Translations under genes and position numbers: made by a program
The notes under the pieces: generated by a model
Databases searched by the model: none
The model's input: only the letters and a program-made list of their open reading frames with translations
What the model was told of the DNA's origin: nothing
NCBI GenBank assembly: GCA_003514005.1
Contig: DOSJ01000022.1
Span: 13,804 to 77,803, forward strand
Source of the DNA: Candidatus Falkowbacteria bacterium
GTDB lineage: Bacteria; Patescibacteriota; Patescibacteriia; Patescibacteriales; UBA12075
DNA: 64,000 nt
Reading direction: 5' to 3'
Shown: piece by piece, positions 1-64,000 of the stretch
Position numbering within the stretch: the first letter of the stretch is position 1
Layout: the number at the start of each line of letters is the position of its first letter

Positions 1-141
1 TCTTGATAAATAAGCATCCGGAGCACAATATGTTTCTGAGTGTTTTTTTCCCAAATTTAAAAGCCAATCTATTCTTTCATTGATAGGCATATTGTATATA
101 TCTGCTTCTCTGGCATCAATATAGCGATTAATATCTTTCAT
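1..141 (-). CDS. hypothetical protein, partial (runs off window start)
   Basis: ATG at 141 on minus strand with open frame to position 1 (MKDINRYIDAREADIYNMPINERIDWLLNLGKKHSETYCAPDAYLS...). No recognised domain. Confidence 0.25.
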   Translation of the reverse strand, partial: MKDINRYIDAREADIYNMPINERIDWLLNLGKKHSETYCAPDAYLSR

Positions 142-161
142 ATATTTTTTAATTAAATAAT

Positions 162-770
162 CTATTTCATCATTTCCCTGACAGCCGGCAAAAGGCAAGC
201 AGTCTGAGCGGCACAATCGTTTGGACGACTGATGGTCGTACGCGCGGTACATAATCGCTCTTCTGTTGTCCATGTTCCGCAGATTTCGAGACAGCTAGCA
301 TAAGCATCGTCCAAATCAGCCAGCGTTACATCATCGCCGTAGCTCGCACAAGTGGCATAGTTGCGGCAAGCCTCGTCGCAACTGCCTGCCGTTTTTTTAT
401 CTACTGCCGCGGGCTCACCCTCCTCTGCCGTTTCCATGCAATAAGGGGCACTACTGAAAAACTGAGCGCATTCATCGGCATCGGTAACACAACCAATAGT
501 CTTCTCATCCCACTCAGCTTCGCACATAAGCTGACAGCTCAGGGGATCCATAATCGATTCGTCCAAACTTTGTCCGGAAACGGTATAATCCTCTATTTCC
601 GTTTTACACAACTCGGGTATTATCCGCTCGCACATAGTACCACATATCTGCGCCTGTGTCGACTCAAAAGCCGGAGCAGACGGCGCGGGTGTCGATATGC
701 CAGGATTCTTTGCGGCACAGCCAGAAAGAGCGGCCGCGCACAAAAACAAAAAGATAATTGATTTTTTCAT
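162..770 (-). CDS. Cys-rich secreted lipoprotein
   Basis: N-terminal signal with lipobox (LSGC). Many Cys in paired patterns. GC-rich relative to neighbours. Confidence 0.5.
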   Translation of the reverse strand: MKKSIIFLFLCAAALSGCAAKNPGISTPAPSAPAFESTQAQICGTMCERIIPELCKTEIEDYTVSGQSLDESIMDPLSCQLMCEAEWDEKTIGCVTDADECAQFFSSAPYCMETAEEGEPAAVDKKTAGSCDEACRNYATCASYGDDVTLADLDDAYASCLEICGTWTTEERLCTARTTISRPNDCAAQTACLLPAVREMMK

Positions 771-819
771 ATTGATTTTAAATTAATTCAACTTTTATTA
801 TTTTGAATTAGTGCAAATC

Positions 820-1278
820 CTAAAATTCAACAATACTATTAACTGCCAAAACCACACCTGCTCCCAAAAGGCATCCGGCCATTTTGCCTACTGCTGATTT
901 TAGCATGGTTCTTTCTTCGGGTATAAATCTTTCTCTTAGTTTTTCGGCCATATGCCCTTCAAATATCCCGGCAATCCCGTCCGTAATCGCATTGCCCACA
1001 ACTCCGCCGATAATCGCACCCGCGACCCCGCCAAAATGTCCGCCAAATATCGCCAAAATCGCCAGGATACCATTATCGATCAATCCGAAAAAAATATCCG
1101 GCAATACTGTTTTTAATTTTACCTTGAATGGAATAAGTGAAGCAAGGCAAAGTCCGGCTAATGCGATCAAAACCAAACCGATCCAATTCGCGTTACTTAC
1201 AAAAAAAATACTGACAGCGGCAATCACAATGCACAATGTCAATACGTTTAACATAGCGATTAAAAATTTTTTGTTCAT
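820..1278 (-). CDS. small glycine-rich integral membrane protein
   Basis: Three predicted TM helices and a GG..GG..G glycine-zipper-like stretch. No known family recognised. Confidence 0.45.
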   Translation of the reverse strand: MNKKFLIAMLNVLTLCIVIAAVSIFFVSNANWIGLVLIALAGLCLASLIPFKVKLKTVLPDIFFGLIDNGILAILAIFGGHFGGVAGAIIGGVVGNAITDGIAGIFEGHMAEKLRERFIPEERTMLKSAVGKMAGCLLGAGVVLAVNSIVEF

Positions 1279-1346
1279 AGGTTGTTTTTATACTTCAATT
1301 AAATTTAATTGTGTAATATATTTTTTTTATCACGCAAAACTGAAAA

Positions 1347-2558
1347 TTATTTAAATAAGCGCCGCAAATTCAGTTTACGATCGTATTCCAATATGCCATA
1401 ACGAAAAGCCTGCGTAGCAATAAAAAGCGAGGCAATACTGCTGACAGCGAGAATGGCCATACCGATCGCAATCTCCCAGGGCAATAAATTGCCAGCGGCA
1501 TTGCGGAGCATAAGCGTAATTGGCGCGCTGAGCGGAAAAAAGCTGAGTACTTTTACGATTAGCTGTGAAGGATCCGTAAAAATCGCTGATGCCGCATAGA
1601 GCGGAATGAACATAAAAAACATGGCAATGCCAAAAAAACTGCTAGCCTCCTTTGCGGTCGGCACTACCGCGCCGATGGTTACAAGCATGCCCGTAAAAAG
1701 CAAAAAAGAAAATATAAACAAACCGGCACCATCCAAAAGGCGGACAGGATCAATTACCAATTCCGCCAAATTGATTTGTGGAAAATTCAATTTGTCCCGA
1801 AAGAATATAAATCCAATCACCACCGGCAAAGACATTACGGAAATTTGCACAACTCCGACCATAACCATCGCCAAAATTTTCCCGATAATCAAACTACCGG
1901 CATCAACCGATGTCAGGATAATTTCTATCACTCGATTTTCCTTTTCTTCTGTCGTACTGGTAAGCATGTGATTGCCGAGCAGTATTATAACAAGATAAAA
2001 AAGCACCAAAAAAGCGCCAGGTACGAAAACCTGTTCAATCCCCTGCGCCTGCGCTCCATCTTTGTAGGCCACGAGTTTGGCCACCGGTTCGGTCTGCAAG
2101 ATAGCCGCAACTTCCGGGGAATTCAATCCGCCGATGATGCTGGATTTTAGAAGCTGACGGGCAAAGCCGGTGTACTTGCTATTCTTGACCAAGCCAACAT
2201 CTCGGCCAAATACTTCGATTGTTTCTGAAGAAGGGTTGCTTGGAAAAAATATGAATGAATCAAGCTCCCCGTCTTTGACCATCCGTATGCCTTCTTCTTT
2301 GTCTTTTAACTGCTGAATCTTGCCGGAATCAAAAATGCTTTTTTCAATAAAACCGGATTCATCCAATACGGCCACGCTAAACTCTTCGGCTTTTGTTTTT
2401 TCCTGATTTTCTGAAGCGGATTTACTGGAAAAATAAATAATCGTAAAGACCAGCGCCACTACGACCGGAACGGCCAAAACGCTTAGCCAAAATGTTTTTT
2501 TCTTGACGGTTCTGACAAATTCAAAAACCATCACAGTTCTCAGATTATGCATAAACAT
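1347..2558 (-). CDS. ABC-2 family transporter permease (NatB-like)
   Basis: N-terminal TM, large extracytoplasmic domain, then a 5-TM ABC-2 core. The track ORF begins at 2621, but an internal Met at 2558/2552 overlaps the stop of the upstream ATPase by a few nt and is the likely true start. Confidence 0.65.
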   Translation of the reverse strand: MFMHNLRTVMVFEFVRTVKKKTFWLSVLAVPVVVALVFTIIYFSSKSASENQEKTKAEEFSVAVLDESGFIEKSIFDSGKIQQLKDKEEGIRMVKDGELDSFIFFPSNPSSETIEVFGRDVGLVKNSKYTGFARQLLKSSIIGGLNSPEVAAILQTEPVAKLVAYKDGAQAQGIEQVFVPGAFLVLFYLVIILLGNHMLTSTTEEKENRVIEIILTSVDAGSLIIGKILAMVMVGVVQISVMSLPVVIGFIFFRDKLNFPQINLAELVIDPVRLLDGAGLFIFSFLLFTGMLVTIGAVVPTAKEASSFFGIAMFFMFIPLYAASAIFTDPSQLIVKVLSFFPLSAPITLMLRNAAGNLLPWEIAIGMAILAVSSIASLFIATQAFRYGILEYDRKLNLRRLFK

Positions 2559-3471
2559 CCTCCTTTCCTTCTTTGCGGTAAATCTGTACAAAAATATCAT
2601 CCAGCTTTGCCTGCTCGACATGAAATCCGCTTACCTTGAGCCCGTCCTGTGCTCCCAGATAAGAAAAAATTTCATCAACGGCTACTCCATCCTTTGGCGC
2701 CAATTCCGCGCTTTGAGACGTATTATTTATAATCGTAAACAAAATATCATTGGGTTTTAACGAACCGGCATACTCCACGATAATACTGTTCTTCCCATAC
2801 TGGCGTTTGATTTCCGGCACGGATCCATACAAGCGGCGTTTGCCATCTTTGAGCAATAGCAGTCGGGTGCAAAGCTTTTCCACTTCCTCCATCTGATGCG
2901 TAACCAAAATTACAGTCGAACCCTTGGCAACTAATTCCTGAATAATATCCATCATCAACCTACGGTTCACAGGGTCAAAGCCTTTGGTTGGCTCATCCAA
3001 AATAAGCAGTTTGGGATCGTTCATAATAGTTACCCCAAGCTGGACTTTTTGCTGTTGTCCGCCCGATAGCTTACCCAAAACCTGCCCCGCGCTATCAATT
3101 AGCTCTACTCTTTCCAGATATTTTTCCGCCCATTCCTTGGCCTCTTTACGACGCAAACCTTTGAGCTGTCCGAAATATACCATTGTATCCAAAACAGTTT
3201 CTTTTTTGTAAAGCCCGCGCTCCTCCGGCAGATACCCCAAAGAACCGGACATTTCCGGCAAAAAGCGTTTGCCGTCAATCAATAGCTCGCCAGCCGTCGG
3301 CTGATAAATATCCAAAAGCGCCCGGATGGTAGTCGTCTTGCCCGACCCATTGGACCCCAAAAGCCCAAAAACCTCGCCTTTTTCCACCTCAAAAGACAAA
3401 TCCTCAATAATGGTTTTTTCCCCAAAGCGCATTTGGAAATTTTTGACTGATACGATTTTTGTATTTTCCAT
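2545..3471 (-). CDS. ABC transporter ATP-binding protein (NatA-like)
   Basis: Walker A GSNGSGKTT, signature LSGGQQQK, Walker B LLILDEPT. Confidence 0.9.
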   Translation of the reverse strand: MENTKIVSVKNFQMRFGEKTIIEDLSFEVEKGEVFGLLGSNGSGKTTTIRALLDIYQPTAGELLIDGKRFLPEMSGSLGYLPEERGLYKKETVLDTMVYFGQLKGLRRKEAKEWAEKYLERVELIDSAGQVLGKLSGGQQQKVQLGVTIMNDPKLLILDEPTKGFDPVNRRLMMDIIQELVAKGSTVILVTHQMEEVEKLCTRLLLLKDGKRRLYGSVPEIKRQYGKNSIIVEYAGSLKPNDILFTIINNTSQSAELAPKDGVAVDEIFSYLGAQDGLKVSGFHVEQAKLDDIFVQIYRKEGKEDVYA

Positions 3472-3600
3472 AATTATATTTTAGCAAAATTTTCTATAAT
3501 AATCCAGTAAAATACGAAAGTAAAAATACTAACTTTTCACTAAACGCAATTTTAGCACTAAAAAAATTACAGCAAATTCGTGCTGTAATTCTTAAATTTA

Positions 3601-3906
3601 CTATTCTTCTTTCACATCGCTCCACATCGATTTCAAGGCGTTTACTAAGGTTTTTTTCGATTCACTATTAATCTCTTTTCTTCTGGCATATTCCTCTACT
3701 ATTTTAGTAACCAATTCATCAAAATCTTCTTTTGTTACGTCATGAAGTTTGTTAAGGTTTTCTTTTAAGCGCCTCGCCATCGGCTCAAGATCTTTTTTTA
3801 ATTTTTTTGCAAGATTTCGCCCTTCTTTGCTAACGCCAAATCCCGCTACAAAAGCGGCAGTTATCAATCCGCCAAGAATAAGGCCTTTTGTAAATTTGTT
3901 ATCCAT
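3601..3906 (-). CDS. YtxH-like small membrane-anchored protein
   Basis: Single N-terminal TM followed by a charged coiled region, typical of YtxH/DUF948-like proteins. Confidence 0.35.
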   Translation of the reverse strand: MDNKFTKGLILGGLITAAFVAGFGVSKEGRNLAKKLKKDLEPMARRLKENLNKLHDVTKEDFDELVTKIVEEYARRKEINSESKKTLVNALKSMWSDVKEE

Positions 3907-4344
3907 ATATATATAATTTAGTTAATAAATAAGCGCGTTTATTTCAATTAAAATTATTAATTTCTATACTATTATCTTACACCTAAATTATTAAGATATT
4001 ATTAAGAATAATTAAAAAAATATATTAATTCGGATTTTTTTGGTTGGAGTTTTTTAAAGAGTGAAAATCACATTGCCTTTTTTAATTTTGTCTAATCTAA
4101 AATCAAATCACCTAATTTTATATCTCAAATATACGCAGTTTTAGCTCAACTTTTATCAAATATTTATCATCTTTGAAAATTAACCTTTCTATTTCCCCTA
4201 ACCGAAACACTTCTGGTTGGTTGTATTTTGTACAGATTATTGCTTTTATTTTATTATAGTGCCTCTGAAAATGTAAAAACCTGAATTGTTAGTTTTCCTT
4301 AGACTACCAGTTCAGTATATCTAGGGCTAATCATTCTACCTTTT

Positions 4345-5319
4345 TCATTTAGACATAGTAATAAAATATTTTTCCGCCCTCTTATTCCACTGTTTATCAT
4401 TAAACACATTTTTATGTGGGTCTCTTATGGTAATAGGCGAATAACCTTTCACACCCAAACTGTTTTTGTCCACGAGGTAAATATAGTATTCATCCCGCTT
4501 GATTCTAGCGACATCTATCTCGTTTCTTGACCAATAAAAACTCGGCTCTCCCGTATAACATTTTACTTCAATAAATCTATTGGGGATACCGGATTCTGGT
4601 GATTCAAATGAGACGATATCATATCCAGCTGATACGTCATAATCAGATATTTTTTCAATTTCCATATTCTTAGATCCACCCAATCTATCCTTTTCAAATT
4701 CTAATACATAATTTTCTGCTAACTCGCCATTTAGTCTCTTTTCTTCAAGTTGATTATGTAAATTATCAAGGCCGATTTTTCTCCCTTTAATTTCGGGTAA
4801 TACCAATAAGTCAAAAAATCTTCTGTATTTTGCATTTACAATCAATTTATTTATCTTCAAATCAGGGTGTGGAAACAATAATCGAAAATCTATCAAAAGC
4901 TGTTTAAAATTTGAATATTTCAATCGAAAAGCAGAATTTTTTATTTGTATATACCTATATACTATATCATATGAAATATTCTCAGATATAAAAATTTCAT
5001 CAAAAGTTGGGTCATATTTTAGCTCTAAAAATAATCGTTCCAGTATTTTACAACAAATATATTCCTCACTTCTTAAGTACTTGGAAAAAGTTTCATCAAA
5101 ACACAATCCGCCTCCTTGCTCCAATTCAATTATTTTTATATATAGAAGGAATGGCAAACATCCATCAAAAACAACCCTGCCGTTAATTAAGCGGTTTTTA
5201 AAATATCCCTCAACTCCCTCGACATTCCATTTTCCTTTTCGCGATTTAAATTGGTCGAACAATTCCCAAAAGTAGTTAGGAGTACCAAGGTTATCATATT
5301 TACTGAGTTCTTTTAGCAT
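4345..5319 (-). CDS. DUF3883 (NO VEIN C-terminal-like, PD-(D/E)xK-like) domain protein
   Basis: C-terminal segment AENYVLEFEKDRL...GYDIVSF...IEVKCY...SRNE...YYIYLV matches the conserved DUF3883 signature. The D...EVK spacing resembles a PD-(D/E)xK nuclease core. The start overlaps the SNF2 gene stop by 20 nt. Confidence 0.6.
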   Translation of the reverse strand: MLKELSKYDNLGTPNYFWELFDQFKSRKGKWNVEGVEGYFKNRLINGRVVFDGCLPFLLYIKIIELEQGGGLCFDETFSKYLRSEEYICCKILERLFLELKYDPTFDEIFISENISYDIVYRYIQIKNSAFRLKYSNFKQLLIDFRLLFPHPDLKINKLIVNAKYRRFFDLLVLPEIKGRKIGLDNLHNQLEEKRLNGELAENYVLEFEKDRLGGSKNMEIEKISDYDVSAGYDIVSFESPESGIPNRFIEVKCYTGEPSFYWSRNEIDVARIKRDEYYIYLVDKNSLGVKGYSPITIRDPHKNVFNDKQWNKRAEKYFITMSK

Positions 5320-7273
5320 AATCGTCCAATAAGGCCTTGATTAAATCCGTTTCATCAGAATCATCTATACGGGAAAAAAGCGGTATCTCCTCATCAATAA
5401 TCCTTTCCATTCTTTCTACTTTAATGTTAAGTTGCTGGTTTATCACATCATCGACCGAATCCTTCGATAATATGTAATAATAATTCGTTACCTGGCCTTC
5501 GGATAATCCTACCCTATGTATCCTATCTTTCGACTGCAAAAAATTAGAACAGTTGTAATCTCTTTCCATATACACCGCATTATGGCAACCTTTATGCAAA
5601 GAAATCGATTCAGCGACTGCGAAAGGATTTGCAATGACTACTTTAAAATCATTATTAGCCTGATCGTTAAATTTTTTTATGACCGCTTCGCGTTCAATTT
5701 GATCGACTTCCCCAATCAATAATCTGGATTCAATTCCCTTACTCGACAAGAAATCTTTAAACTCTTTTGCGTTTTGAACGAATATCGTCCAAATCAAAAC
5801 CTTTTCATTCCGTTTAATTTTCTCTTTCAATAATTCTAAAATACCGATGAATTTGCTCGGAACCTCTGATTTTATGTAGCTTTTTATTTTAGATAATATT
5901 TGTGAATCATCCTGAAATTCTTCTGGCATTAATTTTCCCGAGACGGTTCTTCCGCTATAATCATCAATTTCAAGAGTATCCTCAATCGGTCTCACAAGTA
6001 ATGAGGGGTTTGTTGAGGCTTGGCGGAGTCTTATTAATTTTGCTTTATTCAAAATATCTTTCACGGTAGCGGAACCATTTTTTTGAAAAGATTTTATATA
6101 TTTCGTTTCGATGAAATCATATATCTCCCTTTGCTGTTTTCCCATCTCGAAGTATATCGTTTTCTCATTTACCGGTGGCAATTTTAAATCAGATTTTTTT
6201 ATCCTGATAAAATATGGGGATATATTTTCAGTAAATCTTTTGACTCTTTCGTTATCAGGAGAACTATTTTTTGTCATATCGACGAGATTTCCATAATGAA
6301 ATTTCAAGATGTCCTTAAATTTAAAAGGATATATGAATTGAAACAGGTTGAATAAATCTTCATATCCATTAGGAACGGGTGTGCCCGTTAATATTACCCT
6401 TGACTTTGCTTCTTTTGCTATATTGATAACACTTTTACCCCAAACGCCTTCAGGATTTTTAATCCGATGGGCTTCATCTACAACCACCATGGTTTTATTT
6501 TTTCTTAGAAAATCAACAATCTCGTTTTGCAATCCATCGACCCCTCCATGGTAGATCAATGTAATCTCGGATGGGAAATACAAATGTTGCTCTTTTTGGC
6601 TCCTGGATACACTGCTATCCCCCGAAAGTCTTTGTGCTTCCGCCTTTTTACCAAAACATTCCTGATATTCATTTTCCCAAGGGGCGAATGAAGACAATGG
6701 GCCAATGACCATAAGTTTGTCTACATGCCTCGGATGATTAATGGGTAAATTTTTTAAATATGCGTAAGCTCCATATACTATCGATGTTTTGCCCGCGCCT
6801 GGCACCGCGAAGTTGCATGCGTTCTGCGCGAAGGCCAAATGGTAAGATGATAATAATTGTAATGGATATAATCTCCTGACTAATTTATTCTTTACAACGG
6901 ATTGAAAGTCATCAAAATCCGAAACGAATTCAGGATTATTTTCAAACTCGTTATTCCTTATTTTTTTTGCTTTTTGCGAAAATTCCTCGAAGTGTTCTTG
7001 CTCCCGATGATAACTATCCATGGCTTTTTGTGTATCGACAGACAAGCTCTCCTTTAAACCGAACTTTACAAACAATTCATTTATTTCTTGCAAAACTTCA
7101 ATCTCTCTGCCTTCTTCGTAGGGCACATGCAAAAGTCCATCTTCCGATTTATAATTCAGACGTTTAAACGAAAACAGGAGCCTTCTATTGGTTAAAATAC
7201 CATCGATTCCGCCCCTGATAATATAGCGCAAATTTTCTGCGTCTAAATGTACTTCGATTCTTTTATCATTCAT
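5300..7273 (-). CDS. SNF2-family ATPase/helicase
   Basis: Motif I VPGAGKTS, motif II VVVDEAHRIKN, motif III LTGTPVPN, motif VI QSKDRIHRVGL, C-terminal HELICc-like region. Confidence 0.85.
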   Translation of the reverse strand: MNDKRIEVHLDAENLRYIIRGGIDGILTNRRLLFSFKRLNYKSEDGLLHVPYEEGREIEVLQEINELFVKFGLKESLSVDTQKAMDSYHREQEHFEEFSQKAKKIRNNEFENNPEFVSDFDDFQSVVKNKLVRRLYPLQLLSSYHLAFAQNACNFAVPGAGKTSIVYGAYAYLKNLPINHPRHVDKLMVIGPLSSFAPWENEYQECFGKKAEAQRLSGDSSVSRSQKEQHLYFPSEITLIYHGGVDGLQNEIVDFLRKNKTMVVVDEAHRIKNPEGVWGKSVINIAKEAKSRVILTGTPVPNGYEDLFNLFQFIYPFKFKDILKFHYGNLVDMTKNSSPDNERVKRFTENISPYFIRIKKSDLKLPPVNEKTIYFEMGKQQREIYDFIETKYIKSFQKNGSATVKDILNKAKLIRLRQASTNPSLLVRPIEDTLEIDDYSGRTVSGKLMPEEFQDDSQILSKIKSYIKSEVPSKFIGILELLKEKIKRNEKVLIWTIFVQNAKEFKDFLSSKGIESRLLIGEVDQIEREAVIKKFNDQANNDFKVVIANPFAVAESISLHKGCHNAVYMERDYNCSNFLQSKDRIHRVGLSEGQVTNYYYILSKDSVDDVINQQLNIKVERMERIIDEEIPLFSRIDDSDETDLIKALLDDYAKRTQ

Positions 7274-7279
7274 AATTTT

Positions 7280-8653
7280 CTACCCTCCAAGACCCTTTTT
7301 TATATCAAACAAAATTTTGTTTATATCTCTTATTTTTTCAAGAATTGCATCGGATTGCTTTGATTCTTTTTTGATATTGAGTCTTTCTAACAAATAAATT
7401 ACATGGTCTAACGTGTTCTCCGGAGATTTGTCTCCGAGCATATTAGTGGTCATATTATTTAAATCCAATACCACTTTCATGACTTCCGGTTCTGCAAACG
7501 CTTTATGCCTTTGATTGATTGACTCAAGTGCATTTTTGGCCGAATTCACCAGTTTTGCCGGCTCATCGGCCGCTTGTCTATTTCTAAGTTGTTGTTGGTG
7601 GACTTCGATATTATCATTTAGTAATCCAATGGCTTCTTTCGCATACTTTTCGTCCCTACCATTCAAATGGGCTTCTAACTTCTCTGAATCATAATCAATT
7701 TTTTCTTCTTTCTCTTTTATGGGTTCAACATTTTCAAAATGAAAATCCTTAAAATTTTTCCATATTTTTTCATCTCCAAAAAAATGATTTTTTTTCCGAC
7801 CATAAGCGATGTTCCTGAATTTTTTACCTTCGTACTTTGCCCGAATGTAATCGAAAGAAATCATTATCAAATCATCAACATCACTCGGTTTATACCCGTC
7901 AAAGGCGTCCGCGCTATCTTTCGATCCGTTAGTAAATTTTTTCAGTAAATTCGTAAGATCAACAAACTGCCCCTCTCTGTCGTCCAATTGCGTATATATA
8001 CCGTTATACTCCAAATAATCTAAATAATCATCCATGATTTCCATTATATCAAGCCAACTCTTTACCGTCGGTTCGGTTTCCCCCATCCAGTCGGCAATCT
8101 TATCGATAGAAACCCCGCGCTGACGCAACCCTTTGACTTTAAGATATTTTTCGGTAGCGTTATAAGATAGCTTCTCATCTTCTCCCATCTGAAAAGATGT
8201 TTCGAGCTTTTCAATTTCAATCGGGTTTTCCTCAAGCGTAACAGGCAACACTACCGCCTTAAAATAATCACACTTTGCCACTCGCAACAACATCGCCCTT
8301 CTATTTCCATCGATTATTATCCCGTCCCTGGTGACAATTCCTATTTTTTGTTGTCCTATTTTTTTCAAACTTTCCAAGGTTTTCTTATTCCTCCCTTCGT
8401 TTGACTCTAAAAGCAACTTTTCTATCAATTTGGTTCCCTCTTCAGTTTCTACATTAATCTCATATTTTTTTCTTTCCAACGATTTCGTCCTACTTAATAT
8501 ACGTCCGTTATATTTATTATAGACCAAGCAATCCAAAGGTATCTTAAACACATCCATTGATTCCAGTTTGTCTTGCCATGGAATCTCTTGATTTCCGAAA
8601 GGTTCTTGCTTTATCACCTCCCCAATTTTTTTTATTCGTGTTTCCTTGTCCAT
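7280..8653 (-). CDS. ParB/Srx-like nuclease domain protein
   Basis: IIDGNRRAMLL resembles the ParB N-terminal GxRRxxA motif. Long C-terminal extension without recognised domain. Sits 6-10 nt from both flanking genes (same operon). Confidence 0.55.
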   Translation of the reverse strand: MDKETRIKKIGEVIKQEPFGNQEIPWQDKLESMDVFKIPLDCLVYNKYNGRILSRTKSLERKKYEINVETEEGTKLIEKLLLESNEGRNKKTLESLKKIGQQKIGIVTRDGIIIDGNRRAMLLRVAKCDYFKAVVLPVTLEENPIEIEKLETSFQMGEDEKLSYNATEKYLKVKGLRQRGVSIDKIADWMGETEPTVKSWLDIMEIMDDYLDYLEYNGIYTQLDDREGQFVDLTNLLKKFTNGSKDSADAFDGYKPSDVDDLIMISFDYIRAKYEGKKFRNIAYGRKKNHFFGDEKIWKNFKDFHFENVEPIKEKEEKIDYDSEKLEAHLNGRDEKYAKEAIGLLNDNIEVHQQQLRNRQAADEPAKLVNSAKNALESINQRHKAFAEPEVMKVVLDLNNMTTNMLGDKSPENTLDHVIYLLERLNIKKESKQSDAILEKIRDINKILFDIKKGLGG

Positions 8654-8663
8654 AATTTTTAAA

Positions 8664-10340
8664 TTAATAAACCAATTTTAACAAACCGTACATCGCCATT
8701 ATCTGAGCGAGTGGAACAGTTTCTTTTGGAAAAAATCCATTGGTTTCAATCTCTTTAAAATATTTATCATGGATTTTTATTTTCTCAGCTAAAACTTTTA
8801 CTATTTCTATCGGATTTCCCTTGTCTTTAAAATACAGATCTTCTTCATAGCTTTTTTGAAGATTCTGGCGCTTACTGATTTCATCTACAAATTTTTTATA
8901 AATACTGAACCTGGGAAAATTTTGTGACAAGATTTTTTCTACGATAGGCAATTCTTTCTTTTTTAAAATTTTTACTTTATGATTATCACCTGTCCCAAAA
9001 AATACACCCACATACCATGTTTTGGCGACATCTTGGTCTTTATTCTCCGGATGATAATTCATCAAGTCAACAGTCATATTTCCCAACTTCAATGGGTGTC
9101 TTCTAAAACGAGCATTTATATTTCGTTTTCGCGGATTATCAAACTTATTTTCTTTAAATGTGTTGAGATTATTTACCTTTTTGTAATTATTTGATAATTT
9201 TGAAAAATCTATCCTGTCATGTTTGATCTCCGATATCTGCATTTTTCTCCTGATTGCCTTTGCAAGAGCACTGCCCATATGCGGACAAACTGCGTTTCCA
9301 ATCTGTTTCCATTTAACCCCTTCCGATCCTACAAACTGATATACATAAGGAAACCCCATTAAACAAGCGATTTCTCTTATAGTTGGTGATCTATATTCAC
9401 CATCACCTTTTCTGTCGTATTCAGATCGATAAATTAATGCTTCTCTTGAGCTGGCGGACTTAGTCGCTAGAATGGTCCTGCTTGGCCTGTCTTCATTTTC
9501 AGGAAAAGACATTCGACCCATAAATGGATGGTTTGTTTTTAAATAATCGGCTTTTTCCCACTCGATTTTATATATACCTGAATCATAAAAGTGATCGGAT
9601 ATTTTTTCAGTCTCCAGGGCTATGCTAGGATAATTAGGGTCTTTCCAAACCTTTTTTTTATTAGTTTCATTCGGTTTAGGCATTTTACTTTTAATTTCTC
9701 GCAATTTAACATATTCCACTTGGGTGATTAACGGTTCTAAAAATTCATTTGTAGCTACCCATTCACCCGCAACAAACCTTTTCCTTCCCTGTGGCGCACC
9801 GAAGTCTCTTGCATTATGTATCGCACCGTTTGTAGTTACGGCTATGTCATCCGGTCTCATTTCATTTTCCAGTGCCCATTCCTTAAGGTTTAGATCCATG
9901 AAGCTGTATTGAATTTTTACGTGCGGCCTTGATTGTGGCACATTTTCCATGTACCATGCTTTCAGTACAGATTTTTTTTCATGCTTTTTTACCGCAACAA
10001 CCCTTAGATAAGTTTCAATCAACCTTATACCGTTTGTCTTGTCCGCTTTTCCTGCCTTGTTTGACATAGAGAATGAAACACAAGACGGACTTCCGACTAA
10101 AACTTCTGCCTTCGGCATCTTATTGATTTCAGAAACATCACCCGACGATTTCCCCCAAAAATCTAAAACGTTTTTCGTTGTGTCGTTTAATCCATGATTT
10201 AAATTGTGTGTGTCAATCGCCGGTTGCCAATAATCAAGCCCCATTATCACGTCAAATCCTTGTTGCCTAAATCCTTCAGAAAAACCACCTGCTCCGCAAA
10301 AAAAATCAATAACTCTCAGTTTGGTTATTTTATTTTTCAT
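8664..10340 (-). CDS. DNA (cytosine-5)-methyltransferase with about 200-aa C-terminal extension
   Basis: Motif I FFCGAGGFS, motif IV GSPSCVSFS (PC-like), motif VI ENV, motif VIII QGRKR, motif IX REIACLMGFP, motif X QIGNAV. An extra about 200 aa lies after motif X. Confidence 0.9.
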   Translation of the reverse strand: MKNKITKLRVIDFFCGAGGFSEGFRQQGFDVIMGLDYWQPAIDTHNLNHGLNDTTKNVLDFWGKSSGDVSEINKMPKAEVLVGSPSCVSFSMSNKAGKADKTNGIRLIETYLRVVAVKKHEKKSVLKAWYMENVPQSRPHVKIQYSFMDLNLKEWALENEMRPDDIAVTTNGAIHNARDFGAPQGRKRFVAGEWVATNEFLEPLITQVEYVKLREIKSKMPKPNETNKKKVWKDPNYPSIALETEKISDHFYDSGIYKIEWEKADYLKTNHPFMGRMSFPENEDRPSRTILATKSASSREALIYRSEYDRKGDGEYRSPTIREIACLMGFPYVYQFVGSEGVKWKQIGNAVCPHMGSALAKAIRRKMQISEIKHDRIDFSKLSNNYKKVNNLNTFKENKFDNPRKRNINARFRRHPLKLGNMTVDLMNYHPENKDQDVAKTWYVGVFFGTGDNHKVKILKKKELPIVEKILSQNFPRFSIYKKFVDEISKRQNLQKSYEEDLYFKDKGNPIEIVKVLAEKIKIHDKYFKEIETNGFFPKETVPLAQIMAMYGLLKLVY

Positions 10341-10582
10341 ATATGTTAAACCACAATTTTTTATTATTTTTTTTTCTCAATTAATTCAAAATTTAACATT
10401 TGCCACCTATTTTCTAAATAATCTTATCTAGTAAAGGGTCGTCCGTGAATACTTGTATTTAAATTAACAAAATTTATAAGATTATAATTATATTATAACA
10501 ATATTCTGGTAATAAATCAATAAAATTATTGTTTTTCTTCCTAAAAATATTAAATATTTTCTTCTTTGTTGTGTGATTATCC

Positions 10583-11350
10583 CTACATAAAAACTGCCCC
10601 AATCAAAGGCGTGATTACATGCAGGCAAATGTCTGCTGAGAAATGACTGATCATGGCTGACTCAAGTCCCCTTTTCCAATACAGATAGCCAAAGATAATG
10701 CCGCCGATGCCGTTTAGGACTACCGCGCGGATAACCACGACCGGGGTGATGGCGGTGATGCCGCTGGTGATTGGCAGATGGCCGAGGCCGAAGATGATTG
10801 AGGAGATGATGATTGCTAGCCAAATACCGATGACTGTCGGTTTGTTGTCAGCGGTTTTTTTGATCTTGAATGTTATCCAGACAAACAAGGTCATTAGAAA
10901 TAAGCGGAGCAAAAGCTCTTCTGCTATGCCACCGTAAAAAGAGGCTAGGAAAGATTTCCAGATCTGTACAGTCATTTCTGTTTTTAGAAAATCGAGCGAC
11001 ATCGAACCAAAAGGCAGACTACATAAAACAATCAGTACGCCGGCCAGCACACCCCAACCGATCGACGGGGCTAAAATGGATTTGAATCTTGCGCTCGGCC
11101 TCTCGCCCTTGAGCAGACCCTCCAAAATCGGCAAACCGAAACCGATCCGTTTGGCCAAAAACAAACCGAAAAAAATCACGATCGAAAACATTACAAGGCT
11201 TTGGATAGTGGTCGCCAGCAAAATTAACGGAGTTATGGCCGGCGTCGGTTTTGGCAAAAGCATTAGCGCGTAGGGCAAGACCATCCAGGTCGTAATAACG
11301 CTGGATAAAAGCAGAATAAAAAATAGTTTCCAATTGATTGCGTGTTTCAT
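10583..11350 (-). CDS. CPBP (CAAX/Abi) family intramembrane metalloprotease
   Basis: EELLLR motif, FGLGH motif and a later H residue in polytopic TM context, typical of CPBP/Abi proteases. Confidence 0.7.
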   Translation of the reverse strand: MKHAINWKLFFILLLSSVITTWMVLPYALMLLPKPTPAITPLILLATTIQSLVMFSIVIFFGLFLAKRIGFGLPILEGLLKGERPSARFKSILAPSIGWGVLAGVLIVLCSLPFGSMSLDFLKTEMTVQIWKSFLASFYGGIAEELLLRLFLMTLFVWITFKIKKTADNKPTVIGIWLAIIISSIIFGLGHLPITSGITAITPVVVIRAVVLNGIGGIIFGYLYWKRGLESAMISHFSADICLHVITPLIGAVFM

Positions 11351-11368
11351 AAGATTAGTACATCTAAT

Positions 11369-12088
11369 TTAAAATAAATTTATAAAATACTTAACCAAAT
11401 ACTGCGTATAGTACAATCCGGTAAGAATAAAAACGCTCGCAATTCCGTACCGCATCACCTTTTCTATTTTCTGCATGATATTAAATAGCTTGCCGACTTT
11501 TCCCAGACTGAATGCCAAGAGAAAAGAAAAGATTATTACCGGCAATCCGGTGCCGAGCGCGAACAAGGGCGGAAGCAATAAACCCTCGCCGGAACCTATG
11601 ACCAAAGGCATAAACATTCCAAAAAACAAAACTCCACTATACGGACAAAAGGCCAATGCAAATAATACGCCAAGCAACATTGACCCGATATAGCCTTTGC
11701 GCGACAGCCAATCTTTTACTTTTTCAAAACTCTGATTTTTAAAATTCAAGTTTAACTTGATAACATCAAACATAATCAATCCGATAACAATCAAAACCGG
11801 TCCCAAAACCTTGTCGCCCCAACCTTGAAAAATACGGGAGATTGAAAACGACGAGATGCCAAAATATATTAAAGTCGCCAACAAAGTGTAGCTAATGCCA
11901 CGCCCCAAAGTATAAAACAGTCCATTCAGTAAAGTATTTTTTACTGTTTTTATTTCCCGAGAAATATAAGCAATCGCCGTGATATTCGTAGCGAGCGGAC
12001 AAGGACTGATCGAAGTCAAAAACCCAAGCAGAAACGCGGTTAGCACCGGGATATTATAATTATCGATTAAAGCATTAATTAACTCCAT
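11369..12088 (-). CDS. CcdA/DsbD-like thiol-disulfide transmembrane electron transporter
   Basis: Six TM helices with an SPCPL motif in TM1 and a second Cys (CPYSG) midway, as in the DsbD/CcdA family. Confidence 0.55.
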   Translation of the reverse strand: MELINALIDNYNIPVLTAFLLGFLTSISPCPLATNITAIAYISREIKTVKNTLLNGLFYTLGRGISYTLLATLIYFGISSFSISRIFQGWGDKVLGPVLIVIGLIMFDVIKLNLNFKNQSFEKVKDWLSRKGYIGSMLLGVLFALAFCPYSGVLFFGMFMPLVIGSGEGLLLPPLFALGTGLPVIIFSFLLAFSLGKVGKLFNIMQKIEKVMRYGIASVFILTGLYYTQYLVKYFINLF

Positions 12089-12090
12089 AA

Positions 12091-12603
12091 TTAAATTCCT
12101 AAATAAGAATTAATTTTGTCTTCCAAGTGTTTCTTGAACTTTGCTTCATCACCAAGCAAGCGCCAAACCAGAGTATCCGGTTCGATCGTTTCCTGCCCGT
12201 CTTTTATCCGATTGATATACAAAGATGAACCAGTGGCCTTGAACTTTTTGGCGATTTCTTTATTCTCCGGCAAATCCACATTTATTTCACGATAATCAAT
12301 CTTGCCATTTTTCAGCTGATCATCATATTTATTTAACATTGTTTCATTAACAAATTGCCCGACAGTCTTGCAGGAATAACAGCGCGCAGTCGAATGAAAA
12401 TAATAAACCTCCAGCTTATCCGCCGTGATTTCAGTGCTCGGTTTTGATGAATCATCCCTATTGCCATTTTGGTTGACGCTAGCCGTTTCAGTGGATTGAG
12501 ATTTTAAAGCTGATTGATTGCCGGTTTCTCTTGCCCCCTTGCCGCACCCGGTAATAACGAGTAGCAATAGAATAAATATTGGTAAGATAAAAAAATTTTT
12601 CAT
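12091..12603 (-). CDS. lipoprotein with CxxC motif (thioredoxin-like?)
   Basis: Lipobox LLVITGCG plus a CYSC motif. Adjacent to the CcdA-like gene, suggesting an extracytoplasmic thiol oxidoreductase partner. Confidence 0.35.
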   Translation of the reverse strand: MKNFFILPIFILLLLVITGCGKGARETGNQSALKSQSTETASVNQNGNRDDSSKPSTEITADKLEVYYFHSTARCYSCKTVGQFVNETMLNKYDDQLKNGKIDYREINVDLPENKEIAKKFKATGSSLYINRIKDGQETIEPDTLVWRLLGDEAKFKKHLEDKINSYLGI

Positions 12604-12715
12604 AAATATTTTTTTTAATTCTTCAACATATTTTGCAACTTAGGCCGAAAATAAATAATTGATTTTTGGCCGATACGAACGGGGGTATTCACAAAATAAG
12701 TTAAAGAAATATTTT

Positions 12716-13726
12716 TTAAAAAGTAAAAATATTAAAAAAGTAACCGATAATCATAATCCCAATCATTGTTACGATAATAAATGCGGATAGCAATTTCCAA
12801 TCCATGGCTTTTTTCAAAATCAAAAGCCCGGGAATAGACAAGGTAACGGTTGCCGTCATAAAAGCCAAGGCTGTACCAAGCTCCACGCCTTTGTTGGTCA
12901 TGGCCTCCACAATCGGAATGACACTTACCGAATTCGCATAAAGCGGCGCTCCTAAAATTGTTGCCAAAGGCACGGTCCACCAACTGCCGTTTGCCAAATA
13001 CGCCTCAACAAAACTCCTAGGCACAAAACCATGTATCAACGCACCCAGTCCAACACCCAAAAGCACATAAGGAAAAATGCTTTTTGAAATACGGATGCCG
13101 TCTTTCCACCAAATCACTAAGCGTTTTTTTAAAGGAACTGTTTGCCCGCCGTTTTCAGCTACCGCCTCTTTTTGCGTTTTGAATTTCAAGAACGCCGGGT
13201 TAACACTCTTTTCAAATTTAAGCCGTCCGATTATCATCCCGGCTAAAGCACTGATTGCTATTCCCAAAATATTGTAAACAATAGTCATCTTGATTCCAAA
13301 GATTGATGGAAATATAAACAGCGACGCTTCATTAACCAAAGGCGAAGCAATCAAGAACGCAAAAGTTACGCCCAAGGGAATACCTGCGCCCACGAATCCG
13401 ACAAATAGTGGAATAGATGAACAAGAACAAAACGGCGTAATCACGCCAAGCATGCCGGCCAAAATATAATCAAAGCCATACCATTTGCGGCCAGAAAGGA
13501 TATCGCGCACTTTTTCCACCGGAAAATAATAGCGGGTAATCGCCATAACATAATTTATGAGTAGCAAAAGCAGACCGATTTTGATCGTGTCATAAACAAA
13601 AAAGTTTATCGCATCACCCCAGTATTTATCACTTATACCAAGCCAATTATAAGTAACTAGGTCAGCGAATATTTGTATCGGTTTAAAAATGTCCATGCTT
13701 GTAAATATACAATAATCAATGAACAA
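12716..13726 (-). CDS. UPF0718/ArsP-like permease
   Basis: Polytopic membrane protein with a TPFCSCSSIP motif characteristic of DUF318/ArsP permeases. Confidence 0.6.
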   Translation of the reverse strand: MFIDYCIFTSMDIFKPIQIFADLVTYNWLGISDKYWGDAINFFVYDTIKIGLLLLLINYVMAITRYYFPVEKVRDILSGRKWYGFDYILAGMLGVITPFCSCSSIPLFVGFVGAGIPLGVTFAFLIASPLVNEASLFIFPSIFGIKMTIVYNILGIAISALAGMIIGRLKFEKSVNPAFLKFKTQKEAVAENGGQTVPLKKRLVIWWKDGIRISKSIFPYVLLGVGLGALIHGFVPRSFVEAYLANGSWWTVPLATILGAPLYANSVSVIPIVEAMTNKGVELGTALAFMTATVTLSIPGLLILKKAMDWKLLSAFIIVTMIGIMIIGYFFNIFTF

Positions 13727-13760
13727 TAATCAATTTGAAATATAAAAAATTGTTTTACTT

Positions 13761-13830
13761 GTCATTCCCGCGTAGGCGGGAATCCAGGGTTTATCTCTCG
13801 AATCTGGATTCCCGCCTACGCGGGAATGAC
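13761..13830. repeat. perfect 25-bp inverted repeat (GTCATTCCCGCGTAGGCGGGAATCC / revcomp) with 20-nt spacer
   Basis: Arms 13761-13785 and 13806-13830 are exact reverse complements. Core is ATTCCC-N8-GGGAAT. Same GTCATT...ATGAC family as 28621-28718 and 34660-34777. Confidence 0.9.
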
Positions 13831-13899
13831 AGAAAATGAGTTTTTCTCAAGTCTCAATTTCAAAATTTCTCAACTTCAAACAAGCTGTTTACTCTAAAT

Positions 13900-14148
13900 T
13901 TAATACTTTGACAATACATCTCTAACATCATCCTCACCATGTCCCCCGCCAGTCAAAACCGGCTTACCATTTATAGCGAGTACCGGGCTAGTCATAACTC
14001 CCATTTCAATCATTTTTGTAACATCGGTAATGTATTCGACCTCTGTATCAATTTTTAATTCTGCGGCAATTTTTTTGGTTGTTTCGTATAGCTGTTTACA
14101 GGTTGGGCAACCTGAACCAAGCACTTGGATGCTTTTTATTTTATTCAT
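13900..14148 (-). CDS. thioredoxin-family protein (redox-active disulfide protein 2 type)
   Basis: 82 aa, GSGCPTCK CxxC near N-terminus, thioredoxin-fold length. Classic neighbour of ArsP-like permeases. Confidence 0.7.
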   Translation of the reverse strand: MNKIKSIQVLGSGCPTCKQLYETTKKIAAELKIDTEVEYITDVTKMIEMGVMTSPVLAINGKPVLTGGGHGEDDVRDVLSKY

Positions 14149-14196
14149 AATTTTTTAAAAATTTATTAATAACGAGTTGTATTTTCCGCAAAACGG

Positions 14197-14934
14197 TTAT
14201 TCAATAAACTTTGCGGCGTACATAAGCAAGACGCCAAGAAGAAAGATTAAGAATGATTTAACTGATCGCTTGAAATCAGGCTCTTTTTTTATTTCAGGCA
14301 TCAGGTCGGAGGCGGCGATATAGATAAACCCGCCCGCGGCAAATGGCAAGAGACCGGGAATAATGCTTTCAACTGATGACGAAACAAAAAAACCGACAAC
14401 TCCTCCCAGAACGACAGCCAAAGCAACGAGGTAATTTATCACAAGCGCCTTGACTCGATCAAAGCCCGCGTGTATCAAAACGCCAAAATCACCGATCTCT
14501 TGCGGTATCTCGTGCAGAGCAATGGCAAAGGTGGTAACAAAACCAAGCCTGATATCAATCATAAACGCGCTGGCAATAACCAAGCCGTCAATAAAATTGT
14601 GTACGGAATCCCCTAATAAATTTATATAACCGAATGTATGGATCGAACAATTTTCCTTGTGGCAATGCCGCCAGTGCAAAAGCTTTTCCATAAAGAAAAA
14701 GAAAATAAATGAACAAAGAACAATCATGTACAATCTTTCACCCTCGATCTTTTCCGCCGCTTCCGGCAACAGATGTAAAAAAGCCCCGCCCAAAAAAGAA
14801 CCGGCAGACAATGAAACTAAAAATATAGATATTCTTTGAAGCGTATCTTTTTTCAGGGCAAGCAAAAAAACCGCCACCCAGACGCAGAGGGTAATAAGGA
14901 ATGTGCTGAGAATAATATAGAGAAAAATACTCAT
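14197..14934 (-). CDS. ZIP family metal transporter (ZupT-like)
   Basis: HNFIDGL and HEIPQEIGDF metal-binding motifs in TM helices. Confidence 0.8.
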   Translation of the reverse strand: MSIFLYIILSTFLITLCVWVAVFLLALKKDTLQRISIFLVSLSAGSFLGGAFLHLLPEAAEKIEGERLYMIVLCSFIFFFFMEKLLHWRHCHKENCSIHTFGYINLLGDSVHNFIDGLVIASAFMIDIRLGFVTTFAIALHEIPQEIGDFGVLIHAGFDRVKALVINYLVALAVVLGGVVGFFVSSSVESIIPGLLPFAAGGFIYIAASDLMPEIKKEPDFKRSVKSFLIFLLGVLLMYAAKFIE

Positions 14935-15016
14935 ATATTTTAAAGTAATATTAATATGATATTATAAATATACAAGGTTTGCAATAGAAAGTATAATAAT
15001 TAATTAAAAATCTTTT

Positions 15017-15520
15017 TCATATCCTCCGACTATCATAAGCCCAATGGAGCAATGCCTGCCTTTGTTTCTTTCGACAATCAAAATCACCACGCACGCAGTT
15101 GTTCCTGACGGCTGACCAATGCCGCCGAAACGCGCGCCATCTTTTTATCTGCCTTTCATCATCCTCGTGCCTTCTGCCCAAAAAATATCGACAATACCAT
15201 TGAAACCAACCGCGCGGATCATCCGGATGAATCCAACCATTCGCCTGCCAAACTGACAGCGGTTGGCTGGCATTAACGCCAAAAAAATTCAGCTTGGGGT
15301 CATGAAATTCCAAACACAGCTTTGCCTTTTTAAACCACGCCGCAGGAAACTCTTGCCGGCAATCCGTCATATATTTCCCGCCAAAAACTCCGAGGCCAAG
15401 CATCTCCTCCGGAGTCAGCTCGGGCTTAAACCCGGAATGAAAATTCTTACCGCTTGCTTCACTTAAATAATAACGGTAATTACTCTGCATCTTGTCGTTG
15501 ACAGTGATTTGTTTTTTCAT
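15017..15520 (-). CDS. hypothetical protein (Trp/Arg-rich), elevated GC
   Basis: Clean 167-aa ORF with locally about 50% GC versus about 35% surroundings. No confident family assignment. Confidence 0.4.
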   Translation of the reverse strand: MKKQITVNDKMQSNYRYYLSEASGKNFHSGFKPELTPEEMLGLGVFGGKYMTDCRQEFPAAWFKKAKLCLEFHDPKLNFFGVNASQPLSVWQANGWIHPDDPRGWFQWYCRYFLGRRHEDDERQIKRWRAFRRHWSAVRNNCVRGDFDCRKKQRQALLHWAYDSRRI

Positions 15521-15578
15521 CTGAGTGGAGATTTTGAATTAAAAAGTTTTTATATCATCTTTTTTATCATTCAAAAAA

Positions 15579-16997
15579 TTATGACTTCTTTCTTTTTATA
15601 AATACTAAAAGTACCACAAACACAATCACACAAACAAATATTACCAAAATAATTTTAACACTTTGTCCGGACTTCCCTGTGGGTTCAGCCGAAGACTCTA
15701 CAGATTTCGGCGATTCCAAGCTTCGCGCTTCTTCGCCCTGCTTTATCCATTGCGCTTTTTCTTCTAAATATTTGGTCTCAGCCGCTACTGCGTCAAATGT
15801 ACTCGTAGCTAGCACAATACCGGCGCTAGACTTATACTCTTCACCAGCTTTTACGATCGTTATCTTGCTCTCGTCTTTTCGCGACTTCATTTCTGCGACG
15901 CCTTCTATCACGCGAACAGTTGTGTCATCACCGCTTACCTCTGCCTCAATAGTCGTGCCTTTTATACCCATCACATCATTCGGATAAGTGGTGTCCGAAT
16001 AAATATCTTGGCCGTCCAAAGCCTTTTGGAAATTGGCTTTTATTTTTCCGCCGATAATCTCGACAGCCGATTTGTCCTTTCTGGATGATGAACGAATCAA
16101 TAGCTGTGTCCCTTCTTCGAGACGGTAATCTTTTATCGGCCAAACGATGTAAGCGCTGCTTTCCTCCCCTGTTCGCACAACATCGCCCACGCAAAGAACC
16201 ATATCATATTTGGCAAATTTCCAATCACCGCTTTCAACCTTTTTTATCTCCACTGTTCCGCTTATCGCGCTGAAACGAGCATAGGAATCGACGCAATCTT
16301 CTTTTATGGATTCCCAGTCGCCAAAAGCATTATCATCCAAAGCCACGGCCTCGAATAGGCCGGCGTTATGATAAAATTGTTTTTTACCGGTCGCCGTATT
16401 TGGCGGAATATTCAAAGTAACGGTTTCACCGCCGTCAACATGTCCCCATAACTTATGTCCTTCCTTACTTTTATACGGCTCTTTCTCGAGAAATTCCCCA
16501 TCCGGACCACCGCTGAATATCATATCAAAAACAACCGAATCAAAATCCGGCTCATGCGTAGCCGGCTCCAGCGTAAAGGTCTGCTGTCCCATAAATCCTT
16601 TTCCCTCTGACATAATAGTCCCATTGCCGCCTACTACGTAAGTGGCTGTCAATTTTGCATCAGCATGATTTTTTTTCCAAAGCCAAAATCCGCTCTCACC
16701 ACCGGACTCTCCGACATTCCAAAAACGCAATGTAAAATTTATGCCCTTTATCGGTATTCTTGTCCAATCACCATTTTTGGTTCTACCATCCCCTCTTTCG
16801 ATAGATAAAAACCCAGGCGTGCCATCAGACAATTTATCCACCTCAACCGGCTCATCAAACAGAAAATATTTCTCAACAACTATTTCCTTGGGCGAAATAC
16901 CCATAGGAATTTCTACTGCTCTAGAAACAAAAGGAAGACTTAGAAACAAGAATAATGAGATTGAAAAAATTTTGTGCATAGGTTTTTTATTTTCCAT
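15579..16997 (-). CDS. secreted, C-terminally membrane-anchored protein
   Basis: N-terminal signal peptide, large soluble region, single C-terminal TM followed by KRKKS. Confidence 0.4.
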   Translation of the reverse strand: MENKKPMHKIFSISLFLFLSLPFVSRAVEIPMGISPKEIVVEKYFLFDEPVEVDKLSDGTPGFLSIERGDGRTKNGDWTRIPIKGINFTLRFWNVGESGGESGFWLWKKNHADAKLTATYVVGGNGTIMSEGKGFMGQQTFTLEPATHEPDFDSVVFDMIFSGGPDGEFLEKEPYKSKEGHKLWGHVDGGETVTLNIPPNTATGKKQFYHNAGLFEAVALDDNAFGDWESIKEDCVDSYARFSAISGTVEIKKVESGDWKFAKYDMVLCVGDVVRTGEESSAYIVWPIKDYRLEEGTQLLIRSSSRKDKSAVEIIGGKIKANFQKALDGQDIYSDTTYPNDVMGIKGTTIEAEVSGDDTTVRVIEGVAEMKSRKDESKITIVKAGEEYKSSAGIVLATSTFDAVAAETKYLEEKAQWIKQGEEARSLESPKSVESSAEPTGKSGQSVKIILVIFVCVIVFVVLLVFIKRKKS

Positions 16998-17051
16998 ATT
17001 ATTTTTTTATTTTGATTGTTCATATTTACGAAATTCAATACATCACATTTT

Positions 17052-17987
17052 CTAATCTTCTTCTTCATAATAATAAGAGTAGTCTATTCCTTTCATAAAC
17101 ATTTCACGATTGTTAATTTTATTAGTCAGAGCTTTTTTAAATAAATTTTTTATTTTTATACTATTTCCGGAGCTATGTTTCATTGCATTTATATAATCTT
17201 TTTTACCTATTTTACTCCAATCCACACATTTTTTAAGACGTTTTTTTAGTATTAAATCAAGCCAAATACGAGTACTTCTTCCATTGCCCTCCATAAAAGG
17301 ATGAGCGACATTCATTTCTACATATTTATCGACAATTTGTACGAAATTATTTTCCGGCATCTGTTCAATTTGTTTGAGCGTGTTTTCCAAATACTGTGCC
17401 ATCGCAAATTGAAAACCATTTTTTGAAATATTTTTCTGTCGGATTTTTCCCGCAAAATTATACAAACCGCCAAATAAATAAGCATGAATTTGTTGCAGGC
17501 CTTTGCTTGTGCCAACTTCAATGCTATCAATAAGAGAACTTTCAAACAAAGCGTAAGCTTTGGTTTTGCTTTTTCCATCGATGCTCTCATCGCTGTATGT
17601 AAACCAGTCAATAAATCGATTAGCTTTAGTCCCTGGGAATGTTTTGCCTAGGGCAATAATCCCGTCATGGTCCAACATATCAGTCAGATATCGTTTCCCA
17701 TCACTTGCCAAAAGTTTCAGTTGGGTAGTAGCACTAACCACCTGATTGTTCTCTTTCTTGAGCTTGGCTTTGAGATATTTCCAATAGTTGCGGGTTTTAG
17801 CGTAATCATTCTGGTTTGTGAGAACGGCGATGATGTCTAATACGCTAAACCACCATTTATTATTTTTTTCATCCCAAACGGCACGAACTTCTCGATCGTT
17901 AAAAAAACGAATTGAAATTTTATGATTCATATTTTTTAATAGTTTAAAAGTAGTATATCTGAATTTCCGACATACCCAATATACCAT
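17052..17987 (-). CDS. Bro-N domain / Fic (Fido) domain fusion protein
   Basis: N-terminal Bro-N-like region ([29 protein letters not shown]). C-terminal Fic motif [12 protein letters not shown] (HPFx[DE]GNGR). Confidence 0.75.
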
Positions 17988-18112
17988 TTTACAAGGCGAA
18001 AAGCAATATCTGTTTGCCTGAAATTAGCTTAAAAAAAGAAATAAATATACTGTATTGATAAAAATAAAAAAATAGAATACAATAACAGTACAAAAAATAA
18101 AGGAGAAGAAAT

Positions 18113-18316
18113 ATGAAAATCGAACATTATATTACACCGAATTTTGTAAAATACAAAAAAATAGAAGAAATTGAAAAATTAAAAAAAGACAGAGAACACA
18201 AAGAGGTCATGCCAGATGAAGACAAAAAGAAAAAAGAAAAAAAAGCTGAGCCTGACGGCAAGCAAGACCCAAAAAAATTAGAAACGCAAGAGCACATTAT
18301 CGATATCACCATATAA
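18113..18316 (+). CDS. small Lys-rich hypothetical protein
   Basis: Strong RBS AAAGGAGAA 7 nt upstream of ATG, and an intrinsic terminator immediately downstream. Confidence 0.4.
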   Translation: MKIEHYITPNFVKYKKIEEIEKLKKDREHKEVMPDEDKKKKEKKAEPDGKQDPKKLETQEHIIDITI

Positions 18317-18317
18317 C

Positions 18318-18356
18318 AAACGGATTCACTGGCATGAATCCGTTTTTCATTTTTTC
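18318..18356 (+). terminator. rho-independent terminator
   Basis: 11-bp perfect stem AAACGGATTCA/TGAATCCGTTT with 6-nt loop, followed by a T-run. Confidence 0.8.
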
Positions 18357-18437
18357 AAAAAAATATTATACAAAATAACTTAAAGATTTCAGTTATTTTT
18401 AATTTACATGAAATACCGACTTTCAGCACATAACTAA

Positions 18438-18629
18438 TCAAGATAAAATGAATAATTCTTCAATCGTAGTATTAAATTCTTTTGCAATACTCAAGGCAAG
18501 CTTTAAAGAAGGGCTGTATTTACCTTGTTCCAAAAATACGATAGTTTCTCTTCTGACTCCGACTTTTACTGCTAGTTCATCCTGAGTAAGCCCTGCATCT
18601 TTTCTAAATTGTTTTATATTATTTTTCAT
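18438..18629 (-). CDS. XRE-family helix-turn-helix transcriptional regulator
   Basis: 63 aa with a [18 protein letters not shown] Cro/C1-type HTH. Confidence 0.85.
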
Positions 18630-19199
18630 TTATTTGCATTCTTTGTTCGGAGCCGGATATGACGGATGCCCATGTTCTATCCATTTGCCATTCTCGCACA
18701 TCCAGGAATCTTCGCCCGAAAATACTCTGAGCATAAAAATTGATAAAAACAGAAAAATTATTATTACGCCAATCAAATACAGGCTCCTGCTATTGGTTAA
18801 TTGCATCTTATTATAGTAATAAAAAATCGCGCTATACACCAGCATTAATATACAAGTCGAAAAAGCCAGAGTTAAAGCGACCGCTTCATAATTTGGGTTA
18901 TAACCCTGAAGTGAATACAATAAAAGCATACTGATGACTGCAATCCAAGAGTAGATTTGGATTGCCATCAAGGCAGACTTTCCGCCATTCAAAATGTCTC
19001 TTTCATCGCTGATAACCTGCTCGACTTTTTTTCTTAAAAAAAGAAGGACTAAAAAACTTGCTACCAGAGTTATAGCGGGGATAAAAAAATTCTGATGAAT
19101 GATGGAAGTTGATACGACGATTGAAATTAGCATCGTCAAAAATAATTTTATTCTTTGATAAGTTTTTGTTGTCATATTTTTGTTAGATTTAGTTAACAT
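18630..19199 (-). CDS. membrane protein co-transcribed with the XRE regulator
   Basis: Four TM helices. Its stop abuts the start of the HTH gene, a DUF2178-like membrane/HTH pair arrangement. Confidence 0.45.
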   Translation of the reverse strand: MLTKSNKNMTTKTYQRIKLFLTMLISIVVSTSIIHQNFFIPAITLVASFLVLLFLRKKVEQVISDERDILNGGKSALMAIQIYSWIAVISMLLLYSLQGYNPNYEAVALTLAFSTCILMLVYSAIFYYYNKMQLTNSRSLYLIGVIIIFLFLSIFMLRVFSGEDSWMCENGKWIEHGHPSYPAPNKECK

Positions 19200-19397
19200 A
19201 TTTTTATGTTATATCAATCTAACATTTTTGTCAAGAAGTTTTATCCACAAACAAAATTTTGAGTACAAAATAATTATTTCAATATTTTTATCATCTGACG
19301 AGCAAATTTTACAAAAAAACGGTAGAACTAGTCTACCAAAGAATACCGACATTATTTTATTACCAGACCTTAATGAAGTTGCTATTAAATTCTATAA

Positions 19398-21011
19398 TTA
19401 TAATTCAAACGTTATTCTGTATCTCGGAATCTGCAACGCATCAAATCCGACAACCACTGCCTTACCATTTTCCTGCAAAAACGTATTTAGCTTTTCGATA
19501 CCTGCTGGTTTTTCATAGACTGGAGCTTCTTCGAAATCGACTGCCTCTAGCTCTTGTCTAACTTCTTCCTTGGACGTCCAATTCCCCATTGTCAGCGGGG
19601 TCGCATCAATCCACTTTTTCATCTTGGCAGTCAATTCTATAATATCCAAAATTGACGATTTATCCGGATAAATAATTGCATAAACACCTAACATAAGATT
19701 ATTATAATCCGCTTCTGTTTTATAGACACGCAAGGAATTAATCTCCTTTTTCCCCGAGATCAATTCAAAGTCTTTCTCAATAAGCACAGATGTCTTTTGG
19801 GTTCCCAGATCAGTTATTAATTTTTCCGACGCGCCCCAAAGTTTTCCTTGCTTTTCACTGGACAATGCCCCAATATCCTTGAAAATTGAAAAAAATCCGC
19901 TGCCATCCAAGGAGGCATGCTCTCCGTTTGGATAATAACTAAAGGCTCCTTCCTCTGGAATATAGCAATTAGCAAAATTAGTCCTAACCAAATTTTCGAT
20001 TAACTCTTTTGCTCTAGCCTTATCCTCCTCTAATGCGTACTGCCACACATATCTTGTCAACATATATGTGCCTTTTCCCATTTTCAGCTCCCACTCATGC
20101 CATTCGTCTAAGTCATCGACATCCGGTGCGGGTTCAGACATGACCTCAAGCGCGGTTTTGAACATTTGGCTCCCATATCGCAAAGAAAAGGACGGATTGA
20201 GATTATTTCCATCTTTATCAACAAACGCTTTAATAATTGAAGCCGTGTTGGTTAAATCTTTTTCCAACAATTTATGACCGTCTCTTGATCTTGGCCCCCA
20301 AAATCCTGTTTCCGAATCTTGATTTTCATAAAACCACTGGAGCAAAGCCTGTTTCCATTCGTCAGAAAATTTATAAAAGCCTTTCTCCTCTATTACTCCT
20401 TCGCCATTGGAATAGCTCAGTATACTTCTGGCAAACACATAGGAGGTTTGTGGAAATTTCGTAGAAATCCAACCGACATAAGCAACATCATCTAGAAACA
20501 CTTTTAATTTTTCTGGCGTATTGATTTCATCAAGATATTTCAAAAGGTATTTCAATTTAAGCGTCTGCCCGCTTTCTTTTGTCAGTGTATCCAAGTGATT
20601 TATAATATTTTCCGTAACCTCATTGTAGGTTGCATACGGATAAATATCATCAATAAAAGCTCCTGTTTTTGGATTTTGCAAATTTAGATAAAATTCAATT
20701 TCTTCATCCTTATTAGCAAACTTAGGCATCTTTATTAACCCTTTTTTGGTTTCAAATTGAGTATGTAATTTATTGAGATGCGCCAAAGCACGATAAAATT
20801 CTCCTTTGTCTAACCAGTATAAAATTCCCATCATTTTAAATTCAAAATCACCCATATAGTATCCGGCTTCCTGTAATTCTTTATTCATACGAAAAAGATC
20901 CTTGACCTGAGATTTGGTATTGAGTACTAAAAAAAATCCCGAGATTGCAAACGCTACCAAAACCAAAATAATTATAATGATTGTTTTTTTATATTTCATA
21001 CGAATAATCAT
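19398..21011 (-). CDS. hypothetical protein with N-terminal TM anchor
   Basis: 537-aa ORF, single N-terminal TM. No domain recognised. Confidence 0.4.
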   Translation of the reverse strand: MIIRMKYKKTIIIIILVLVAFAISGFFLVLNTKSQVKDLFRMNKELQEAGYYMGDFEFKMMGILYWLDKGEFYRALAHLNKLHTQFETKKGLIKMPKFANKDEEIEFYLNLQNPKTGAFIDDIYPYATYNEVTENIINHLDTLTKESGQTLKLKYLLKYLDEINTPEKLKVFLDDVAYVGWISTKFPQTSYVFARSILSYSNGEGVIEEKGFYKFSDEWKQALLQWFYENQDSETGFWGPRSRDGHKLLEKDLTNTASIIKAFVDKDGNNLNPSFSLRYGSQMFKTALEVMSEPAPDVDDLDEWHEWELKMGKGTYMLTRYVWQYALEEDKARAKELIENLVRTNFANCYIPEEGAFSYYPNGEHASLDGSGFFSIFKDIGALSSEKQGKLWGASEKLITDLGTQKTSVLIEKDFELISGKKEINSLRVYKTEADYNNLMLGVYAIIYPDKSSILDIIELTAKMKKWIDATPLTMGNWTSKEEVRQELEAVDFEEAPVYEKPAGIEKLNTFLQENGKAVVVGFDALQIPRYRITFEL

Positions 21012-21097
21012 ATTTTAGCAAAGATATGCTGGCAATACGATATTTATTTATATTTAATTTTAAATTGGATTAAATCAATCACCATCAAAATTCAACA

Positions 21098-21631
21098 CTA
21101 AGACAATTTTTCAACAGCCTTTTTTTGAATATGTACTAGATTTTCAAAAAAAGAAGTAAGAACGGCTAATTGTTCTTCATTGTATTGTTCAAGAATTAAA
21201 TTAAAATTCTTACCAAAATCTTCAACAACAGAACGCAATTCCTGTGGCATTTCTCTACCTGTAAACGGGTTAACACGAGATAATTCTTCCGACAATTTTG
21301 GAGGTCTACTTTTGAGTTTTAATATTATTTTTCTTCGGTCATTCTTGTCCGCAACCCGCACGATAAATCCACCCTTTTCCAGACGATCAATTAAGGCGGT
21401 AATGGCACCAGTGGTCAAATCGGTTAATTTCGCCAAATCACCAGCACTTACCTTGTCATTATCCAATAAATATTCAAGGCAAATGTTTTCATTAGCATTA
21501 AACCCGGAAACTCTGGCGATTTTATGCTTAATCCGATTTTCTAGAATATTTTCCTGTTGTAACAAAAAGAATAAATTATTTATCTTGAAAATTTTTTTAA
21601 TATTATTAGCTTCTTTATTAGGTATTTGCAT
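21098..21631 (-). CDS. MarR-family transcriptional regulator
   Basis: wHTH segment LAKLTDLTTGAITALIDRLEKGGFIVRVADKNDRRK, typical of MarR. Confidence 0.8.
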   Translation of the reverse strand: MQIPNKEANNIKKIFKINNLFFLLQQENILENRIKHKIARVSGFNANENICLEYLLDNDKVSAGDLAKLTDLTTGAITALIDRLEKGGFIVRVADKNDRRKIILKLKSRPPKLSEELSRVNPFTGREMPQELRSVVEDFGKNFNLILEQYNEEQLAVLTSFFENLVHIQKKAVEKLS

Positions 21632-21731
21632 AACTTTAGATTTTACTTTATAATTAAGATACTTACTAAGTAAGATAATTATATAATAAATTAATTTTTT
21701 TACAAGCCTAGTACGTCTAGGTCTAAATAAT

Positions 21732-23624
21732 ATGGCAACTAAGAAAAAATATTTAATAATAATTATCGTGGGCTTGTTTGCAATATTATTTTTTATTATA
21801 ACAACAAAAGGGAGACCAAATCAATACGAAACCGTGAAACCACAAAAAGGAGAGATTACTGCCACTGTTTTAGTTAGTGGTGAAACCGAACTTGCCTCCA
21901 GTATTGATCTTAATTTTAAAAACAGTGGTAAGTTAATCGCGCTTAATACCGAAGTCGGACAAATAGTTGGCACCGGTGAAATATTGGCTGAACAAGACGA
22001 CAGGCAACTTAAAGCTGAGATCGATTCTATGCAGGCTGATATAAATCTGCAAGTAACGAGACTTAATCAAGCCCTAGCTGGTGCATCCAAAGAAAGTATT
22101 AAGGTTTCCGAGGTAAACGTGTCCAAGACTAAAACCGCTTATGAATCGGCAATTAATAAACTAGAAAATACAAAAAAAATTTCCGAGGAAAATATTGCGG
22201 AAGCAGAAAAGAGCTACCAGGACATAATTTCTAATACTGACGCGGATATTACTACCTATGAACAGTCAGTGATAACAAACGAAACATCTCTCGAAAATAC
22301 AAAAAAAACTGTGACTCAGACAATAAGCAATAAGCTGTCATCATCTCTAATTCTAATTAAGGAAAAACTGGATTTAGCCGAAGCTGCAAATGATGCCACC
22401 CAGAAGATATTAGATGATGATGTCATTAAGTATAGCTTGAGTGTTAAAAATTTAAGCTACCTTAATTCAACCGAATTAAACCTAAGAATCGCCGGTGAAA
22501 AATTAGATGATGCCATGAGCAAGTTTACTGCAACCAGCGATTCTTCTCAAAGTGTTGACAACATAATTTCCGCCTATGGCGTAACGATTGCCTCGCTCAA
22601 CGCCAGCTATGTAGCTGCATCTGATTGTCTCCATGCCCTGATATATTCCGTAACCAGCTCTAGTTTTACCCAAAGCGACTTGGATGTCTACAAAGCATCT
22701 ATGAATACCCAGAAAGCAAATTTGACCGCCGGCATTACTGCCCTGCAAAACAGCCAACAAACGCTACAAGATGCCCAATTAAGCCAGTTAACCAGTATTT
22801 CTAACGCCGAAAAAACACTGGATCAGTCTAGAGCTAGTCTAAAAAATGCTAAACAGACTTTACTTGATGCCTTTAATCAATCTAAGCTTAAGGCCAAGCA
22901 AGACATTGGTAATGCGCAAGCGGAGGTTGATTCTAATCTGAGTTCACATGAATCTGCCCTTGCTCAATTAGAACAAGCAAAAGCGCCTTCCAGAAAAGTG
23001 GACATCGATGTTTATCGTAGCCAGATCGCCCAGGCAGAAGCATCCAAAAGACAAAAAGAAACGAACCTGGAAGACATGCTGATCCGAGCTACTGCCACCG
23101 GCACGATTTCCCAAATAACAGGCGAGGTTGGGGAAATAATATCTCCCGAAACCAAAATTATTACTTTATTACCAGTCAGTAAAATGCAAGTAAAGGTTGA
23201 TATTTCGGAAAATAATATAGCTGACATAAAAACAGGACAAACAGTTCGGATGTGGCTTGACGCTTTCGGGGAAGAAAAAATATTTTCCGGTAAAATAACG
23301 CGTACCGACCCTTCTGATTCTGTTGTCAGTGGCGCCGTGTATTACAAAACCGTTGTGGTGTTCGAGGACAATGGTGATGAATTAATAAAGCCAGGAATGT
23401 CGGTTAATGTTTATATCGATACTGCTTCAAAAGCCGATGTCTTAACATTGCCGATTAGTGCGATTAAGAATAAAAATGGAAAAAATATTATTCAGACACT
23501 GGAAAACAATCAATCTGTTGAAAAAGAGGTTACTACGGGATTAAAAGATAAAAACGGCCGCATTGAAATCGTTTCAGGTATTACTGAGTCTGATGACGTA
23601 ATCATCGGCAATAAAGCAAAATAA
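21732..23624 (+). CDS. efflux periplasmic adaptor (membrane fusion protein, HlyD/MacA-like)
   Basis: N-terminal TM, very long coiled-coil, C-terminal beta-barrel/MP domain. First gene of an efflux operon. Confidence 0.7.
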   Translation: MATKKKYLIIIIVGLFAILFFIITTKGRPNQYETVKPQKGEITATVLVSGETELASSIDLNFKNSGKLIALNTEVGQIVGTGEILAEQDDRQLKAEIDSMQADINLQVTRLNQALAGASKESIKVSEVNVSKTKTAYESAINKLENTKKISEENIAEAEKSYQDIISNTDADITTYEQSVITNETSLENTKKTVTQTISNKLSSSLILIKEKLDLAEAANDATQKILDDDVIKYSLSVKNLSYLNSTELNLRIAGEKLDDAMSKFTATSDSSQSVDNIISAYGVTIASLNASYVAASDCLHALIYSVTSSSFTQSDLDVYKASMNTQKANLTAGITALQNSQQTLQDAQLSQLTSISNAEKTLDQSRASLKNAKQTLLDAFNQSKLKAKQDIGNAQAEVDSNLSSHESALAQLEQAKAPSRKVDIDVYRSQIAQAEASKRQKETNLEDMLIRATATGTISQITGEVGEIISPETKIITLLPVSKMQVKVDISENNIADIKTGQTVRMWLDAFGEEKIFSGKITRTDPSDSVVSGAVYYKTVVVFEDNGDELIKPGMSVNVYIDTASKADVLTLPISAIKNKNGKNIIQTLENNQSVEKEVTTGLKDKNGRIEIVSGITESDDVIIGNKAK

Positions 23625-23626
23625 TT

Positions 23627-24856
23627 ATGATTACTGACATAAAAACCGCTTTTTTTATCGCGTACAAATCCATCCTCAAAGGCAACCGGTCGACGATGTT
23701 TTTGCTTATTTTTATTTTATCTCTTTCATTTCTAAACTTGATGTTCATTGCCGGTATAATGAAGGGACTGACTTCCGGTATGACCAAAAGCATCATTGAC
23801 ACGTCTCTTGGGCATATTACTATCTCACCGCAAGTTGAACCAACCAAACGCGATTACATAGACAACCAAGACCAGTTAGTAGCTGACATCAAGACGATAC
23901 CGGGAATCGTCGGGGTTACCAGACACTACAAAACAAGCGGCCAGATCAGTTTTGACAAGGAAAAGAACGGCAAATTCGAAACCGTATCCGCTTCAATTGT
24001 CGGCATAGATCCAAATGACGAAAGAAAAGTCCTAACAACTTATCAAAACATTACTTCCGGTAAATTTTTGGATGGCACAGAAACGGATGAAATTGTTATT
24101 TCTTCCAGCATAGCCGGTGGAGGAGAAATTAGCTCACCAGAAGATAATTTAGGTGGTGCTAAAGTTGGCGATCGAGTGATGATAACATTTGCCGGAGGCT
24201 ATGTACGGCATTACAAGATAAAAGGCATATTCGAAGTTTCCATGGGTGGCGCCTCCCAATCTGTATTTGTCAGCTCCAAAGAAGCTGAATCAATTCTAGG
24301 AGTATATAATAATGCCTCGGAAATTGTCGTCAGAGTGGATGAATCTCGGGATACTATTGAAAACTACTATCAAAGGATAAAGGCGATGGCTCCGAACCTA
24401 AAAATACAGCCGTATAGCGACTTGCTTTCCACGATTGGTACCATGCTTTCAGCATTTGATCTAATCGCTACTATTGTCGGAATTATTAGTATTATCGTTG
24501 CGGCAGTTACGATTTTTGTTTTAATTTATGTTAACGCAGTCAACAAAAGAAGACAGATTGGTATCTTGAAAGCAATCGGTATTAAAGAATCCATTATTGA
24601 AATATCATATATTTTTCAATCGGTCTTTTATGCCATATGTAGCGTCGGTATGGGTAGCATTTTAGTGTTCGGAGTGCTTTCGCCTTTACTCAAAGCACAT
24701 CCTATCGCCTTGCCTTTTGGCGATGCCGCACTGGTCTTTACTAATTCTAAAATAATCACATCAGTCGCCAGTATGCTCATCTCTGGATTAGTAGCAGGAT
24801 ATTTGCCTGCCAGAATAGTGGCTAAACAAAGTATTCTGGATGCTATTTGGGGATAA
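23627..24856 (+). CDS. ABC transporter permease (MacB/FtsX-like)
   Basis: N-terminal TM, large periplasmic domain, then a C-terminal FtsX-type 3-TM bundle. Confidence 0.8.
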   Translation: MITDIKTAFFIAYKSILKGNRSTMFLLIFILSLSFLNLMFIAGIMKGLTSGMTKSIIDTSLGHITISPQVEPTKRDYIDNQDQLVADIKTIPGIVGVTRHYKTSGQISFDKEKNGKFETVSASIVGIDPNDERKVLTTYQNITSGKFLDGTETDEIVISSSIAGGGEISSPEDNLGGAKVGDRVMITFAGGYVRHYKIKGIFEVSMGGASQSVFVSSKEAESILGVYNNASEIVVRVDESRDTIENYYQRIKAMAPNLKIQPYSDLLSTIGTMLSAFDLIATIVGIISIIVAAVTIFVLIYVNAVNKRRQIGILKAIGIKESIIEISYIFQSVFYAICSVGMGSILVFGVLSPLLKAHPIALPFGDAALVFTNSKIITSVASMLISGLVAGYLPARIVAKQSILDAIWG

Positions 24857-25550
24857 TTATATGATAAAAGTAAACAAAGTAAAAAAAACATACGAAGGGA
24901 AAGTCCCAACTTATGCTCTAAAAGAAGTATCATTTGAAATAGCTGAAGGGAAATTTGTGGCCCTAATGGGCAGAAGTGGTTCCGGCAAATCAACTCTTCT
25001 CCATCAACTGGGTCTCATTGATACACCGACTTCTGGAAAAATTTATATCAACAACACAGAAGTTACCGCACTTTCGGATATAAAAAAGACCTTTTTCCGC
25101 TTGAAGCATCTCGGTTACGTTTTTCAGGAATATGCGCTTATAGCCGAATTTACAGCCCTTGAGAATGTCCATCTGCCCGCACGCGCCATAGGAAACAAGA
25201 TAAACGAAGGTAGAGCTAAGGAATTACTAGAGTTGGTCGGACTAGGTAACAGATTAAGCCATTATCCTAGTGAAATGTCGGGCGGAGAACAACAACGTGT
25301 CGCCATTGCCCGTTCTCTTATCAATAGCCCCAAAGTACTTTTTGCCGATGAACCGACGGCTAATCTGGATACTGTTTCTTCTGAAACCGTCTTAAAACTT
25401 TTCCAAAAATTAAACCGTGAACTCAAACAAACAATCATTATGGTCACGCATGAACCCGACGACGTTAAATATGTCGACCAGATAATCTGGTTAAAAGACG
25501 GTGGTCTGGAAAAAATTGAGAATAATAACAAAGTTGAATTATTAAAATAG
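24840..25550 (+). CDS. ABC transporter ATP-binding protein (MacB/LolD-type)
   Basis: Walker A GRSGSGKST, signature LSGGEQQR, Walker B LFADEPT. True start is probably the Met at about 24861. Confidence 0.9.
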   Translation: MLFGDNYMIKVNKVKKTYEGKVPTYALKEVSFEIAEGKFVALMGRSGSGKSTLLHQLGLIDTPTSGKIYINNTEVTALSDIKKTFFRLKHLGYVFQEYALIAEFTALENVHLPARAIGNKINEGRAKELLELVGLGNRLSHYPSEMSGGEQQRVAIARSLINSPKVLFADEPTANLDTVSSETVLKLFQKLNRELKQTIIMVTHEPDDVKYVDQIIWLKDGGLEKIENNNKVELLK

Positions 25551-25613
25551 CACTCACTATTTAATCATTTAAATCAAATTTTCTTTTTTTGTTATTGTTC
25601 AGGTACACTTGTA

Positions 25614-26138
25614 TTACAATTTATTACTTTTATTATATTTATTAGCGAAGGCGAGAATCTCATTCATCAAGCCATCGGATGTCTTATAATTTTTTATATC
25701 CAAGGGATCTATCCAAATATAATCCGTATTTTCATCGCTTAAAACAATCTCGCCGCCAGCATAGTCACAAATAAATGTAATTCCGACTTTAAATTCATTT
25801 TTCTCATTTTCAAATGAATAAACATTAAATGGTTCACGCACCTTGACCGACAAATTAGTTTCTTCTTGTATTTCTCGATGTAAAGCCGATTGCGGATTTT
25901 CTTTTTCTTTCATGCCGCCACCGACCGTCTCCCAATAACCAGGCCAAAAACTATCCTGCTCGCTTCTTTTTACGAGTAAAATTTTACCGTCATTGTTTGT
26001 TATTATGCCCTTGACTGTTATTTTGCAATACATATAATTATCACTGTTATAATAATCAAATTTTAGCAAATTAAATTCGAACTCGCAAACTTTTGTATCA
26101 AAAAAATCACAACTTGCTTTTGTTGTGATTTTTTTCAT
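25614..26138 (-). CDS. NUDIX hydrolase
   Basis: Nudix box GGGMKEKENPQSALHREIQEETNL. Confidence 0.7.
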   Translation of the reverse strand: MKKITTKASCDFFDTKVCEFEFNLLKFDYYNSDNYMYCKITVKGIITNNDGKILLVKRSEQDSFWPGYWETVGGGMKEKENPQSALHREIQEETNLSVKVREPFNVYSFENEKNEFKVGITFICDYAGGEIVLSDENTDYIWIDPLDIKNYKTSDGLMNEILAFANKYNKSNKL

Positions 26139-26211
26139 GCACAGGATGCACGAATCAAGCCCATGCAGGAGTTTTTAAAAACCCCCGTACTACCCTTATG
26201 CTAATCCCGAC
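26139..26211 (-). pseudogene. degenerate tRNA-Trp-derived copy (anticodon loop TTTTAAA, nominal anticodon UUA)
   Basis: About 79% identical to the tRNA-Trp at 27041-27111 on the same strand. Mismatches at acceptor 1:72, T-loop changed to CTTGATT and T-stem unpaired, so likely a pseudogene. Confidence 0.4.
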
Positions 26212-26320
26212 CACCTTCCGACACAGCCAGAGCTTCTTGCCTACCAGCAGACAGGTTATTATACAAATTAAAACGGTAACAAATCTTTCGAAATGCCACC
26301 GTTTGAAATGCAAGTTATTG

Positions 26321-26878
26321 TTATGTCATGCCAAAGATAATTTTTTCATGACCTGGCCAAAGATAATCATCGTTGACATACGTTGTTCTCAACAACACCA
26401 TATGACCCCAGTTTTCTAATCTAAATAAATCCGGACATTGAAAAAGATCTTTGTCTTTTTTCACCAGTATAGATACTTGATCGTGTACCGGCTGATCCTG
26501 ATATTGCAGTCTAAGTTGCGGACCAGCTTCAACTTCAACTGGTAAACCACCAATTTTTCCTATACTTTCGAGGAGCTCGATATGAGTTCCTCTTTGACCG
26601 ATAATTTGCTCTACAGTCATCATGCAAAGATTTTTTAAAACTACCTTATTGTCCTGATTAAATTGTTTAAGTTTTAAAAAATGCTCCATATAGACTGAAT
26701 AACTCCATGTTTTTTGTATTGTTTTATTGGCTTCATCGATGTTAGGACAAAGTAGCGTTAAAAAATCACTCAAAGGGCCTCTACAATCGCATTCGATTTT
26801 TGCTAGGGCGCCCAAGAGATCCCTGCTGTTCGAATTGATTAATTCAATTGTTTTCCATATTTTTAAATTTTTAATCAC
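26321..26878 (-). CDS. hypothetical protein between the two tRNA-Trp-like sequences
   Basis: 185-aa ORF preceded by a strong sigma70-like promoter (CTTGACA-17-TATATA). No recognised domain. Confidence 0.35.
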   Translation of the reverse strand: MIKNLKIWKTIELINSNSRDLLGALAKIECDCRGPLSDFLTLLCPNIDEANKTIQKTWSYSVYMEHFLKLKQFNQDNKVVLKNLCMMTVEQIIGQRGTHIELLESIGKIGGLPVEVEAGPQLRLQYQDQPVHDQVSILVKKDKDLFQCPDLFRLENWGHMVLLRTTYVNDDYLWPGHEKIIFGMT

Positions 26879-26930
26879 GTTTCTTCTCCTTTTTCAAAAT
26901 ATATATTTAAGAGCAAAAAACAAATATTTT

Positions 26931-26968
26931 ATATATACTATATAGCATATAAGCTATATTTTGTCAAG
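26931..26968 (-). promoter_or_regulatory. sigma70-like promoter (extended -35 CTTGACAAAAT, -10 TATATA)
   Basis: Reverse complement reads CTTGACA-17nt-TATATA about 60 nt upstream of the ATG at 26878. Confidence 0.5.
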
Positions 26969-27040
26969 TCTATTGACAAGGTTCGATTTCCTTCCTCCCA
27001 CACCAAAAATCACAGCTAATATTAGCCGTGATTATTCTCG

Positions 27041-27111
27041 CACGGGATGTAGGAATCGAACCCACGCTAGAGGTTTTGGAAACCCCTGTACTACCATTAT
27101 ACTAATCCCGC
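27041..27111 (-). tRNA. trnW: tRNA-Trp (anticodon CCA)
   Basis: Reverse complement folds as a cloverleaf: acceptor GCGGGAT/ATCCCGT, D-arm GTAT-AATGGTA-GTAC, anticodon arm GGGGT-TTCCAAA-ACCTC, T-arm GTGGG-TTCGATT-CCTAC. CCA 3' end not encoded. Confidence 0.8.
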
Positions 27112-27134
27112 CCCGCCCTTCGCGAAGGGCGGGG
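27111..27134. repeat. GC-rich perfect palindrome CCCCGCCCTT-CGCG-AAGGGCGGGG abutting tRNA-Trp 5' end
   Basis: 10-bp stem with 4-nt loop. Only strongly GC-rich element in this AT-rich region. Confidence 0.85.
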
Positions 27135-27188
27135 CTGGCCCCGGTCCGACGCAATAAAGGTTTACCCCGCCCCTCACGAGGAGCTGGG

Positions 27189-27467
27189 TTATTTTATTTT
27201 TAATCTTTTTAATAATCCTACGTATGCTGAACCGAATTGTTTTAGTTTTTTTTCTCTCTCAAGGGCTAAATTATTAGTCTGATAAGATTCGTAATATATT
27301 AATTCTAGTGGTCTTCTATGTTTTGTTGATTCAACTAGTCCTTGTTGATGCTGAGCAAATCGCCTAGACAAGTCAGAACTATATCCAATATAAAACTTTT
27401 TATCTCTTCCACTGTGTAATAAATAAACATAATACATAGGAATACCATCTAATTTCAAATATCCCAT
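27189..27467 (-). CDS. GIY-YIG nuclease family protein
   Basis: YYVYLLHS...KFYIGYSSDLSRRFAQH matches the GIY...YIG motif pair in a 92-aa protein. Confidence 0.7.
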   Translation of the reverse strand: MGYLKLDGIPMYYVYLLHSGRDKKFYIGYSSDLSRRFAQHQQGLVESTKHRRPLELIYYESYQTNNLALEREKKLKQFGSAYVGLLKRLKIK

Positions 27468-27499
27468 TCCTATTCCCTAAGTACCTATGCCCTAATTAC

Positions 27500-27889
27500 C
27501 TACTCGCCTATCTTCTCCAAAATATCCGGTGTCTTTTTCAAAATATATTCAAAACGCTCAATTGATTTTCCACTCACTTCATCAAAGAGCGGTGTACCGT
27601 CGGTATAAAAAGTATCCATCGCATCACCATAGCGATTTAGATTGTTATCAGTCAACCATTTCTCGATTTTTTCTTTTTGCTCAGTTGTCAAATCCTCAGC
27701 TCCAGGTGGTGCAACATTAAAACTATTATTTTTGGATTTTGTTGTTGATTCGGTTTCCTGTGAATTTGTTTCCGTATTCGTGCCATCAAAAAAAATCTCA
27801 CCAACCCTTTGATCAAGCCACTTTAATTTTGTGCAACCGGAAACAGAAATCATTAAAATCAAAGCAAATATAAAACGACCAATTTTCAT
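27500..27889 (-). CDS. small lipoprotein
   Basis: Lipobox ISVSGC after an N-terminal signal peptide. Confidence 0.4.
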   Translation of the reverse strand: MKIGRFIFALILMISVSGCTKLKWLDQRVGEIFFDGTNTETNSQETESTTKSKNNSFNVAPPGAEDLTTEQKEKIEKWLTDNNLNRYGDAMDTFYTDGTPLFDEVSGKSIERFEYILKKTPDILEKIGE

Positions 27890-27936
27890 AGCTTAATATA
27901 ATAAATAATATTAAATCGAAAATCCGAAATCGAAAA

Positions 27937-28092
27937 TTACTTAGTTTCCTTATGAAGAGCGTGCTTGTTGCAAAACTTGCAGAACTTGTTCATCTGAAGT
28001 CTTTCTTTCAATGTTTTCTTATTCTTCCGTGAAAAATAATTAACACGCTTGCATTCTGTGCACTCTAATTTTATCATGTTATCTTGTGACAT
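27937..28092 (-). CDS. rpmG: 50S ribosomal protein L33
   Basis: Translation [51 protein letters not shown] has the L33 Cys-x2-Cys...Cys-x2-Cys zinc ribbon and a HKETK C-terminus. Below the 60-aa cutoff of the supplied track. Confidence 0.75.
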
Positions 28093-28221
28093 ACAAACAG
28101 AATATTATAAAACAGACGGATAGTCTGCTTTATATATAATTAATATTTACTCCCATATAATAATATATTCGAGCAAATAAGTCAAATTATTATGATTAGC
28201 TAATATTAAACAAAAAAATCT

Positions 28222-28611
28222 TTATTTTTTCCATAGCCCATGCAGATTGCAATATGCGCGCGCTTCAAAATTTTCCGCTGTAACACAGAATTTTGCCATT
28301 GCTTCTACACCTGGTTTTAGATATTCGCGGTAAACTTTACCGTCGGCAATGATTTCGATCCATTCAATAAAATGCTCCTCTGTCATCGGATGCGCGACTT
28401 CGCCGATTCTAACAGTGTAGCCGCATTCGTTTTTCTCAATTACCGGCACATGTTTTTCATGCGAAGCATCTTCGGTATTTTCGGATCGCAAAATCATTGG
28501 CTGGCCGCAACAGACAAGTTCACCAGCACCTTCGTGCACCATCTCAACGATGTTGCCGCAGATGTTGCATTTGTAGATTTGATTTAGAATAGTCATATTT
28601 TTATAAGCCAC
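28222..28611 (-). CDS. dfx: desulfoferrodoxin (superoxide reductase)
   Basis: N-terminal desulforedoxin-like CxxC...CC site (CNICGN...VCC). C-terminal neelaredoxin-type domain with HVPVI and EHFIEWIE. Confidence 0.8.
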
Positions 28612-28620
28612 GTTCTTTTT

Positions 28621-28718
28621 GTCATTTCGAAGCGAAGCGAGAAATCTATAATACGAGACTAGCAGGTAGACAAAGTATTATAGATCTCTCCACTCCGCTT
28701 CGCTCCGGTCGAGATGAC
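28621..28718. repeat. GTCATT...GAGATGAC imperfect palindromic intergenic element (family member 2)
   Basis: Left arm TGTCATTTCGAAGCGAAGCGAGAAATCTATAATAC pairs with right arm GTATTATAGATCTCTCC...GCTTCGCTCC...GAGATGACA. Confidence 0.8.
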
Positions 28719-28744
28719 AAAAAAGAGTGTGTGCTAAATCTTAA

Positions 28745-29272
28745 TTAATAATTTTCCACAAACAACTCAAAATGATCCACTGGATGCTGACATGTCGGAC
28801 ACATTGCCGGAGCTTCTTCGCCTTCATGAATATGACCGCAGTTGTTGCATTTCCATCTCTTAATTTCATCACGTTTAAATACTTTGCCTGTCTCAATATT
28901 TTCTAATAGCTTTTTGTAACGAGCTTCATGCGCTTTTTCCACGCCTGCTACCATAAGAAATGAACGAGCTAAATCATCGTGCCCTTCTTCTTTAGCCTCA
29001 TTTGCCATTCGCACATACATATCTGTATATTCAAAATGTTCGCCTTCGGCCGCATGCTTAAGATTTTCCTTGGTATCTCCGATTAACCCAAGCGCTTTTG
29101 CCCATAGCTTGGCATGTTCTTTTTCATTCAATGCAGTTTCCATGAATAGATTTTGAATCTGAATGTATCCGTCTTTCTTGGCTTGTGAAGCAAACCAGTC
29201 ATATTTATTTCGCGCCATAGATTCACCGGCAAGTGCTTCTTCGAGATTTTTTTTGGTTTTGGGACCGAGCAT
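28745..29272 (-). CDS. rbr: rubrerythrin
   Basis: Ferritin-like diiron domain with paired ExxH motifs, plus a C-terminal rubredoxin-like CNNCGH...CPTC domain. Confidence 0.85.
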   Translation of the reverse strand: MLGPKTKKNLEEALAGESMARNKYDWFASQAKKDGYIQIQNLFMETALNEKEHAKLWAKALGLIGDTKENLKHAAEGEHFEYTDMYVRMANEAKEEGHDDLARSFLMVAGVEKAHEARYKKLLENIETGKVFKRDEIKRWKCNNCGHIHEGEEAPAMCPTCQHPVDHFELFVENY

Positions 29273-29282
29273 ATTTTTAGGA

Positions 29283-29440
29283 TGGTAGGACTGTAGGCTT
29301 GTAGGCTAGTAGCCTAAGCAAAAAAAATCGTACCAAAAAATTAATTAAAAAATAAAAAAAATAAAACACATCCAACAAACTACCAGCCCACAATCCTACC
29401 CGCCTACAAGCCTACTAGCCTACAAGCCTACCTGCCTACC
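29283..29440. repeat. long inverted repeat of GTAGGCT heptad-like units flanking an A-rich spacer
   Basis: GTAGGCTTGTAGGCTAGTAGGCT at about 29294-29316 and its reverse complement AGCCTACTAGCCTACAAGCCTAC at about 29411-29433, extended by further imperfect CCTAC/GTAGG units. Confidence 0.8.
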
Positions 29441-29443
29441 AGC

Positions 29444-30298
29444 CTAACTCTGACACCCCCCACAATAACTAGTCCCTCTCTGTGTCACTTTTATCTTCTG
29501 AATAATCGCCCCACACCTCCGACACTCCTCTCCTTTCCGTCCATAAACATTCAACATCTTCACAAACTCACCTTTGTTGCCACTCGCATCCACATAATTA
29601 TTAAAAGTCGTACCGCGATTTTGAATCGCTTTTTGTAATACTTGTTTAATGCTCTTGGCAAGCTTTTTTATTTCTATATCGCTTAAGCTAAAAGCCGGAC
29701 GGACGGGACGAATGCCAGCGAGGAACAACGCTTCATCTGCGTAAATATTGCCGATTCCGGCGATTAAGTTTTGGTTTAAAAGCAAAGTCTTAATACTGGC
29801 AGTTTTTGTGCGGATGAAACTTTTTAAGTATTTAAAATCAATCTCCATAGCTTCCAGTCCGAAGTTACCAGTAATTTTTTCAAGCTCATCAATCTCTACA
29901 ATCTGCAAATAACCAAATGTACGCAAATCATTAAACAACAACTTGCTTTTATCAGCAAAACTTATCACAACACGCGTATGCGGATTGGGCTTACAAGCAA
30001 CTTGATTTTTATCACTATGTCCGCCGGCAATAATATTATCTTTTTTGCAATACACCAACTGCCCGGTCATACGCAGATGAATTAAAAGAAAATGTTTTTT
30101 ATCTGCCAACCAAAAAATAATCAGCTTACCCCGCCGTTCAATCTGGATAATTTTATTATACTGCAAAACAGTTAAAAAGTCATTAAACTTACCTTTAACA
30201 ATTCTTTTCAACAAAACCTCAACCTGAACTATTTTTTTACCAATAATCCTATCACGCAAATCGCGCACTATGGTTTCAACTTCAGGAAGCTCTGGCAT
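29444..30298 (-). CDS. mutM: formamidopyrimidine-DNA glycosylase (Fpg/Nei family)
   Basis: N-terminal MPELPEVE catalytic Pro2/Glu3. C-terminal zinc finger CRRCG...CGGCQ. Confidence 0.85.
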   Translation of the reverse strand: MPELPEVETIVRDLRDRIIGKKIVQVEVLLKRIVKGKFNDFLTVLQYNKIIQIERRGKLIIFWLADKKHFLLIHLRMTGQLVYCKKDNIIAGGHSDKNQVACKPNPHTRVVISFADKSKLLFNDLRTFGYLQIVEIDELEKITGNFGLEAMEIDFKYLKSFIRTKTASIKTLLLNQNLIAGIGNIYADEALFLAGIRPVRPAFSLSDIEIKKLAKSIKQVLQKAIQNRGTTFNNYVDASGNKGEFVKMLNVYGRKGEECRRCGAIIQKIKVTQRGTSYCGGCQS

Positions 30299-30340
30299 AT
30301 ATTAAAAATTCGACACTCGGCATTCGACACTCGGCATTCC

Positions 30341-30667
30341 CTACGCTCCATACTTCTTCAACAAATCCATCAACCCTTCTTTCGACTGTAACCCAACCAT
30401 AGTTTCCTTTACTTCTCCATCTTTAAAAATCATAAGCGTAGGAATGCTCATAATTCCAAAATTCATAGCAGTTTGCTGTGCTTCTTCAGTATTTACTTTT
30501 CCAACAATTGCTTTGTCGCCGATCTCATCTGCCAATGTATCAACAATCGGACCCTGGACTTTACATGGACCGCACCATGGCGCGAAAAAATCGACTAATA
30601 CTGGTTTTTGTTTTGAGGCTTCAAGAACCTCTGTGTTAAAATTTGCGTCTGTAAATTGTTTTGACAT
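30341..30667 (-). CDS. trxA: thioredoxin
   Basis: WCGPC active site, 108 aa. Confidence 0.9.
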   Translation of the reverse strand: MSKQFTDANFNTEVLEASKQKPVLVDFFAPWCGPCKVQGPIVDTLADEIGDKAIVGKVNTEEAQQTAMNFGIMSIPTLMIFKDGEVKETMVGLQSKEGLMDLLKKYGA

Positions 30668-30847
30668 ATGGGTGGATATTTGACAGATTTTTGTTCTGTC
30701 AATTTTTAATTAATATTTATAATTTTATTTATCTATCACCAAGGTACTTAGTTGATTAGTTAATTAGGAATTAAATAAATTAGAAATGGCGATTTTAACA
30801 GGCTCCTCTCCCTATTCCCCAATTAACTAATTACCCAATTAACTAAA

Positions 30848-31093
30848 TCAATTATTTTTCGTAAGTTCCAAAACTAATTTCTTTATCATCTCGCTTTTTT
30901 TGCGTGATCCGCAGGAATCAAGGCAACTGACAAAATTTTCTTCGATATATTTGTTTGTCAGCGAATTAAGCGCCGACTTGACTGCTTTCATCTGAACAAT
31001 AACCGAAAAACAATCTTTTTTTTCTTCGATCATTCGATTGATGCCATTCAACTGGCCGATAATATTATTGATTAACTGTTCTTGTGTCTTCAT
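30848..31093 (-). CDS. CsoR/RcnR-family metal-sensing repressor
   Basis: 81-aa helical protein with Cys/His spacing typical of DUF156 metal-sensing repressors. Confidence 0.55.
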   Translation of the reverse strand: MKTQEQLINNIIGQLNGINRMIEEKKDCFSVIVQMKAVKSALNSLTNKYIEENFVSCLDSCGSRKKSEMIKKLVLELTKNN

Positions 31094-31130
31094 ATTTAAA
31101 TTAATTAAATCTCAAATCCTAAATCATATA

Positions 31131-31928
31131 TCATAAATTATTTTCTCTCGCATCACATTCCTTTTTCGCTTTTCGTTTTAACATACATGCATAATACCAC
31201 CAATGCCATGCAAGATGAAAAAATGAAATAATTGCCATTGCAATTCCAGTTTCAACGTGCAACATTAAGAGATCGAATGGCCAATTGACCATGATTCCAT
31301 AATTTATTCGTATGACTAATAATATTCCAGAAATTCCTGACGCAAGAAAAAATAAAGTTAAGGCAAGGTTCCAAATACGTTGTTGAGTTAAAAATGAAAT
31401 CGTTTTCTTTAATGCCAAGATATATGTTATCAAATAAGCAATTAACAAGACAAATAAAACAGGAAAAAAATTATATTTTGGTGTGATTACTTTTTTTGCT
31501 TCATCTGCTGATAAAATCGGTTCAGTCGCGGGTGGGCTGTCTGCTTTTATATTTGCGGCAATACCGGCTGCCACCGTAGCGCAAAGGGCGTTTTCATCAT
31601 GCAAAACCGCCATTGAGTCACTTGTTTTTACAATTATTTTTAAAAATAACCCGAGCTCGCGCGCGTATTCTTCGGCGCTAATATTATATATTTTTGCAAT
31701 CTCTGATACTGTTCTTTTTTTAAATTCCTCTTCGCTTAATTTTGTTGTTTTCTCTGCTGTTGGCACTTCTATCTCGGATAAATCACAAAGATTATTCTTA
31801 TCTTTATCAACATAAGAACCACAGTTGCCAGGGGCGGCATCATTTACCATCCCGATTGGACAATCGGTTTGTGCCAAGGCCGGATTGATAAAAAACAAAA
31901 GTAAAAACAAAGATGTTAAAATTTTCAT
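31131..31928 (-). CDS. membrane protein with Cys-rich periplasmic N-terminal domain
   Basis: Signal peptide, four Cys in N-terminal region, four C-terminal TM helices with HLAWHWWYY. Confidence 0.35.
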   Translation of the reverse strand: MKILTSLFLLLFFINPALAQTDCPIGMVNDAAPGNCGSYVDKDKNNLCDLSEIEVPTAEKTTKLSEEEFKKRTVSEIAKIYNISAEEYARELGLFLKIIVKTSDSMAVLHDENALCATVAAGIAANIKADSPPATEPILSADEAKKVITPKYNFFPVLFVLLIAYLITYILALKKTISFLTQQRIWNLALTLFFLASGISGILLVIRINYGIMVNWPFDLLMLHVETGIAMAIISFFHLAWHWWYYACMLKRKAKKECDARENNL

Positions 31929-32014
31929 AATTATTTTTTTTATTAACTAAGACAAAGTATATCACACACCCCTAGGGGGTGTCAAGGAATTTTTTATTTA
32001 TAAAACAAAAGGTC

Positions 32015-32662
32015 CTAAAAATTCGATTTTTTTGCTTTAACAAAGCGCATGTCATTTTTTATACTTAATAATACAAATACTCCAATAAAGGAAATAACAC
32101 TTGCCAAACCGAATAGATAATTAAAACCAAGCCGATATGCGATAATTCCGCCCAAGGCTGCACCGATTGCTGAGCTTAAATCAGTTACTGTAAAATATGT
32201 CCCCCATTCAATACCTTCGTGTTCGTGATCAATATGGCGAGTAAACACCGCTGTCCAAGATGGAAAAAGGACTGCGGCTGAAACACCTAGCAAAAACTGT
32301 ACAACATAAAGCTGAAAAATAGAATCAATAAAAATATAAAGCAAAGGTGTTAAAGAAAACCAGAATGTTCCGAGGAATATTGCAATAAAATCATCTTGTT
32401 CACCCTTTATCTTATCTATCATAACTGAGACCGGAATCTGCAATAAACTTTTTGAAAGCATATAGATCGTAGTCGCGATACCAACGACTTCCAAATTGCC
32501 GCCTGGTATTTTATCTGTAATATAGAGCGCAAAAATCGGCGCAATAAAACCGAGACGTGTCATAACAACCAAAATATCAGAAAAAATTAGGATTCTTATG
32601 ACTGGGTTAATTTTTTGGAATATAGATATATTCCAAACTGAATTTACGCTTGGATGTTTCAT
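32015..32662 (-). CDS. MFS transporter, C-terminal 6-TM half only (possibly truncated)
   Basis: Sequence resembles MFS TM7-12. No N-terminal half in the short upstream spacer. Confidence 0.45.
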   Translation of the reverse strand: MKHPSVNSVWNISIFQKINPVIRILIFSDILVVMTRLGFIAPIFALYITDKIPGGNLEVVGIATTIYMLSKSLLQIPVSVMIDKIKGEQDDFIAIFLGTFWFSLTPLLYIFIDSIFQLYVVQFLLGVSAAVLFPSWTAVFTRHIDHEHEGIEWGTYFTVTDLSSAIGAALGGIIAYRLGFNYLFGLASVISFIGVFVLLSIKNDMRFVKAKKSNF

Positions 32663-32823
32663 ATTTTTATTATTAACTTATGCTTATTTTACTATTTTTA
32701 TAGAATTTAATCAAACAAAAAAAATCACAACGGGTGAACGACTTATCCACTTGACAATAAAAAAAATCAGAATATAGTAATACCTACACCCTAGGTATAG
32801 GTTAATAAATTATTTATAATCTT

Positions 32824-33096
32824 ATGGATGACAACAAAACAAAAGCATTAATCAATTTTAAAAAAGCCTCTACTCTTCTTAGTCGTATCATAAAAATGAC
32901 CGAAGACAAAGAATATTGCATCGACATAATGCAACAAAATCTAGCCGTGATCGGACTCTTAAAATCAGCACATCAGATGCTAATGGAAAACCATTTGAAT
33001 ACATGTTTCAAAAACGCAATGGCGAGCAAGAATGAAAAGACGAAGCAGGATATGATTGAGGAGATTTTGAAAGTTACAAAGTTGGCTAATAAATAA
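32824..33096 (+). CDS. CsoR-family copper-sensing repressor
   Basis: 90-aa helical protein with conserved Cys (YCIDIM) and a later H/C pair. Directly upstream of copper export genes. Confidence 0.6.
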   Translation: MDDNKTKALINFKKASTLLSRIIKMTEDKEYCIDIMQQNLAVIGLLKSAHQMLMENHLNTCFKNAMASKNEKTKQDMIEEILKVTKLANK

Positions 33097-33185
33097 TTTA
33101 GGTACTTAGGGCATAGGGCTTAGGAGATGTGTATCGAGCTTCATCTTCAATACTCTAGGTACCTAAGTATCCGAGTACCTAAAAT

Positions 33186-34643
33186 ATGTTAAAAAAGACC
33201 ACTCTAACCATTACCGGCATGCATTGTGTCGGTTGTAAAAATCTTATCGAAAGTGAAGTCAGCTCACTCCCCGGCGTCAAGAGTATTGTCTTTGACCATA
33301 AAAATGATAGCGCTGTAATTGAATATGATGAAGAAAAAACAGATCTTGCAAAAATCATTCCCGAGATTGAAAAACTAAACTATAAAGTGAAACACGAAAC
33401 AAACGAACATAAACACGAAATAAACGAAACTAACAACGCAAAAGAAACGAAAAATAGTTTAAGATATTTAATTTTATTTGTTGCGTTTGTCCTGATTGGT
33501 TATTTTATAATCAATCATTTCGGCGGCTTTGAACTGCTGGGCAAATTAAACGAAGGACATGTCGCCTATTCTCTATTATTCATAATCGGTGTTCTTGCCG
33601 GCTTCCACTGTGTCGGTATGTGCGGCGGACTTGTACTGGCCTACTCTACCGCAAATGCAAATAACGAAAAGAAAAAAAGTCTAATCCCACATCTCGAGTA
33701 TAACACGGGCCGGATAATTTCCTACACGATTATCGGTGGAATCTTGGGCGGAATCGGTTCATTCTTTGGCATCAATCCAATTTTTACCGGAGTTATCTTA
33801 ATACTCGCTAGCATATTTATGGTATTGATGGGTTTGTCATTTTTAACCGATTACAAAATCTTAAAAAAAATAAAACTAAACACGCCAGCGTTTATTGCCA
33901 AATATCTTTATCAAAACAAACAAAACAAAAAACCAAAAGGTCCTTTTATAATAGGCCTCTTAACCGGTTTTATGCCCTGCGGACCTTTGCAGGCAATGCA
34001 ACTTTATGCATTGGCACAAGGCGATATGTTACGCGGAGTATTGTCGATGGCGGTTTACGCGCTAGGCACGACAATTGTTATGTTTGCTTTTGGCGCAGTG
34101 ATAAACACGATCAAAACGCAAAATATTTCCAAACTGCTAAAATTCTCAGGTGCTTTCATAATCATTCTTGGAATAATGATGGCAAATCGCGGTCTGGCAA
34201 ATTTTGGAATAAATTTTATGTCTTCTGCAAAAACAGAATCACAAACGATTACGAATGTTGACAATAAAGATTTTCAAGAAATCAAAATGGACTTGACCTA
34301 TTCCGGTTATGTACCGAATACGCTTTATATCAAAAAAGATATTCCCGTACGCTGGATTATAAATGTCAAACAGATGACAGGTTGTACCGATGCTATCATG
34401 ATCGAGTCATTGGGCATAAAAAAAGACCTGCAATATGGCGAAAATATAATCGAATTCACTCCGCCGGCGAATGTTAAGGAAATAAAATTCTCCTGCTGGA
34501 TGCGGATGGTTTGGGGGAAGTTTGTTGTTGGTGACGAAGGGTCTTCTAAACAGCCGGACGAATATAATGAAGCACGAGTTTCTGGGGATACCGGAACGTA
34601 TAATGCGGTTTGCAGTGCTTCGGGGTGTGGGTGTACAAAATAA
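33186..34643 (+). CDS. HMA-domain / DsbD-TauE-like permease fusion with Cys-rich C-terminal domain
   Basis: N-terminal HMA (ITGMHCVGCKN). Membrane core with GFHCVGMCGGL and MPCGPLQAM motifs. C-terminal about 130-aa soluble domain with Cys/Met/His, ending CSASGCGCTK. Confidence 0.55.
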   Translation: MLKKTTLTITGMHCVGCKNLIESEVSSLPGVKSIVFDHKNDSAVIEYDEEKTDLAKIIPEIEKLNYKVKHETNEHKHEINETNNAKETKNSLRYLILFVAFVLIGYFIINHFGGFELLGKLNEGHVAYSLLFIIGVLAGFHCVGMCGGLVLAYSTANANNEKKKSLIPHLEYNTGRIISYTIIGGILGGIGSFFGINPIFTGVILILASIFMVLMGLSFLTDYKILKKIKLNTPAFIAKYLYQNKQNKKPKGPFIIGLLTGFMPCGPLQAMQLYALAQGDMLRGVLSMAVYALGTTIVMFAFGAVINTIKTQNISKLLKFSGAFIIILGIMMANRGLANFGINFMSSAKTESQTITNVDNKDFQEIKMDLTYSGYVPNTLYIKKDIPVRWIINVKQMTGCTDAIMIESLGIKKDLQYGENIIEFTPPANVKEIKFSCWMRMVWGKFVVGDEGSSKQPDEYNEARVSGDTGTYNAVCSASGCGCTK

Positions 34644-34659
34644 TTCACTAATATATTTT

Positions 34660-34777
34660 GTCATTCCGTAGCGAAGCGAAGGAATCCCTTATACTCTTAT
34701 AACATATCTAAATAATTCAAAAAAGATAATATTATTTAAAACCTTTAAGGGATCTCTCCGCTTCGCTGCGAGATGAC
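34660..34777. repeat. GTCATT...GAGATGAC imperfect palindromic intergenic element (family member 3)
   Basis: Left arm GTCATTCCGTAGCGAAGCGAAGGAATCCCTT, right arm AAGGGATCTCTCCGCTTCGCTGCGAGATGAC. Its 3' end supplies the annotated ATG of copA. Confidence 0.8.
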
Positions 34778-36962
34778 AAAAAATTATATGATATCAACAA
34801 AACTAAACATCGCCGGCATGCACTGCGCATCCTGTGCGAGTAATATAAAAATCGCTTTGGAAAAAGAAAAAGCGGTTAAATCGGCAACTGTAAATTTTGC
34901 TTTGAAAAATGCCGAAGTGGTTTATGATGAAAAAAATCTGACACTAGACCAGATAAAAGATATAATTCAAAAAACCGGTTACACAGTAATTGAAAATAAT
35001 GAAATCGAAAAATCGGAAATTCTAGCCGCAAAAGCTGATGCTGCACTAAAATTAAAAACAATCCTCGCTCTAATACTTTCCGCTCCGCTCATAGTCAGTA
35101 TGTTCTGGATGTACAAAATTCCAGGTTCGTTTCTTGGAGTAATGTCAACTCATTGGCTGCATCACAACTTGGCATTCATTGTCGTATTTATCCTTGGCTG
35201 GCAATTTCACGCTAACGCCTGGCGCGCCTTGATGAATAAACAAAGCGATATGGATACGCTTATTTCAGTTGGCACGCTGTCGGCATATTTTTTCAGCGTG
35301 TACGCAATGTTCACAGGCGGTGATATTTATTTTGAAGGCGCGGCCACAATTACTGCTTTAATTCTACTTGGCCGATACATGGAGCTAAAGACAAAAAATC
35401 GCAGTATGTCTGCTTTAAAAAAACTAATGGAACTTGGCGTAAAGTCTGCAACTATCATAAATGAAAATGGCAAAGAAGAAAAAAGAGATCTAAAAGAAAT
35501 AAATATCGGCGATACGCTTCTGATTCGCCCTGGCGACAAAATTCCTTTGGATGGTATCATAACGAGCGGCTCAACTACCATCGACGAATCTATGCTGACC
35601 GGCGAAGCGATCCCTGTCACAAAAGAAAACGGACAAGAGGTTTTTGCCGCCACTATCAATCTGGATGGCATAATTAAAATCAAAGTAAACAAGAATGGCG
35701 AAGATACTGTTTATTCGCAAATAATTAAATCGGTCGAAGATGCGCAAAAATACAAGGCACCGATCCAAAAACTAGCCGACAAGATTGCCGCAATTTTCGT
35801 ACCAGTCGTTATCGTTATTGCCGCACTTACTTTTATCTTTACTTGGCTAGTCGTTGGCGATGTCGGCGTTGCAGTTTTGCGCGCGATTAGCGTCCTTATA
35901 ATATCTTGTCCTTGCGCGCTTGGCATAGCCACACCGATCGCTATTCTTGTGGGTTCAAGCGTAGGCGCAAAGAACGGAATACTCATTAAAAATGGCGAAA
36001 GTTTTGAAAAAGCGCAAAATATTACGACCGCGGTTTTTGACAAGACTGGCACACTGACCCTAGGTAAACCAGAAATCAAGGAAATTATTTCTACAAACGA
36101 CAGTATATACTCCAATGACAAAATATTAAAACTGGCAAAAAGTCTGGCAAAAAATTCCAGCCATCCCCTTTCACAGGCAATAAATAATTATGAAGCTAAA
36201 ATAGAGCTGGCAGAGATTGATAATTTCCTAGAAATCAGCGGACATGGACTGACTGGTACTTGCAAAACGCATGGCACGCAAATCCTGCTCGGAAACTACA
36301 AATTGCTCAAAGAAAAAAGCGTTAGCCGTGAATGGGCCAAAACGCTGGTTGAAAAATACAAAGAATCGGAATACACAATCCTCTTTGTCGGACACGGCAT
36401 AGAAATTGCCGGCGCCATACTCTTGGCTGACAAGATCAAAGAGAATAGCCGCGCCGCGCTCGATGCCATAAAAAATCTTGGAATAAGATCGGTTATTATT
36501 TCCGGCGACAACAAAAATTCAGTAGCAACAGTCGCAAACAATCTCGGCGTTACAGATTATCTGGCTGAAGTATTACCAAACAAAAAGCAAGCAGAAGTAA
36601 AAAAAATCCAATCCCAAAACGAAAAAGTCCTTTTCGCCGGCGATGGCATTAACGACGCTCCGGCACTTGTCCAAGCCGACCTTGGCATCGCTATGGCAAG
36701 CGGCACCGATATTGCCAAAGAGGCAGGCGATATCGTTATTCTAAAAAACGACCCCGAGAAAATCGTCTTTGCCATCCGCCTCTCCCGTCTAACTTTTTCG
36801 ATCATAAAACAAAACCTCTTCTGGGCATTCTTTTACAATACAATCGCAATCCCCTTCGCCGTCTTTGGCCTTGTCAGTCCAATGGTCGCGGCGCTCGCTA
36901 TGGGATTGTCAGATGTGACAGTGATCGGGAATGCACTCCGGATCTATCGGATTAGAAAATAA
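34773..36962 (+). CDS. copA: copper-translocating P1B-type ATPase
   Basis: N-terminal HMA (GMHCASCA), CPC motif in TM6 (SCPCALG), DKTGTLT phosphorylation site, GDGINDAP hinge. True start may be the Met at 34788. Confidence 0.9.
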   Translation: MTKNYMISTKLNIAGMHCASCASNIKIALEKEKAVKSATVNFALKNAEVVYDEKNLTLDQIKDIIQKTGYTVIENNEIEKSEILAAKADAALKLKTILALILSAPLIVSMFWMYKIPGSFLGVMSTHWLHHNLAFIVVFILGWQFHANAWRALMNKQSDMDTLISVGTLSAYFFSVYAMFTGGDIYFEGAATITALILLGRYMELKTKNRSMSALKKLMELGVKSATIINENGKEEKRDLKEINIGDTLLIRPGDKIPLDGIITSGSTTIDESMLTGEAIPVTKENGQEVFAATINLDGIIKIKVNKNGEDTVYSQIIKSVEDAQKYKAPIQKLADKIAAIFVPVVIVIAALTFIFTWLVVGDVGVAVLRAISVLIISCPCALGIATPIAILVGSSVGAKNGILIKNGESFEKAQNITTAVFDKTGTLTLGKPEIKEIISTNDSIYSNDKILKLAKSLAKNSSHPLSQAINNYEAKIELAEIDNFLEISGHGLTGTCKTHGTQILLGNYKLLKEKSVSREWAKTLVEKYKESEYTILFVGHGIEIAGAILLADKIKENSRAALDAIKNLGIRSVIISGDNKNSVATVANNLGVTDYLAEVLPNKKQAEVKKIQSQNEKVLFAGDGINDAPALVQADLGIAMASGTDIAKEAGDIVILKNDPEKIVFAIRLSRLTFSIIKQNLFWAFFYNTIAIPFAVFGLVSPMVAALAMGLSDVTVIGNALRIYRIRK

Positions 36963-37019
36963 ACAAAAAAACACCCGCAACATTGACGTTTTTCCGTCGT
37001 TGTTGCGGGTATACAGCAT

Positions 37020-37472
37020 TTATATTCTCAACCATCCAATCATTATTCCGTCAATAGTATAAATATAATAACCCCTTGTAAAAATAGTTTTCCCAAAATT
37101 ACGCTTTTCCTTGGGTTCCAAACGAGAAATACTTAAAGTCTCTTCTCCAACATCAAGGCCTGAGAATTTAACAACTCTAATCCGAATAGGAAAGCTATTG
37201 GTGTTTTCTATCCAGGAGTCCTCTTTCATTAAAATATCCGGAACAGTAATCTTCACACCTTCAGACTCCACTATATACGGTTTTAATATATCGCTTTTGA
37301 TTTCAACTTTTGTTTTTTCTTCGATATCGGCTGATATTTTTATTTTTTTCATATCATTCATTAGAAAAAATAAAAATGTTGATATTACAAAAAGAATAAA
37401 TATAAATAAAACAAGTACAATATTTATAATCACAGAACCTTTTTGATTGTTAATATAATTTTTCATCTTCAT
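37020..37472 (-). CDS. pilin-like protein with atypical prepilin N-terminus
   Basis: N-terminus QKGSVIINIVLVLFIF resembles a class III signal peptide with Asn at +5. Confidence 0.3.
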   Translation of the reverse strand: MKMKNYINNQKGSVIINIVLVLFIFILFVISTFLFFLMNDMKKIKISADIEEKTKVEIKSDILKPYIVESEGVKITVPDILMKEDSWIENTNSFPIRIRVVKFSGLDVGEETLSISRLEPKEKRNFGKTIFTRGYYIYTIDGIMIGWLRI

Positions 37473-37490
37473 CTCCTTCTGTTAAAAGAT

Positions 37491-37880
37491 TTAATCATTT
37501 TCCAATTCTTGATAATCACCTATTTCTCGCGCCAAAATAGCAATCCGACTTTCCAGTGCCTTTATCTCGTCCGTTGCTTTTGGCGATTCTTTTTTTAATT
37601 TTGCCAACACAGTTTCAAGTATATATTTTTGATTATCCGCCAATACCATTATCAAATTGTTTAGCTTTTCTATCTGTTCATCAGAGCTTAAAAATTGAGA
37701 TATTGCTTGTTCGCTGTCTTCAACTGCGACCTGAGTGTTGATCTCGGTTTTTACTTTATTGTCTTCTCTTGTAAAATGAATATTCGTAGCGACTACTGCC
37801 AACACTATTGAAAAAATTGCCATAATCATCATAACTTGAATAACTGTAATCCCCTTCTGACATCCAATAAAACTTTTCAT
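37491..37880 (-). CDS. pilin-like protein with atypical prepilin N-terminus
   Basis: CQKGITVIQVMMIMAIFSIV resembles a class III signal (G-I-T-V-I-Q, Gln at +5). Coiled-coil C-terminal region. Confidence 0.3.
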   Translation of the reverse strand: MKSFIGCQKGITVIQVMMIMAIFSIVLAVVATNIHFTREDNKVKTEINTQVAVEDSEQAISQFLSSDEQIEKLNNLIMVLADNQKYILETVLAKLKKESPKATDEIKALESRIAILAREIGDYQELEND

Positions 37881-38051
37881 CTTTTTTCTCCTTGTTTAGT
37901 TAAAATTTTTGTCAAAGACCGATTTAAAAATATTTATAAGAAATTAGCACATTTTTTGTTTGGTGTCAAGGGGGTTTTACTTACATTAAACAAAAAAAGC
38001 CCCATCACAAGAATAATCTCGCAACAGGGCGTTTTATAAATTTAATACAAG

Positions 38052-38747
38052 TTATTTCTCACTCTCCAACCAAGCCTTCAAGAGAAATATTGTTTCTGTT
38101 TGCAATTTTGCTCGCGCCCAATCTTTTTGCGACTCGGAAAGTACCTCACCAAGTCCATCAAGAATGTGGCGATTTTCCATTTTTTCCAAAAGTTTTATAC
38201 ATTTTAACAAAACGTCTTTGAATGGCATCTTGGCGCGACCCTCAACCAATTCTCTATTTATCGGCCAATTATTTTTTGCAAAAAAATATACATCATAAAC
38301 ATCACGGCTTGTTTTACCTATTCTTTCATACATAGCCATCAGTTTGTTGGCAAACATATCCTCCTGGATCATTACCCGCATTGAAATGCCCAGCAAAGTT
38401 TTTATTTCATATCTAGAACCAAAATCGCGGCGATTAACTTCTATTTTTATATTCTGAGATTTTATATCGTATGAAATTACTGTTACAAGATTGAAACGCT
38501 TGATTCTTGAATCAACAACTTCGCCATAGCCCATGGCTATTTTTTGAATTTTTTCAAACACTTCTTGTTCTTTGGTTTCATCCAAAAGATCTAGGTCAAT
38601 ATCGACAGAATTTCTAGTCAAATCATAAAACATCATGGCGGCTGTTCCACCCTTAAAACCCAGATAAGGCGAAAGCGAAGAATCGGAAAATATATCTTTC
38701 AAAATTTGCAATAATATATTCTTGTGTTTCGGATAATCTAAAGTCAT
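38052..38747 (-). CDS. AbiEii/DUF1814-family nucleotidyltransferase toxin
   Basis: GFKGGTAAMMFYDLTRNSVDIDLD nucleotidyltransferase motif. Confidence 0.65.
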   Translation of the reverse strand: MTLDYPKHKNILLQILKDIFSDSSLSPYLGFKGGTAAMMFYDLTRNSVDIDLDLLDETKEQEVFEKIQKIAMGYGEVVDSRIKRFNLVTVISYDIKSQNIKIEVNRRDFGSRYEIKTLLGISMRVMIQEDMFANKLMAMYERIGKTSRDVYDVYFFAKNNWPINRELVEGRAKMPFKDVLLKCIKLLEKMENRHILDGLGEVLSESQKDWARAKLQTETIFLLKAWLESEK

Positions 38748-39358
38748 ATATTTTTATTTTCTAATTTGTTATCTTGATAATGTTTATAATACATTCGAAC
38801 TTTTTTATCCATTCTCTTATTACGATATATCGGCAAAATTTCAAAAACCTTATCCCAATCCAAAACGTCCATGTGATCAAAATGATATTCCTTGCTAATA
38901 TATATCCGATCCAAAAATGCCCGCTCTTTTGTAGCGATTGAAATATCATTAACGTGCTCTATACCGATAGTATTGCTTAATACATAATCTTTTAATCTTA
39001 CGAAGGATATTTTTTGACCATCAACTTCAATTTCTCTAGTAACATAAGAAGCAACAAAAATATTTCCATAGTATTGAAAATTTATTCCAGCCCGAGTCAA
39101 TACGGTTTCAAAACTGACATACGCAGGCGTATATATGCGCGTAGCCAATTCAAAACGATCATAATTTTTGTCTTTTGCATAAATACCACGATGCACTCTG
39201 ATTAATTTCCCGGTTTTTACATAATTATTTAACCGAACTCTAACATTGTTTTCTGCTTGTTCACCCCATAACAAAACAATGTCTTTTGTGGAAAATACAG
39301 TCTTTGATGATTTTAATAAAATGTCGAAATATTGACCTTTTTTAGAAATATTTTTCAT
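38744..39358 (-). CDS. AbiEi-type antitoxin / transcriptional regulator
   Basis: N-terminal wHTH-like region with KTGKLIRVHRGIYA, characteristic of AbiEi. Confidence 0.55.
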   Translation of the reverse strand: MKNISKKGQYFDILLKSSKTVFSTKDIVLLWGEQAENNVRVRLNNYVKTGKLIRVHRGIYAKDKNYDRFELATRIYTPAYVSFETVLTRAGINFQYYGNIFVASYVTREIEVDGQKISFVRLKDYVLSNTIGIEHVNDISIATKERAFLDRIYISKEYHFDHMDVLDWDKVFEILPIYRNKRMDKKVRMYYKHYQDNKLENKNI

Positions 39359-39495
39359 ATATTTACTGGGGGTTAGCTTAAAACTAACTTCCAGTACAAT
39401 TATATGCTATTTTGTTAAAAATTGCAAGGGGATAAAATTAATCAAGCAAAAAAAGCCCCATCGCAAGAATAATCTGGCGACAGGGCGTTTGCATT

Positions 39496-39885
39496 TTATT
39501 GAAGGAACAAATACATGATAATGATATGAAGGGCATTATCAACCTCTTTGTAAACAATGCAGGAAAAAATTAAGTCGATTTGGTGATATTTGTCGGCAGA
39601 ATTAAAGGCTTTAACTATATTTCTTCCCTTAATCATGTCTAACCATTTTTGCCCAAGCGACCAATAATCAATCGGAAAATGACTTAGAAAAATTACACCA
39701 ACAGTATACAAATCAAAGCGCTGTAAAAATAGACACACACTCACGGTATAGATAGCGCAATGAAGAAAACATATAGTTACACCTCTAAATGATTTTTCTG
39801 ATTTAGTAAGCGCCATTAAACGACTTTGTGTTAAATAATCACCTAACCAACTGCCCATCATTATGTTCGCGAATAGACAATCCAT
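39496..39885 (-). CDS. small membrane protein (DUF3307-like?)
   Basis: Three to four TM helices with His/Asp residues at helix ends. Immediately downstream of the NMNAT-kinase gene. Confidence 0.3.
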   Translation of the reverse strand: MDCLFANIMMGSWLGDYLTQSRLMALTKSEKSFRGVTICFLHCAIYTVSVCLFLQRFDLYTVGVIFLSHFPIDYWSLGQKWLDMIKGRNIVKAFNSADKYHQIDLIFSCIVYKEVDNALHIIIMYLFLQ

Positions 39886-39911
39886 TGTGTACCTCCTTTT
39901 ATTGAAAAATA

Positions 39912-40943
39912 CTATTCTAACTCATCGGCGAATCGCTTCGCCACCTCCCTAGTTTTTTCCAAATCACCGCTCGTTACAATTTTTCGAATCATCAAGTTCT
40001 CTGCTTTGGCGATTTTCTTACTCTCGCTCCAACCAGGAATACGACGGATGAACGGCAACATATGTTCAGTGTTTCTACCGTTTACCCGTTTAGCATTTTC
40101 GTTGACACTGTCACAGCCCAGATAAAGCACCTTGCCTCCGACAAAATTGTACATCGGCTTATCCGGTTGCAGGCCGTAGGCAATTTCAACAAATACATGC
40201 GAATTTGCCGGAACGTTGAGAAGTGACTGCTTCAAAAGATTAATCCAAGGAATCCCGATGACTTGCTTCAGTTCCTCTTCGCGTTCCAACGCTACTTTGA
40301 TTAAATCTTCTTCACCAAAATGTGCTTTGAGTAATGGCTTTAATTCTTTATTAAAGCCATCGGTATTAATATGGACAATGTCATCTCTACCCTCTTTGAG
40401 CATATTAAGAAAAGTGCTTTTGCCAGAACCAGGACGACCGACTACGAGAAAAATGTTTTTTAGATTTAGCCGTTTTTCGATCAAGGCAGAAATCACTCCG
40501 GGCGAAACAAATTCTTTCAAACCTTCCAGCTCCAGATTTTGCATCATCGTTCTGACTTTGGTCGCAGATATTCCTTCAAATCCGCAAGTGCTAAAAAAAT
40601 AGATGAATTTATCCACGCCGTATTGTTCTTTATTTAGCTTCATTACTATTTTTTCTTCTTGAAAATCTTCATAACTCCGAAGACCGCGAACCATCACGAT
40701 TTTTTTTCGATTAATGCCAAGCTTGCCCATTTCTTCAAAAGTCGTCAGCGTCACATTTTTCGGCAGATCATAGCTTCGCCACAATTCTTTGCTTTCCTCT
40801 GTTGAAAAGATGTCTTGTTTAAGCGGATTAGTTGAACAAACCACATACACATGCGGCAGACTTTTTGCCGCGCTTTTTACGAGTTCAAAATGTCCTTTTG
40901 TCGGCGGTGAAAAACGTCCCGGATACACATAATAAACTTTCAT
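39912..40943 (-). CDS. NadR-like bifunctional NMN adenylyltransferase / P-loop (ribosylnicotinamide) kinase, no HTH
   Basis: N-terminal cytidylyltransferase motif GRFSPPTKGH (HxGH class). C-terminal Walker A GRPGSGKST. Confidence 0.6.
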   Translation of the reverse strand: MKVYYVYPGRFSPPTKGHFELVKSAAKSLPHVYVVCSTNPLKQDIFSTEESKELWRSYDLPKNVTLTTFEEMGKLGINRKKIVMVRGLRSYEDFQEEKIVMKLNKEQYGVDKFIYFFSTCGFEGISATKVRTMMQNLELEGLKEFVSPGVISALIEKRLNLKNIFLVVGRPGSGKSTFLNMLKEGRDDIVHINTDGFNKELKPLLKAHFGEEDLIKVALEREEELKQVIGIPWINLLKQSLLNVPANSHVFVEIAYGLQPDKPMYNFVGGKVLYLGCDSVNENAKRVNGRNTEHMLPFIRRIPGWSESKKIAKAENLMIRKIVTSGDLEKTREVAKRFADELE

Positions 40944-41081
40944 GGCTTCCTCCTTGTTATTTGGTTGTCAATGATCATATTTGTATTATGGAGGAAAAAA
41001 GATTTTTTGAATTAAAAAAACATGCCACATATTGACATAATTATTATTTTTTGCTATCTTTAAATAAAATAAAAAAATAAA

Positions 41082-41873
41082 TTGTCGAAAAAAATCGACA
41101 ACAATATAAAAAATATGAATAACGAAATCAAAAACAGTTTAAAAAACCTTGGCTTTCGCAATAACGAAATCAAGGTTTATATGGCACTAACCAGTCTGGG
41201 CGAGGCCAATGCGGCAGAGATTGCCAAAAAAGCTGATTTGCCACGGACGACTGCTATTAGTATTTTGGAAAAATTAAAAGAAGATAATTATTTAACCACG
41301 CATAAATATCGCGGCACTACCAGCTATTGGATTGAATCACCACAAACGCTAGTAAACATTTTTGAACACAAAATCGATATCGCAAATTCTCTTGGCGAAC
41401 TCTTGAACAAAGAATATCGCCAAGAAGCGCACTTCCCTTTTGCGGAAACTTATGATACAAAAACAGGCATCCGGCAGTATATTGAAAAATTTTTATGTAA
41501 GCTAAATAAAAATTCCACTATCTACACAATCGATTCTCCCAAAAGCGGAAATTATGCAAAGATTTTTTCTGATAAGATTAGCGAGGTGATTTTAATCAGC
41601 AAGAAAAAAAGAAATATCTCAACAAAATCTTTGATTCCCTTTGGAACTTATGATGATGATATGATCAAAAAAACTCAAGCGCAAAATATTGAAATCCGCG
41701 AACTGCCAAAAGAAATCACATTCAGTGCTTCACTCTGGCTAACAAACGACACACTTACCCATTTCTCTGGTAACCCCCCGTTCTTGGCTGTAGTCCAGCA
41801 CAAACTGATCGTTGCTAGCATGAAAAGTATTTACGATTTTTTCTGGAGCATTTCTAATAGCCCAAAAAAATAA
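41082..41873 (+). CDS. TrmB-like wHTH transcriptional regulator
   Basis: N-terminal wHTH IKVYMALTSLGEANAAEIAKKADLPRTTAISILEKL. Confidence 0.45.
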   Translation: MSKKIDNNIKNMNNEIKNSLKNLGFRNNEIKVYMALTSLGEANAAEIAKKADLPRTTAISILEKLKEDNYLTTHKYRGTTSYWIESPQTLVNIFEHKIDIANSLGELLNKEYRQEAHFPFAETYDTKTGIRQYIEKFLCKLNKNSTIYTIDSPKSGNYAKIFSDKISEVILISKKKRNISTKSLIPFGTYDDDMIKKTQAQNIEIRELPKEITFSASLWLTNDTLTHFSGNPPFLAVVQHKLIVASMKSIYDFFWSISNSPKK

Positions 41874-41874
41874 A

Positions 41875-41910
41875 AAACCCGTTACCTGCTTTCTCGCAAG
41901 TAACGGGTAT
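41875..41910. terminator. bidirectional intrinsic terminator
   Basis: 9-bp stem ACCCGTTAC/GTAACGGGT with A-run on one side and T-run on the other (strong TTTTTTATTTTTTT when read on the minus strand). Sits between convergent genes. Confidence 0.7.
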
Positions 41911-41914
41911 CTCA

Positions 41915-42130
41915 TTAAAAATTTTGTTGTAAAAAAGAATTAAGCTCTTTTTTTTCAACTAGGAACAATGAATTGTATGATGATTTATTGCGCTCAACAA
42001 TTGGCTTTATAATTTCGTGGATAATTTCTCCAGACAAAATTGCAGCTTCTTTTTTGCTGTTTTTTTCAAATTCAAAAATATATACATAGTCATTTGTCGC
42101 CGCAATCCTAAATAATAGACACCATTTCAT
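41915..42130 (-). CDS. small hypothetical protein
   Basis: 71-aa ORF with terminator downstream. No domain recognised. Confidence 0.3.
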   Translation of the reverse strand: MKWCLLFRIAATNDYVYIFEFEKNSKKEAAILSGEIIHEIIKPIVERNKSSYNSLFLVEKKELNSFLQQNF

Positions 42131-42144
42131 TCATATTTTCTCCT

Positions 42145-43062
42145 TCATCTTATTTTATCATTAATTAAAGTAATTTTCGGTTGTGCAGGACTCAACAAGC
42201 TGGCTTTTTTCAAGGCAATCTCATGTCTCCTAAGAATATCTTCCAATAGGTTTTGTGGAGAATCAAATTTTGGATTTTGAAATTTGAGATTGTATTCCTT
42301 GATTTGTTCTTTAGCAAAACTCAAAAGACTATTAGATTCAATAATTTCTTCATAAGAAAAATCCTGCTTTAATGCCTCTTGCACCATCTCAATGATTTCA
42401 TATCTATAGCCCAGATCACCAAAATCTGTTTGACCTAATTCAAGCCCAGCGGTCGGTTCGCGATATGCCAAATCACCAAGACCGACATATGACGCCATTA
42501 TTTTAACCAGTCTTTTTGACAAACCGGCAATCGGGCTAATATGAACAGCCCCATCACCGAATAACGTATAGTAACCGATACCAAAATCTTCATCACTATT
42601 TCCTGTGCCGATGACAAGTTTATTTTCAGTCGCGGCTTTGCCGTGCAATACAACAGCACGAATTTCAGAGGTTAAGTTGCCTTTATGGAATTGATTTTCC
42701 ATCGCTTCCTTATTCGTTGACTTAAACGCATCAACTAATTCGCTAATGTCATGTATTCCGTAACGGATTTTAAGTTTTAAAACAACCCGAATTGCATCAT
42801 GCATATCTTGCTCGTTATTAGTGCTTGATGGCAACATATAAGCTACCAATTCCAGCTTTTGTTTCGGTAAAGTGGCATTATACTTATCAAACGCATGTTT
42901 TGTTATCGCGGCCGTAAGTGTTGAGTCAACACCTCCAGACAACCCGATAACACCACCAGTCTTTCCCAATGAAAGAACTTGACTAACAATAAAATCTCCA
43001 ATTTCATTTAGTACTTCTTGCGGATTAATTTTTGGTAAATAAATTCTTTTATCATTTATCAT
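42145..43062 (-). CDS. nadE: NH3-dependent NAD+ synthetase
   Basis: PP-loop GLSGGVDST and overall NadE length/organisation. Confidence 0.85.
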   Translation of the reverse strand: MINDKRIYLPKINPQEVLNEIGDFIVSQVLSLGKTGGVIGLSGGVDSTLTAAITKHAFDKYNATLPKQKLELVAYMLPSSTNNEQDMHDAIRVVLKLKIRYGIHDISELVDAFKSTNKEAMENQFHKGNLTSEIRAVVLHGKAATENKLVIGTGNSDEDFGIGYYTLFGDGAVHISPIAGLSKRLVKIMASYVGLGDLAYREPTAGLELGQTDFGDLGYRYEIIEMVQEALKQDFSYEEIIESNSLLSFAKEQIKEYNLKFQNPKFDSPQNLLEDILRRHEIALKKASLLSPAQPKITLINDKIR

Positions 43063-43088
43063 GACTTTTCTCCTTTGTTATTTTCGCG

Positions 43089-43982
43089 TTATGCGATTTG
43101 TTTTTTTAATTTCTTCAAAAAGTCTTTTAACTCAGCATCTGAATAATTTTCTAGATGCGAAATTTCGAGTACAATCGGCGTCCGGTGACGGCGAAAATAT
43201 TGCGGATACTTTTTGTAACCGCTGACATTTCCGGGCCGAGGCAACAGATGTTCGTCGTCGCTCCAGTCATTCGGATTAAAAACTCCGCCATTTCCATTAA
43301 AATGAAAATTGAAAATTGGAATGCCCAGTGCCAGATAATTAGCAAAATCAGCTTTGGTGGCCAAGCGTAAATGCCCGGTATCAATCGTCAAGCCAAAAGT
43401 CCGCGTATCACACAGCATTTTTTTAAAATGATTCGGTTGATACCCAAGATTGCCGGCCTTGACTTTTGGATGCGTCATGTTTTCTATGGCAATTTTGGTC
43501 CTGTACCCATACTTGATGCGAATACCATCCAGTTTCATAAAAAAACGCTTTGCTTTTTTCAGCGCATACTTTTCTGAAAATATCTCATTGTTGTTTTCAG
43601 AAAAAACTGGCGGATGCCAAGTTAGTACTGAGCCTAGCCTGTATTTCCGATAAATCCTTTCAAACATAACTAGCCAATCCAAGATTATGTCTTGATGTTC
43701 TTTCACACAAACATTTAGCCCTTTTTCAATGTTAATTGAAACGGTCGTTTCTGTCGGCAGATGAATTTGCACGACTACGCCTTTTAACAAGTTTTTTAAA
43801 TACGTTAAGTTAATACCGTTTGGCACAAAAGAACGGTTTTCATAACTGTACAATGGGAAACCAGATTGTGCCATGCAATGAGGATTTATTTCCATCATAT
43901 TTACGCCAAATTTCATTACTCGATTTATCTCATCAAGATTTTTTACGGAAAATCCAATTAACTGATTATCTTTCCACGCCAT
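43089..43982 (-). CDS. TIM-barrel sugar phosphate isomerase/epimerase-like protein
   Basis: Conserved acidic/His positions (..IENM..., ...IDTGHL...) resembling xylose-isomerase-like TIM barrels. Confidence 0.3.
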   Translation of the reverse strand: MAWKDNQLIGFSVKNLDEINRVMKFGVNMMEINPHCMAQSGFPLYSYENRSFVPNGINLTYLKNLLKGVVVQIHLPTETTVSINIEKGLNVCVKEHQDIILDWLVMFERIYRKYRLGSVLTWHPPVFSENNNEIFSEKYALKKAKRFFMKLDGIRIKYGYRTKIAIENMTHPKVKAGNLGYQPNHFKKMLCDTRTFGLTIDTGHLRLATKADFANYLALGIPIFNFHFNGNGGVFNPNDWSDDEHLLPRPGNVSGYKKYPQYFRRHRTPIVLEISHLENYSDAELKDFLKKLKKQIA

Positions 43983-44126
43983 AACACTACCTCCGTTTTT
44001 AATTGTTTTCTATTATTAATTTTTCAAAGATCATTTCTCCTTGCTGAAATAAACTATACTTATAATTTATTTTAGTAAAGATGGCAGGGAAGGAATTTTT
44101 TTCACTTCCCTGCCGTGTTTTGAATA

Positions 44127-44924
44127 TTATCCCCTAAAACCCTTTTTTGTCTGTAGAGCGAGAAAAAAATTACTGTTTTCCAGTACAACAATCTTTAATT
44201 TTACTGGGTGTTTTTTAACAATAATCATGCCACCGTCGCGAACAACGTCTAGTTTTTGACCATCACCAAATAATAAGGCACTACCGGGCGGACGGCAAGG
44301 TGCTACTTCAATTTTTATGATTGAATTATCAGACACAATCAATGGTCGAGTATTACAAACGGTCGGGCAAATCGTTGTTATTATAAATATTGACTGCACA
44401 TCGGGTTCGCAAATAGGACCTCCAGCGCCTTGATTATAGCCAGTTGAGCCAGTTGGAGTGCTAACAATTACACCATTTGCCTTTAAACTATCATGCACTA
44501 GAATATCATTTTTCCAAATAGTATAATATGGAACACCTTCGGAACCTTCAAAATATACGTCATTGACTAGCGGCCCAAATTCTTTACCGCCATATTTAAG
44601 CATGAGGCCAAGGCGTTCTTCGATTCTAAAATTCCCTTGCAAAAATTCCGATATTGGCTTTTCCCAATCCGTAATATGACCATAGGTTAAAAAACCAACA
44701 TTTCCCGCATTAATCGATAAAACTGGGATACCAAGTTTTGAACACGCCGATGCAGTCCTCATTAAATTAGAATCTCCGCCAAAAGTAATTTCATATTCCG
44801 GCTTGTCTTCCCTTTTAACAATATCATCTCCGTGTTTTTTCAACCAAATCTTAATATCATTAAAAATTTGCAAATTATTTCCTTCTTGTGCCTTATACGG
44901 ATCAATGCTCATTGAAATTCTCAT
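44127..44924 (-). CDS. nadK: NAD+ kinase
   Basis: GGDG-type motif region (FGGDSN), NVGFLT motif, C-terminal STPTGSTGYNQGAGGPI. Confidence 0.8.
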   Translation of the reverse strand: MRISMSIDPYKAQEGNNLQIFNDIKIWLKKHGDDIVKREDKPEYEITFGGDSNLMRTASACSKLGIPVLSINAGNVGFLTYGHITDWEKPISEFLQGNFRIEERLGLMLKYGGKEFGPLVNDVYFEGSEGVPYYTIWKNDILVHDSLKANGVIVSTPTGSTGYNQGAGGPICEPDVQSIFIITTICPTVCNTRPLIVSDNSIIKIEVAPCRPPGSALLFGDGQKLDVVRDGGMIIVKKHPVKLKIVVLENSNFFLALQTKKGFRG

Positions 44925-45060
44925 ATTCTCTCCTTTATTAATTGTTATTCAATTGTTAAAAATTCCCTCCCTTAATAAAAATATCTTACTCTAAAAATAT
45001 TTTTAGTAAAGGCCGGTAAAGAAAGCTGGGTTTAGCTTTCTTTACCGGGGTATTGATAGA

Positions 45061-46644
45061 TTACCTCACCTGTTTCAAGGCTTCTTCTCTGATTTTACTT
45101 CTCTTTTGACGCAAGGCCTTTGTCATGGCAATACCGGTTTTGTTTTCACCAATATCTCTAGTAAAATCAGGTCCAAGCGTTTTTCGCTGTAAACTTGATC
45201 TTTCCACGCCATTTTGAATTGCTAATGACCGCGCTAATGATTCATGTGTATACTCGGGATTGAAAAATGGTTTTCCAGGATTTGTTAATCCGTCGTACAA
45301 TAACACTTTTTGACTTGAATAGTTTGGCGGTGCGCTTTCTCCTTTTTCTCCCAGAATGTAAACGCCGGTATCATTATTTATAAACCATTCAACACGGCCA
45401 GGGACAGATTGTTTCATTGTGTCATCGAGACATATTTTCATTGTCTCAACTGTGTCAATTGGTTCTTTTGGAGTACCGTCATGGAATAAACAAGCTTTAT
45501 TGGCCACTTCAAGCGCTCTCCTTGGTCCAATGAATGCACCACCGGCTCCATGAATTGCACGCTCTTTGGAAAGGCCATACTGCTTACGTTTTTTCTCTGC
45601 CTCCAGCACGTCCAAGGGTTTGTGTCCATCTTCAAAAACAACATTAATCATTTTTCCCTCGTCTTGCAGAACTGTTAAATCATGCATTCCGAGTTTTAAT
45701 GTATCTCCGCTGTCCGGACGTTCCGCAAACGGTGCCGGATAACCTTCTCCTAACAGTTGCTGTAAATCTTTAAACCCATAATCATGCTTGATAATATCAA
45801 GTAGCACAGTGCAGTATGGTCCGAGTTCAGAGCCTAATAAAGCCCGCAATGAATCAATGAATTTTTTCCATTGCTGATAAAAGCAATGTCCCGTGGTGCC
45901 CGCACTCTTGAATGGAGCGCCATTGATAAACGCACCAAGATCATTTGACGTGGAAATAATACCACCACCAATCAACATCGCCAAAAGCATATCGTCACTA
46001 AACTCACAATTCTGCAAAGCACGGAAAGCGACTTCAATAAATCGCCAAGGATCGCCTAGTACTTCGGCAAATTGCGCGGCAATGGTTGCCACATGGGTTA
46101 ATTGCCCAATCTGAATATACATTGGTTCATTTACCCATACCGCCGGTTTTTCACCATATATTTCCGCAATCGGAAATGGTACGCCGGTAAATACAGCCCC
46201 TTCTCCAACACATTCAATCCGTATCGGCAAGTAGCCATCAAAATCATCAACAACATGGTGCCAGTATTCAGCATTAAACTGCCGAGGATGACCATTGTGT
46301 TTACCGGATTGAAAATCAGCGACCAAGTCAACTTCATTATGCGTAATCTGATGACTCAAAAATTCCAACCATTTCCAGAATCCAGCCGCAACCGTAAACC
46401 CACCAAGCTGTTTTCGAACTAACACGTGATGCGCCGCATATTTTTTTCCCGGCAAGCAAGCCATAAAATGCTCATAGTTATCACTTAACACCAATGGAAT
46501 GTTTTTGGCAATCATCTTTCTCAGCCATTGCGGAATTTTCATAAAATCTTCGTATCTACTCGGTAACTTACCGTACCCAAAATGCTTTAGAAGTAAATTG
46601 TTTGCCTCTGACATGTCCTTTCCATAATTTATGTATGAACTCAT
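45061..46644 (-). CDS. nicotinamide/nicotinate phosphoribosyltransferase family protein (NAMPT-like)
   Basis: About 527 aa from the Met at 46644. The longer track ORF to 46803 would overlap the upstream GNAT gene by 143 nt. Type II PRTase-like length and motifs in an NAD-salvage neighbourhood. Confidence 0.5.
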   Translation of the reverse strand: MSSYINYGKDMSEANNLLLKHFGYGKLPSRYEDFMKIPQWLRKMIAKNIPLVLSDNYEHFMACLPGKKYAAHHVLVRKQLGGFTVAAGFWKWLEFLSHQITHNEVDLVADFQSGKHNGHPRQFNAEYWHHVVDDFDGYLPIRIECVGEGAVFTGVPFPIAEIYGEKPAVWVNEPMYIQIGQLTHVATIAAQFAEVLGDPWRFIEVAFRALQNCEFSDDMLLAMLIGGGIISTSNDLGAFINGAPFKSAGTTGHCFYQQWKKFIDSLRALLGSELGPYCTVLLDIIKHDYGFKDLQQLLGEGYPAPFAERPDSGDTLKLGMHDLTVLQDEGKMINVVFEDGHKPLDVLEAEKKRKQYGLSKERAIHGAGGAFIGPRRALEVANKACLFHDGTPKEPIDTVETMKICLDDTMKQSVPGRVEWFINNDTGVYILGEKGESAPPNYSSQKVLLYDGLTNPGKPFFNPEYTHESLARSLAIQNGVERSSLQRKTLGPDFTRDIGENKTGIAMTKALRQKRSKIREEALKQVR

Positions 46645-46660
46645 TTTTATGTTCTCCTTT

Positions 46661-47176
46661 TCAACTTGGTTTAACCGCAGAAAATACCAATAAATCATAA
46701 AATTGTTTTGCCAACTTGTAGCGTCCGCGCAAAATGCCGTCACAGTTAAAATCGGACAGGCTTTTGCATACTTCAACCATATACTCATCACACTCTGGTA
46801 CATTTATATAGACTGTGTTTAACTTTAATTCAGCAAATGCTATTTTTAACAAAACATTTATTGCCGATTTTTCAAAAACCATATTTTGAAAAGCCGGAAA
46901 TATCATAATTCCCAATCTGGCATTTTCCATAATAGTATCAATCTCATGAAGTCCGATTGTTCCAATCGCATCACCAGATGTATACTGGCGTATTATAAAC
47001 AGTTTATCGGTTTCACTTTGACACATTTTTTTCAAATATGCTTGTTCAGATTGTAGACCAAATGGCTCTGAGAAAAAAGCAATATTTGCTCCTACTCCAC
47101 CATTTATGCCATCCAGTATTTCTTCTGCATGACAGGCTTCTGCCCTTGATAAAAAAATCCTCCTTTCATCAGACAT
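46661..47176 (-). CDS. GNAT-like acetyltransferase
   Basis: 171 aa with GNAT-like beta/alpha pattern. Confidence 0.35.
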   Translation of the reverse strand: MSDERRIFLSRAEACHAEEILDGINGGVGANIAFFSEPFGLQSEQAYLKKMCQSETDKLFIIRQYTSGDAIGTIGLHEIDTIMENARLGIMIFPAFQNMVFEKSAINVLLKIAFAELKLNTVYINVPECDEYMVEVCKSLSDFNCDGILRGRYKLAKQFYDLLVFSAVKPS

Positions 47177-47206
47177 TTCAAATCCCCCTTCTATTAAATT
47201 GTTATG

Positions 47207-47319
47207 TAAAGATCATCCGGCTTATTTAGTTTTTTAAATAAGCCGAGAAAGCTTTATCCAAATATCTTTTGGGTAAAATTTTCTATTGGGCAGTAGTGAG
47301 TTTTTTCACTACTGCCCAG
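47207..47319. repeat. about 110-bp direct repeat copy 1 (two hairpins)
   Basis: Near-identical to 48715-48816. Contains hairpins CGGCTTATTT-AGTTTTTT-AAATAAGCCG and GGGCAGTAGTGA-GTTTTTT-CACTACTGCCC. Confidence 0.9.
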
Positions 47320-47335
47320 TTTTTTGTTTATTGCT

Positions 47336-48214
47336 CTACGAGAAAAAATTAAAGGCTTTTTTATAAATTTCCTTATGGTGATCGATACCAAACTTAGGAA
47401 CACCTTTCTCAGTATCCCAGACAAAAATATCATCAGCATCACTACCGGCTTGGAACATCTTCTTTAAAAGCTCTTCTGACAATACCCCTTCGTAAGGAAT
47501 AACGGCAGTAATCGCAGTTGTTTCATTAACCCTTTTTTTATTCAGGTGTTTGATTTTTTCATCTTCACCCGTTACAAATTCGCCAAGGGAGAAAAGTTCA
47601 GTATTGATGATCCTACCCCCAAGCTGAATCACAACTCTTTTGTTCATTAAGTTCGGATTGTCCATATCTTCAGTTGTAACTGGCAATATTTTTATCGCCG
47701 CTTCATCCAGTGATTCATGGAGCAAAGCTTCAAACGGTGTCTGAAATTTATAACCAACAACATCACGATGACCGCCGATAAATGCTGGTTTCCCTTTCCC
47801 AGGATCATCTTTGCGGATAATACCGACAAAAAAAGTTTTCAAATTAATATCCTCAAAAAACGGAACAAAATCAACAGTCAGCACCGGCAATGGATACTCG
47901 ATGTTTCCCATTAATGCTATGTAATAATAATCATAATTATCACCTTCTCGGCTTTTAACAACCGATATTACATCTCCATAAGGTCCGAATAGCCCCCAAT
48001 AATTATAATGCGGAGTTATTAATTTTTCCACATACGCTAATTCCGCCTCAGGCGTTCTGTCATCCGATTTTTTGCAATCAATATAATTCATAAAAAAATC
48101 CTCTGGTCTCACACTTATTCTGTCTTTTGCAAGACTCTTTATCTCTTCATTATTATGAACGTGCGTTACAGAGATAATTTTCCCCATTTTTCCAAACACC
48201 AAATAATGAAACAT
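47336..48214 (-). CDS. hypothetical protein with degenerate Nudix-like segment
   Basis: 292-aa ORF. GGHRDVVGYKFQTPFEALLHESLDEAAI loosely resembles a Nudix box. Confidence 0.3.
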   Translation of the reverse strand: MFHYLVFGKMGKIISVTHVHNNEEIKSLAKDRISVRPEDFFMNYIDCKKSDDRTPEAELAYVEKLITPHYNYWGLFGPYGDVISVVKSREGDNYDYYYIALMGNIEYPLPVLTVDFVPFFEDINLKTFFVGIIRKDDPGKGKPAFIGGHRDVVGYKFQTPFEALLHESLDEAAIKILPVTTEDMDNPNLMNKRVVIQLGGRIINTELFSLGEFVTGEDEKIKHLNKKRVNETTAITAVIPYEGVLSEELLKKMFQAGSDADDIFVWDTEKGVPKFGIDHHKEIYKKAFNFFS

Positions 48215-48223
48215 GCTTCCTCC

Positions 48224-48676
48224 TTATCGTTTTTTAGTTAATCTTGATTTTCTCAAAACATCATTAACAATTCGATTATTATTTTTCCAAACCTTTTTTC
48301 GTATCCGCTTCGTCTGCTTTTTACTCTTGCCAAATATACCAAGCTCATTTTCATCCACTATTTTCGGTAATTCATCAATCCTAAATGTCTTCATGATTGG
48401 AAAGATGTCATCCGCAATGCAATTGAATAAATCCAAATCATTCTCTACGTCTCCAAAAACGATACTGCCTGGTCTGAGAACTGGATTAGCACCTGCCCCT
48501 ATTACCAAAATTCCAGAACAATGTCCGATTGAGCTTGTCATCAACTTTTCTTCTTCGCATTTACTTTTGACGAATTCAACAATCCCGCGTATATCGTCTT
48601 CGGTTAATAAAAAATACTGATCCAAAGCGCAATGTTTGTATCGCTCTAAAATTTCATCAACAATCCGATCGTTCAT
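48224..48676 (-). CDS. hypothetical protein with basic C-terminal tail
   Basis: 150-aa ORF, C-terminal KKQTKRIRKKVWKNNNRIV. Confidence 0.3.
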   Translation of the reverse strand: MNDRIVDEILERYKHCALDQYFLLTEDDIRGIVEFVKSKCEEEKLMTSSIGHCSGILVIGAGANPVLRPGSIVFGDVENDLDLFNCIADDIFPIMKTFRIDELPKIVDENELGIFGKSKKQTKRIRKKVWKNNNRIVNDVLRKSRLTKKR

Positions 48677-48714
48677 ATTCGCTCCTTTGTCATTTAGATA
48701 ATTTATTTTAATTT

Positions 48715-48816
48715 AAAGATCGTCCGGCTTATTTAGTTTTTTAAATAAGCCGAGAAAGCTTTATCCAAATTAGCTTTGGGTAAAATTTTCTTTGGGCAGT
48801 AGTGAGTTTTTTTTCA
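48715..48816. repeat. about 110-bp direct repeat copy 2 (two hairpins)
   Basis: Same two hairpins as copy 1. Together the copies bracket the 47336-48676 two-gene unit. Confidence 0.9.
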
Positions 48817-48994
48817 CTACTGCCCGACTATTACTACATGCAGAGTATTACACATTCTTGGTCCGGTATTCCGGAGCTTAAGACTCTATCAAACTGCAAA
48901 TCAAATGTAGAAGAAAAGTTTTCTGAATCAGTTAAAACAAATCTTTTATCTGAATCAACAATCTTCGGTACTATTTCCTCGACAATCTCAATCT

Positions 48995-50755
48995 TTATGC
49001 CACCATTTTTTTTGTGCATAATCGCTCCTTTGGATCAGTTAAATTTAATGATTCTATTTCTTTTTTCATTTCCTTATACACATGTTTTTTTAATTCAAGA
49101 AAAAATTCCAGTGTGTTGAAATGCGGAATATTACTTCCGATATTCCTGTGGCAACGCAAAGGCAGTACATCATCATCTGCTGTAAACCCTAGTCTTTCGT
49201 CAATTAACCGTGCAGACAAATACACTCTGCGTGCCGCCTGAAAAAGCTCCTCTTCGTTTATTTCGCCATATACTTGCTCATACAAACCGGCAATGGCGCC
49301 GAGGCTGGGCTTGGCAAATTTGCAAAGGCCAATCAGATCATACAAGATAATATTGCTACCGCGTTTGCAATTTTCCGCCCATTCTTCCAGACTGTTTTCC
49401 GCGTCCGGATACCACGCACGATTGTAGGTGTCCATGCTCATGTGTAGGCCGGCAACCGCAAAGGCATAACCGGGATTCACATTCCCTAAATAGCCAGGGA
49501 GTTCCAGGCCTTTTACATGCAGGGCATACGAATGGTCATAACCGCTAACCCGCATAACACCTTCACTCAAAGTGTCCTTTCCCTCTCCGATTTTTTTTGC
49601 CAATGAATAAGCATACGCAAAATCGCCGAAACGATTATCTCTTTCCATGGCAAACGCAATCGCGCCGCCAAGTGAAATCGTGTCCATGCCCATCTCATCG
49701 CCAATTGTTATCAACTGCATAATTTGCCGCAGATCAAATATTCCGATATTCGGCCCGAGCAGAGCGCCCGGCTCATAATCAATCTTGCCCAGGATATTTT
49801 CCTTTTCACAAACCTCTTTCCAGCACTTAATCGTACAACCGGTGCAACCCTTGGTTTTTACTGTTAGGCCGTCTTCTGCCACTTTCTCGGAATAAAGCTT
49901 TTCCACTCTTTCCCTATACAAAGGTGTATTGGATTTTGTGAAGTTATCAAACAACCCAAGACCCAATAATGGCAGCCCCTCTATATTCGAAGCAAAAGTT
50001 CCTTTTTCAGTATATTTTTTTGATTTTGGCGAAGCAACAATCTCTTTGTTAATCGCCTTGGCATCAAGCTTGTGCTTCCCTCCTCCACGCTTGACTACAA
50101 TTCCCAGTAAATTTTTACTGCCCAAAACAGCACCAAATCCACCTCGGCCAAGAAAGCGCATATGACCGCTTTTACCTTTGATATCGTCGCTTGTACTAAT
50201 AGCGACATTGGCAAAACGCACTTTGTTTTCTCCGGCTGTTCCGATAACAGCAAACGCCGCGTTTTGATAAATTTCAGACAGAACCCGAATTTTATCTTTT
50301 GTTGTTTTGCCGATTAATCCTTTTGCCGGTAAAATCCTGACACCATCTTCACCTATCTCCAGAAACATCGGCTCGTTCGCCTTGCCTGTGATAAGCAAGG
50401 AATCAATGCCCGTACTTTTTAAATACGGACCAAAATCACCACTGGCTGCGGAATAATAGATTCCGTTACTGCCACTGCGACTGGTTTTTAAGGGACTGAG
50501 TCCGCTTAAAAAAACGCGACGAGCAGATATCACCGAACTTCCGGTAATAAATCCCAGATCAAACGACAGCATACTTCTTGTGTCATAAGCATCGTCCAAA
50601 TCAGAATGATTAAAAAGTTGCTGACCCACAGCATTTATCCCCCTGGAAACACCACCAAGCCTTTCTTCAACTGACGTGTTTTTCAAATCAACATCTGTTC
50701 TTTTAATATTTCCGGAACACAAGTTGATTGCTATGCGCTGATAACCATCCATCAC
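48995..50755 (-). CDS. aldehyde:ferredoxin oxidoreductase family protein
   Basis: About 590 aa, N-terminal AOR_N-like region, Gly-rich GRGGFGAVLGSKNL motif and C-terminal domain typical of tungsten/molybdopterin AORs. Confidence 0.65.
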   Translation of the reverse strand: MMDGYQRIAINLCSGNIKRTDVDLKNTSVEERLGGVSRGINAVGQQLFNHSDLDDAYDTRSMLSFDLGFITGSSVISARRVFLSGLSPLKTSRSGSNGIYYSAASGDFGPYLKSTGIDSLLITGKANEPMFLEIGEDGVRILPAKGLIGKTTKDKIRVLSEIYQNAAFAVIGTAGENKVRFANVAISTSDDIKGKSGHMRFLGRGGFGAVLGSKNLLGIVVKRGGGKHKLDAKAINKEIVASPKSKKYTEKGTFASNIEGLPLLGLGLFDNFTKSNTPLYRERVEKLYSEKVAEDGLTVKTKGCTGCTIKCWKEVCEKENILGKIDYEPGALLGPNIGIFDLRQIMQLITIGDEMGMDTISLGGAIAFAMERDNRFGDFAYAYSLAKKIGEGKDTLSEGVMRVSGYDHSYALHVKGLELPGYLGNVNPGYAFAVAGLHMSMDTYNRAWYPDAENSLEEWAENCKRGSNIILYDLIGLCKFAKPSLGAIAGLYEQVYGEINEEELFQAARRVYLSARLIDERLGFTADDDVLPLRCHRNIGSNIPHFNTLEFFLELKKHVYKEMKKEIESLNLTDPKERLCTKKMVA

Positions 50756-50939
50756 ATTCTCCTTTATAATTTTGTTTTTCTTATATTATTTAAAGATCCA
50801 GACCTCAAACAAAACCGCTTAAGGCCAAAAATTTTTCTCTAAAGTTATTTAGGGAAAAGTTTTTTAAGAAAATACGAGAAAGGTTTAATAGTTTTTTTAT
50901 TAAACCTTTCTCGTTAATATTTTTTTCGATTTTCAATTA

Positions 50940-51698
50940 CTAATACTTAAAACTAAAAACATCTTCTGAGGTTGTAAATTTTGCTCCGGCTTTTGCCATT
51001 CGTGCCAATGCCTTTATGCCAAACCCCATATCCACGTTACCTTCAAAATCAATATTTACCTCCTCAATTGCATCCGTAACAACATATACATCAAAATCAA
51101 GATTATATTTTTTCTTGATTGCCAGCATCGCAAGTACAGCCGCAAGAACGCAATAGTCGGTCGCAAAACCGTAAACAATCATTATTCTAAGACCCTGTTC
51201 AACAAACATCTTGAAAGCCATTTCAAAATTCGGATTTGTCGCAACATCATATGTTTGTTTTTCAAAAATCAATTGCATTCCAGAGTTAATAAACATCTGT
51301 ATTTCTGCCATCGTATAAATCCGTGTGCCAAGCAAGGGACCTTCTTTTGACTTGATATAAATATCTTTTTGAGGTTCAAGAAAATCAAGCCTCAATTGCC
51401 CTTTGGTTCCATTCATTGCATGATCAATAAACGAGCCGCCTTTATTTCTGATCAATTCAGCATCTTCGTAAAAATGCCGATCAACAGAACCAAATATTGA
51501 CCAACCATTTGCCTGAGCAAACTCATGTATACTACAAATTATCGGAAGAACGGCTTCAGCGCCGTAATATCCCGGCTTTTTTACTTTTTGTCCATAAACA
51601 AAAAGTTCACCATTTCTAAATGAAAAACATCCTTGCACATCTGTTTCGTATGCCCCAATATGAAAAATTGCCATTTTTTTTCCTTTCATTTTTGTCAA
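50940..51698 (-). CDS. isochorismatase-family hydrolase (nicotinamidase-like)
   Basis: Catalytic-region pattern MIVYGFATDYCVLAAVLA with conserved Cys. NAD-salvage neighbourhood. Confidence 0.6.
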   Translation of the reverse strand: MTKMKGKKMAIFHIGAYETDVQGCFSFRNGELFVYGQKVKKPGYYGAEAVLPIICSIHEFAQANGWSIFGSVDRHFYEDAELIRNKGGSFIDHAMNGTKGQLRLDFLEPQKDIYIKSKEGPLLGTRIYTMAEIQMFINSGMQLIFEKQTYDVATNPNFEMAFKMFVEQGLRIMIVYGFATDYCVLAAVLAMLAIKKKYNLDFDVYVVTDAIEEVNIDFEGNVDMGFGIKALARMAKAGAKFTTSEDVFSFKY

Positions 51699-51704
51699 AA
51701 CACG

Positions 51705-52331
51705 TTAACTTTTCCACTCATACCCTTTCCACCCATACAATTTATCCCAAACAATAACGCGAGCCACATCCTCGCATACCATATCACAGAAGCTTTCATC
51801 ACCGGCTTTTATCCGTCTCCGAATTTCCGTACTAGAGCCGAATATTCCTTCTAGTGGCAGGTAGACACTACCAAAAGGTAAATCATCAGGTTCATATTCT
51901 TTGCACGGACGTCCGCCGACTAAAAAATGCAATTGATTGTAGTCGGTTTCTTTTCTCGCCCAATGCTTGTGAATATACGAACTTCCTTTTGCGCCGCCGG
52001 CAATAATTTCTGCTCCGACAAAATGAAGAACTTTGCCCTGTTTAGAATATATATCACCCAAAACATGCGTTGGTCGGAAACAATTTTTTTCCAAATCATA
52101 CACATCAATCTCTATAAGGCCGTCTTCTTCCAGCTGTCCGAACGCGCTGTAAACCATTTCAATGCGTTGGTCTAAAGTGGTTCCTTGACTGGGCTTATCC
52201 TTTCTCGGTCCGCAAGGAACTACAATGATCCGCGCGTTGTTAAAACGATTGCAAATCCGCTCAAGTACTTGAACGTGGTGATTCCCCGGCGGATCGAATG
52301 AACCGCCAACTAAAATTATTCCTTGTAACAT
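51705..52331 (-). CDS. NMN/NaMN adenylyltransferase-like cytidylyltransferase
   Basis: N-terminal GGSFDPPGNHH (GxFxPxHxxH) motif. Confidence 0.6.
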   Translation of the reverse strand: MLQGIILVGGSFDPPGNHHVQVLERICNRFNNARIIVVPCGPRKDKPSQGTTLDQRIEMVYSAFGQLEEDGLIEIDVYDLEKNCFRPTHVLGDIYSKQGKVLHFVGAEIIAGGAKGSSYIHKHWARKETDYNQLHFLVGGRPCKEYEPDDLPFGSVYLPLEGIFGSSTEIRRRIKAGDESFCDMVCEDVARVIVWDKLYGWKGYEWKS

Positions 52332-52357
52332 ATCAAACCTCCCTATTCAATTTAATT

Positions 52358-53422
52358 TCACAGTCCAAGACTGTCGCAAAAATCCGAAGCCGTTTTCTCA
52401 ACTTCTTCCCTGTTCCATAATCCATCCAAAAGATATTTGGGAATTATCTTGGTGCCATTGTATGCGCCGAGCAAAGACCCGACCATCGCGCCGTTCGTAT
52501 CCGTATCGCCACCGGCATTTATCGTCTCAAAAAGCGTTTCAATACTGTATGAATTCCGCAAAAACATAGCATAGGTAAAAGGCAACGAATTATATACATA
52601 GCAAGTTGCGCCGTCGGTTGCAGACAATAACTCATCAACGGTCATTTTCATATAAGCATCATCCTGAAAAAGATTTTTAAAGCGCTCACTAAGCTTATCG
52701 ATCATGCCATCGTTTATTAAATAAGCCTCTCCTTTTTCTGCGGCATTTATAACCATTGCAGTAAAATAATTATTCACAGAGCCAAGGTCTAAATATGTAT
52801 CAAAACAAGTAAGAACAGCTCCGACTTGCGCAAAACCGGAGGCAATACCCATGCGCGTACAATGAGTCATTTGAGCGATTTCTGCAATGCAATCTAAATA
52901 TATATCTTCGCGTTTAGAAACAAATTCTTTATACTCACAATATTCCAGACTTTTAGCCGCATTTTCTATTTCTTCTGCGAATACAGCTCCCACCGGTGCG
53001 ATTTTCATGGAGATGCCGTTACCCGCGCCTGTCGGATTACCCATCTCAGAAATATTACAATTCGGATAAACACCTTTAATCCTTTTTAATGATTCAATCG
53101 TGCTTCCACCCCAACCGGCAGTGCTTCGTTCCATTTCTTTGACATGTTCAAGAAAAACATGTTCGATAGTAAATGATTTTTCGATAATATACGCCCGTGC
53201 GATTGCTAAAGTTAATTGCGTGTCATCCGTCCATTGTCCTTTCACAAAACCTTTGCACCATTTATGGTCCGGACGCGCAGGCAGATAGTCCCGGATATAA
53301 CCGAAAGGTTCTTGAATTTCTTTTTTGGTTAATACTTCAACCGGCATACCTAGGGCATCGCCGATTGCTCCCAGCAAAAACATCGCCATAATCTTGTCGC
53401 GCATAATTTCTTTATGCTCCAT
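52358..53422 (-). CDS. ADP-ribosylglycohydrolase family protein
   Basis: N-terminal GAIGDALGMPVE motif and length typical of DraG/ARH-type enzymes. Confidence 0.8.
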   Translation of the reverse strand: MEHKEIMRDKIMAMFLLGAIGDALGMPVEVLTKKEIQEPFGYIRDYLPARPDHKWCKGFVKGQWTDDTQLTLAIARAYIIEKSFTIEHVFLEHVKEMERSTAGWGGSTIESLKRIKGVYPNCNISEMGNPTGAGNGISMKIAPVGAVFAEEIENAAKSLEYCEYKEFVSKREDIYLDCIAEIAQMTHCTRMGIASGFAQVGAVLTCFDTYLDLGSVNNYFTAMVINAAEKGEAYLINDGMIDKLSERFKNLFQDDAYMKMTVDELLSATDGATCYVYNSLPFTYAMFLRNSYSIETLFETINAGGDTDTNGAMVGSLLGAYNGTKIIPKYLLDGLWNREEVEKTASDFCDSLGL

Positions 53423-53710
53423 TGCCTCCTCCTTTTTAGCTTATTGTTTTTATCAAAGATCAATGCCCGAAAAAACTTTTTCAGACAATAATTAATGATA
53501 AAAATCCTTTTAAATTAGCATAATTCTATTATTTTGTCAAGATTGCAATATTTACTTAGTGTATATATAACACTATATTATACTTATTTTATTTTCTTGT
53601 CAAGAAAAAAGAAACTCATTATTATTTTTACTAATATTAAATATTTTTTGTAAATAAAAACTCTATAACCTTTTTTAGGAGGTTATAGAGTTAATGGGGT
53701 TAATTGGTTT

Positions 53711-55807
53711 TTAATTATCCACCGGTTTACATTCATAAAAAATAATTTCATCATCACCACAAATTTCAATATATTGGTAGATGAAAAAATATTTTTTATT
53801 ATTTAAAAGAACAACTGTGTCCCTGGAGTAATGGTCCAAGACATCTGCCTGATTCCCGGTTTGTCGAAGCTGTATTATTAAACACTCGACTGGGTTTAAA
53901 TAACGAAAGATTCGCGTTCTAGCTAATTCTCTTTTATTCTCCACAAGACAAACTCTGACAACTCCTTTAACAAATTCAACAACCGGCTTAGCGTAAGCGT
54001 TTTGCAATTCAGAAAATGACAGTATTTTAAGAACACCGGACGCGGCATACTTCAAAAAAATTTGGTAATCTGAATGTTTTACGGAACTGCGTAAAATCTC
54101 GCCCCAGCTTAAATCTTCGTAACCCTCCCCCTCTTTTCCAAATACGGTTTTTTGATTAAAAACATCTGACTCAGGAAAAATTTTTCTAATACCCGGATTA
54201 CTGGAAGCGATTCCTATGACATCGGACATTCCCGGCATCATTGCAAAATGCATCTTCATTTCATCTGCTGTACGATAAAAAGGTGTAAGAAAAATACTAA
54301 AATGATTCAATGTAAATCCCTTATCAAAGAGCGACTGTGCTACCATTTTTGCTACCAACCATTTTGGAATCGGATCCCTGTCGGTCAAGGTATAGCTTCG
54401 TTGGATTGATATTGCTACATGATAACCGATATTGATTAATCGAGAAATATACTCGATATGACCACGATGCGGAATGCCCATTCTTGCGGGAAATAGCAAT
54501 GAATTAATTTTTTTCTCGCAAACTATTTTTCTTGTTGATGGTTTTGATTTTGTTAATGAGCTATCCGTTTTTAATGTCTGGATAATTTCATAAATTGTCG
54601 GGCGCTCTTTTGGGTTTTTTGCCAACATTCTCGCTATCAACATAATTCGCTTATCACTATTTGCATTTAATTTTTTTTCCTCAAAAGAAAGAGAAACGAT
54701 CGGCCAAAAATATTTTAGTATTTCACTTTCCCGATTATCAGTTTCCTGAATATTCGGATTTACCATAAACGGGTGTTCACCGGTCAACAGTTCATAGAAA
54801 ATCATACCTAATTGAAAGACGTCAGAAGCATAGCTTGCTCTCAGACATCTGCCTTCTTCCGGTGAACCATAACGCGGACTAGCTAAATATACATCAGCTT
54901 TATTCCCATCAGTTATGCGCGATACGCCAAAATCAATCAATTCAATTTCGTCTTCACCACAAATACAATGCTCGGGCTTTAAATCGTGATACAAAATGCA
55001 GGCTTCGTGCATTTCTTTTATTTTCTCTGCAATTTTCAAAATTTGCGCGCTGGCTTCATCAAACGAAACGCAATCGCCTTTGGTTATTTTCTCAGAAAGT
55101 GGTTGTCCAAACTTGTAGGCTGTTTTTAAAAAAATTATCCCCTGGCCAATATCCACCTTGCCATAATACCCATGCGCGTATCCGCGGTCAGATAACTCTT
55201 CATAAATTTCATCTTCATTGTTAAAGAATTTTCCAAGACGACTCTGCTTATAATCAATCATCTCCTTAAATATTTTTACAATTCCATCTGAATCAAACAC
55301 CAGATAAACAAAACTGGAACGACGAATTTCGTTTACACCACTTTGAATTTTTCTTAAAATCTTAATGCCGTTTTTTTTGCAGTATTCACGAAACAAATTA
55401 TCAATATTCGGCTGTAACAATTTTATTTTTCTCTTTGCCAATATGCTTACTTCCCACATATCATATTCAGAAAAAATCAAATCAGAAACATCTTCTTTTT
55501 CTCCAATTTTCATCAACATTTTAACTGCAGGAATGTTTTTATAAAGCTTAACTAGTCGAAATAATTCAATTAAAGCATTGTAATTTTTTGCTTTTTGAAA
55601 ATATTGAATGGCATATATAGCATTTTCAGCATCAAGATTAAAACATGCCATGTGCGCTTCGGCCAACAGATTAAATGCGATATTTTTTTCTTCTTTGGCA
55701 AATTTAATTCTACGAAATGCGTTACGCAAATTAACAAGCGATAATGCGTTTTCAGAGCTTAAAGCTTTGACAATAATTTTTTCCATTGCCACCTTCTTAT
55801 TAATCAT
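53711..55807 (-). CDS. Ser/Thr protein kinase fused to C-terminal NMNAT-like nucleotidyltransferase domain
   Basis: Kinase catalytic loop YHDLKPEH and DFG (LIDFGVS). C-terminal LLFPARMGIPHRGHIEYI...DPIPKW matches the archaeal-type NMNAT/cytidylyltransferase HxGH signature. Confidence 0.65.
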   Translation of the reverse strand: MINKKVAMEKIIVKALSSENALSLVNLRNAFRRIKFAKEEKNIAFNLLAEAHMACFNLDAENAIYAIQYFQKAKNYNALIELFRLVKLYKNIPAVKMLMKIGEKEDVSDLIFSEYDMWEVSILAKRKIKLLQPNIDNLFREYCKKNGIKILRKIQSGVNEIRRSSFVYLVFDSDGIVKIFKEMIDYKQSRLGKFFNNEDEIYEELSDRGYAHGYYGKVDIGQGIIFLKTAYKFGQPLSEKITKGDCVSFDEASAQILKIAEKIKEMHEACILYHDLKPEHCICGEDEIELIDFGVSRITDGNKADVYLASPRYGSPEEGRCLRASYASDVFQLGMIFYELLTGEHPFMVNPNIQETDNRESEILKYFWPIVSLSFEEKKLNANSDKRIMLIARMLAKNPKERPTIYEIIQTLKTDSSLTKSKPSTRKIVCEKKINSLLFPARMGIPHRGHIEYISRLINIGYHVAISIQRSYTLTDRDPIPKWLVAKMVAQSLFDKGFTLNHFSIFLTPFYRTADEMKMHFAMMPGMSDVIGIASSNPGIRKIFPESDVFNQKTVFGKEGEGYEDLSWGEILRSSVKHSDYQIFLKYAASGVLKILSFSELQNAYAKPVVEFVKGVVRVCLVENKRELARTRIFRYLNPVECLIIQLRQTGNQADVLDHYSRDTVVLLNNKKYFFIYQYIEICGDDEIIFYECKPVDN

Positions 55808-55884
55808 TTACTCACCTCCTCTCATTTAAAAAAAATGGCTCCAACTTAACGTAGGAGCCATTACTAATTTTCAAGAACATACTG

Positions 55885-56943
55885 TCATACGAAGATTTTA
55901 TCCATCATCCGATCTTTTTCTTCTTCAGAAATATCCAAATATTTTGCAAATCGTTTTATAGCTGCACGGGCGTTTATATCTGTATTCTCACCAAAAACCG
56001 GGTCGCTAAGCCATTTTTCATACAGCGAGCTTAAAAATAACTCTACTGCTTGCAGGCCGCGATGTCTGGCAACCAGAAATAAAATAGCATTGGCAACAAT
56101 TCCAAGCCGATGTCTATGTTCTCTGATTCCTGAAAGATCAATAAAATCAAATGCAACCTTATCAGGAGAAAGAAACTGCTTTTGTAATTCACCGACTTTT
56201 GGTAAATCACCGCAACCAACAACTTCAAAGGTTGTAAATGTTTCCATTACCTTTTTCACTGAATCACGCCAATTGCGTTGATTTGGACAACCGTTATCCG
56301 AATCCATTCCCATACCGTGCGCAACAACATCGCTGACAAGGTAAAGATGCTTTTCGGTAACATCTCCAAAATCAATATTACAGACATCCCACAATACACA
56401 TTCAATGGCTTCAGCGGCATCACCACCATCGGCTGGAAAAATATTTTTTACAGTTGAAAAAAGTATTTTATCGCCGGTTTTATCCGGAGAAATAAAATCT
56501 ACAACTTGTGAAATTCTAATTCCATCGCAATGGTCCGAAAAATAATTAAAAGCAAACTGGGATTCGGGATCAATTACATTTAATACCGCTGACAAATAAC
56601 CGGATCCCTCTCTTAAATTCGCGGCAATTGCTTTATTCGAGCCGGAGTTATCAATCAAGATAATATGCACACGCCTTATTCCTTTTGCCGGATGAGTAAA
56701 GCCAAGCTTAACCAGATTTTCATCATAAAGTTCCTCGGTTTTTCTTTCTTCTCTGGCTTTTTTTTCTCCTGTTGTTGCGCGAGCATTCCGAATTCTTTCG
56801 GCATAATCATCATCGGCCTTCTTCCTTGTTCCTTCATCTGAGGAATGCCTTTTTGATGAACTTCTAAAACTACTGCTATAACTTTCATATGTATTTCCCG
56901 ACATCTTCTTGTCTCCTTTTTCTGAAAAAAAATTGAGGGGCAA
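55885..56943 (-). CDS. von Willebrand factor A (TerY-like) domain protein
   Basis: MIDAS DNSGS (DxSxS), Ser-rich low-complexity N-terminus, additional C-terminal helical region. Confidence 0.65.
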   Translation of the reverse strand: MPLNFFSEKGDKKMSGNTYESYSSSFRSSSKRHSSDEGTRKKADDDYAERIRNARATTGEKKAREERKTEELYDENLVKLGFTHPAKGIRRVHIILIDNSGSNKAIAANLREGSGYLSAVLNVIDPESQFAFNYFSDHCDGIRISQVVDFISPDKTGDKILFSTVKNIFPADGGDAAEAIECVLWDVCNIDFGDVTEKHLYLVSDVVAHGMGMDSDNGCPNQRNWRDSVKKVMETFTTFEVVGCGDLPKVGELQKQFLSPDKVAFDFIDLSGIREHRHRLGIVANAILFLVARHRGLQAVELFLSSLYEKWLSDPVFGENTDINARAAIKRFAKYLDISEEEKDRMMDKIFV

Positions 56944-56975
56944 ATTGGTTTTGCCCCTCGAGGTTAAGGTTGATA

Positions 56976-58196
56976 TTAGAACTTTTCGAATTTGTCTTTG
57001 GATCTTACTTTCCCGCTAATGAGCGTATCCCAGGGAATGGATATGCCGAGCTGAAGCATTGCACCAAGGTACGCATATTCGGATTGACCGGAAGAAATAT
57101 TCTGATATTCCATCACGGAAAGAATATATTTTGTCACATTTCTTTCCAGTCTAACATAGTCAGCAGACACGTTTGTTTTCAGCATCTTCAGCATCTGCTC
57201 ACGATTGGCTGCGCCGAGCATACTCGGCAACCTGTCATCGGCAAGAATCTTTTTGATTTCCTGGGCATCATACGCCAGCGCACGGGCAACCGGAATTCCG
57301 GTACCAGCAAAAACGCGATTAATATTGTTAATCACTCCTTCGGCTGCGTCTCTCAAACCGGACGTATCCGGGGGTTGAAGCATACCCGGGGGCATACCAG
57401 AATTTCGACCGGACATCGCCATGGTAAACATCGTTGCCATCATTCCGGGGTTGGATGCACCGGACATCCATTGCTCCTGCCATCCTTTGACCAGGGTATT
57501 GAATGAAGAGATCGATTCCCAAAAACCGGATTCAAGTTTGTTCAGTAATTCGTCTTTCCGCTTTGCACTCATCCTGATCGTTCCTTCAATATCAAGAGCT
57601 TTTAAAATATCAGCATAGGCACGTTTGGAAATAATTTTCTGAATTTCATAATACGCGGGCGGACATGGTTCATCAAGGCCTTCGGCATATTTTTCCATGG
57701 CTTCAATTATTTTATCGGGTAGATCATACAGACCGACACGATTTGCCAAGGCCGCACGTGTTGCGGACATCACTTCGGTTTTTCCGATCTTAAGTTCTCC
57801 ACCCGTTTTTAACAGAACCAAAAAGCTGTCATCATCCGGAATCTGCGGAAGAACATCTGTCGCCACTCCGGTTCCAAAAGTTTCAGTTGGTGCAACAAGT
57901 GCCGAATCATTAATGGCCGGCTTCGGACCACGTAAAAGACTGACATTTTTCTTGAATACTGCACTCGGAATCTTGAGGAGGATGTCCATCTCCGCTTTAA
58001 TTTCTTCATCTGTGGCGGAGGCCGGGTCAGACAAAAGAGCAAGCGCGTCTTCGCTCGGTATGCCAACAACATTTGCAAGCGCGTTTACAATCACTTCTGT
58101 TGTCGCAGCTGTTTTTACAGAAAACTCTGCCATTCTTTTTTCCCATTCAATCTGCCATTCGGGCTTTTCTATTGGTGTTGCTGTTACATCTGCCAT
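56976..58196 (-). CDS. hypothetical protein (Ala/Gly/Met-rich)
   Basis: 406-aa ORF in the same transcription direction inside the kinase/vWA cluster. Confidence 0.3.
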   Translation of the reverse strand: MADVTATPIEKPEWQIEWEKRMAEFSVKTAATTEVIVNALANVVGIPSEDALALLSDPASATDEEIKAEMDILLKIPSAVFKKNVSLLRGPKPAINDSALVAPTETFGTGVATDVLPQIPDDDSFLVLLKTGGELKIGKTEVMSATRAALANRVGLYDLPDKIIEAMEKYAEGLDEPCPPAYYEIQKIISKRAYADILKALDIEGTIRMSAKRKDELLNKLESGFWESISSFNTLVKGWQEQWMSGASNPGMMATMFTMAMSGRNSGMPPGMLQPPDTSGLRDAAEGVINNINRVFAGTGIPVARALAYDAQEIKKILADDRLPSMLGAANREQMLKMLKTNVSADYVRLERNVTKYILSVMEYQNISSGQSEYAYLGAMLQLGISIPWDTLISGKVRSKDKFEKF

Positions 58197-58260
58197 GTTT
58201 TTTCTCCTTTTGTAGGGGTTTTATTTTTCAATGTCCAATTCTCAAAAAAAATCAAGAATC

Positions 58261-58300
58261 AGATTACACTAACTTAATTTTACGATTTTGTCAAGCTACA
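58261..58300 (-). promoter_or_regulatory. putative sigma70-like promoter with extended -35 CTTGACAAAAT
   Basis: Reverse complement reads CTTGACA-17nt-TAGTGT upstream of the 406-aa gene. The same CTTGACAAAAT motif recurs upstream of other minus-strand genes. Confidence 0.35.
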
Positions 58301-59684
58301 TCCAGACCTTGTCTTCATGGGTTGGCCCAAAAGATGCAATGCTGACGGGTATACTTGTTTTTTCTTCAATATAGGCTAAAAAACTTTTTACTTCCTTTTG
58401 TACTTTGCTTATTTTATTTATTTTACCATTTACAGTCCAGCCCTTAAATATTTTCCAGCTTGCTGGTCGGCACTGCTTAAGCAAATTTGCCAATACTTCG
58501 CCCCCCTCCTTTCCGATATGCTTGATTCTTGAAATAAGCACTTTTCCGTTTGTCTTTCTTTCAAAATCAAAATACTTTTCCAGATCATTTCTTTTTTCAC
58601 CGCAATATTCATAGGCAGTAACAATTTTCACCTGATTTAACCCTGATAATCGATCAACGCATGTAATAGCTAATGAATCAATTTTTCCAGATACTTCAAG
58701 CGCATATTTTGTAGTAACAAGATCAAACCAACCGATTCTAAATTTTCCTTGCCATTCATTACTGCTATTGTGCAAATCAGGAATTAAAGACGACAATCTT
58801 TTGTTCTCTGTAACAAACGGGCCATTGCCATGTCTAGTGGCATACGCTCGCAGAATACCTATTATTTTTGCTTGCGACAAACCGATTATTTCTTTTGCGT
58901 TTTGCGGAGTTGTACATGAATAAGTGTTGTATGGTGCAAAACCATATTTTTCATCAAGCAACACTCCCTGCGCTCCTTCAAAAATTACGGGACCTAGCGT
59001 ATCGCGCATAACATCTGCTGTTTTGCGAATATTCAAGCGATGATCAACAAACATTTTTTCATAAGCCGTTGCCAATAACTCAACATAATTTCTGGTGCTT
59101 AACTTATTAAAAATATTTGTAATTTTTTCATCTGCACCGTCAGCGATTAGCGGTTCAGCTTGGTCTATTTTATAGCGCCAAAGATAATCCAGTTTTTTTC
59201 TTAATTCATCGGGATAAAAAATATCCTGCAAAATAATTCCAACACCATTCCGTCCATCACGCACTGCTTCGCCAACACCCAATCCGCAACTGCCATGCCG
59301 ATTTTTTCCACGAGCAATTTCCCGCATCTGATTCATGTGTATTTGAAATGGAGTAATTAGCCGACAATTCGAATCAATGCTCAGCATGGAATATGGATCT
59401 TGAATGCTATTAGTTTCCAATACTTCTGCTTCCACCTCTAGATGCAATAGATTGATCAACATATGCGCGGAAAGGTGTGTATTCGCTCCGGCAAAAATTC
59501 CTGAACCGAATTGAGAACATTTATGATGCCGTCCTCCCGGCTCTACAATATTATGTACTGCTTGATTTGCTCCAGTATAGCGGATAACTGTTTCAGCTTT
59601 ATATTCACGGGCAAGAAAATCAACAATTGATCCCTTGCCCTGATCGCCAAGTCCTAGATCAACTGTAATGATATTCTCTGTCAT
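58296..59684 (-). CDS. adenylosuccinate synthetase (PurA) family paralog
   Basis: N-terminal GDQGKGSIVD (PurA GDEGKGKIVD) and RAYATRHGNGPFVTEN (PurA RAYTTRVGxGPFPTE). The NAGHT region diverges to NQAVHN. Confidence 0.75.
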   Translation of the reverse strand: MTENIITVDLGLGDQGKGSIVDFLAREYKAETVIRYTGANQAVHNIVEPGGRHHKCSQFGSGIFAGANTHLSAHMLINLLHLEVEAEVLETNSIQDPYSMLSIDSNCRLITPFQIHMNQMREIARGKNRHGSCGLGVGEAVRDGRNGVGIILQDIFYPDELRKKLDYLWRYKIDQAEPLIADGADEKITNIFNKLSTRNYVELLATAYEKMFVDHRLNIRKTADVMRDTLGPVIFEGAQGVLLDEKYGFAPYNTYSCTTPQNAKEIIGLSQAKIIGILRAYATRHGNGPFVTENKRLSSLIPDLHNSSNEWQGKFRIGWFDLVTTKYALEVSGKIDSLAITCVDRLSGLNQVKIVTAYEYCGEKRNDLEKYFDFERKTNGKVLISRIKHIGKEGGEVLANLLKQCRPASWKIFKGWTVNGKINKISKVQKEVKSFLAYIEEKTSIPVSIASFGPTHEDKVWM

Positions 59685-59714
59685 TATTCCTCCATTTTAT
59701 TGACTGTTAAACGT

Positions 59715-60626
59715 CTATTCTGTTAGATAGGCTTGGAAAAAATCCATTGCCATTCCAAATGCTTCTTTGTTAGCGCATATTCCATCACTTAGCATAAAAT
59801 TCTTATACCCAAACAATTCCATCAAATACACATCTTCAAGATCTGCCAGGGAAATGGAATCGGAATGCGTTAGTGATTCAAGCAATCTTGAAGCAACAAT
59901 TGCATTCGTGTCAATTTTGATAATTGTTTTTAACGCATCAATAATGTTTTTACTCTTTTGCATTTCAAGAACCAAATCATCTCGAGCCGCTACAATTGAT
60001 ACATCAAATCCATATTCAGCAAAATCAGGACTGCCAATAAAATTAATCCCAGGTAAAGATTCAATTTTAATATGCGCCTTGGCTTTTGGGTCTATATCAT
60101 ATACATCATCGATATCCTGACCGCACTCAACATAAGACAACATGTAATCATGGATTCCTAGTTTACGCGAAGCCTGGATGTACTCTTCATCAAGCCGGGT
60201 TAAATATTTCCCCTTTATTTTCAGATTATTCCCAATAACATTTGCCGCTTGTCCGGCACCTGTCGCATATTGCGGATTTGTTTGAGTAAAAACTTTACTT
60301 CCCTTGATTTCTGCAATGACCAAGGGGTTATTTTCTCCTCGCAACCAAAGCTGTGCCGGTAAATCTACTTCGATTTTACGATTCAGAACAATCGCACCGT
60401 GGAGTGGATTCGACCATCGATTAACGCGCAATTGCCGTCCTTTCAAATCTATATACAGCCTTTTACCATCCATAAGTCTTTGCAGTTGCTCTAGATTTTC
60501 AAAAGGACTGCAGGATGTTTTTCCATGCGACCCGGTATTGAAACGCGCTTCAGCAACCAAAGGATGCTTGGCAACATTATAACAATTTTCATTTACCGGA
60601 GGCGGGATCGTTGCAATAATTTTCAT
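59715..60626 (-). CDS. pyruvate-kinase-like TIM-barrel (PEP/pyruvate-binding) domain protein
   Basis: N-terminal KIIATIPPP resembles PK K(T)KIVCTIGP. IVAARDDLVLEM resembles PK MVARGDLGIE. Only barrel-sized (303 aa). Confidence 0.3.
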   Translation of the reverse strand: MKIIATIPPPVNENCYNVAKHPLVAEARFNTGSHGKTSCSPFENLEQLQRLMDGKRLYIDLKGRQLRVNRWSNPLHGAIVLNRKIEVDLPAQLWLRGENNPLVIAEIKGSKVFTQTNPQYATGAGQAANVIGNNLKIKGKYLTRLDEEYIQASRKLGIHDYMLSYVECGQDIDDVYDIDPKAKAHIKIESLPGINFIGSPDFAEYGFDVSIVAARDDLVLEMQKSKNIIDALKTIIKIDTNAIVASRLLESLTHSDSISLADLEDVYLMELFGYKNFMLSDGICANKEAFGMAMDFFQAYLTE

Positions 60627-60694
60627 GCCAATCTCCTTTTTTTGAAAAAAGGGAGAGGAAATTCTTACCTCCTCTCCCTTCTGAATTTTACCTT

Positions 60695-62176
60695 TTACTT
60701 CTTTTTCTTTTTGGGCAATTTTGCCGCATCCAATTTTACTGCTTTTGACCCGACCAAAGAAAGTCTTTCCAAGGCACCCCTCACTCCTGTGCGTCGAGCA
60801 TCAGACTGTTCACGGCTTTCAAGGTCTTTGTCATATTCATCAATTGTTCGTCGTTCTTCGGTAATTGCAATCGCGCCGAGCATTAGATCGCCAATCGCTT
60901 TAGGTTCTTTTGTAACCAGAATATTTTCTTCGGGCAAAACCGTCCGCCACTGGTCAAGTATCTTGTCGTCATTATAGGCCGCATAAGGATCGGATGGAAT
61001 TTCCACCTGTTTTTTTACCCGCGGATCATAATCAAAGTCAAAGCAAATCACATCACTTTCACGTCCGGTTGTATTTTTCGCTATTGTGCCTTCAAATTGT
61101 TGGTATTCACCATCAATTTCCAGCTCAACTTTAAAAGGAATTTCTCCTCTCTTGGTTTCCGGATCATGGTAGGCAAAATTACGAACAAATACCTGATATC
61201 GGCCTTTCTGCGCTTTGCCTTTTGGCCAACGAGTATTTTCCACAGCTTTCCTGGTTTGGCAACCACCAGCATTGGTATCAACATCCAATTCTCCGCCACA
61301 TCTTGAGCGTTTGCTGCTAAAATATATTTCTTCACCCGCTGGAGTAAACACATGAAGATCTAGGTCGTCACAAGTATCCCACATCAACGATGCCCGCACG
61401 CTAACACCGACAAACATTCCACCTCTTTCTTGCAGACGTTTTCTTATCTCGGCATCAATCCCTTCTTTTCTTTTTTTCGCATCTTTCAGGATGTAGATAA
61501 AGAAAACATGGTACTTTTCCTGAACCTCGGCAAAAATCTTTTCCGAAGGAATATCTTCTTTAACATCAACCCCATAAATCTGCTTGATTTCAGATTTTGT
61601 CACAACAGGATAAAAACCTTCGTCACCAAGAATGAATAAATATCCCTTTTTTCCTCGTGCATTGCAATCAAGATGTGAATAACGCGCATAACCAAACAAT
61701 GCCGTTGCGTATGACTCTACTCCGTTGCCACCACCGCCTTCTTCAATGTTTAATTCCGTCTTTAAATTTCGATCAATTTTGAGGTCTGATTCAAAATCTC
61801 CAATTTGTACAGGAAACCGATCATATTGATAATCACCAACACCGCATATGCTTACTTGTGGATCATCTGCATAATTCCTCATTACTATTTGACCAAACAG
61901 TAATGGTATTTTATCATATGCGTCCAAAACGTCTTCTCCACGTGTTAATGTCAGATCAGACATAATTACAATTGGCGTGATACGATCAGATACTCCTGGC
62001 ACTTCTCGACATTCCCAACCATTGCGCATAGCTTTTTTAGGATCAAGATGTTTACTTATTCGTTTTTCTTTCAAAATCTCTGGCTTAATATCTTTTGAAA
62101 AATTAAAATCACTCCGCGTTGATCTTGAATTTGGAACAACATCCCTATCAAAACCTCTTCCACTTGGTCCGCCCAT
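60695..62176 (-). CDS. vWA-like (DxTxT MIDAS variant) plus TerD-like domain fusion protein
   Basis: Central IVIMSDLTLTRGED MIDAS-like motif. C-terminal LMWDTCDDLDLHVF...EIYFSS...GGELDVDTNAGG parallels the TerD LGWD...DFDLDASAFLL...FIFYNN...GDNRTGEGDGDDE calcium-binding signature. Confidence 0.45.
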   Translation of the reverse strand: MGGPSGRGFDRDVVPNSRSTRSDFNFSKDIKPEILKEKRISKHLDPKKAMRNGWECREVPGVSDRITPIVIMSDLTLTRGEDVLDAYDKIPLLFGQIVMRNYADDPQVSICGVGDYQYDRFPVQIGDFESDLKIDRNLKTELNIEEGGGGNGVESYATALFGYARYSHLDCNARGKKGYLFILGDEGFYPVVTKSEIKQIYGVDVKEDIPSEKIFAEVQEKYHVFFIYILKDAKKRKEGIDAEIRKRLQERGGMFVGVSVRASLMWDTCDDLDLHVFTPAGEEIYFSSKRSRCGGELDVDTNAGGCQTRKAVENTRWPKGKAQKGRYQVFVRNFAYHDPETKRGEIPFKVELEIDGEYQQFEGTIAKNTTGRESDVICFDFDYDPRVKKQVEIPSDPYAAYNDDKILDQWRTVLPEENILVTKEPKAIGDLMLGAIAITEERRTIDEYDKDLESREQSDARRTGVRGALERLSLVGSKAVKLDAAKLPKKKKK

Positions 62177-62178
62177 AA

Positions 62179-62295
62179 TTATTCTCCTTCCTCTTTTTTA
62201 ATTTCCTGGTTTAATTCTTTTGTCACTTCTTCCGTTAATATTTCAATTAATGTTTCAATTACATCTCTTGAATACTCATCTGGTGGTTGGCCCAT
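62179..62295 (-). CDS. small acidic ORF (38 aa) translationally coupled to the vWA-TerD gene
   Basis: MGQPPDEYSRDVIETLIEILTEEVTKELNQEIKKEEGE. Its GGAGAATAATTATG end supplies the RBS and overlapping start of the downstream gene. Confidence 0.25.
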   Translation of the reverse strand: MGQPPDEYSRDVIETLIEILTEEVTKELNQEIKKEEGE

Positions 62296-62334
62296 AACAC
62301 ACTCCTTTGTTTATATAATTTCTTTATATCAGCG

Positions 62335-63516
62335 TTATTTATTATACATAGAAAACTTTAAAAACTTTCTTTTCCCCCAAAGATCTTCGACAAGCTCAAT
62401 TAATTCACCATGAGTTTTCCAGGCATCACTGACTCTTTGCCACTTACTTTCCATAACAAATGCCTTGAGAAAGTTTTGTATTCTTGGGTCAACACTATCC
62501 GGCATTTCATTTGTTTCCGGATTACCACCCAAAATGTAAATCATTAACTTGCCGATTGCAAACAAATCTGATGACGGCAATATTTTATCACCGGTTTTTA
62601 GTTCCGATGGATAAAAATATTCGTCTTTATCGCCAACAAACTCTAACCCCGAATTAACATGCGCATTCAATATCGCTTGATCCCAATTTGTAAAAACCAG
62701 ATTATGATCACGCGGTCGAATTATAACATTTTGCGGATTCAGATTCCGGTGGATAGTATTTCGTGAATGGGCGTAACCAATCCCGCTTAAGGCTCGATTA
62801 AGCATCCAAACCATATGCTTTTCCGGAATGCCGTTTTTCCACTTCTCTGAATCTTTCACTTCTTCAAGACTATAAAAATCCGCATGGTATTCCATAACCA
62901 AGCCCAGCCTTCCGTCCGACATCTTAAATGTCTTATTTTCAGGCGGGTAATGCTTTACTTGGCTTTTCTGTTCCTCGGACAATATTCGCAATACTCTGAT
63001 TTCATTTTCAAGATAACGATTGTTTTCTTTTTTGCTGGCAATTTTCGCAATAACTTTTTTACCATATTTACCATTTATCAGAATGCTTCCCGCGTAAACC
63101 TCAGCTGTTTCTGTATCCAGTAAATATTTTCTCAGTTCGATTTCATCGCCACCAATATTAATACGAAAATCCGAACTTAAATCAGATCCATAATCTCCGG
63201 TTTCGATTCTTTCAATTCCTTCATTAAATAATCGATAAAGCATTTGTATTGCCTCTTCGCTGTATACATCGGAATATTTACCGGAAAAAATACTTGGATC
63301 ACATTTTCTCTTCCATTCTTTTAATACTCGCGACAAAGCCTCCTTTTCTTCGGCGCTTGTTTCGGCAACTCGTTCACCATCATCATCGTCATTGATAAAT
63401 AATTTTTTGCCAAAGACATCTTCTGGAAAAACCGCACTTGCAATAAGTCTATGTATTTCCAGCAGCTTAGGCTCAACATCAATCATTTCCATTTTCTTCT
63501 CCTTTATATTATTCAA
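62335..63516 (-). CDS. protein-kinase-like protein, probable pseudokinase
   Basis: Catalytic loop HRNLNPQN (HRD Asp replaced by Asn), DFG replaced by TNWDQA. VAIK-like VIAKIASK present. Confidence 0.5.
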   Translation of the reverse strand: MNNIKEKKMEMIDVEPKLLEIHRLIASAVFPEDVFGKKLFINDDDDGERVAETSAEEKEALSRVLKEWKRKCDPSIFSGKYSDVYSEEAIQMLYRLFNEGIERIETGDYGSDLSSDFRINIGGDEIELRKYLLDTETAEVYAGSILINGKYGKKVIAKIASKKENNRYLENEIRVLRILSEEQKSQVKHYPPENKTFKMSDGRLGLVMEYHADFYSLEEVKDSEKWKNGIPEKHMVWMLNRALSGIGYAHSRNTIHRNLNPQNVIIRPRDHNLVFTNWDQAILNAHVNSGLEFVGDKDEYFYPSELKTGDKILPSSDLFAIGKLMIYILGGNPETNEMPDSVDPRIQNFLKAFVMESKWQRVSDAWKTHGELIELVEDLWGKRKFLKFSMYNK

Positions 63517-63685
63517 TTGTAAAGATCAATTAAATTTTTACAATCTGTATTTATTTATATAAACACAAAATAATAAAAATTTTCCTATTTTAATTTCAAA
63601 AATTAGCAGAATTTAATACAAATGTCAAGTTTCGACATAATTTCTTTATTTGTGTAAAAACAACACTATCAAAACCCAAAAATTT

Positions 63686-64000
63686 TTACAATATCTCCAC
63701 ATTCACAACCCCTTCATGCTTCGCCGTACAAACGTTTGCCGGACGATGCGCCTGCCCTGTTGTCTTTTTGTCCAATTTTTTTACCAAATCCAGCGCCAAA
63801 ATCTTTTTTTGAAAATTTCTTTTATCAAGCTTTTCACCGCGAATTATTTCATAGGCTGTTTGCAGTTCATTCATGGTAAACTCTTTGCTCAGCAATTGGA
63901 AAACAATATTCGTATATTCAAGTTTGGCTGACAGGCGGCTAACCGCGGTTTTTACGATTTTCTCATGGTCATAGGCCAAAACCGGCAAATCTTTTACATC
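63686..64000 (-). CDS. NrtR-like (Nudix-related) transcriptional regulator, C-terminal part; N-terminus beyond window
   Basis: C-terminal wHTH-like segment FTMNELQTAYEIIRGEKLDKRNFQKKI resembles the NrtR DNA-binding domain. Confidence 0.4.
   Translation of the reverse strand, partial: DVKDLPVLAYDHEKIVKTAVSRLSAKLEYTNIVFQLLSKEFTMNELQTAYEIIRGEKLDKRNFQKKILALDLVKKLDKKTTGQAHRPANVCTAKHEGVVNVEIL

What the first reader, a model, noticed from the sequence alone, without database searches (positions are those of the whole stretch)
4345..10340. Four-gene operon: C5-MTase, ParB-like protein, SNF2 ATPase, DUF3883 (PD-(D/E)xK-like) protein - candidate uncharacterised restriction/defence system
The four minus-strand genes are separated by 10 nt and 6 nt, and the last pair overlaps by 20 nt, so this is a single operon. 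It pairs a modification enzyme (complete C5-MTase motif set) with an SF2 SNF2-type translocase and a separate protein carrying a DUF3883 domain. The DUF3883 GYDI...IEVK...SRNE pattern looks like a PD-(D/E)xK nuclease. A ParB/Srx-like DGNRR protein sits between them. An MTase, translocase and nuclease together follow the logic of ATP-dependent restriction systems (Type I/III, DISARM). The actual components (SNF2, DUF3883, ParB-like, C5 rather than N6/N4 MTase) match none of Type I-IV R-M, BREX, DISARM, Dnd/Ssp or Druantia as far as I can tell. Long AT-rich non-coding gaps flank the operon on both sides (242 bp and 438 bp), as expected for an accessory island.
Basis: partly seen in the sequence, partly recalled or inferred. 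Interest (0 to 1): 0.85.

Follow-up and report, generated by a model that had tools for sequence, protein, structure and literature searches.

The report
Methylase-linked ParB–SNF2 defence cassette
This is a real, widely shared four-gene mobile cassette (cytosine methylase, ParB-fold protein, SNF2 motor, winged-helix nuclease) that most likely protects the cell from foreign DNA. It looks like an undescribed, self-contained relative of the old, mechanistically unsolved lactococcal AbiR phage-resistance system.

Summary
Four minus-strand ORFs lie at the stated coordinates with 10-nt and 6-nt gaps and a 20-nt overlap. They encode a complete C5-MTase with a family-specific C-terminal extension, a ParB/Srx-fold+HTH protein that Pfam misses, an intact SNF2 ATPase, and a tandem winged-helix + DUF3883 PD-(D/E)xK nuclease. 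The same gene order recurs across at least ten phyla, including an archaeon. It was the full form in 47 of 71 informative genome loci.

- Gene 4 is modular. In 7 loci its nuclease is replaced by TIR/SEFIR on the same N-terminal domain.
- The invariant core is the ParB-like + SNF2 pair. It is homologous to pairs in Firmicutes plasmid operons that have the published AbiR architecture.
- In 6 loci the core sits beside a Sau3AI/MutH-type REase and a short C5-MTase, the arrangement reported for AbiR with LlaKR2I.

AbiR needs that methylase and is toxic without it. My best reading is a methylation-gated, NTP-driven defence system of the AbiR kind. No PADLOC model assigns it. Verdict: new variant of a known but poorly understood kind. 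The mechanism is inferred, not shown.

The parts
10492..10520 (-). Best sigma-70-like promoter match upstream of the first gene (TTGATT-17-TATAAT with an extended -10 TG). Candidate operon promoter only.
   Evidence: It scores 10 of 12 matches and is the top minus-strand site. The number of promoter-like sites in the region is not above shuffles, so this is weak evidence.
8664..10340 (-). Gene 1: C5 cytosine DNA methyltransferase, 558 aa. The catalytic core is residues 8-364 and the catalytic Cys is C87.
   Evidence: PF00145 1.4e-32. Motifs I, IV, VI, VIII, IX and X are invariant in 36 homologues. PDB sequence hits are DNMT1, HaeIII and HhaI. A vsr gene lies beside the homologous MTase in 29 of 80 loci, though not in the window.
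8667..9224 (-). C-terminal extension of the MTase (about residues 373-558). It is specific to this cassette and its fold is unknown.
   Evidence: It is conserved in homologues, with tblastn reaching residue 557 and alignment A3. A profile search found no PDB hit. One database protein, P0242, fuses this half of the MTase in frame to the ParB-like protein.
7280..8653 (-). Gene 2: ParB/Srx-fold + HTH protein with a long helical C-terminal half, 457 aa.
5300..7273 (-). Gene 3: SNF2-family ATPase, 657 aa. The helicase core is about residues 150-630 and the N-terminal ~150 aa domain has an unknown fold.
   Evidence: PF00176 2.4e-30 and PF00271 3.5e-10. PGAGKT, DEAH and QSKDRIHRVG are invariant. The closest solved relatives are SMARCA5, CHD1L, Chd1 and DDM1. 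It is 30% identical over 540 aa (E 1e-75) to the SNF2 of the E. faecalis AbiR-architecture operon. The N-terminal domain gave no PDB hit.
4735..5319 (-). Gene 4, N-terminal half (residues 1-195): tandem winged-helix adaptor or recognition domain. Its start overlaps the SNF2 stop by 20 nt.
4345..4734 (-). Gene 4, C-terminal half (residues 196-324): DUF3883/NOV_C PD-(D/E)xK nuclease head, the effector.
3907..4344 (.). AT-rich non-coding flank downstream of the cassette (island edge).
   Evidence: No flanking repeats or att-like sites were found.
10341..10582 (.). AT-rich non-coding flank upstream of the cassette. It holds the promoter-like site.

Best explanation
The cassette is a horizontally mobile, methylation-gated defence system built round a ParB-fold protein / SNF2 ATPase pair. 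It is an AbiR-like system that carries its own C5 methylase.

Proposed working:
1. The MTase puts 5-methylcytosine on a short motif in host DNA, marking self.
2. The ParB-like protein acts as an NTP-binding switch or clamp with an HTH. With the SNF2 translocase it forms the NTP-driven surveillance arm on DNA.
3. The gene-4 protein is translationally coupled to SNF2 and co-evolves with it. It docks through its tandem winged-helix half and carries the effector head.
4. On DNA that lacks the mark (phage, plasmid), the complex is licensed and the PD-(D/E)xK head cuts DNA. In sister systems a TIR head instead depletes NAD+, giving abortive infection.
5. Without the methylase the restriction arm should attack self DNA and be toxic, as reported for AbiR.

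Shown here: the genes, folds and catalytic motifs, the synteny, effector swapping, homology of the core to AbiR-architecture operons, the constant adjacency of a C5 MTase, and mobility.

Inferred: every step of the mechanism. That includes which subunit reads the methylation state, which nucleotide the ParB-like protein binds, and whether the outcome is restriction or abortive infection.
For: (a) Tight operon with intact catalytic motifs in all enzymes.

(b) Conserved four-gene order in 47 of 71 informative loci. The loci span Patescibacteria, Bacteroidota, Acidobacteriota, Proteobacteria, Firmicutes, Chloroflexota, Verrucomicrobiota, Campylobacterota and a Methanolobus archaeon. Pairwise distances of all four proteins are correlated.

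(c) Gene 4 has an exchangeable effector head, DUF3883 or TIR/SEFIR, on a homologous N-terminal domain. The TIR catalytic-type Glu is invariant. This is a hallmark of immune systems.

(d) A C5 MTase is adjacent in nearly all loci where the contig allows it. It is either the long form or a short Sau3AI-type MTase paired with a MutH-family REase (L005, L008, L009, L015, L036, L078, L085, L088, L089). A vsr gene is present in 29 of 80 loci, which argues the MTases are active.

(e) The ParB-like and SNF2 proteins are homologous to the pair in an E. faecalis plasmid operon made of a sigma-like HTH protein, a ParB-like protein and an SNF2 helicase. The figures are hhalign 99.1% with E 1.7e-18, and BLASTP 30% over 540 aa with E 1e-75. 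They are also homologous to ParB-like + PLD-SNF2 pairs in Exiguobacterium and Priestia. That is the architecture described for AbiRa/b/c. AbiR requires the LlaKR2I methylase, is toxic without it, and reduces phage DNA replication (PMC13064643). LlaKR2I is a Sau3AI/MutH-family GATC enzyme (PMC4471560).

(f) An SNF2-DUF3883 fusion, HmaA, alone protects against phage T4 (PMC11232893).

(g) Mobility. The island has low G+C. The copy in Moraniibacteriota lies next to a serine recombinase. Copies occur at prophage ends in Streptococcus Javan191 and in 20 IMG/VR contigs.
Against: - There is no experiment on this family.
- The link to AbiR rests on a review's description of the architecture and on homology to AbiR-like operons. 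The pKR223 AbiR sequences and the original papers were not available, so no direct comparison was made.
- The AbiRa-type sigma-like protein is absent here, and gene 4 shows no similarity to it.
- ParB-like + SNF2 cores that are 56-66% identical to the window's work with MTases whose target-recognition domains are unrelated.
- The MTase co-evolves less tightly with the other three genes.
- At least one locus with 4 kb of upstream sequence (L042) shows no MTase.
- ParB-like + SNF2 pairs are common on conjugative plasmids, which also fits a role in plasmid biology.
Confidence: 0.6

Rival explanations
1. Methylation-guard or addiction system that acts by abortive infection. The trigger is not unmethylated incoming DNA as such. 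It is the loss or inhibition of methylation, or a phage protein. The MTase acts as an epigenetic antitoxin. The ParB-SNF2-effector arm kills or arrests the infected cell, or a cell that lost the element, by cutting its own DNA or, in TIR variants, by burning NAD+.
For: AbiR is classed as abortive infection and is toxic without its methylase. TIR/SEFIR effector variants are typical of abortive infection. The cassette rides on mobile elements, which suits post-segregational killing.
Against: The sequence cannot separate this from the main model, because both predict toxicity without the MTase. A nuclease with winged-helix DNA-binding domains and a dsDNA translocase is what classical ATP-dependent restriction uses. 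The 'Abi' label for AbiR predates modern criteria, and the review lists host fate as unknown.
Confidence: 0.18
2. Two systems that merely travel together. One is an ordinary Type II-like R-M pair (C5 MTase + DUF3883 REase). The other is an independent or accessory ParB-like/SNF2 module inserted between them.
For: DUF3883 has been treated as a Type II REase family (PMC10609329). In L008 and L009 a Sau3AI-like REase sits exactly where gene 4 normally sits. ParB-like + SNF2 pairs also follow a Type III R-M in a lactococcal plasmid. The MTase is phylogenetically the loosest member.
Against: Gene 4 overlaps the SNF2 stop codon in 63 of 64 loci. Its N-terminal domain co-evolves with the SNF2 core at r 0.92. 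ParB-like / SNF2 / gene 4 stay together when the long MTase is replaced (L015, L036, L078 and the prophage subtype). The N-terminal domain of gene 4 is kept when the nuclease is swapped for TIR. The MTase carries a cassette-specific extension and is once fused to the ParB-like protein.
Confidence: 0.1
3. A module that serves the mobile element: establishment, anti-restriction, partition or replication control. The ParB-like protein, SNF2 ATPase and methylase would protect or organise the element's own DNA, as in polyvalent proteins of phages and conjugative plasmids.
For: ParB, SNF2 and MTase domains are recurrent in polyvalent proteins of phages and plasmids (PMC5512222, listed but not read in detail). 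Homologous ParB-like + SNF2 pairs lie on 60+ Firmicutes plasmids, mostly conjugative or mobilizable. The L083 pair lies next to ParA genes.
Against: There is no partner ParA or centromere repeats in the window. A nuclease or TIR effector is hard to reconcile with a protective role. The cassette lies in chromosomes of tiny CPR genomes, away from replication genes. AbiR has a phage-resistance phenotype.
Confidence: 0.07
4. Housekeeping epigenetic or chromatin function. An SNF2 remodeller would help a C5 methylase reach DNA, as DDM1/LSH do with DNMTs in eukaryotes, for gene regulation or repair.
For: The closest solved SNF2 relatives include DDM1 and LSH, and the MTase hits DNMT1. vsr is often adjacent.
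Against: The distribution is patchy and horizontally transferred. The island has low G+C. Copies are carried by prophages and plasmids. Nuclease/TIR effector heads are present. Decayed copies exist (L060, L062, L072).
Confidence: 0.03

Closest known systems
AbiR (Lactococcus lactis pKR223: AbiRa/AbiRb/AbiRc plus the M.LlaKR2I methylase)
   Different: There is no sigma70-like AbiRa protein. The nuclease is a separate winged-helix + DUF3883 protein (or TIR), not a domain at the N-terminus of the SNF2 protein. The methylase is dedicated, in the operon, and carries a special C-terminal extension. The family spans many phyla and archaea, not lactococcal plasmids.
Hma (HmaA SNF2-DUF3883 fusion, HmaB DUF1156 methylase, HmaC DUF499 ATPase)
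   Same: An SNF2 motor is combined with a DUF3883 PD-(D/E)xK nuclease and linked to a methylase gene. HmaA alone defends against T4 (PMC11232893).
   Different: Here SNF2 and DUF3883 are two overlapping genes. HmaA was not among the listed PADLOC hits of the window's SNF2 protein. The methylase is C5 (PF00145), not DUF1156. There is no DUF499 ATPase. A ParB-fold protein is added.
Type III / Type ISP ATP-dependent restriction-modification
   Same: The logic is shared: a methylase marks self, and an SF2 motor plus a PD-(D/E)xK nuclease act on unmarked DNA using NTP hydrolysis.
   Different: The motor is SNF2 family, not Res. The methylase is C5, not N6. The nuclease is a separate, exchangeable protein. 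There is a ParB-fold fourth component. It is unknown whether the MTase is the recognition subunit of the restriction complex.
Dpd and Dnd modification-restriction systems (DpdB / DndB ParB-superfamily proteins; DpdE SNF2)
   Same: A ParB-superfamily NTPase is encoded with a DNA-modification enzyme and, in Dpd, with an SNF2 helicase. DpdE models hit the SNF2 core.
   Different: The modification chemistry differs (7-deazaguanine or phosphorothioate, against m5C). No DpdB or DndB model in NCBIfam or PADLOC matches gene 2. The gene sets are otherwise unrelated.
DISARM class 2 and Druantia type II (C5 methylase DrmMII / DruM with helicases)
   Same: A C5 methylase is linked to large helicase-based defence. 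The PADLOC DrmMII, DruM and DrmD models give domain-level hits.
   Different: The signature genes are absent: DrmA, DrmB (DUF1998), DrmC and DrmE, or DruE, DruF and DruG.
PD-T4-1 and TmtA (DUF3883-bearing defence proteins)
   Same: The DUF3883 nuclease head matches: PADLOC 4.5e-15 and 7e-12 over residues about 187-287.
   Different: The match is to the domain only. Those are single proteins or other architectures, without an MTase, ParB-like or SNF2 partner.

Membership tests
AbiR | ParB-fold protein (AbiRb) | tested here: met
AbiR | SNF2-family ATPase encoded immediately after the ParB-like gene (AbiRc) | tested here: met
   PF00176 and PF00271. The gap is 6 nt. It is 30% identical over 540 aa, E 1e-75, to the SNF2 of the E. 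faecalis operon L084.
AbiR | Sigma70-like HTH protein (AbiRa) | tested here: not met
   The cassette has no such gene. Gene 4 compared with the sigma-like protein of L084 gives hhalign probability 0.1%.
AbiR | Endonuclease-like domain at the N-terminus of the SNF2 protein | tested here: inconclusive
   The window's SNF2 protein has a ~150-aa N-terminal domain with no Pfam or PDB match and few conserved residues. The Exiguobacterium and Priestia relatives carry PLDc_2 there. Here the nuclease is the separate gene 4.
AbiR | Function depends on a C5 methylase; toxic without it | not testable with these tools
   Only the genomic correlate could be checked. A C5 MTase is adjacent in nearly all loci, including Sau3AI/LlaKR2I-type pairs in 6.
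AbiR | Sequence homology to the pKR223 AbiRa/b/c proteins themselves | not tested
   The sequences and original papers were not available. PADLOC 2.0.0 gave no AbiR hit even for lactococcal or enterococcal relatives. No hit named AbiR appeared.
Hma | HmaA: SNF2 helicase fused to a DUF3883 nuclease | tested here: not met
   Both domains are present but on two proteins. The HmaA model is not among the listed hits of gene 3.
Hma | HmaB (DUF1156 methylase) and HmaC (DUF499 ATPase) | tested here: not met
   The MTase is PF00145. There is no DUF499 or DUF1156 gene in or near the cassette.
DISARM | DrmA helicase + DrmB (DUF1998) + DrmC (PLD) core | tested here: not met
   There are only weak generic helicase hits to DrmD and DrmA and MTase hits to DrmMII. 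No DUF1998 or PLD gene is present.
Druantia type II | DruE helicase with DruF and DruG alongside DruM | tested here: not met
   Only DruM-type MTase models hit gene 1. No DruE, DruF or DruG is present.
Dnd / Dpd ParB-superfamily partners | DndB (DGQHR) or DpdB family membership of the ParB-like protein | tested here: not met
   Gene 2 has no NCBIfam or PADLOC hit at E<=0.01-1. The motif is DGNRR, not DGQHR.
ParB-CTPase fold (ParB/Srx superfamily) | ParB/Srx fold with the Box II / P-motif arginines (GxxR) | tested here: met
Type II R-M | Stand-alone MTase + REase pair sufficient for function, with no NTP requirement | not testable with these tools
   A complete MTase and a PD-(D/E)xK protein are present. 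However, the nuclease is translationally coupled to and co-evolves with an SNF2 ATPase, which argues against a plain Type II pair.
PD-(D/E)xK nucleases (DUF3883/NOV_C) | Restriction-endonuclease-like fold with the E...D...ExK catalytic set | tested here: met

The most novel reading that the evidence does not exclude
The cassette represents a distinct class of self/non-self immunity. A ParB-fold NTP switch or clamp and an SNF2 translocase read the m5C state of DNA, through the MTase or the winged-helix protein. They then license interchangeable effectors: a PD-(D/E)xK nuclease, a TIR/SEFIR NADase, or even a Type II REase. This would be R-M-style epigenetic discrimination wired to Abi-style outputs. 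It would also explain the 25-year-old AbiR puzzle and give the ParB-CTPase fold a role in immune surveillance.
Probability: 0.3. Interest if true: 0.8.

Novelty: new variant of a known kind. Interest (0 to 1): 0.62.

Why it matters
If the reading is right, a phage-resistance system known only from a lactococcal plasmid (AbiR, 2000/2006, mechanism unknown) belongs to a large family mobile across phyla. The ParB-like protein alone has about 200 close and about 1500 distant 50%-identity clusters. One branch, the one in this window, is self-contained with its own methylase.

This gives a compact four-gene model for three questions:
- What does a ParB-fold NTPase do in immunity?
- How is a methylation mark coupled to an SNF2 motor?
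- How can the same sensor drive either a nuclease or a TIR domain?

It also matters for annotation. Gene 2 is invisible to Pfam, NCBIfam and PADLOC, so these loci are currently scored as an orphan methylase plus 'hypothetical' genes. It may matter for transforming CPR and Bacteroidota hosts that carry the cassette.

Tried and rejected
- A genome scan with the single ParB-like protein found no confirmed relative. The alignment-based rescan was needed.
- Profile searches of the MTase C-terminal extension and the SNF2 N-terminal domain against PDB gave nothing.
- The AFDB50 fold library was unavailable.
- The original AbiR papers were not held. The review has no supplementary sequences. A large search seeded with the enterococcal ParB-like protein returned no protein named AbiR.
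- PADLOC has no model matching the AbiR-like sigma-like or ParB-like proteins, so 'not assigned by PADLOC' is weak evidence of novelty.
- I looked for att-like direct or inverted repeats at the island edges and for a nearby tRNA. There were none.
- The promoter/terminator scan was not above shuffles.
- Gene 4 as an AbiRa equivalent: no similarity.
- The long MTase as a Sau3AI-type (GATC) enzyme: only the generic N-terminal motifs align and the target-recognition domains are unrelated, so the target motif is unknown.
- A mirror-tree test for co-evolution of the MTase target-recognition domain with gene 2 or gene 4 was uninformative, with partial r 0.14-0.22.
- Aravind-lab papers on Dnd and BREX relatives and the ParB-CTPase survey do not describe this cassette.
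Full report

Yes. The ORF list gives four minus-strand ORFs at exactly the stated coordinates:
- 8664-10340 (558 aa)
- 7280-8653 (457 aa)
- 5300-7273 (657 aa)
- 4345-5319 (324 aa)

They are separated by 10 nt and 6 nt, and the last pair overlaps by 20 nt. Non-coding flanks of 242 bp and 438 bp bracket them. G+C in the block is about 0.29-0.39 against 0.42-0.45 in the flanks.

Pfam confirms three of the four domain calls:
- PF00145 (1.4e-32) on protein 1.
- PF00176 + PF00271 on protein 3.
- PF13020 (NOV_C/DUF3883, 3.3e-14) on protein 4.

PF02195 would therefore not have confirmed it.

So it has a ParB/Srx fold plus an HTH, followed by a long helical half. Its invariant motifs are YNKYNGRILS, IIDGNRR and LETxxQMGEDEK. 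The GxRR stretch corresponds to the phosphate-binding P-motif (Box II) of ParB-CTPase-fold proteins, using the names from bioRxiv 10.1101/2025.10.10.680097. That correspondence is my inference from spacing and fold. Nucleotide binding was not tested.

The window comes from a Candidatus Falkowbacteria (CPR) genome, by a 100% identical database protein.

**2. The individual proteins**

*MTase.* It keeps every C5-MTase motif in 36 aligned homologues, including the catalytic Cys87. It also carries a ~190-residue C-terminal extension that is conserved within this cassette family. The extension matches nothing in PDB by profile.

*SNF2 protein.* It keeps the Walker A motif (PGAGKT), DEAH and motif VI. 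Its closest solved relatives are eukaryotic remodellers: SMARCA5, CHD1L, Chd1 and DDM1. Its first ~150 residues are a poorly conserved domain of unknown fold.

*Gene 4.* It has two parts (model pLDDT 85).

The residues E202, D234, E251-x-K253 and N266-E267 are invariant.

**3. Co-conservation**

A pattern scan of one genome per species found 179 relatives of the ParB-like protein. The best 80 loci were fetched. They come from Patescibacteria, Bacteroidota, Acidobacteriota, Proteobacteria, Campylobacterota, Firmicutes, Chloroflexota, Verrucomicrobiota, Omnitrophota, Melainabacteria and a Methanolobus archaeon.

tblastn and blastp of the four window proteins against these loci show:
- 71 loci have intact ParB-like + SNF2 ORFs.
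- 47 of those have the full order: long MTase, ParB-like, SNF2, DUF3883.
- Several of the remainder are cut by contig ends.
- Gene 4 overlaps the SNF2 stop codon in 63 of 64 loci, with a median overlap of 23 nt.
- The median MTase-to-ParB-like and ParB-like-to-SNF2 gaps are 0 and -1 nt.

Pairwise distances of all four proteins are correlated. The strongest inter-protein pair is the SNF2 core with the gene-4 N-terminal domain (r 0.92). The MTase is the loosest member. This analysis is exploratory because the pairs are not independent.

The family is sizeable. There are 1123 ninety-percent clusters of the ParB-like protein. At 50% identity there are 1533 clusters at E<=1e-3 and 203 at E<=1e-30.

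The first refutation test, that the genes are not co-conserved, is clearly not met.

**4. What the variants reveal**

(a) *The effector head is exchangeable.* In L055-L059 and L064 the fourth gene has the same size and the same overlap with SNF2, but ends in a TIR domain (PF13676, about 1e-14). In L054 it ends in TIR/SEFIR. Its N-terminal ~195 residues are homologous to those of the DUF3883 form (hhalign 90.5%, E 1.4e-6). The TIR domains keep an invariant Glu at the position expected for the catalytic residue (the assignment is an inference). A conserved adaptor carrying alternative toxic heads is typical of immune systems.

(b) *The invariant core is ParB-like + SNF2.* In L005, L008, L009, L015, L036 and L078 the long MTase is missing. 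The core then lies next to a short classical C5-MTase plus a MutH/Sau3AI-family endonuclease. In L008 and L009 that endonuclease takes the place of gene 4. The long and short MTases share only the generic N-terminal motifs. Yet the ParB-like and SNF2 proteins in those loci are as similar to the window's as any others, at 56% and 64-66%. The core therefore probably does not read the methylated sequence itself.

(c) *A vsr gene is often present.* A very-short-patch repair gene adjoins the cassette in 29 of 80 loci. It is the usual companion of an active m5C methylase. The window has none.

(d) *One fusion protein.* Database protein P0242 is an in-frame fusion of the C-terminal half of the long MTase with the ParB-like protein. 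This hints at physical contact. It is a single case and could be an artefact.

**5. Link to known systems**

PADLOC-DB 2.0.0 gives only domain-level hits and nothing for gene 2:
- MTase_II, DruM and DrmMII for gene 1.
- ZorD, DpdE and DrmD for gene 3.
- PD-T4-1, TmtA and PDC-S36 for the DUF3883 head.

Two literature leads matter.

*Hma.* HmaA is an SNF2 helicase fused to a DUF3883 nuclease, and it protects against T4 on its own (PMC11232893). The window splits that pairing into two coupled genes. It lacks HmaB and HmaC.

*AbiR.* This is the more important lead. A 2026 review of lactococcal Abi systems (PMC13064643) describes AbiR of plasmid pKR223 as three proteins:
- AbiRa, sigma70-like.
- AbiRb, ParB-like, best superposed on 5K5D. 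That is the same top entry as for gene 2.
- AbiRc, with an endonuclease-like N-terminus and an SNF2-type ATPase.

AbiR needs the methylase of the neighbouring LlaKR2I R-M system. It is toxic in its absence and reduces phage DNA replication. LlaKR2I belongs to the Sau3AI/MutH family of GATC enzymes (PMC4471560). That is the type found beside the core in the six variant loci above.

tblastn of gene 2 against plasmids found distant homologues, about 30% identity over the ParB domain. Some are annotated 'ParB N-terminal domain-containing protein'. Their contexts are:
- *E. faecalis* pNY13410 (L084): a sigma-factor-like HTH protein (864 aa), then a ParB-like protein (405 aa), then an SNF2 helicase (620 aa). 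This is the AbiR architecture.
- *Priestia* plasmid (L085): dcm, then ParB-like + PLD-SNF2, then a MutH/Sau3AI endonuclease.
- *Exiguobacterium* plasmid (L083): ParB-like + PLDc_2-SNF2.
- *L. lactis* plasmid (L082): a Type III Mod-Res pair followed directly by ParB-like + SNF2.

Homology to the window proteins is solid:
- ParB-like: hhalign 99.1-99.4%, E 1e-18 to 1e-21.
- SNF2: 30% identity over 540 residues, E 1e-75.
- Gene 4 shows no similarity to the sigma-like protein.

There is a caveat. I could not obtain the pKR223 sequences or the original papers. A search seeded with the enterococcal protein returned no hit named AbiR. Membership of the AbiR family in the strict sense is therefore inferred from architecture, not tested by direct alignment.

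**6. Mobility and context**

- In the closest relative (71% identity, Moraniibacteriota) the cassette lies beside a large serine recombinase and primase-like genes, with different flanks from the window.
- In Streptococcus 'phage' Javan191 and in 20 IMG/VR contigs, a ParB-like / SNF2 / DUF3883 set with a convergent C5 MTase sits within a few kb of the element's end.
- In the window itself the neighbours are ordinary: a CAAX protease, a DsbD-like protein, ABC transporters and a YtxH-like small protein.
- No att-like repeats or tRNA flank the block.
- Some genomes carry decayed copies: L060, L062 and L072.

**7. Most likely mechanism**

I propose a methylation-gated, NTP-driven defence system of the AbiR kind (confidence about 0.6).
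1. The MTase marks self DNA with m5C.
2. The ParB-like switch or clamp and the SNF2 translocase form the surveillance arm.
3. The winged-helix protein, bound to SNF2, carries the effector.
4. Unmarked DNA licenses cleavage, or NAD+ depletion in the TIR forms.

Everything beyond folds, motifs, synteny, homology and effector swapping is inference. The candidates are the MTase itself, docked through its special extension as in Type III enzymes, or the winged-helix half of gene 4.

The rivals are:
- A methylation-guard or addiction system with an abortive outcome (0.18). It cannot be separated from the main model by sequence.
- A plain Type II pair plus an independent ParB-SNF2 module (0.10). It is disfavoured by coupling, co-evolution and the TIR swap.
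- A module serving the mobile element (0.07).
- A housekeeping epigenetic role (0.03).

**8. Novelty and score**

- This is a coherent cassette.
- It is defence-like.
- It matches none of the large named systems.

It missed the following:
- AbiR and Hma.
- That ParB-like + SNF2 is the core.
- That the nuclease is only one of several effector heads.

I rate the finding a new variant of a known, poorly understood kind, with interest 0.62. It is not categorically new. It does connect an unsolved classical Abi system to a large cross-domain family. It also offers a compact, self-contained model for how a ParB-fold NTPase and an SNF2 motor couple a methylation mark to interchangeable effectors.

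Noticed in passing
L070:7808-8254 (+), and 28 other loci, e.g. L025:7809-8249 and L011:7605-8039: A vsr (very-short-patch repair endonuclease, PF03852) gene lies next to the cassette in 29 of 80 genome loci, usually just upstream of the MTase. The window has no vsr.
   Followed up: partly
L070:6349-7617 (-) and L025:6319-7590 (-): A second, divergent ParB-like paralogue (~422 aa) is encoded divergently upstream of vsr + MTase. It is followed by an alpha/beta-hydrolase (272 aa) and a 182-aa ORF. This may be another module centred on a ParB-like protein.
   Followed up: partly
protein P0242 (749 aa): A single ORF joins the C-terminal half of the long MTase (53% identical to window MTase residues 274-545) in frame to a full ParB-like protein. 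This could be a Rosetta-stone hint of MTase-ParB-like contact, or an assembly or frameshift artefact.
   Followed up: partly
L078:14349-15377 (+) and L078:5651-8656 (+): In Candidatus Pseudothioglobus the cassette is followed by an extra DUF3427 + NOV_C protein, an architecture seen in modification-dependent restriction enzymes. It is preceded by a 1001-aa protein with a MutH domain.
   Followed up: no
L047, L049, L053: Loci from Peribacteria, Patescibacteria and Gracilibacteria match all four proteins by tblastn. They give no long ORFs under table 11. This fits genomes with a reassigned stop codon.
   Followed up: no
L060:7654-11438, L062:9992-13232, L072:10001-11426: The ParB-like and/or SNF2 genes are broken into several ORFs. 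In L060 there is extra DNA between the fragments. These look like decaying or interrupted copies of the cassette.
   Followed up: no
L082:3008-11714 (L. lactis plasmid pIBB109_AgSa_3): A Type III R-M pair (Mod, Res) is followed, with an 11-nt overlap, by a ParB-like protein (423 aa), an SNF2 helicase (620 aa) and a 201-aa ORF. ParB-SNF2 cores therefore also attach to N6-type R-M systems.
   Followed up: partly
L081:1-921 (+) (Streptococcus phage Javan191): The ORF before the ParB-like gene resembles BanI/DpnII-type restriction enzymes. A convergent C5 MTase and an LlaI-methylase fragment follow gene 4. The end of this prophage-like element is a small defence cluster.
   Followed up: partly
window 8664-10340, residue 86 of the MTase: Motif IV reads SPSC in the window and in 7 of 36 homologues, instead of the usual SPPC. 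The Pro before the catalytic Cys is replaced by Ser, and the Cys itself is invariant.
   Followed up: no
window 21732-25550 (+): A HlyD-like / FtsX-like / ABC ATPase trio (MacAB-type efflux genes) lies downstream in the window. It is unrelated to the finding.
   Followed up: no

Follow-up and report, generated by a model that had tools for sequence, protein, structure and literature searches.

The 64,000-nt stretch of DNA analyzed here (the window) belongs to Candidatus Falkowbacteria, a groundwater bacterium of the Patescibacteria (CPR) with a very small genome. The GC content of the window was 37.5%, and near-identical contigs were present in the Rifle aquifer metagenomes. The best-named of the identical proteins came from Candidatus Falkowbacteria. 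Three of its intergenic spacers hold palindromic elements, referred to here as A, B and C, and one of these contains the core of the Neisseria repeat dRS3. This raises the question of what kind of element occupies the spacers, and of what the likeness to a neisserial repeat means.

Architecture of the elements and their termini

The initial annotation had placed all three elements between genes, and each was indeed located between co-directional neighbors: a thioredoxin-like gene and a permease gene for A, rubrerythrin and desulfoferrodoxin genes for B, and the genes for an HMA-DsbD fusion and CopA for C. Element A lay 68 nt past the thioredoxin-like stop codon, and the permease ATG (13696) came 63 nt after it. 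Element B was found 25 nt past the rubrerythrin stop, with the desulfoferrodoxin start 8 to 23 nt further on, while C was located 15 nt past the stop of the HMA-DsbD gene. The coordinates of the elements, their termini and a candidate nuclease gene are given in Table 1.

Table 1. Elements, termini and candidate nuclease gene in the 64-kb window; profile E-values are from a search with sequences from outside the window.
Feature	Coordinates	Strand	Description
Element A	13760..13831	none	convergent doublet (72 bp) made of two hairpin units of the SRM/NTS type, 16-nt spacer
A left unit	13760..13787	+	TGTC-ATTCCCGC-GTAG-GCGGGAAT-CCAG; profile E = 8e-8
A right unit	13804..13831	-	28-mer identical to the A left unit; profile E = 7e-8
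Element B	28620..28719	none	100-bp imperfect doublet, subterminal repeat TCTATAATAC
B left terminus	28620..28646	+	TGTC-ATTTC-GAAGCGAAGCGA-GAAAT-C; 2 substitutions from SRM; profile E = 9e-8
B right terminus	28683..28719	-	TGTC-ATCTC-(22-nt loop)-GAGAT-C; 4 substitutions from SRM; profile E = 0.03
Element C	34659..34778	none	120-bp imperfect doublet, subterminal repeat CCCTTA
C left terminus	34659..34686	+	TGTC-ATTCC-GTAGCGAAGCGAA-GGAAT-C; profile E = 4e-8
C right terminus	34751..34778	-	TGTC-ATCTC-GCAGCGAAGCGGA-GAGAT-C; profile E = 3e-6
GIY-YIG gene	27189..27437	-	82-aa single-domain protein; PF01541 E = 1e-16

The arms of A had been described as exact reverse complements at 13761-13785 and 13806-13830. 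The sequence and an inverted-repeat scan bore this out, and the scan revealed that the perfect inverted repeat is in fact 28 nt long on each side. Folded as single-stranded DNA, the whole element reached -37.5 kcal/mol (z = -12.5), and none of 200 shuffled sequences did as well. A single arm also folded into a hairpin of its own, with an 8-bp stem closed by the GTAG loop (-8.9 kcal/mol, z = -4.0, 0/200 shuffles as good). Since each arm is itself a hairpin, element A is a convergent pair of hairpin units and not merely one long palindrome. The dRS3 core, ATTCCC-N8-GGGAAT, was present in both arms, at 13764-13783 and 13808-13827.

The two imperfect relatives reported at 28621-28718 and 34660-34777 were recovered at these positions, together with the arms that they were said to share, GTCATT(C/T)CG.AGCGAAGCGA on the left and ...CGCTTCGCT..CGAGATGAC on the right, with an A-run thereafter. 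Both B and C were preceded by a T-run and followed by an A-run. As single-stranded DNA they folded at -29 kcal/mol (z = -7.3) and -25.5 kcal/mol (z = -6.3), respectively, in both cases with 0/200 shuffles as good. Their single termini had stems of 5 bp (ATTTC/GAAAT, ATTCC/GGAAT, ATCTC/GAGAT), and the resulting hairpins were weak (-2.1 to -3.8 kcal/mol) and no better than those of shuffled sequences. The dRS3 core was absent from B, and C contained ATTCC-N13-GGAAT only.

Comparison of the six termini showed that all have a T-rich flank followed by TGTCAT[TC][TC]C, and that TGTCAT, one C and G..ATC are the only invariant positions. Judged by sequence, B and C are clearly siblings and A belongs to a separate subfamily. 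The earlier description of a three-member family therefore stands as far as the relatedness of all three elements is concerned, but A is of another subfamily than B and C, and just beyond the edge of the window there is a fourth, A-like copy (L279:16678-16850), flanked by genes for a ParA-like protein and CTP synthase. The elements seen thus number four in 82 kb, when the window is extended by about 10 kb on each side of the same contig. The ATGACA ends of the elements gave promoter-like matches, at the rate expected by chance.

A profile was built from sequences outside the window only, comprising foreign B/C-type and foreign A-type copies. When the window was searched with it (nhmmer), exactly the six termini were found and nothing else below E = 0.1, indicating that the window holds three doublets and no solo copies. 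Rfam, at gathering thresholds, detected only the tRNA-Trp in the window. At E ≤ 1 the elements matched only eukaryotic (plant and animal) microRNA-precursor models, far below threshold, a result that amounts to "long hairpin".

Element C was also said to overlap the start codon of copA. The ATG at 34773, taken as the copA start by some gene callers, does lie in the last bases of C, but the overlap depends on the ATG chosen: other assemblies call a CopA of 724 aa, which by our reading begins at a later ATG (34788), 9 nt beyond C.

The alternative that the elements are simple transcription terminators failed, since on both strands a T-run stands before the hairpin and an A-run after it. Terminator scans of the window gave no terminator-like site coinciding with any element. 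Together with the lack of a U-tract after the hairpin on either strand, these scans exclude intrinsic termination as the function of the elements.

Relationship to SRM repeats and the wider family

In Neisseria, approximately half of the dRS3 copies lie within a longer, oriented 28-nt repeat termed NTS, with the consensus CGTCATTCCCGCGMAVGCGGGAATCYRG, which was generalized to an "Ssn-related motif" (SRM) with the search pattern HGTCWYN(0-2)YYVSBRHN(0-5)WNVSBRGN(0-2)RNCYNB (Chenal et al., 2025, Nat Commun, PMC11893778). The repeat is the substrate of SsnA, a 94-aa single-domain GIY-YIG protein that binds it only as single-stranded DNA and cuts a few nt 5' of GTC; the GTC, which forms the three bases before the palindrome, controls cutting, and for binding no base matters more than the C that follows the palindrome (Chenal et al., 2025). 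In the same study, dRS3 is described as a target of phage integration in Neisseria, and the SRM/Ssn system was characterized mainly in Proteobacteria; Patescibacteria (CPR) are not mentioned in its main text (Chenal et al., 2025).

Both arms of A matched the SRM pattern with 0 mismatches, giving two matches in the window compared with 0.08 ± 0.27 in 100 dinucleotide shuffles. They differed from the NTS consensus at two positions (T for C at position 1, and a T in the loop). As an NTS proper has at most one mismatch to the consensus (Chenal et al., 2025), the arms of A are, by their sequence, SRMs and not strict NTS. The likeness to dRS3 had been regarded as a surprising coincidence. This is not so: because the arms fit SRM and lie two mismatches from the NTS consensus that contains dRS3, the resemblance reflects family membership. 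A 71-bp doublet on a Cupriavidus plasmid aligned to A over its full length, with 83% identity and equal spacing.

The termini of B and C fell outside the SRM pattern by 1 to 4 substitutions and retained the GTC and the C after the stem. Over all six termini, the GTC 5' of the palindrome and the C directly 3' of it were invariant while the stems varied, and the positions kept are those that govern cutting and binding in the published mutagenesis (Chenal et al., 2025). The elements resemble the SRM/NTS-Ssn system in that the arms of A fit SRM, that all six termini have GTC, a stem beginning with AT and the post-stem C, that the repeats are intergenic and multi-copy, and that a gene for a small single-domain GIY-YIG protein is present in the window. 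They differ from it in that the host is a CPR bacterium of 37% GC, that B and C lie outside the published pattern and have weak hairpins of their own, and that the copies here are all gene-less convergent doublets; the candidate nuclease, moreover, is an 82-aa protein without the C-terminal tail, and its gene has no SRMs on its flanks and a fixed place beside tRNA-Trp. The comparison with the dRS3 repeats and neisserial intergenic mosaic elements (NIMEs) is similar, with the core in both arms of A and gene-less convergent pairs also beside the gonococcal ssnA (L282:958-1066). In contrast, dRS3 is only the 20-bp palindrome, whereas here the oriented flanks, GTC and CCAG, matter, and B and C lack the core.

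The B/C type was also searched for in other bacteria, using a pattern for the 5' half only (TGTCATYYCG.AGCGAAGCG) and one genome per species, and at least 120 loci were obtained. The matches listed were mostly from Acidobacteriota, with others from Gamma-, Delta- and Alphaproteobacteria, Chloroflexota, Bacteroidota, Verrucomicrobiota and Parcubacteria, so that the B/C type is spread over at least seven bacterial phyla. Because the 3' half was left out of the pattern, pairing of the two halves provides an unbiased test of covariation. A 3' partner was detectable in 112 of the 131 matches listed, and among these 112 the stem was complementary to the 5' YY in 108 (TC/GA 60, CC/GG 33, TT/AA 13, CT/AG 2); C likewise stood directly after the stem in 108 of the 112. 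The 5' flank was rich in T, which occupied position -1 in 99 of the 131 matches listed.

Convergent pairing was not confined to the window. At 120 loci with A-type units, neighbors within 300 nt were convergent in 14 cases and divergent in 1, and among the B/C-type matches listed 25 pairs were convergent and 4 divergent, forming units mostly of 71-115 bp. Full-text searches with the terminus strings returned, beyond the study of Chenal et al. (2025), only primer noise. Taken together, elements A, B and C are probably gene-less convergent (head-outward) SRM doublets with two or three subfamilies of termini, built from the hairpin repeat known in Neisseria as dRS3/NTS. What is new is the host; the element itself is of a known kind.

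The distribution of the termini over phyla also bears on the suggestion of shared operators made in the initial annotation. Such operators could serve a redox- or metal-responsive regulator, for example the CsoR-type repressors encoded at 30848-31093 and 32824-33096. Three elements do lie beside redox or metal genes, with these two CsoR-family genes nearby. However, they are placed inside apparent operons, downstream of the first gene in each pair, and neither at promoters nor upstream of the CsoR-type genes; the fourth copy has ParA-like and CTP synthase neighbors, and the same termini are met in Acidobacteriota, Proteobacteria, Chloroflexota, Bacteroidota and other phyla, where their surroundings are unrelated. 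Nor do 28-45-nt arms around variable interiors resemble operators. A role as CsoR-type operators is therefore implausible, and we give it next to no weight.

A different possibility is that the hairpins act at the RNA level, as attenuators, barriers to 3'-5' exonucleases or occluders of start sites, with the sequence family being secondary. All four elements lie between co-directional genes, nearly fill the spacer and end 8-63 nt before the next start, and their hairpins are very stable; in E. coli, REP/BIME elements have effects of this kind. Against this, neither strand carries a U-tract after the hairpin or a terminator-like site, and the Rfam matches are generic microRNA hairpins below threshold. 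GTC and the post-stem C are conserved at either end, whatever the orientation, phylum or gene context, a pattern that fits a DNA recognition site better, and SsnA has no action on RNA (Chenal et al., 2025). An RNA-level device is thus an unlikely primary identity. An effect of this kind is likely as a by-product of SRM doublets, since a strong hairpin without a U-tract between co-transcribed genes could alter mRNA stability or downstream translation.

Gain and loss of elements and the candidate nuclease

To follow the elements across genomes, 21 metagenome loci were compared that carry relatives of the permease adjacent to A (73-91% amino-acid identity). The spacer between the thioredoxin-like gene and the permease gene was 3-15 nt long and element-free in four of them (L258, L259, L272 and L274). 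In L260, the same spacer held a 220-bp element of the B type, and a 166-bp A-type doublet followed the permease gene. At another site, L259 carried a 132-bp C-type element, a relative of C in the window. Terminal stretches of about 45 nt were near-identical between B of the window and the L260 element, while their interiors were unrelated; the left terminus of the L260 element had a nested hairpin inserted in its loop. Orthologous spacers are thus either empty or occupied by another family member, which shows that the elements come and go: they are gained and lost at the species level, and the families are common to several genomes. No nucleotide-exact empty site was found, as near-identical strains all carry B, and those with contigs reaching the site of C carry C. 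At the eight element copies read, no target-site duplication was seen, and the T-run and A-run flanks simply prolong the inverted repeat.

These observations accord in part with the proposal of a "small MITE or REP-like family". They are short intergenic sequences that carry no gene, have inverted repeats at their ends and are common to several genomes, and their presence differs at orthologous sites, but they are not classical MITEs, that is, non-autonomous deletion derivatives of DDE-transposase insertion sequences with terminal repeats recognized as double-stranded DNA. Correia elements, Rickettsia palindromic elements and Nezha are bacterial MITEs, and the elements of the window resemble them in size (here 72-120 bp), in terminal inverted repeats, in an intergenic or start-adjacent location and in the donation of start codons or promoter-like hexamers. 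Unlike these, the elements here have no target-site duplication and no DDE parent; their T-run and A-run flanks are inverted, not direct, and each end is internally paired and covaries through compensatory changes, a property not required of terminal repeats that are recognized as duplex DNA. No transposase family appeared in the Pfam lists for the gene-called parts of the contig. An origin as classical DDE MITEs lacks support and is extremely unlikely.

REP/BIME elements and the REPINs of Pseudomonas and E. coli are closer in architecture, with two inverted palindromic units forming one long hairpin, an intergenic location and no target-site duplication. For REPINs and their RAYT enzymes, too, recognition is thought to be as single-stranded hairpins, and the enzyme gene is single-copy and possibly domesticated. 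If the elements were themselves of this type, the doublets would be mobilized by a RAYT (HUH/Y1) enzyme, or would be PATEs derived from IS200/IS605, and a Y1 transposase gene does occur on a related Patescibacteria contig (L129:4787-5227). However, six-frame translation of the window revealed no Y1 transposase (best E = 0.35) and no RAYT gene, and no Y1 was present in the Pfam lists for the gene-called parts of the 82-kb contig stretch. The sequences are unrelated to those of REPINs, and GTAG is in the hairpin loop of A, as opposed to the 5' end in E. coli REPs. The unit fits the SRM/NTS motif, and the partner demonstrated for that motif is a GIY-YIG nuclease, not an HUH/Y1 transposase. Mobilization by a Y1-type enzyme is accordingly very unlikely.

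For SRM doublets, the partner expected would be an SsnA-like protein. Homologues of SsnA (cd10448) are typically encoded within 5 kb of the repeats (Chenal et al., 2025), and a six-frame search of the 64-kb window revealed a sole GIY-YIG ORF, 1.2 kb from B and directly 5' of tRNA-Trp. The N. gonorrhoeae orthologue of SsnA was recovered from the chromosome sequence as a reference (94 aa, with Y6, Y17 and E64 at the positions mutated by Chenal et al., 2025). Aligned with this reference over 70 aa (E = 9e-16), the window protein showed 39% identity. The catalytic residues were conserved, with the columns for Y6, Y17, R27, H31 and E64 invariant; the alignment covered 74.5% of SsnA, slightly below the 75% cut-off of the published survey (Chenal et al., 2025). 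The window protein lacked the C-terminal tail of the SRM-flanked enzymes, W.R.WK..LIE..N..W.DL. A PDB search returned only two UPF0213 GIY-YIG structures (E ~1e-4), which are uninformative for the subfamily.

The window gene is not flanked by SRMs, the nearest being B. In each of the Patescibacteria loci examined, its orthologue stood immediately 5' of tRNA-Trp, and most of these loci had no SRM within 10 kb. A tight SRM-gene-SRM unit was also considered for this gene and rejected, as the orthologues in L129, L130, L131 and L132 had no SRM flanks and in L133 one cluster was 1.3 kb off. With its fixed site 5' of tRNA-Trp and mostly no SRM nearby, the gene may have another role. The 82-aa protein is a candidate partner nuclease, and the sole one in the 64 kb, but it could equally be the product of a housekeeping gene with another substrate.

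Gene-carrying units with convergent SRM ends were found elsewhere, at L087:7786-8164 (379 bp) and L036:936-1305, and the protein of the former was about 66% identical to the gonococcal SsnA. In N. gonorrhoeae the NTS copies nearest to ssnA point away from the gene, which indicates that this "autonomous unit" layout is not universal.

Proposed mode of spread and implications

The mobility of the elements and the activity of a partner nuclease on them can be framed as follows. Each terminus would form one recognition unit, in which a 5' flank rich in pyrimidines or T is followed by GTC, a short stem with AT at its start, a loop, the pairing half of the stem and a C. Wherever the DNA becomes single-stranded, as during replication, repair or DNA uptake, the termini would fold, and a GIY-YIG nuclease encoded in the host genome would nick them within the T-run. 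Doublets would then spread as non-autonomous units, in parallel to the dependence of REPINs on RAYT, and units of the order SRM, GIY-YIG gene, SRM would represent the autonomous form. Ssn nucleases are not known to carry out transposition. The full proposal, that SRM doublets are REPIN-like non-autonomous mobile DNA mobilized by a GIY-YIG single-stranded DNA nuclease of about 80-100 aa, which in Patescibacteria has been domesticated 5' of tRNA-Trp and acts in trans on doublets A, B and C, is a tentative one that we hold to be rather doubtful.

With the identification of the elements as SRM doublets, the SRM/Ssn repeat-nuclease system would be extended to a CPR bacterium with a very small genome. 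Several features go beyond the published description: compact gene-less head-outward doublets are common; a single genome can hold more than one distinct terminus subfamily, and these reappear at other sites in related genomes; and a divergent subfamily (GTCATYYCG.AGCGAAGCG...RRATC), outside the search pattern, occurs in at least seven phyla with clear covariation of the stem. SRM doublets also give rise to spurious ORFs and, as seen at copA, to false start codons, and their termini provide a natural set of substrates for specificity tests of new single-stranded DNA nucleases. If the proposed mobilization is true, SRM-gene-SRM units of 380 bp would be among the smallest self-contained mobile elements known, and in Patescibacteria, for which a dependence on DNA uptake is presumed, the enzyme might in addition act on single-stranded DNA that enters the cell.

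The GIY-YIG Gene and Its tRNA Neighbors

The linkage between the 82-aa GIY-YIG gene, the SsnA-like candidate partner nuclease of the hairpin-repeat elements, and a tRNA gene was strikingly conserved. In all Patescibacteria loci examined (the window and the comparison loci named in the table), tRNA-Trp(CCA) lay directly 3' of the nuclease gene, at distances from a ∼10 nt overlap to a ∼13 nt spacer, and rpmG (L33) often preceded the nuclease gene. In the window, 77 nt (27112-27188) separated the two genes, and this space was occupied by a GC-rich palindrome, the only place in the whole 64 kb where a GC content of at least 77% was reached. This palindrome looks like a separate insertion.

A second GIY-YIG gene was found at tRNA-Val. 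The contigs of loci L129 and L130 were identical except for an insertion immediately 3' of the tRNA-Val gene in L129 (L129:2099-2364), which carried an 88-aa GIY-YIG gene and a partial tRNA copy. The free-standing GIY-YIG gene at the tRNA 3' end is polymorphic for presence and absence between these loci. The insertion site was preceded by two tRNA-like genes with the palindrome TCCCGAT-TCGT-ATCGGGA in the anticodon arm, to neither of which could ARAGORN assign an amino acid.

Features of the window and of the comparison loci
Feature	Location	Sequence or remarks
GIY-YIG gene and tRNA-Trp(CCA) region	window 27041-27437, minus strand	compared with L129, L131, L132, L133, L134
GC-rich palindrome plus flanks	window 27105-27188	CCCCGCCC-TTCGCGAA-GGGCGGGG
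Degenerate 8-nt unit arrays	window 29277-29447, 30742-30846, 27469-27502	inverted blocks in spacers
Two near-identical hairpins	window 47207-47256, 48714-48763	22-nt arms, TAAAGATC.TCCGGCTTATTTA / TAAATAAGCCGAGAAAGCTTTA
Fourth element, A-like termini	L279:16678-16850 (contig DMOD01000009.1, at ∼110.9 kb, just outside the window)	GTCATTCCCG...CGGGAATCCAGG
B-type element	L260:2208-2427	enclosed by a longer flanking palindrome, GGTTAAGGTTCAAATGAAATGAGAGAC ... GTCTCTCATTTCATTTGAACCTTAACC

Other Repeats and Further Elements

The degenerate arrays (e.g., CTACCAGC, ∼8 copies) are a second kind of intergenic repeat, unrelated to elements A, B, and C, and were located in the rubrerythrin/fpg spacer, in the thioredoxin/CsoR-type gene spacer and upstream of the GIY-YIG gene. 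The paired 22-nt-arm hairpins, separated by 1.5 kb, probably mark a local duplication.

A fourth element was present where the window's contig extends outward (L279), with GAAGTAA heptamer repeats ahead of it. Its hairpin loops were enlarged to 24 and 39 nt, and the loops thus tolerate insertions. In the B-type element of locus L260, the left-terminus loop held a nested second GTCAT-type hairpin, suggesting that hairpin loops serve as insertion sites.

Possible Effects on Neighboring Genes

Elements of this family gave rise to spurious ORFs (e.g., ...SFPRRRESR... and ...IPAYAGMT...). The ATG of the 729-aa CopA call came from the terminal ATGAC of element C (window 34773-34790); CopA was 724 aa in the calls of other assemblies, a start that by our own reading is the ATG at 34788. 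The thioredoxin-like protein ended early in both the window (13900-14148) and L260, each with an element in the spacer, and its element-free relatives (L258, L259, L272, and L274) had a Cys-rich C-terminal tail (e.g., ...GGGCCSCDNC in L258 and L272). Insertion of the element may have truncated the thioredoxin-like gene or replaced its tail.

Follow-up and report, generated by a model that had tools for sequence, protein, structure and literature searches.

The locus examined here raises two questions: how did two tRNA-Trp-like sequences come to lie on either side of an uncharacterised gene, next to a GC palindrome and a GIY-YIG nuclease gene, and is the second of them a working RNA? An earlier note on the window (the whole 64-kb stretch of DNA analysed) had described this layout, and its description was borne out. 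The two tRNA-like sequences, both on the minus strand, align without gaps at 57 of 72 positions (about 79%), with 829 nt between them and 901 nt from start to start. Between them lies the 185-aa ORF (26321-26878, minus strand) with its own promoter, seen in the sequence itself (TTGACA and TGcTATATA, 17 nt apart; 26967-26939), and 5' of the intact tRNA lie the palindrome (27111-27134) and the GIY-YIG gene (PF01541, E = 2e-16). The sequence at 27040-27111 folds, as claimed, as a good tRNA-Trp: ARAGORN calls it as the sole tRNA of the whole 64-kb window, Rfam scores it at 61.3 bits, all 21 stem pairs form, and its cloverleaf energy is -20.5 kcal/mol. The features are collected in Table 1.

Table 1. 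Features of the tRNA-Trp locus, in order of position in the window
Feature	Coordinates	Strand	Basis and remarks
Nudix hydrolase gene	25614..26033	-	Probable real start M36 of the called 174-aa ORF
Duplicated block, decayed copy	26102..26221	-	Gapped local alignment, repeat search, blastn
Retained terminator-hairpin copy, ATCACAAC...GTTGTGAT then T-run	26102..26136	-	25/35 identical to original
Pseudo-tRNA-Trp, full-length decayed duplicate, anticodon CCA to TTA	26139..26210	-	57/72 identical to tRNA
Terminator-like hairpin of 185-aa gene, then UUUUAAUUU	26262..26304	-	RNA fold of 26095-26325
185-aa protein gene, uncharacterised family	26321..26878	-	ORF; motifs WKTIxLGTG, GGxLCPAEAGPQLRLQYxDQP, WVF
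Promoter-like site of 185-aa gene, TTGACA-17 nt-TGcTATATA	26939..26967	-	Read directly from sequence
Duplicated block, intact copy: palindrome 3' half, tRNA, terminator	27005..27125	-	Gapped local alignment, repeat search, blastn
tRNA-Trp intrinsic terminator hairpin	27008..27033	-	Terminator scan; folding energy -14 kcal/mol
Functional tRNA-Trp(CCA) gene	27040..27111	-	ARAGORN; Rfam tRNA 61.3 bits; 21/21 stem pairs form
Perfect 24-nt palindrome CCCCGCCCTTCGCGAAGGGCGGGG (PAL), fused to G1 of tRNA	27111..27134	.	Repeat search
Rest of GC-rich 77-nt element: imperfect second hairpin (27165-27188, CCCAGCTCCTCGTGAGGGGCGGGG) and 30-nt spacer	27135..27188	-	GC content, fold
82-aa GIY-YIG nuclease gene	27189..27437	-	Pfam PF01541, E = 2e-16; ORF as listed to 27467
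Synteny anchors: 129-aa lipoprotein-like gene (27500-27889) and rpmG/L33 (27937-28092)	27500..28092	-	

The direct duplication of tRNA-Trp is real, and it is larger than the tRNA. Gapped local alignment pairs 27125-27005 with 26221-26102, so that the block duplicated in direct orientation is about 121 nt long and takes in the whole tRNA, the terminator hairpin that follows it and the palindrome's 3' half; the terminator hairpin and about 14 nt 5' of the tRNA were absent from the earlier description. This likeness is far above chance: searched by blastn against the window, the tRNA part alone scores E = 4e-14 and the extended block E = 4e-17. On its 5' side, homology in the decayed block stops no more than 3 nt from the point that matches the centre of the palindrome. 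At this edge the match to the palindrome half covers about 12 to 14 nt, with gaps, and the alignment end is too short for significance alone; past about 14 nt, alignment of the two copies gave nothing significant further upstream.

What lies at 26139-26210 is a pseudogene, a dead copy of the tRNA-Trp gene next to it. When ARAGORN was run on both copies, it called the intact tRNA and made no call on the degenerate one, even at 60% of threshold (-ps60); nor did the latter match the Rfam tRNA model (RF00005) at E ≤ 10. The anticodon has changed from CCA to TTA, as the earlier note had read it, and the T-loop from TTCGATT to CTTGATT: positions T54 and C56 are mutated, two of the five T-stem pairs are broken, and the anticodon arm now folds as a hairpin of 9 bp topped by a 4-nt loop. 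The cloverleaf energy is -0.3 kcal/mol, versus -20.5 for the intact gene. Five of the 21 stem pairs are broken and 16 kept, where 15 random substitutions would be expected to keep 14.9 ± 1.7, and no compensatory (double) change was seen among the 15 substitutions; two of these, both C to T, produced the TTA "anticodon." Orthologous tRNA-Trp genes, including the single copies of relatives L017-L021 and L027, are 65 to 72/72 identical (90 to 100%) to the intact gene, and their T-stems covary, though the neighboring 129-aa protein is only about 40 to 56% identical. The pseudo-tRNA matches any relative's tRNA-Trp at 53 to 57 of 72 positions, and no homologue of it was found outside this one species. 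The tRNA part of the distal copy has thus drifted as unconstrained DNA.

The suggestion that this copy would act as a suppressor-like tRNA therefore fails: to the lack of detection by tRNA models, the loss of T-loop and T-stem and the near-zero folding energy is added the fact that TAA, far from being avoided, is the main stop codon, ending 31 of 51 long ORFs (non-overlapping, ≥150 aa). A broader reading would make the copy an expressed functional RNA, either an ochre suppressor or a tRNA-like processing or regulatory element for neighboring mRNAs. Formally, its UUA triplet would read the ochre codon, strong structure marks the region 26095-26325 (z = -5.1), and the copy could be transcribed, since it is placed between a terminator-like hairpin and the retained terminator. 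However, the failure of tRNA models to detect it, the refolded anticodon arm, the uncompensated substitutions, the prevalence of TAA and the restriction to one species make this reading very improbable indeed.

Unlike its tRNA part, the terminator hairpin of the distal copy has been kept. It folds at -12.4 kcal/mol, versus -4.3 ± 2.8 under random decay with an equal number of changes (P about 0.01), and one of its pairs has undergone a G-C to A-T double change. This hairpin falls inside a spurious N-terminal extension of the called Nudix ORF; the later start is indicated by a Pfam NUDIX match from residue 41, homologues of 133 to 140 aa and a promoter-like site at 26088-26060. Gene callers stretch the Nudix ORF across the terminator of a pseudo-tRNA, and such tRNA-like relics can mislead recoding annotation.

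Between the copies lies a self-contained cassette, in which the 185-aa gene, a member of an uncharacterised family, has a promoter and a terminator of its own. An AAGGAG site precedes the GTG start by 6 nt, and the -35 hexamer lies inside an inverted repeat, TTGTCAA-N5-TTGACAA; a consensus promoter scan missed the site because the last base of its -10 hexamer is not T. The terminator-like hairpin makes the promoter-ORF-terminator unit self-contained. The protein matched only itself in a word-indexed search, and exhaustive search recovered 26 distant homologues (E from 7e-12 to 1e-3); nothing matched in Pfam, PHROG, PADLOC, NCBIfam or PDB sequences. An AlphaFold2 model built with the homologue alignment reached a pLDDT of 82.5 (the single-sequence model, at pLDDT 32, was useless), and Foldseek against the PDB returned weak C-type-lectin-like matches only (E about 0.02, TM 0.3 to 0.4). 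In three distant homologue contexts checked, no tRNA or repeat lay near the gene, which counts against the family as a tRNA-targeting element. One of these contexts has a bAvd gene, an accessory gene of DGRs, close by. Another adjoins an IS3-like transposase end, which is known from reading the translation only, because the Pfam column of that cut gene is empty.

The same tandem arrangement was sought in divergent relatives, and this comparison fell away: every contig with the 185-aa gene belongs to one species and carries identical DNA, with L010 differing solely by a deletion in the Nudix gene. There is consequently no intermediate state and no polymorphism by which to date or orient the event. 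Relatives with a single tRNA-Trp and without the 185-aa gene do exist, as the earlier note had anticipated (L017-L021 and L027); an exact empty site, in which tRNA-Trp is followed directly by the Nudix gene, was not found among the relatives examined. Nudix was discarded as a synteny anchor, its nearest homologues (75% and 72% identical) lying in unrelated surroundings that lack a tRNA. L017, L018, L021, L022, L026, L027 and L028 share the order L33, 129-aa gene, (GIY-YIG), tRNA-Trp, and there are variant neighborhoods in L029 and L038 (L33) and in L030 (Fpg and a 123-aa gene). Downstream of tRNA-Trp every relative differs, the genes there including restriction-modification methylases, an SNF2 helicase and an NYN protein.

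The GIY-YIG gene probably starts at 27437, giving the 82-aa protein called in L001. It has 941 homologues, mostly of 79 to 85 aa, from Patescibacteria; seven lineages conserve its YVY/YIG, Arg and Glu motifs, and a single catalytic domain spans nearly all 82 residues, with no additional DNA-binding domain. The gene is intact in the window, L022/L026, L028-L030, L034 and L038, a pseudogene in L017, and absent from L018-L021 and L027. Orthologues lie 3 to 10 nt upstream of tRNA-Trp in L022/L026, L028, L029, L030-L033, L034-L037 and L038. Across lineages the protein retains 50 to 76% amino-acid identity and its syntenic position, so that a domesticated housekeeping role fits as well as a selfish one.

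The palindrome, whose last base (27111) is shared with G1 of the tRNA, recurs as the identical 24-mer beside GIY-YIG and tRNA-Trp in L022, L026, L029, L030 and L038. It is 24/24 identical in five lineages whose GIY-YIG DNA is 61 to 77% and tRNA-Trp 67 to 90% identical. Compensated variants occur in L028 and in arrays of tRNA-Trp copies; double changes affect four of ten pairs of the hairpin, a covariation score reached in none of 500 shuffles. No match to it was found in viral contigs. In the 64-kb window, the palindrome and its degenerate neighbor are confined to 27111-27188 and not dispersed. The remainder of the GC-rich element (27135-27188; GC 0.60 versus a window average of 0.37) is missing at the same position in other lineages, where GIY-YIG ends 3 to 10 nt before the tRNA, as does its remnant in L017; a comparable two-hairpin layout is found in L028, but upstream of its GIY-YIG gene.

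Sequence comparison shows the locus to be one form of a conserved Patescibacteria module, a generality that rests on eight lineages. In all eight, GIY-YIG is directly upstream of tRNA-Trp (in L017 as a pseudogene); five of them were fetched via the protein alone and so carry no bias towards tRNAs. In six of the eight, GIY-YIG is preceded by a truncated tRNA-Trp copy in which a GC hairpin takes the place of the center (about positions 38 to 55, up to the T-loop); this hairpin is exactly CCCCGCCCTTCGCGAAGGGCGGGG in four of the six. At the breakpoint, GGTT is followed by the palindrome and then by CGATTCC. The 5' part of the pseudo-tRNA is that of its own lineage's tRNA (L038, 36/36; L022, 35/36; L030, 22/22; L034, 21/21). 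Some lineages carry head-to-tail arrays of tRNA-Trp copies after the tRNA, in 70- to 71-nt units (TRF, 3.4 copies), and these are not the same in L022 and L026, although the two strains are near-identical; the L026 array contains a tRNA-Trp 3' end of the window type, and L029 an L038-type pseudo-tRNA. The linkage of palindrome, GIY-YIG and tRNA-Trp duplication noted earlier is thus upheld: all three recur in seven other Patescibacteria lineages, where GIY-YIG is often flanked by tRNA-Trp copies. Pseudo-tRNA-plus-palindrome units were also considered as tRNAs with a long extra arm and rejected, with Rfam scores of 27.8 bits in L022 (just below threshold) and 14 bits in L038 and folds inconsistent between lineages. 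Our literature searches brought up no account of a GIY-YIG/tRNA-Trp/palindrome module in CPR bacteria, and the recurring arrangement with broken tRNA-Trp copies in Patescibacteria has apparently not been described before.

What, then, produced the pair in the window? By analogy with known nuclease-driven amplification, the most likely origin is probably a break- or recombination-driven segmental duplication at the nuclease/palindrome module, and GIY-YIG-mediated conversion, which the earlier note had offered as one option, or duplication is the best lead we infer. DNA breaks or hairpin-provoked recombination at the module would cause repeated segmental duplications of tRNA-Trp. The small GIY-YIG nuclease would most plausibly be the break maker, acting like SegB on T-arm or palindrome DNA. 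The 185-aa cassette would have been captured between two tRNA-Trp copies and, as only one copy must stay functional, the others decay or get lost. Some observations run counter to this proposal: the window palindrome lies between GIY-YIG and the tRNA, and that of other lineages upstream of GIY-YIG; the window's distal copy is full length and has no palindrome at its center, unlike the copies in relatives; and the GIY-YIG protein consists of the catalytic domain only, without the DNA-binding domains of Seg or I-TevI enzymes.

Tandem duplication of tRNA-Trp and its terminator by slippage or unequal crossing-over, independent of GIY-YIG and palindrome and followed by neutral decay and a separate insertion of the 185-aa cassette, would account for a copy that behaves as neutral DNA, for the weak homology at the palindrome edge and for downstream DNA that varies in every relative; tRNA pseudogenes and duplications are, besides, common. 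It leaves unexplained why tRNA-Trp duplicates, whether partial or complete, recur here, and always with palindrome and GIY-YIG, in at least six other lineages and why arrays differ between near-identical strains, and we consider it possible but rather unlikely. The small element that the earlier note saw duplicating its target fares worse. Campbell-type or site-specific integration of the 185-aa cassette with its own tRNA-Trp-like attachment segment, leaving one repeat at each end, suits the layout of direct repeat, self-contained cassette and direct repeat, which GIY-YIG shows in relatives as well, and tRNA genes are classic integration sites; some pseudo-tRNA parts match a foreign lineage's type, and there is the IS3-like end beside one homologue. 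Yet no tyrosine or serine integrase or recombinase was present among the genes called within 10 kb on each side or in the further downstream ORFs scanned. What is repeated is an entire tRNA with its terminator, 79% identical, rather than a short exact att core, and no recombinant junction is visible because the differences are spread evenly over that length. With an intact tRNA identical to that of L018 at 72 of 72 positions, none of three homologue contexts showing a tRNA or repeat nearby, and no exact empty site, we hold this origin to be clearly improbable.

The closest known system is SegB of phages T4 and T6. Its recognition site is the T-arm motif GGTTCRANTCC, and it cleaves within tRNA genes (PMC2330249). 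A tRNA-Tyr/segB segment undergoes recombination-dependent tandem amplification only if SegB is active as a nuclease (PMC13096335). SegB-driven arrays collapse once selection is removed, and the presence, absence and decay of segB vary among relatives (PMC2330249; PMC13096335). Here, too, a GIY-YIG nuclease gene sits among tRNA genes, as segB does in a phage tRNA cluster; the pseudo-copy breakpoint falls exactly in SegB's T-arm motif; and the gene is intact, decayed or missing depending on the relative. Seg enzymes are of about 200 aa or more, with DNA-binding domains besides the catalytic domain, whereas the protein here, known from sequence, is an 82-aa catalytic domain only; measured against a Seg-like homing endonuclease, it has the catalytic domain and a sporadic distribution at a conserved locus but no extra DNA-binding domain. 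Its gene resides in a cellular, vertically syntenic Patescibacteria locus rather than a phage and always beside one isotype (Trp), while SegB has no isotype preference and no counterpart of the ultra-conserved palindrome.

Other systems share fewer or different traits. As with the displaced tRNA fragments (attL/attR repeats) and tRNA pseudogenes of genomic-island integration sites, accessory DNA downstream of an intact tRNA is bordered by a direct repeat of tRNA sequence, and what follows the tRNA differs from relative to relative; but there is no integrase, the repeat is no exact 3' core, and the copies in relatives duplicate the tRNA's 5' part, on the upstream side. Rickettsia palindromic elements, yeast mitochondrial GC clusters and REP/MITE-like hairpins are selfish, GC-rich palindromic insertions in AT-rich, reduced genomes. 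The palindrome resembles them as a short GC-rich hairpin of AT-rich small genomes, inserted into RNA genes and kept by compensatory changes; it differs in being, in the 64-kb window, a single copy with one degenerate neighbor at one locus, and in being identical across otherwise differing lineages, together with GIY-YIG and tRNA-Trp. The Fpg gene of L026 carries GC-rich palindromic in-frame insertions. The homing endonuclease I-TevI regulates its own gene by binding, in the promoter, an operator that resembles the homing site. Similarly, a conserved site that appears to come from the presumed target (the T-arm region of tRNA-Trp) lies 20 to 30 nt upstream of the nuclease start in most lineages; the window palindrome, however, is downstream of the nuclease gene.

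These comparisons lead us to a wider and tentative proposal, which we think may well prove wrong in whole or in part: that the GIY-YIG gene, the 24-nt palindrome and the hairpin-interrupted tRNA-Trp copy form an undescribed selfish or domesticated cassette, widespread in Patescibacteria and resident at tRNA-Trp. Its nuclease would act on T-arm or palindrome DNA and would drive duplication, arrays and inter-lineage transfer of tRNA-Trp sequence as a cellular counterpart of phage SegB; the palindrome would be a recognition, immunity or regulatory site, and the pair in the window one footprint.

Taken alone, the tRNA-like pair is an ordinary gene and its pseudogene, and the suppressor idea can be dropped. 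What sets the locus apart is a 24-nt palindrome better conserved than the adjoining tRNA gene and coupled, in distant Patescibacteria, to a minimal GIY-YIG nuclease and broken tRNA-Trp copies. To our knowledge, nuclease-driven amplification of a tRNA locus has so far been shown only for phage SegB. If the nuclease causes the duplications, such amplification would not be confined to phages and would act in cellular genomes with the smallest known gene sets; the 82-aa GIY-YIG proteins, a very abundant orphan family, would also gain a function open to testing.

ARAGORN calls a single tRNA gene in the 64 kb, a tRNA-Trp(CCA), which scores 61.3 bits against Rfam; no other Rfam match reaches the gathering threshold in the window, which belongs to a member of the Candidate Phyla Radiation and has a GC content of 37%. 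A repeat search places a second, ungapped copy at a spacing of 901 nt, equal at 57 of 72 positions (E=4e-14, blastn within the window). An earlier note had described this tRNA-like sequence as about 79% identical and about 830 bp away, with its anticodon changed from CCA to TTA and a damaged T-loop; these features are confirmed (T54 and C56 are mutated), as are the 185-aa open reading frame (ORF) between the copies, the perfect palindrome, and the GIY-YIG nuclease gene.

The same note had suggested that the copy, with its formally ochre-reading anticodon, would be a suppressor-like tRNA if expressed. The ARAGORN comparison that it proposed for both sequences recovers the intact gene and leaves the copy uncalled, even at 60% of the normal threshold, a setting that already calls random sequence; nor does the Rfam tRNA model match the copy at E<=10. 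When the copy is mapped onto the cloverleaf of the real gene, seven pairs are altered, five of which are broken and none compensated. It retains 16 of 21 stem pairs (14.9 ± 1.7 are expected after 15 random substitutions), its cloverleaf energy is −0.3 kcal/mol versus −20.5 kcal/mol for the real tRNA-Trp, and its anticodon arm adopts another fold, a hairpin of 9 bp closed by a loop of 4 nt. The predicted avoidance of TAA is also absent: this codon terminates 31 of 51 long ORFs, and the genome is therefore not adapted to ochre read-through. A suppressor tRNA is ruled out by the missing tRNA calls, the broken pairs, and TAA as the usual stop. The copy is a pseudogene whose tRNA part has decayed neutrally, and the pair alone is an ordinary tRNA gene with its pseudogene copy. 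In relatives, the orthologous tRNA-Trp is identical at 65 to 72 of 72 positions, with covarying T-stems, next to a lipoprotein-like 129-aa protein that is only about 40-56% identical.

The pseudogene is part of a larger duplicated block (E=4e-17, blastn), in which the tRNA is flanked by about 14 nt that match the palindrome's 3′ half on its 5′ side and by the terminator hairpin on its 3′ side; the 5′ limit of the homology lies no more than 3 nt from the palindrome center, where the alignment is too short to count alone. All 8 bp of the stem still pair in the terminator copy, one of them through a double change from G-C to A-T, and the folding energy is −12.4 kcal/mol (−4.3 ± 2.8 kcal/mol if equally many changes fall at random; P about 0.01). 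The called Nudix ORF runs across this hairpin with its 35 N-terminal codons, which abut the pseudo-tRNA. Because Nudix homologs are 133-140 aa long, the Pfam match starts at residue 41, and the hairpin is separated from M36 by a promoter-like site, this ORF is probably over-extended, with a predicted start at 26033.

Coordinates of features in the window and in loci of other genomes and metagenomes (L numbers)
Feature	Locus	Coordinates	Strand	Remark
tRNA-Trp(CCA)	window	27040-27111	-	
Pseudo-tRNA-Trp	window	26139-26210	-	
Palindrome	window	27111-27134		24 nt, perfect
Duplicated block	window	27125-27005; 26221-26102		
Inverted repeat, 185-aa gene	window	26962-26980		7-5-7
Called Nudix ORF	window	25614-26138	-	174 aa
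N-terminal 35 codons of Nudix ORF	window	26034-26138	-	
Inverted motif arrays	window	29277-29315 + 29409-29447; 27440-27500; 26233-26248		
Inverted motif arrays	relatives	L029 2828-2915; L030 2850-2930		also upstream of tRNA-Trp in L018-L020
Accessory DNA	window	8664-10340; 17052-17987		
Window-type tRNA-Trp 3′ parts	L022	2665-2860		past the 71-nt array
Fpg ORF	L026	4480-5080		417 aa
Distant homologs of 185-aa protein	L015 / L012	6001-7592 / 1-1100		

A good ribosome-binding site precedes the 185-aa ORF, which also has a promoter-like site (TTGACA-17-TGcTATATA, read from the sequence and not listed by the consensus scan) and a terminator-like hairpin of its own; the unit is therefore self-contained. 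The gene is real, since an exhaustive search found 26 distant homologs with common motifs and an alignment-based AlphaFold2 model reaches a pLDDT of 82.5. No library assigns the family a name, and the fold matches of the model are weak and C-type-lectin-like. Among named public records, the protein occurs only in Candidatus Falkowbacteria GW2011_GWC2_38_22, and all contigs that carry it are of one species with identical DNA. The −35 hexamer lies within an inverted repeat (TTGTCAA-GTCTA-TTGACAA) that looks like an operator or a divergent pair of −35 boxes.

The earlier note had also proposed a small element that inserted at tRNA-Trp. No tRNA was found near distant homologs of the 185-aa protein in the three contexts examined, and nothing therefore marks the family as a tRNA-seeking mobile element. 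An empty-site comparison revealed relatives with a single tRNA-Trp and no 185-aa gene, but no exact empty site. Scanning species-representative genomes with a tRNA-Trp pattern yielded five Patescibacteria loci, each with a single tRNA-Trp. L33 (rpmG), the 129-aa protein, and tRNA-Trp keep the same order in L017, L018, and L021; the DNA downstream differs in every relative (restriction-modification methylases, SNF2 helicase, NYN protein). The downstream side is a variable region with accessory DNA in every lineage, in which no integrase was seen. Such DNA follows tRNA-Trp in L017, L019, and L020; in the window, it encodes a MacB-like ABC exporter, MarR, a Fic/Bro-N protein, a C5 DNA methylase, and metal transporters. 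One distant homolog of the 185-aa protein lies about 500 nt from a gene for bAvd, an accessory protein of diversity-generating retroelements, and another adjoins the 3′ end of an IS3-like transposase gene; a link to targets of diversity-generating retroelements is possible.

A module recurs in metagenome loci selected by their 129-aa protein and in loci of GIY-YIG homologs. An 82-aa GIY-YIG gene stops 3-10 nt short of tRNA-Trp in L022/L026 (near-identical strains), L028, L029, L030-33, L034-37 (Collierbacteria), and L038 (Magasanikbacteria), and L017 has a decayed remnant at the equivalent place. Sampling does not account for the tRNA linkage, since five of the lineages were retrieved solely by their GIY-YIG protein. 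All six non-window lineages with an intact gene carry a pseudo-tRNA-Trp 20-30 nt upstream of its start, the 5′ part of which is identical or nearly so to the lineage's own tRNA in four (L038, 36/36; L022, 35/36; L030, 22/22; L034, 21/21). In five of the six, a 24-nt palindrome takes the place of the pseudo-tRNA center as far as the T-loop and is followed by CGATTCC and 3′-end remnants; L034 has a related hairpin at a different position. The palindrome of L022/L026, L030, and L038 is that of the window, CCCCGCCCTTCGCGAAGGGCGGGG; L029 has one mismatch upstream of the nuclease gene and exact copies within its array, and L028 has a doubly compensated variant. Since GIY-YIG DNA is only 61-77% identical and tRNA-Trp 67-90%, no element of the locus is conserved better than the palindrome. 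In eight variants of it, 4 of 10 stem pairs show double changes and 92.5% of cells pair, and none of 500 shuffles reaches the observed covariation in this small sample of related sequences. Nuclease, palindrome, and pseudo-tRNA-Trp form a conserved association, and the setting of the window's tRNA pair is not ordinary.

The window shares these three components in another order: GIY-YIG, a 77-nt GC-rich element (imperfect hairpin, 30 nt, palindrome), tRNA fused to the last base of the palindrome, terminator, 185-aa cassette, decayed block, and Nudix. In the other lineages, L017 with its remnant included, no GC-rich element separates nuclease gene and tRNA, so its position is particular to the window lineage; two hairpins in a comparable layout precede the nuclease gene of L028. 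Right after the tRNA, L022/L026 and L029 carry head-to-tail arrays of 70-71-nt units (3.4 copies, 90% match by TRF), each consisting of a decayed 5′ half, GGTCTCCAA, the palindrome, and a tRNA 3′ end. The arrays differ between the strains L022 and L026, and one L026 unit bears a window-type tRNA-Trp 3′ end foreign to that genome; the upstream pseudo-tRNA of L029 resembles the L038 type, not its own tRNA. Each of two further window-type 3′ parts in L022 has a larger insertion, GC-rich, structured, and 50-70 nt long, in or beside its T-loop; in one case the insertion ends resemble the palindrome arms (CCTGCCTCG...CGAAGGCGGG).

Other repeats occur nearby. Intergenic regions hold inverted arrays whose short motifs repeat about every 8 nt and are specific to the lineage (GTAGGCnn in the window, AGCTnTnA in L029, CCAATnAA in L030, TGACAATT in L018-L020). 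They are often found immediately upstream of the pseudo-tRNA/GIY-YIG/tRNA-Trp unit. In the first window array, the two arms measure 39 nt each, show 87% complementarity, and are separated by 93 nt. The Fpg ORF of L026, 417 aa long where about 284 aa would be usual, holds two in-frame insertions of GC-rich hairpin-forming repeats (e.g., CCCCCGCCGCGGCGGGGG, CTCCCCTTTACAAGGGGAG), which resemble the palindromic elements inserted in Rickettsia protein-coding genes.

Block duplication, neutral tRNA decay, hairpin retention, a recurring module, and strain-level array variation are all observed; recombination provoked at the module is the probable source of the duplicates. Free-standing GIY-YIG genes with a linkage to tRNA genes are already known, and the closest tested precedent is SegB, a phage GIY-YIG endonuclease in the T4/T6 tRNA cluster that recognizes the T-arm motif GGTTCRANTCC and cuts within tRNA genes (PMC2330249). 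Tandem amplification of a tRNA-Tyr/segB segment requires SegB catalytic activity and phage recombination proteins, and the arrays collapse without selection (PMC13096335). The constant breakpoint of the pseudo-copies falls in this T-arm motif (GGTT|CGATTCC becomes palindrome plus CGATTCC). The small size of the 82-aa protein, its lack of a DNA-binding domain, and its syntenic, well-conserved gene, which may therefore be domesticated, speak against placing it in the Seg family. We regard a SegB-like cellular system driving tRNA-locus duplication as a tentative and rather doubtful reading. The palindrome could be a recognition site or a cleavage-resistant form of the target; it could also serve the nuclease gene as an operator or 5′-untranslated-region hairpin, or be a fragile site. 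Literature searches aimed at such a module yielded no account of it. The pseudogene pair itself is ordinary; its significance lies in the conserved nuclease/palindrome/pseudo-tRNA-Trp association that it exposes.
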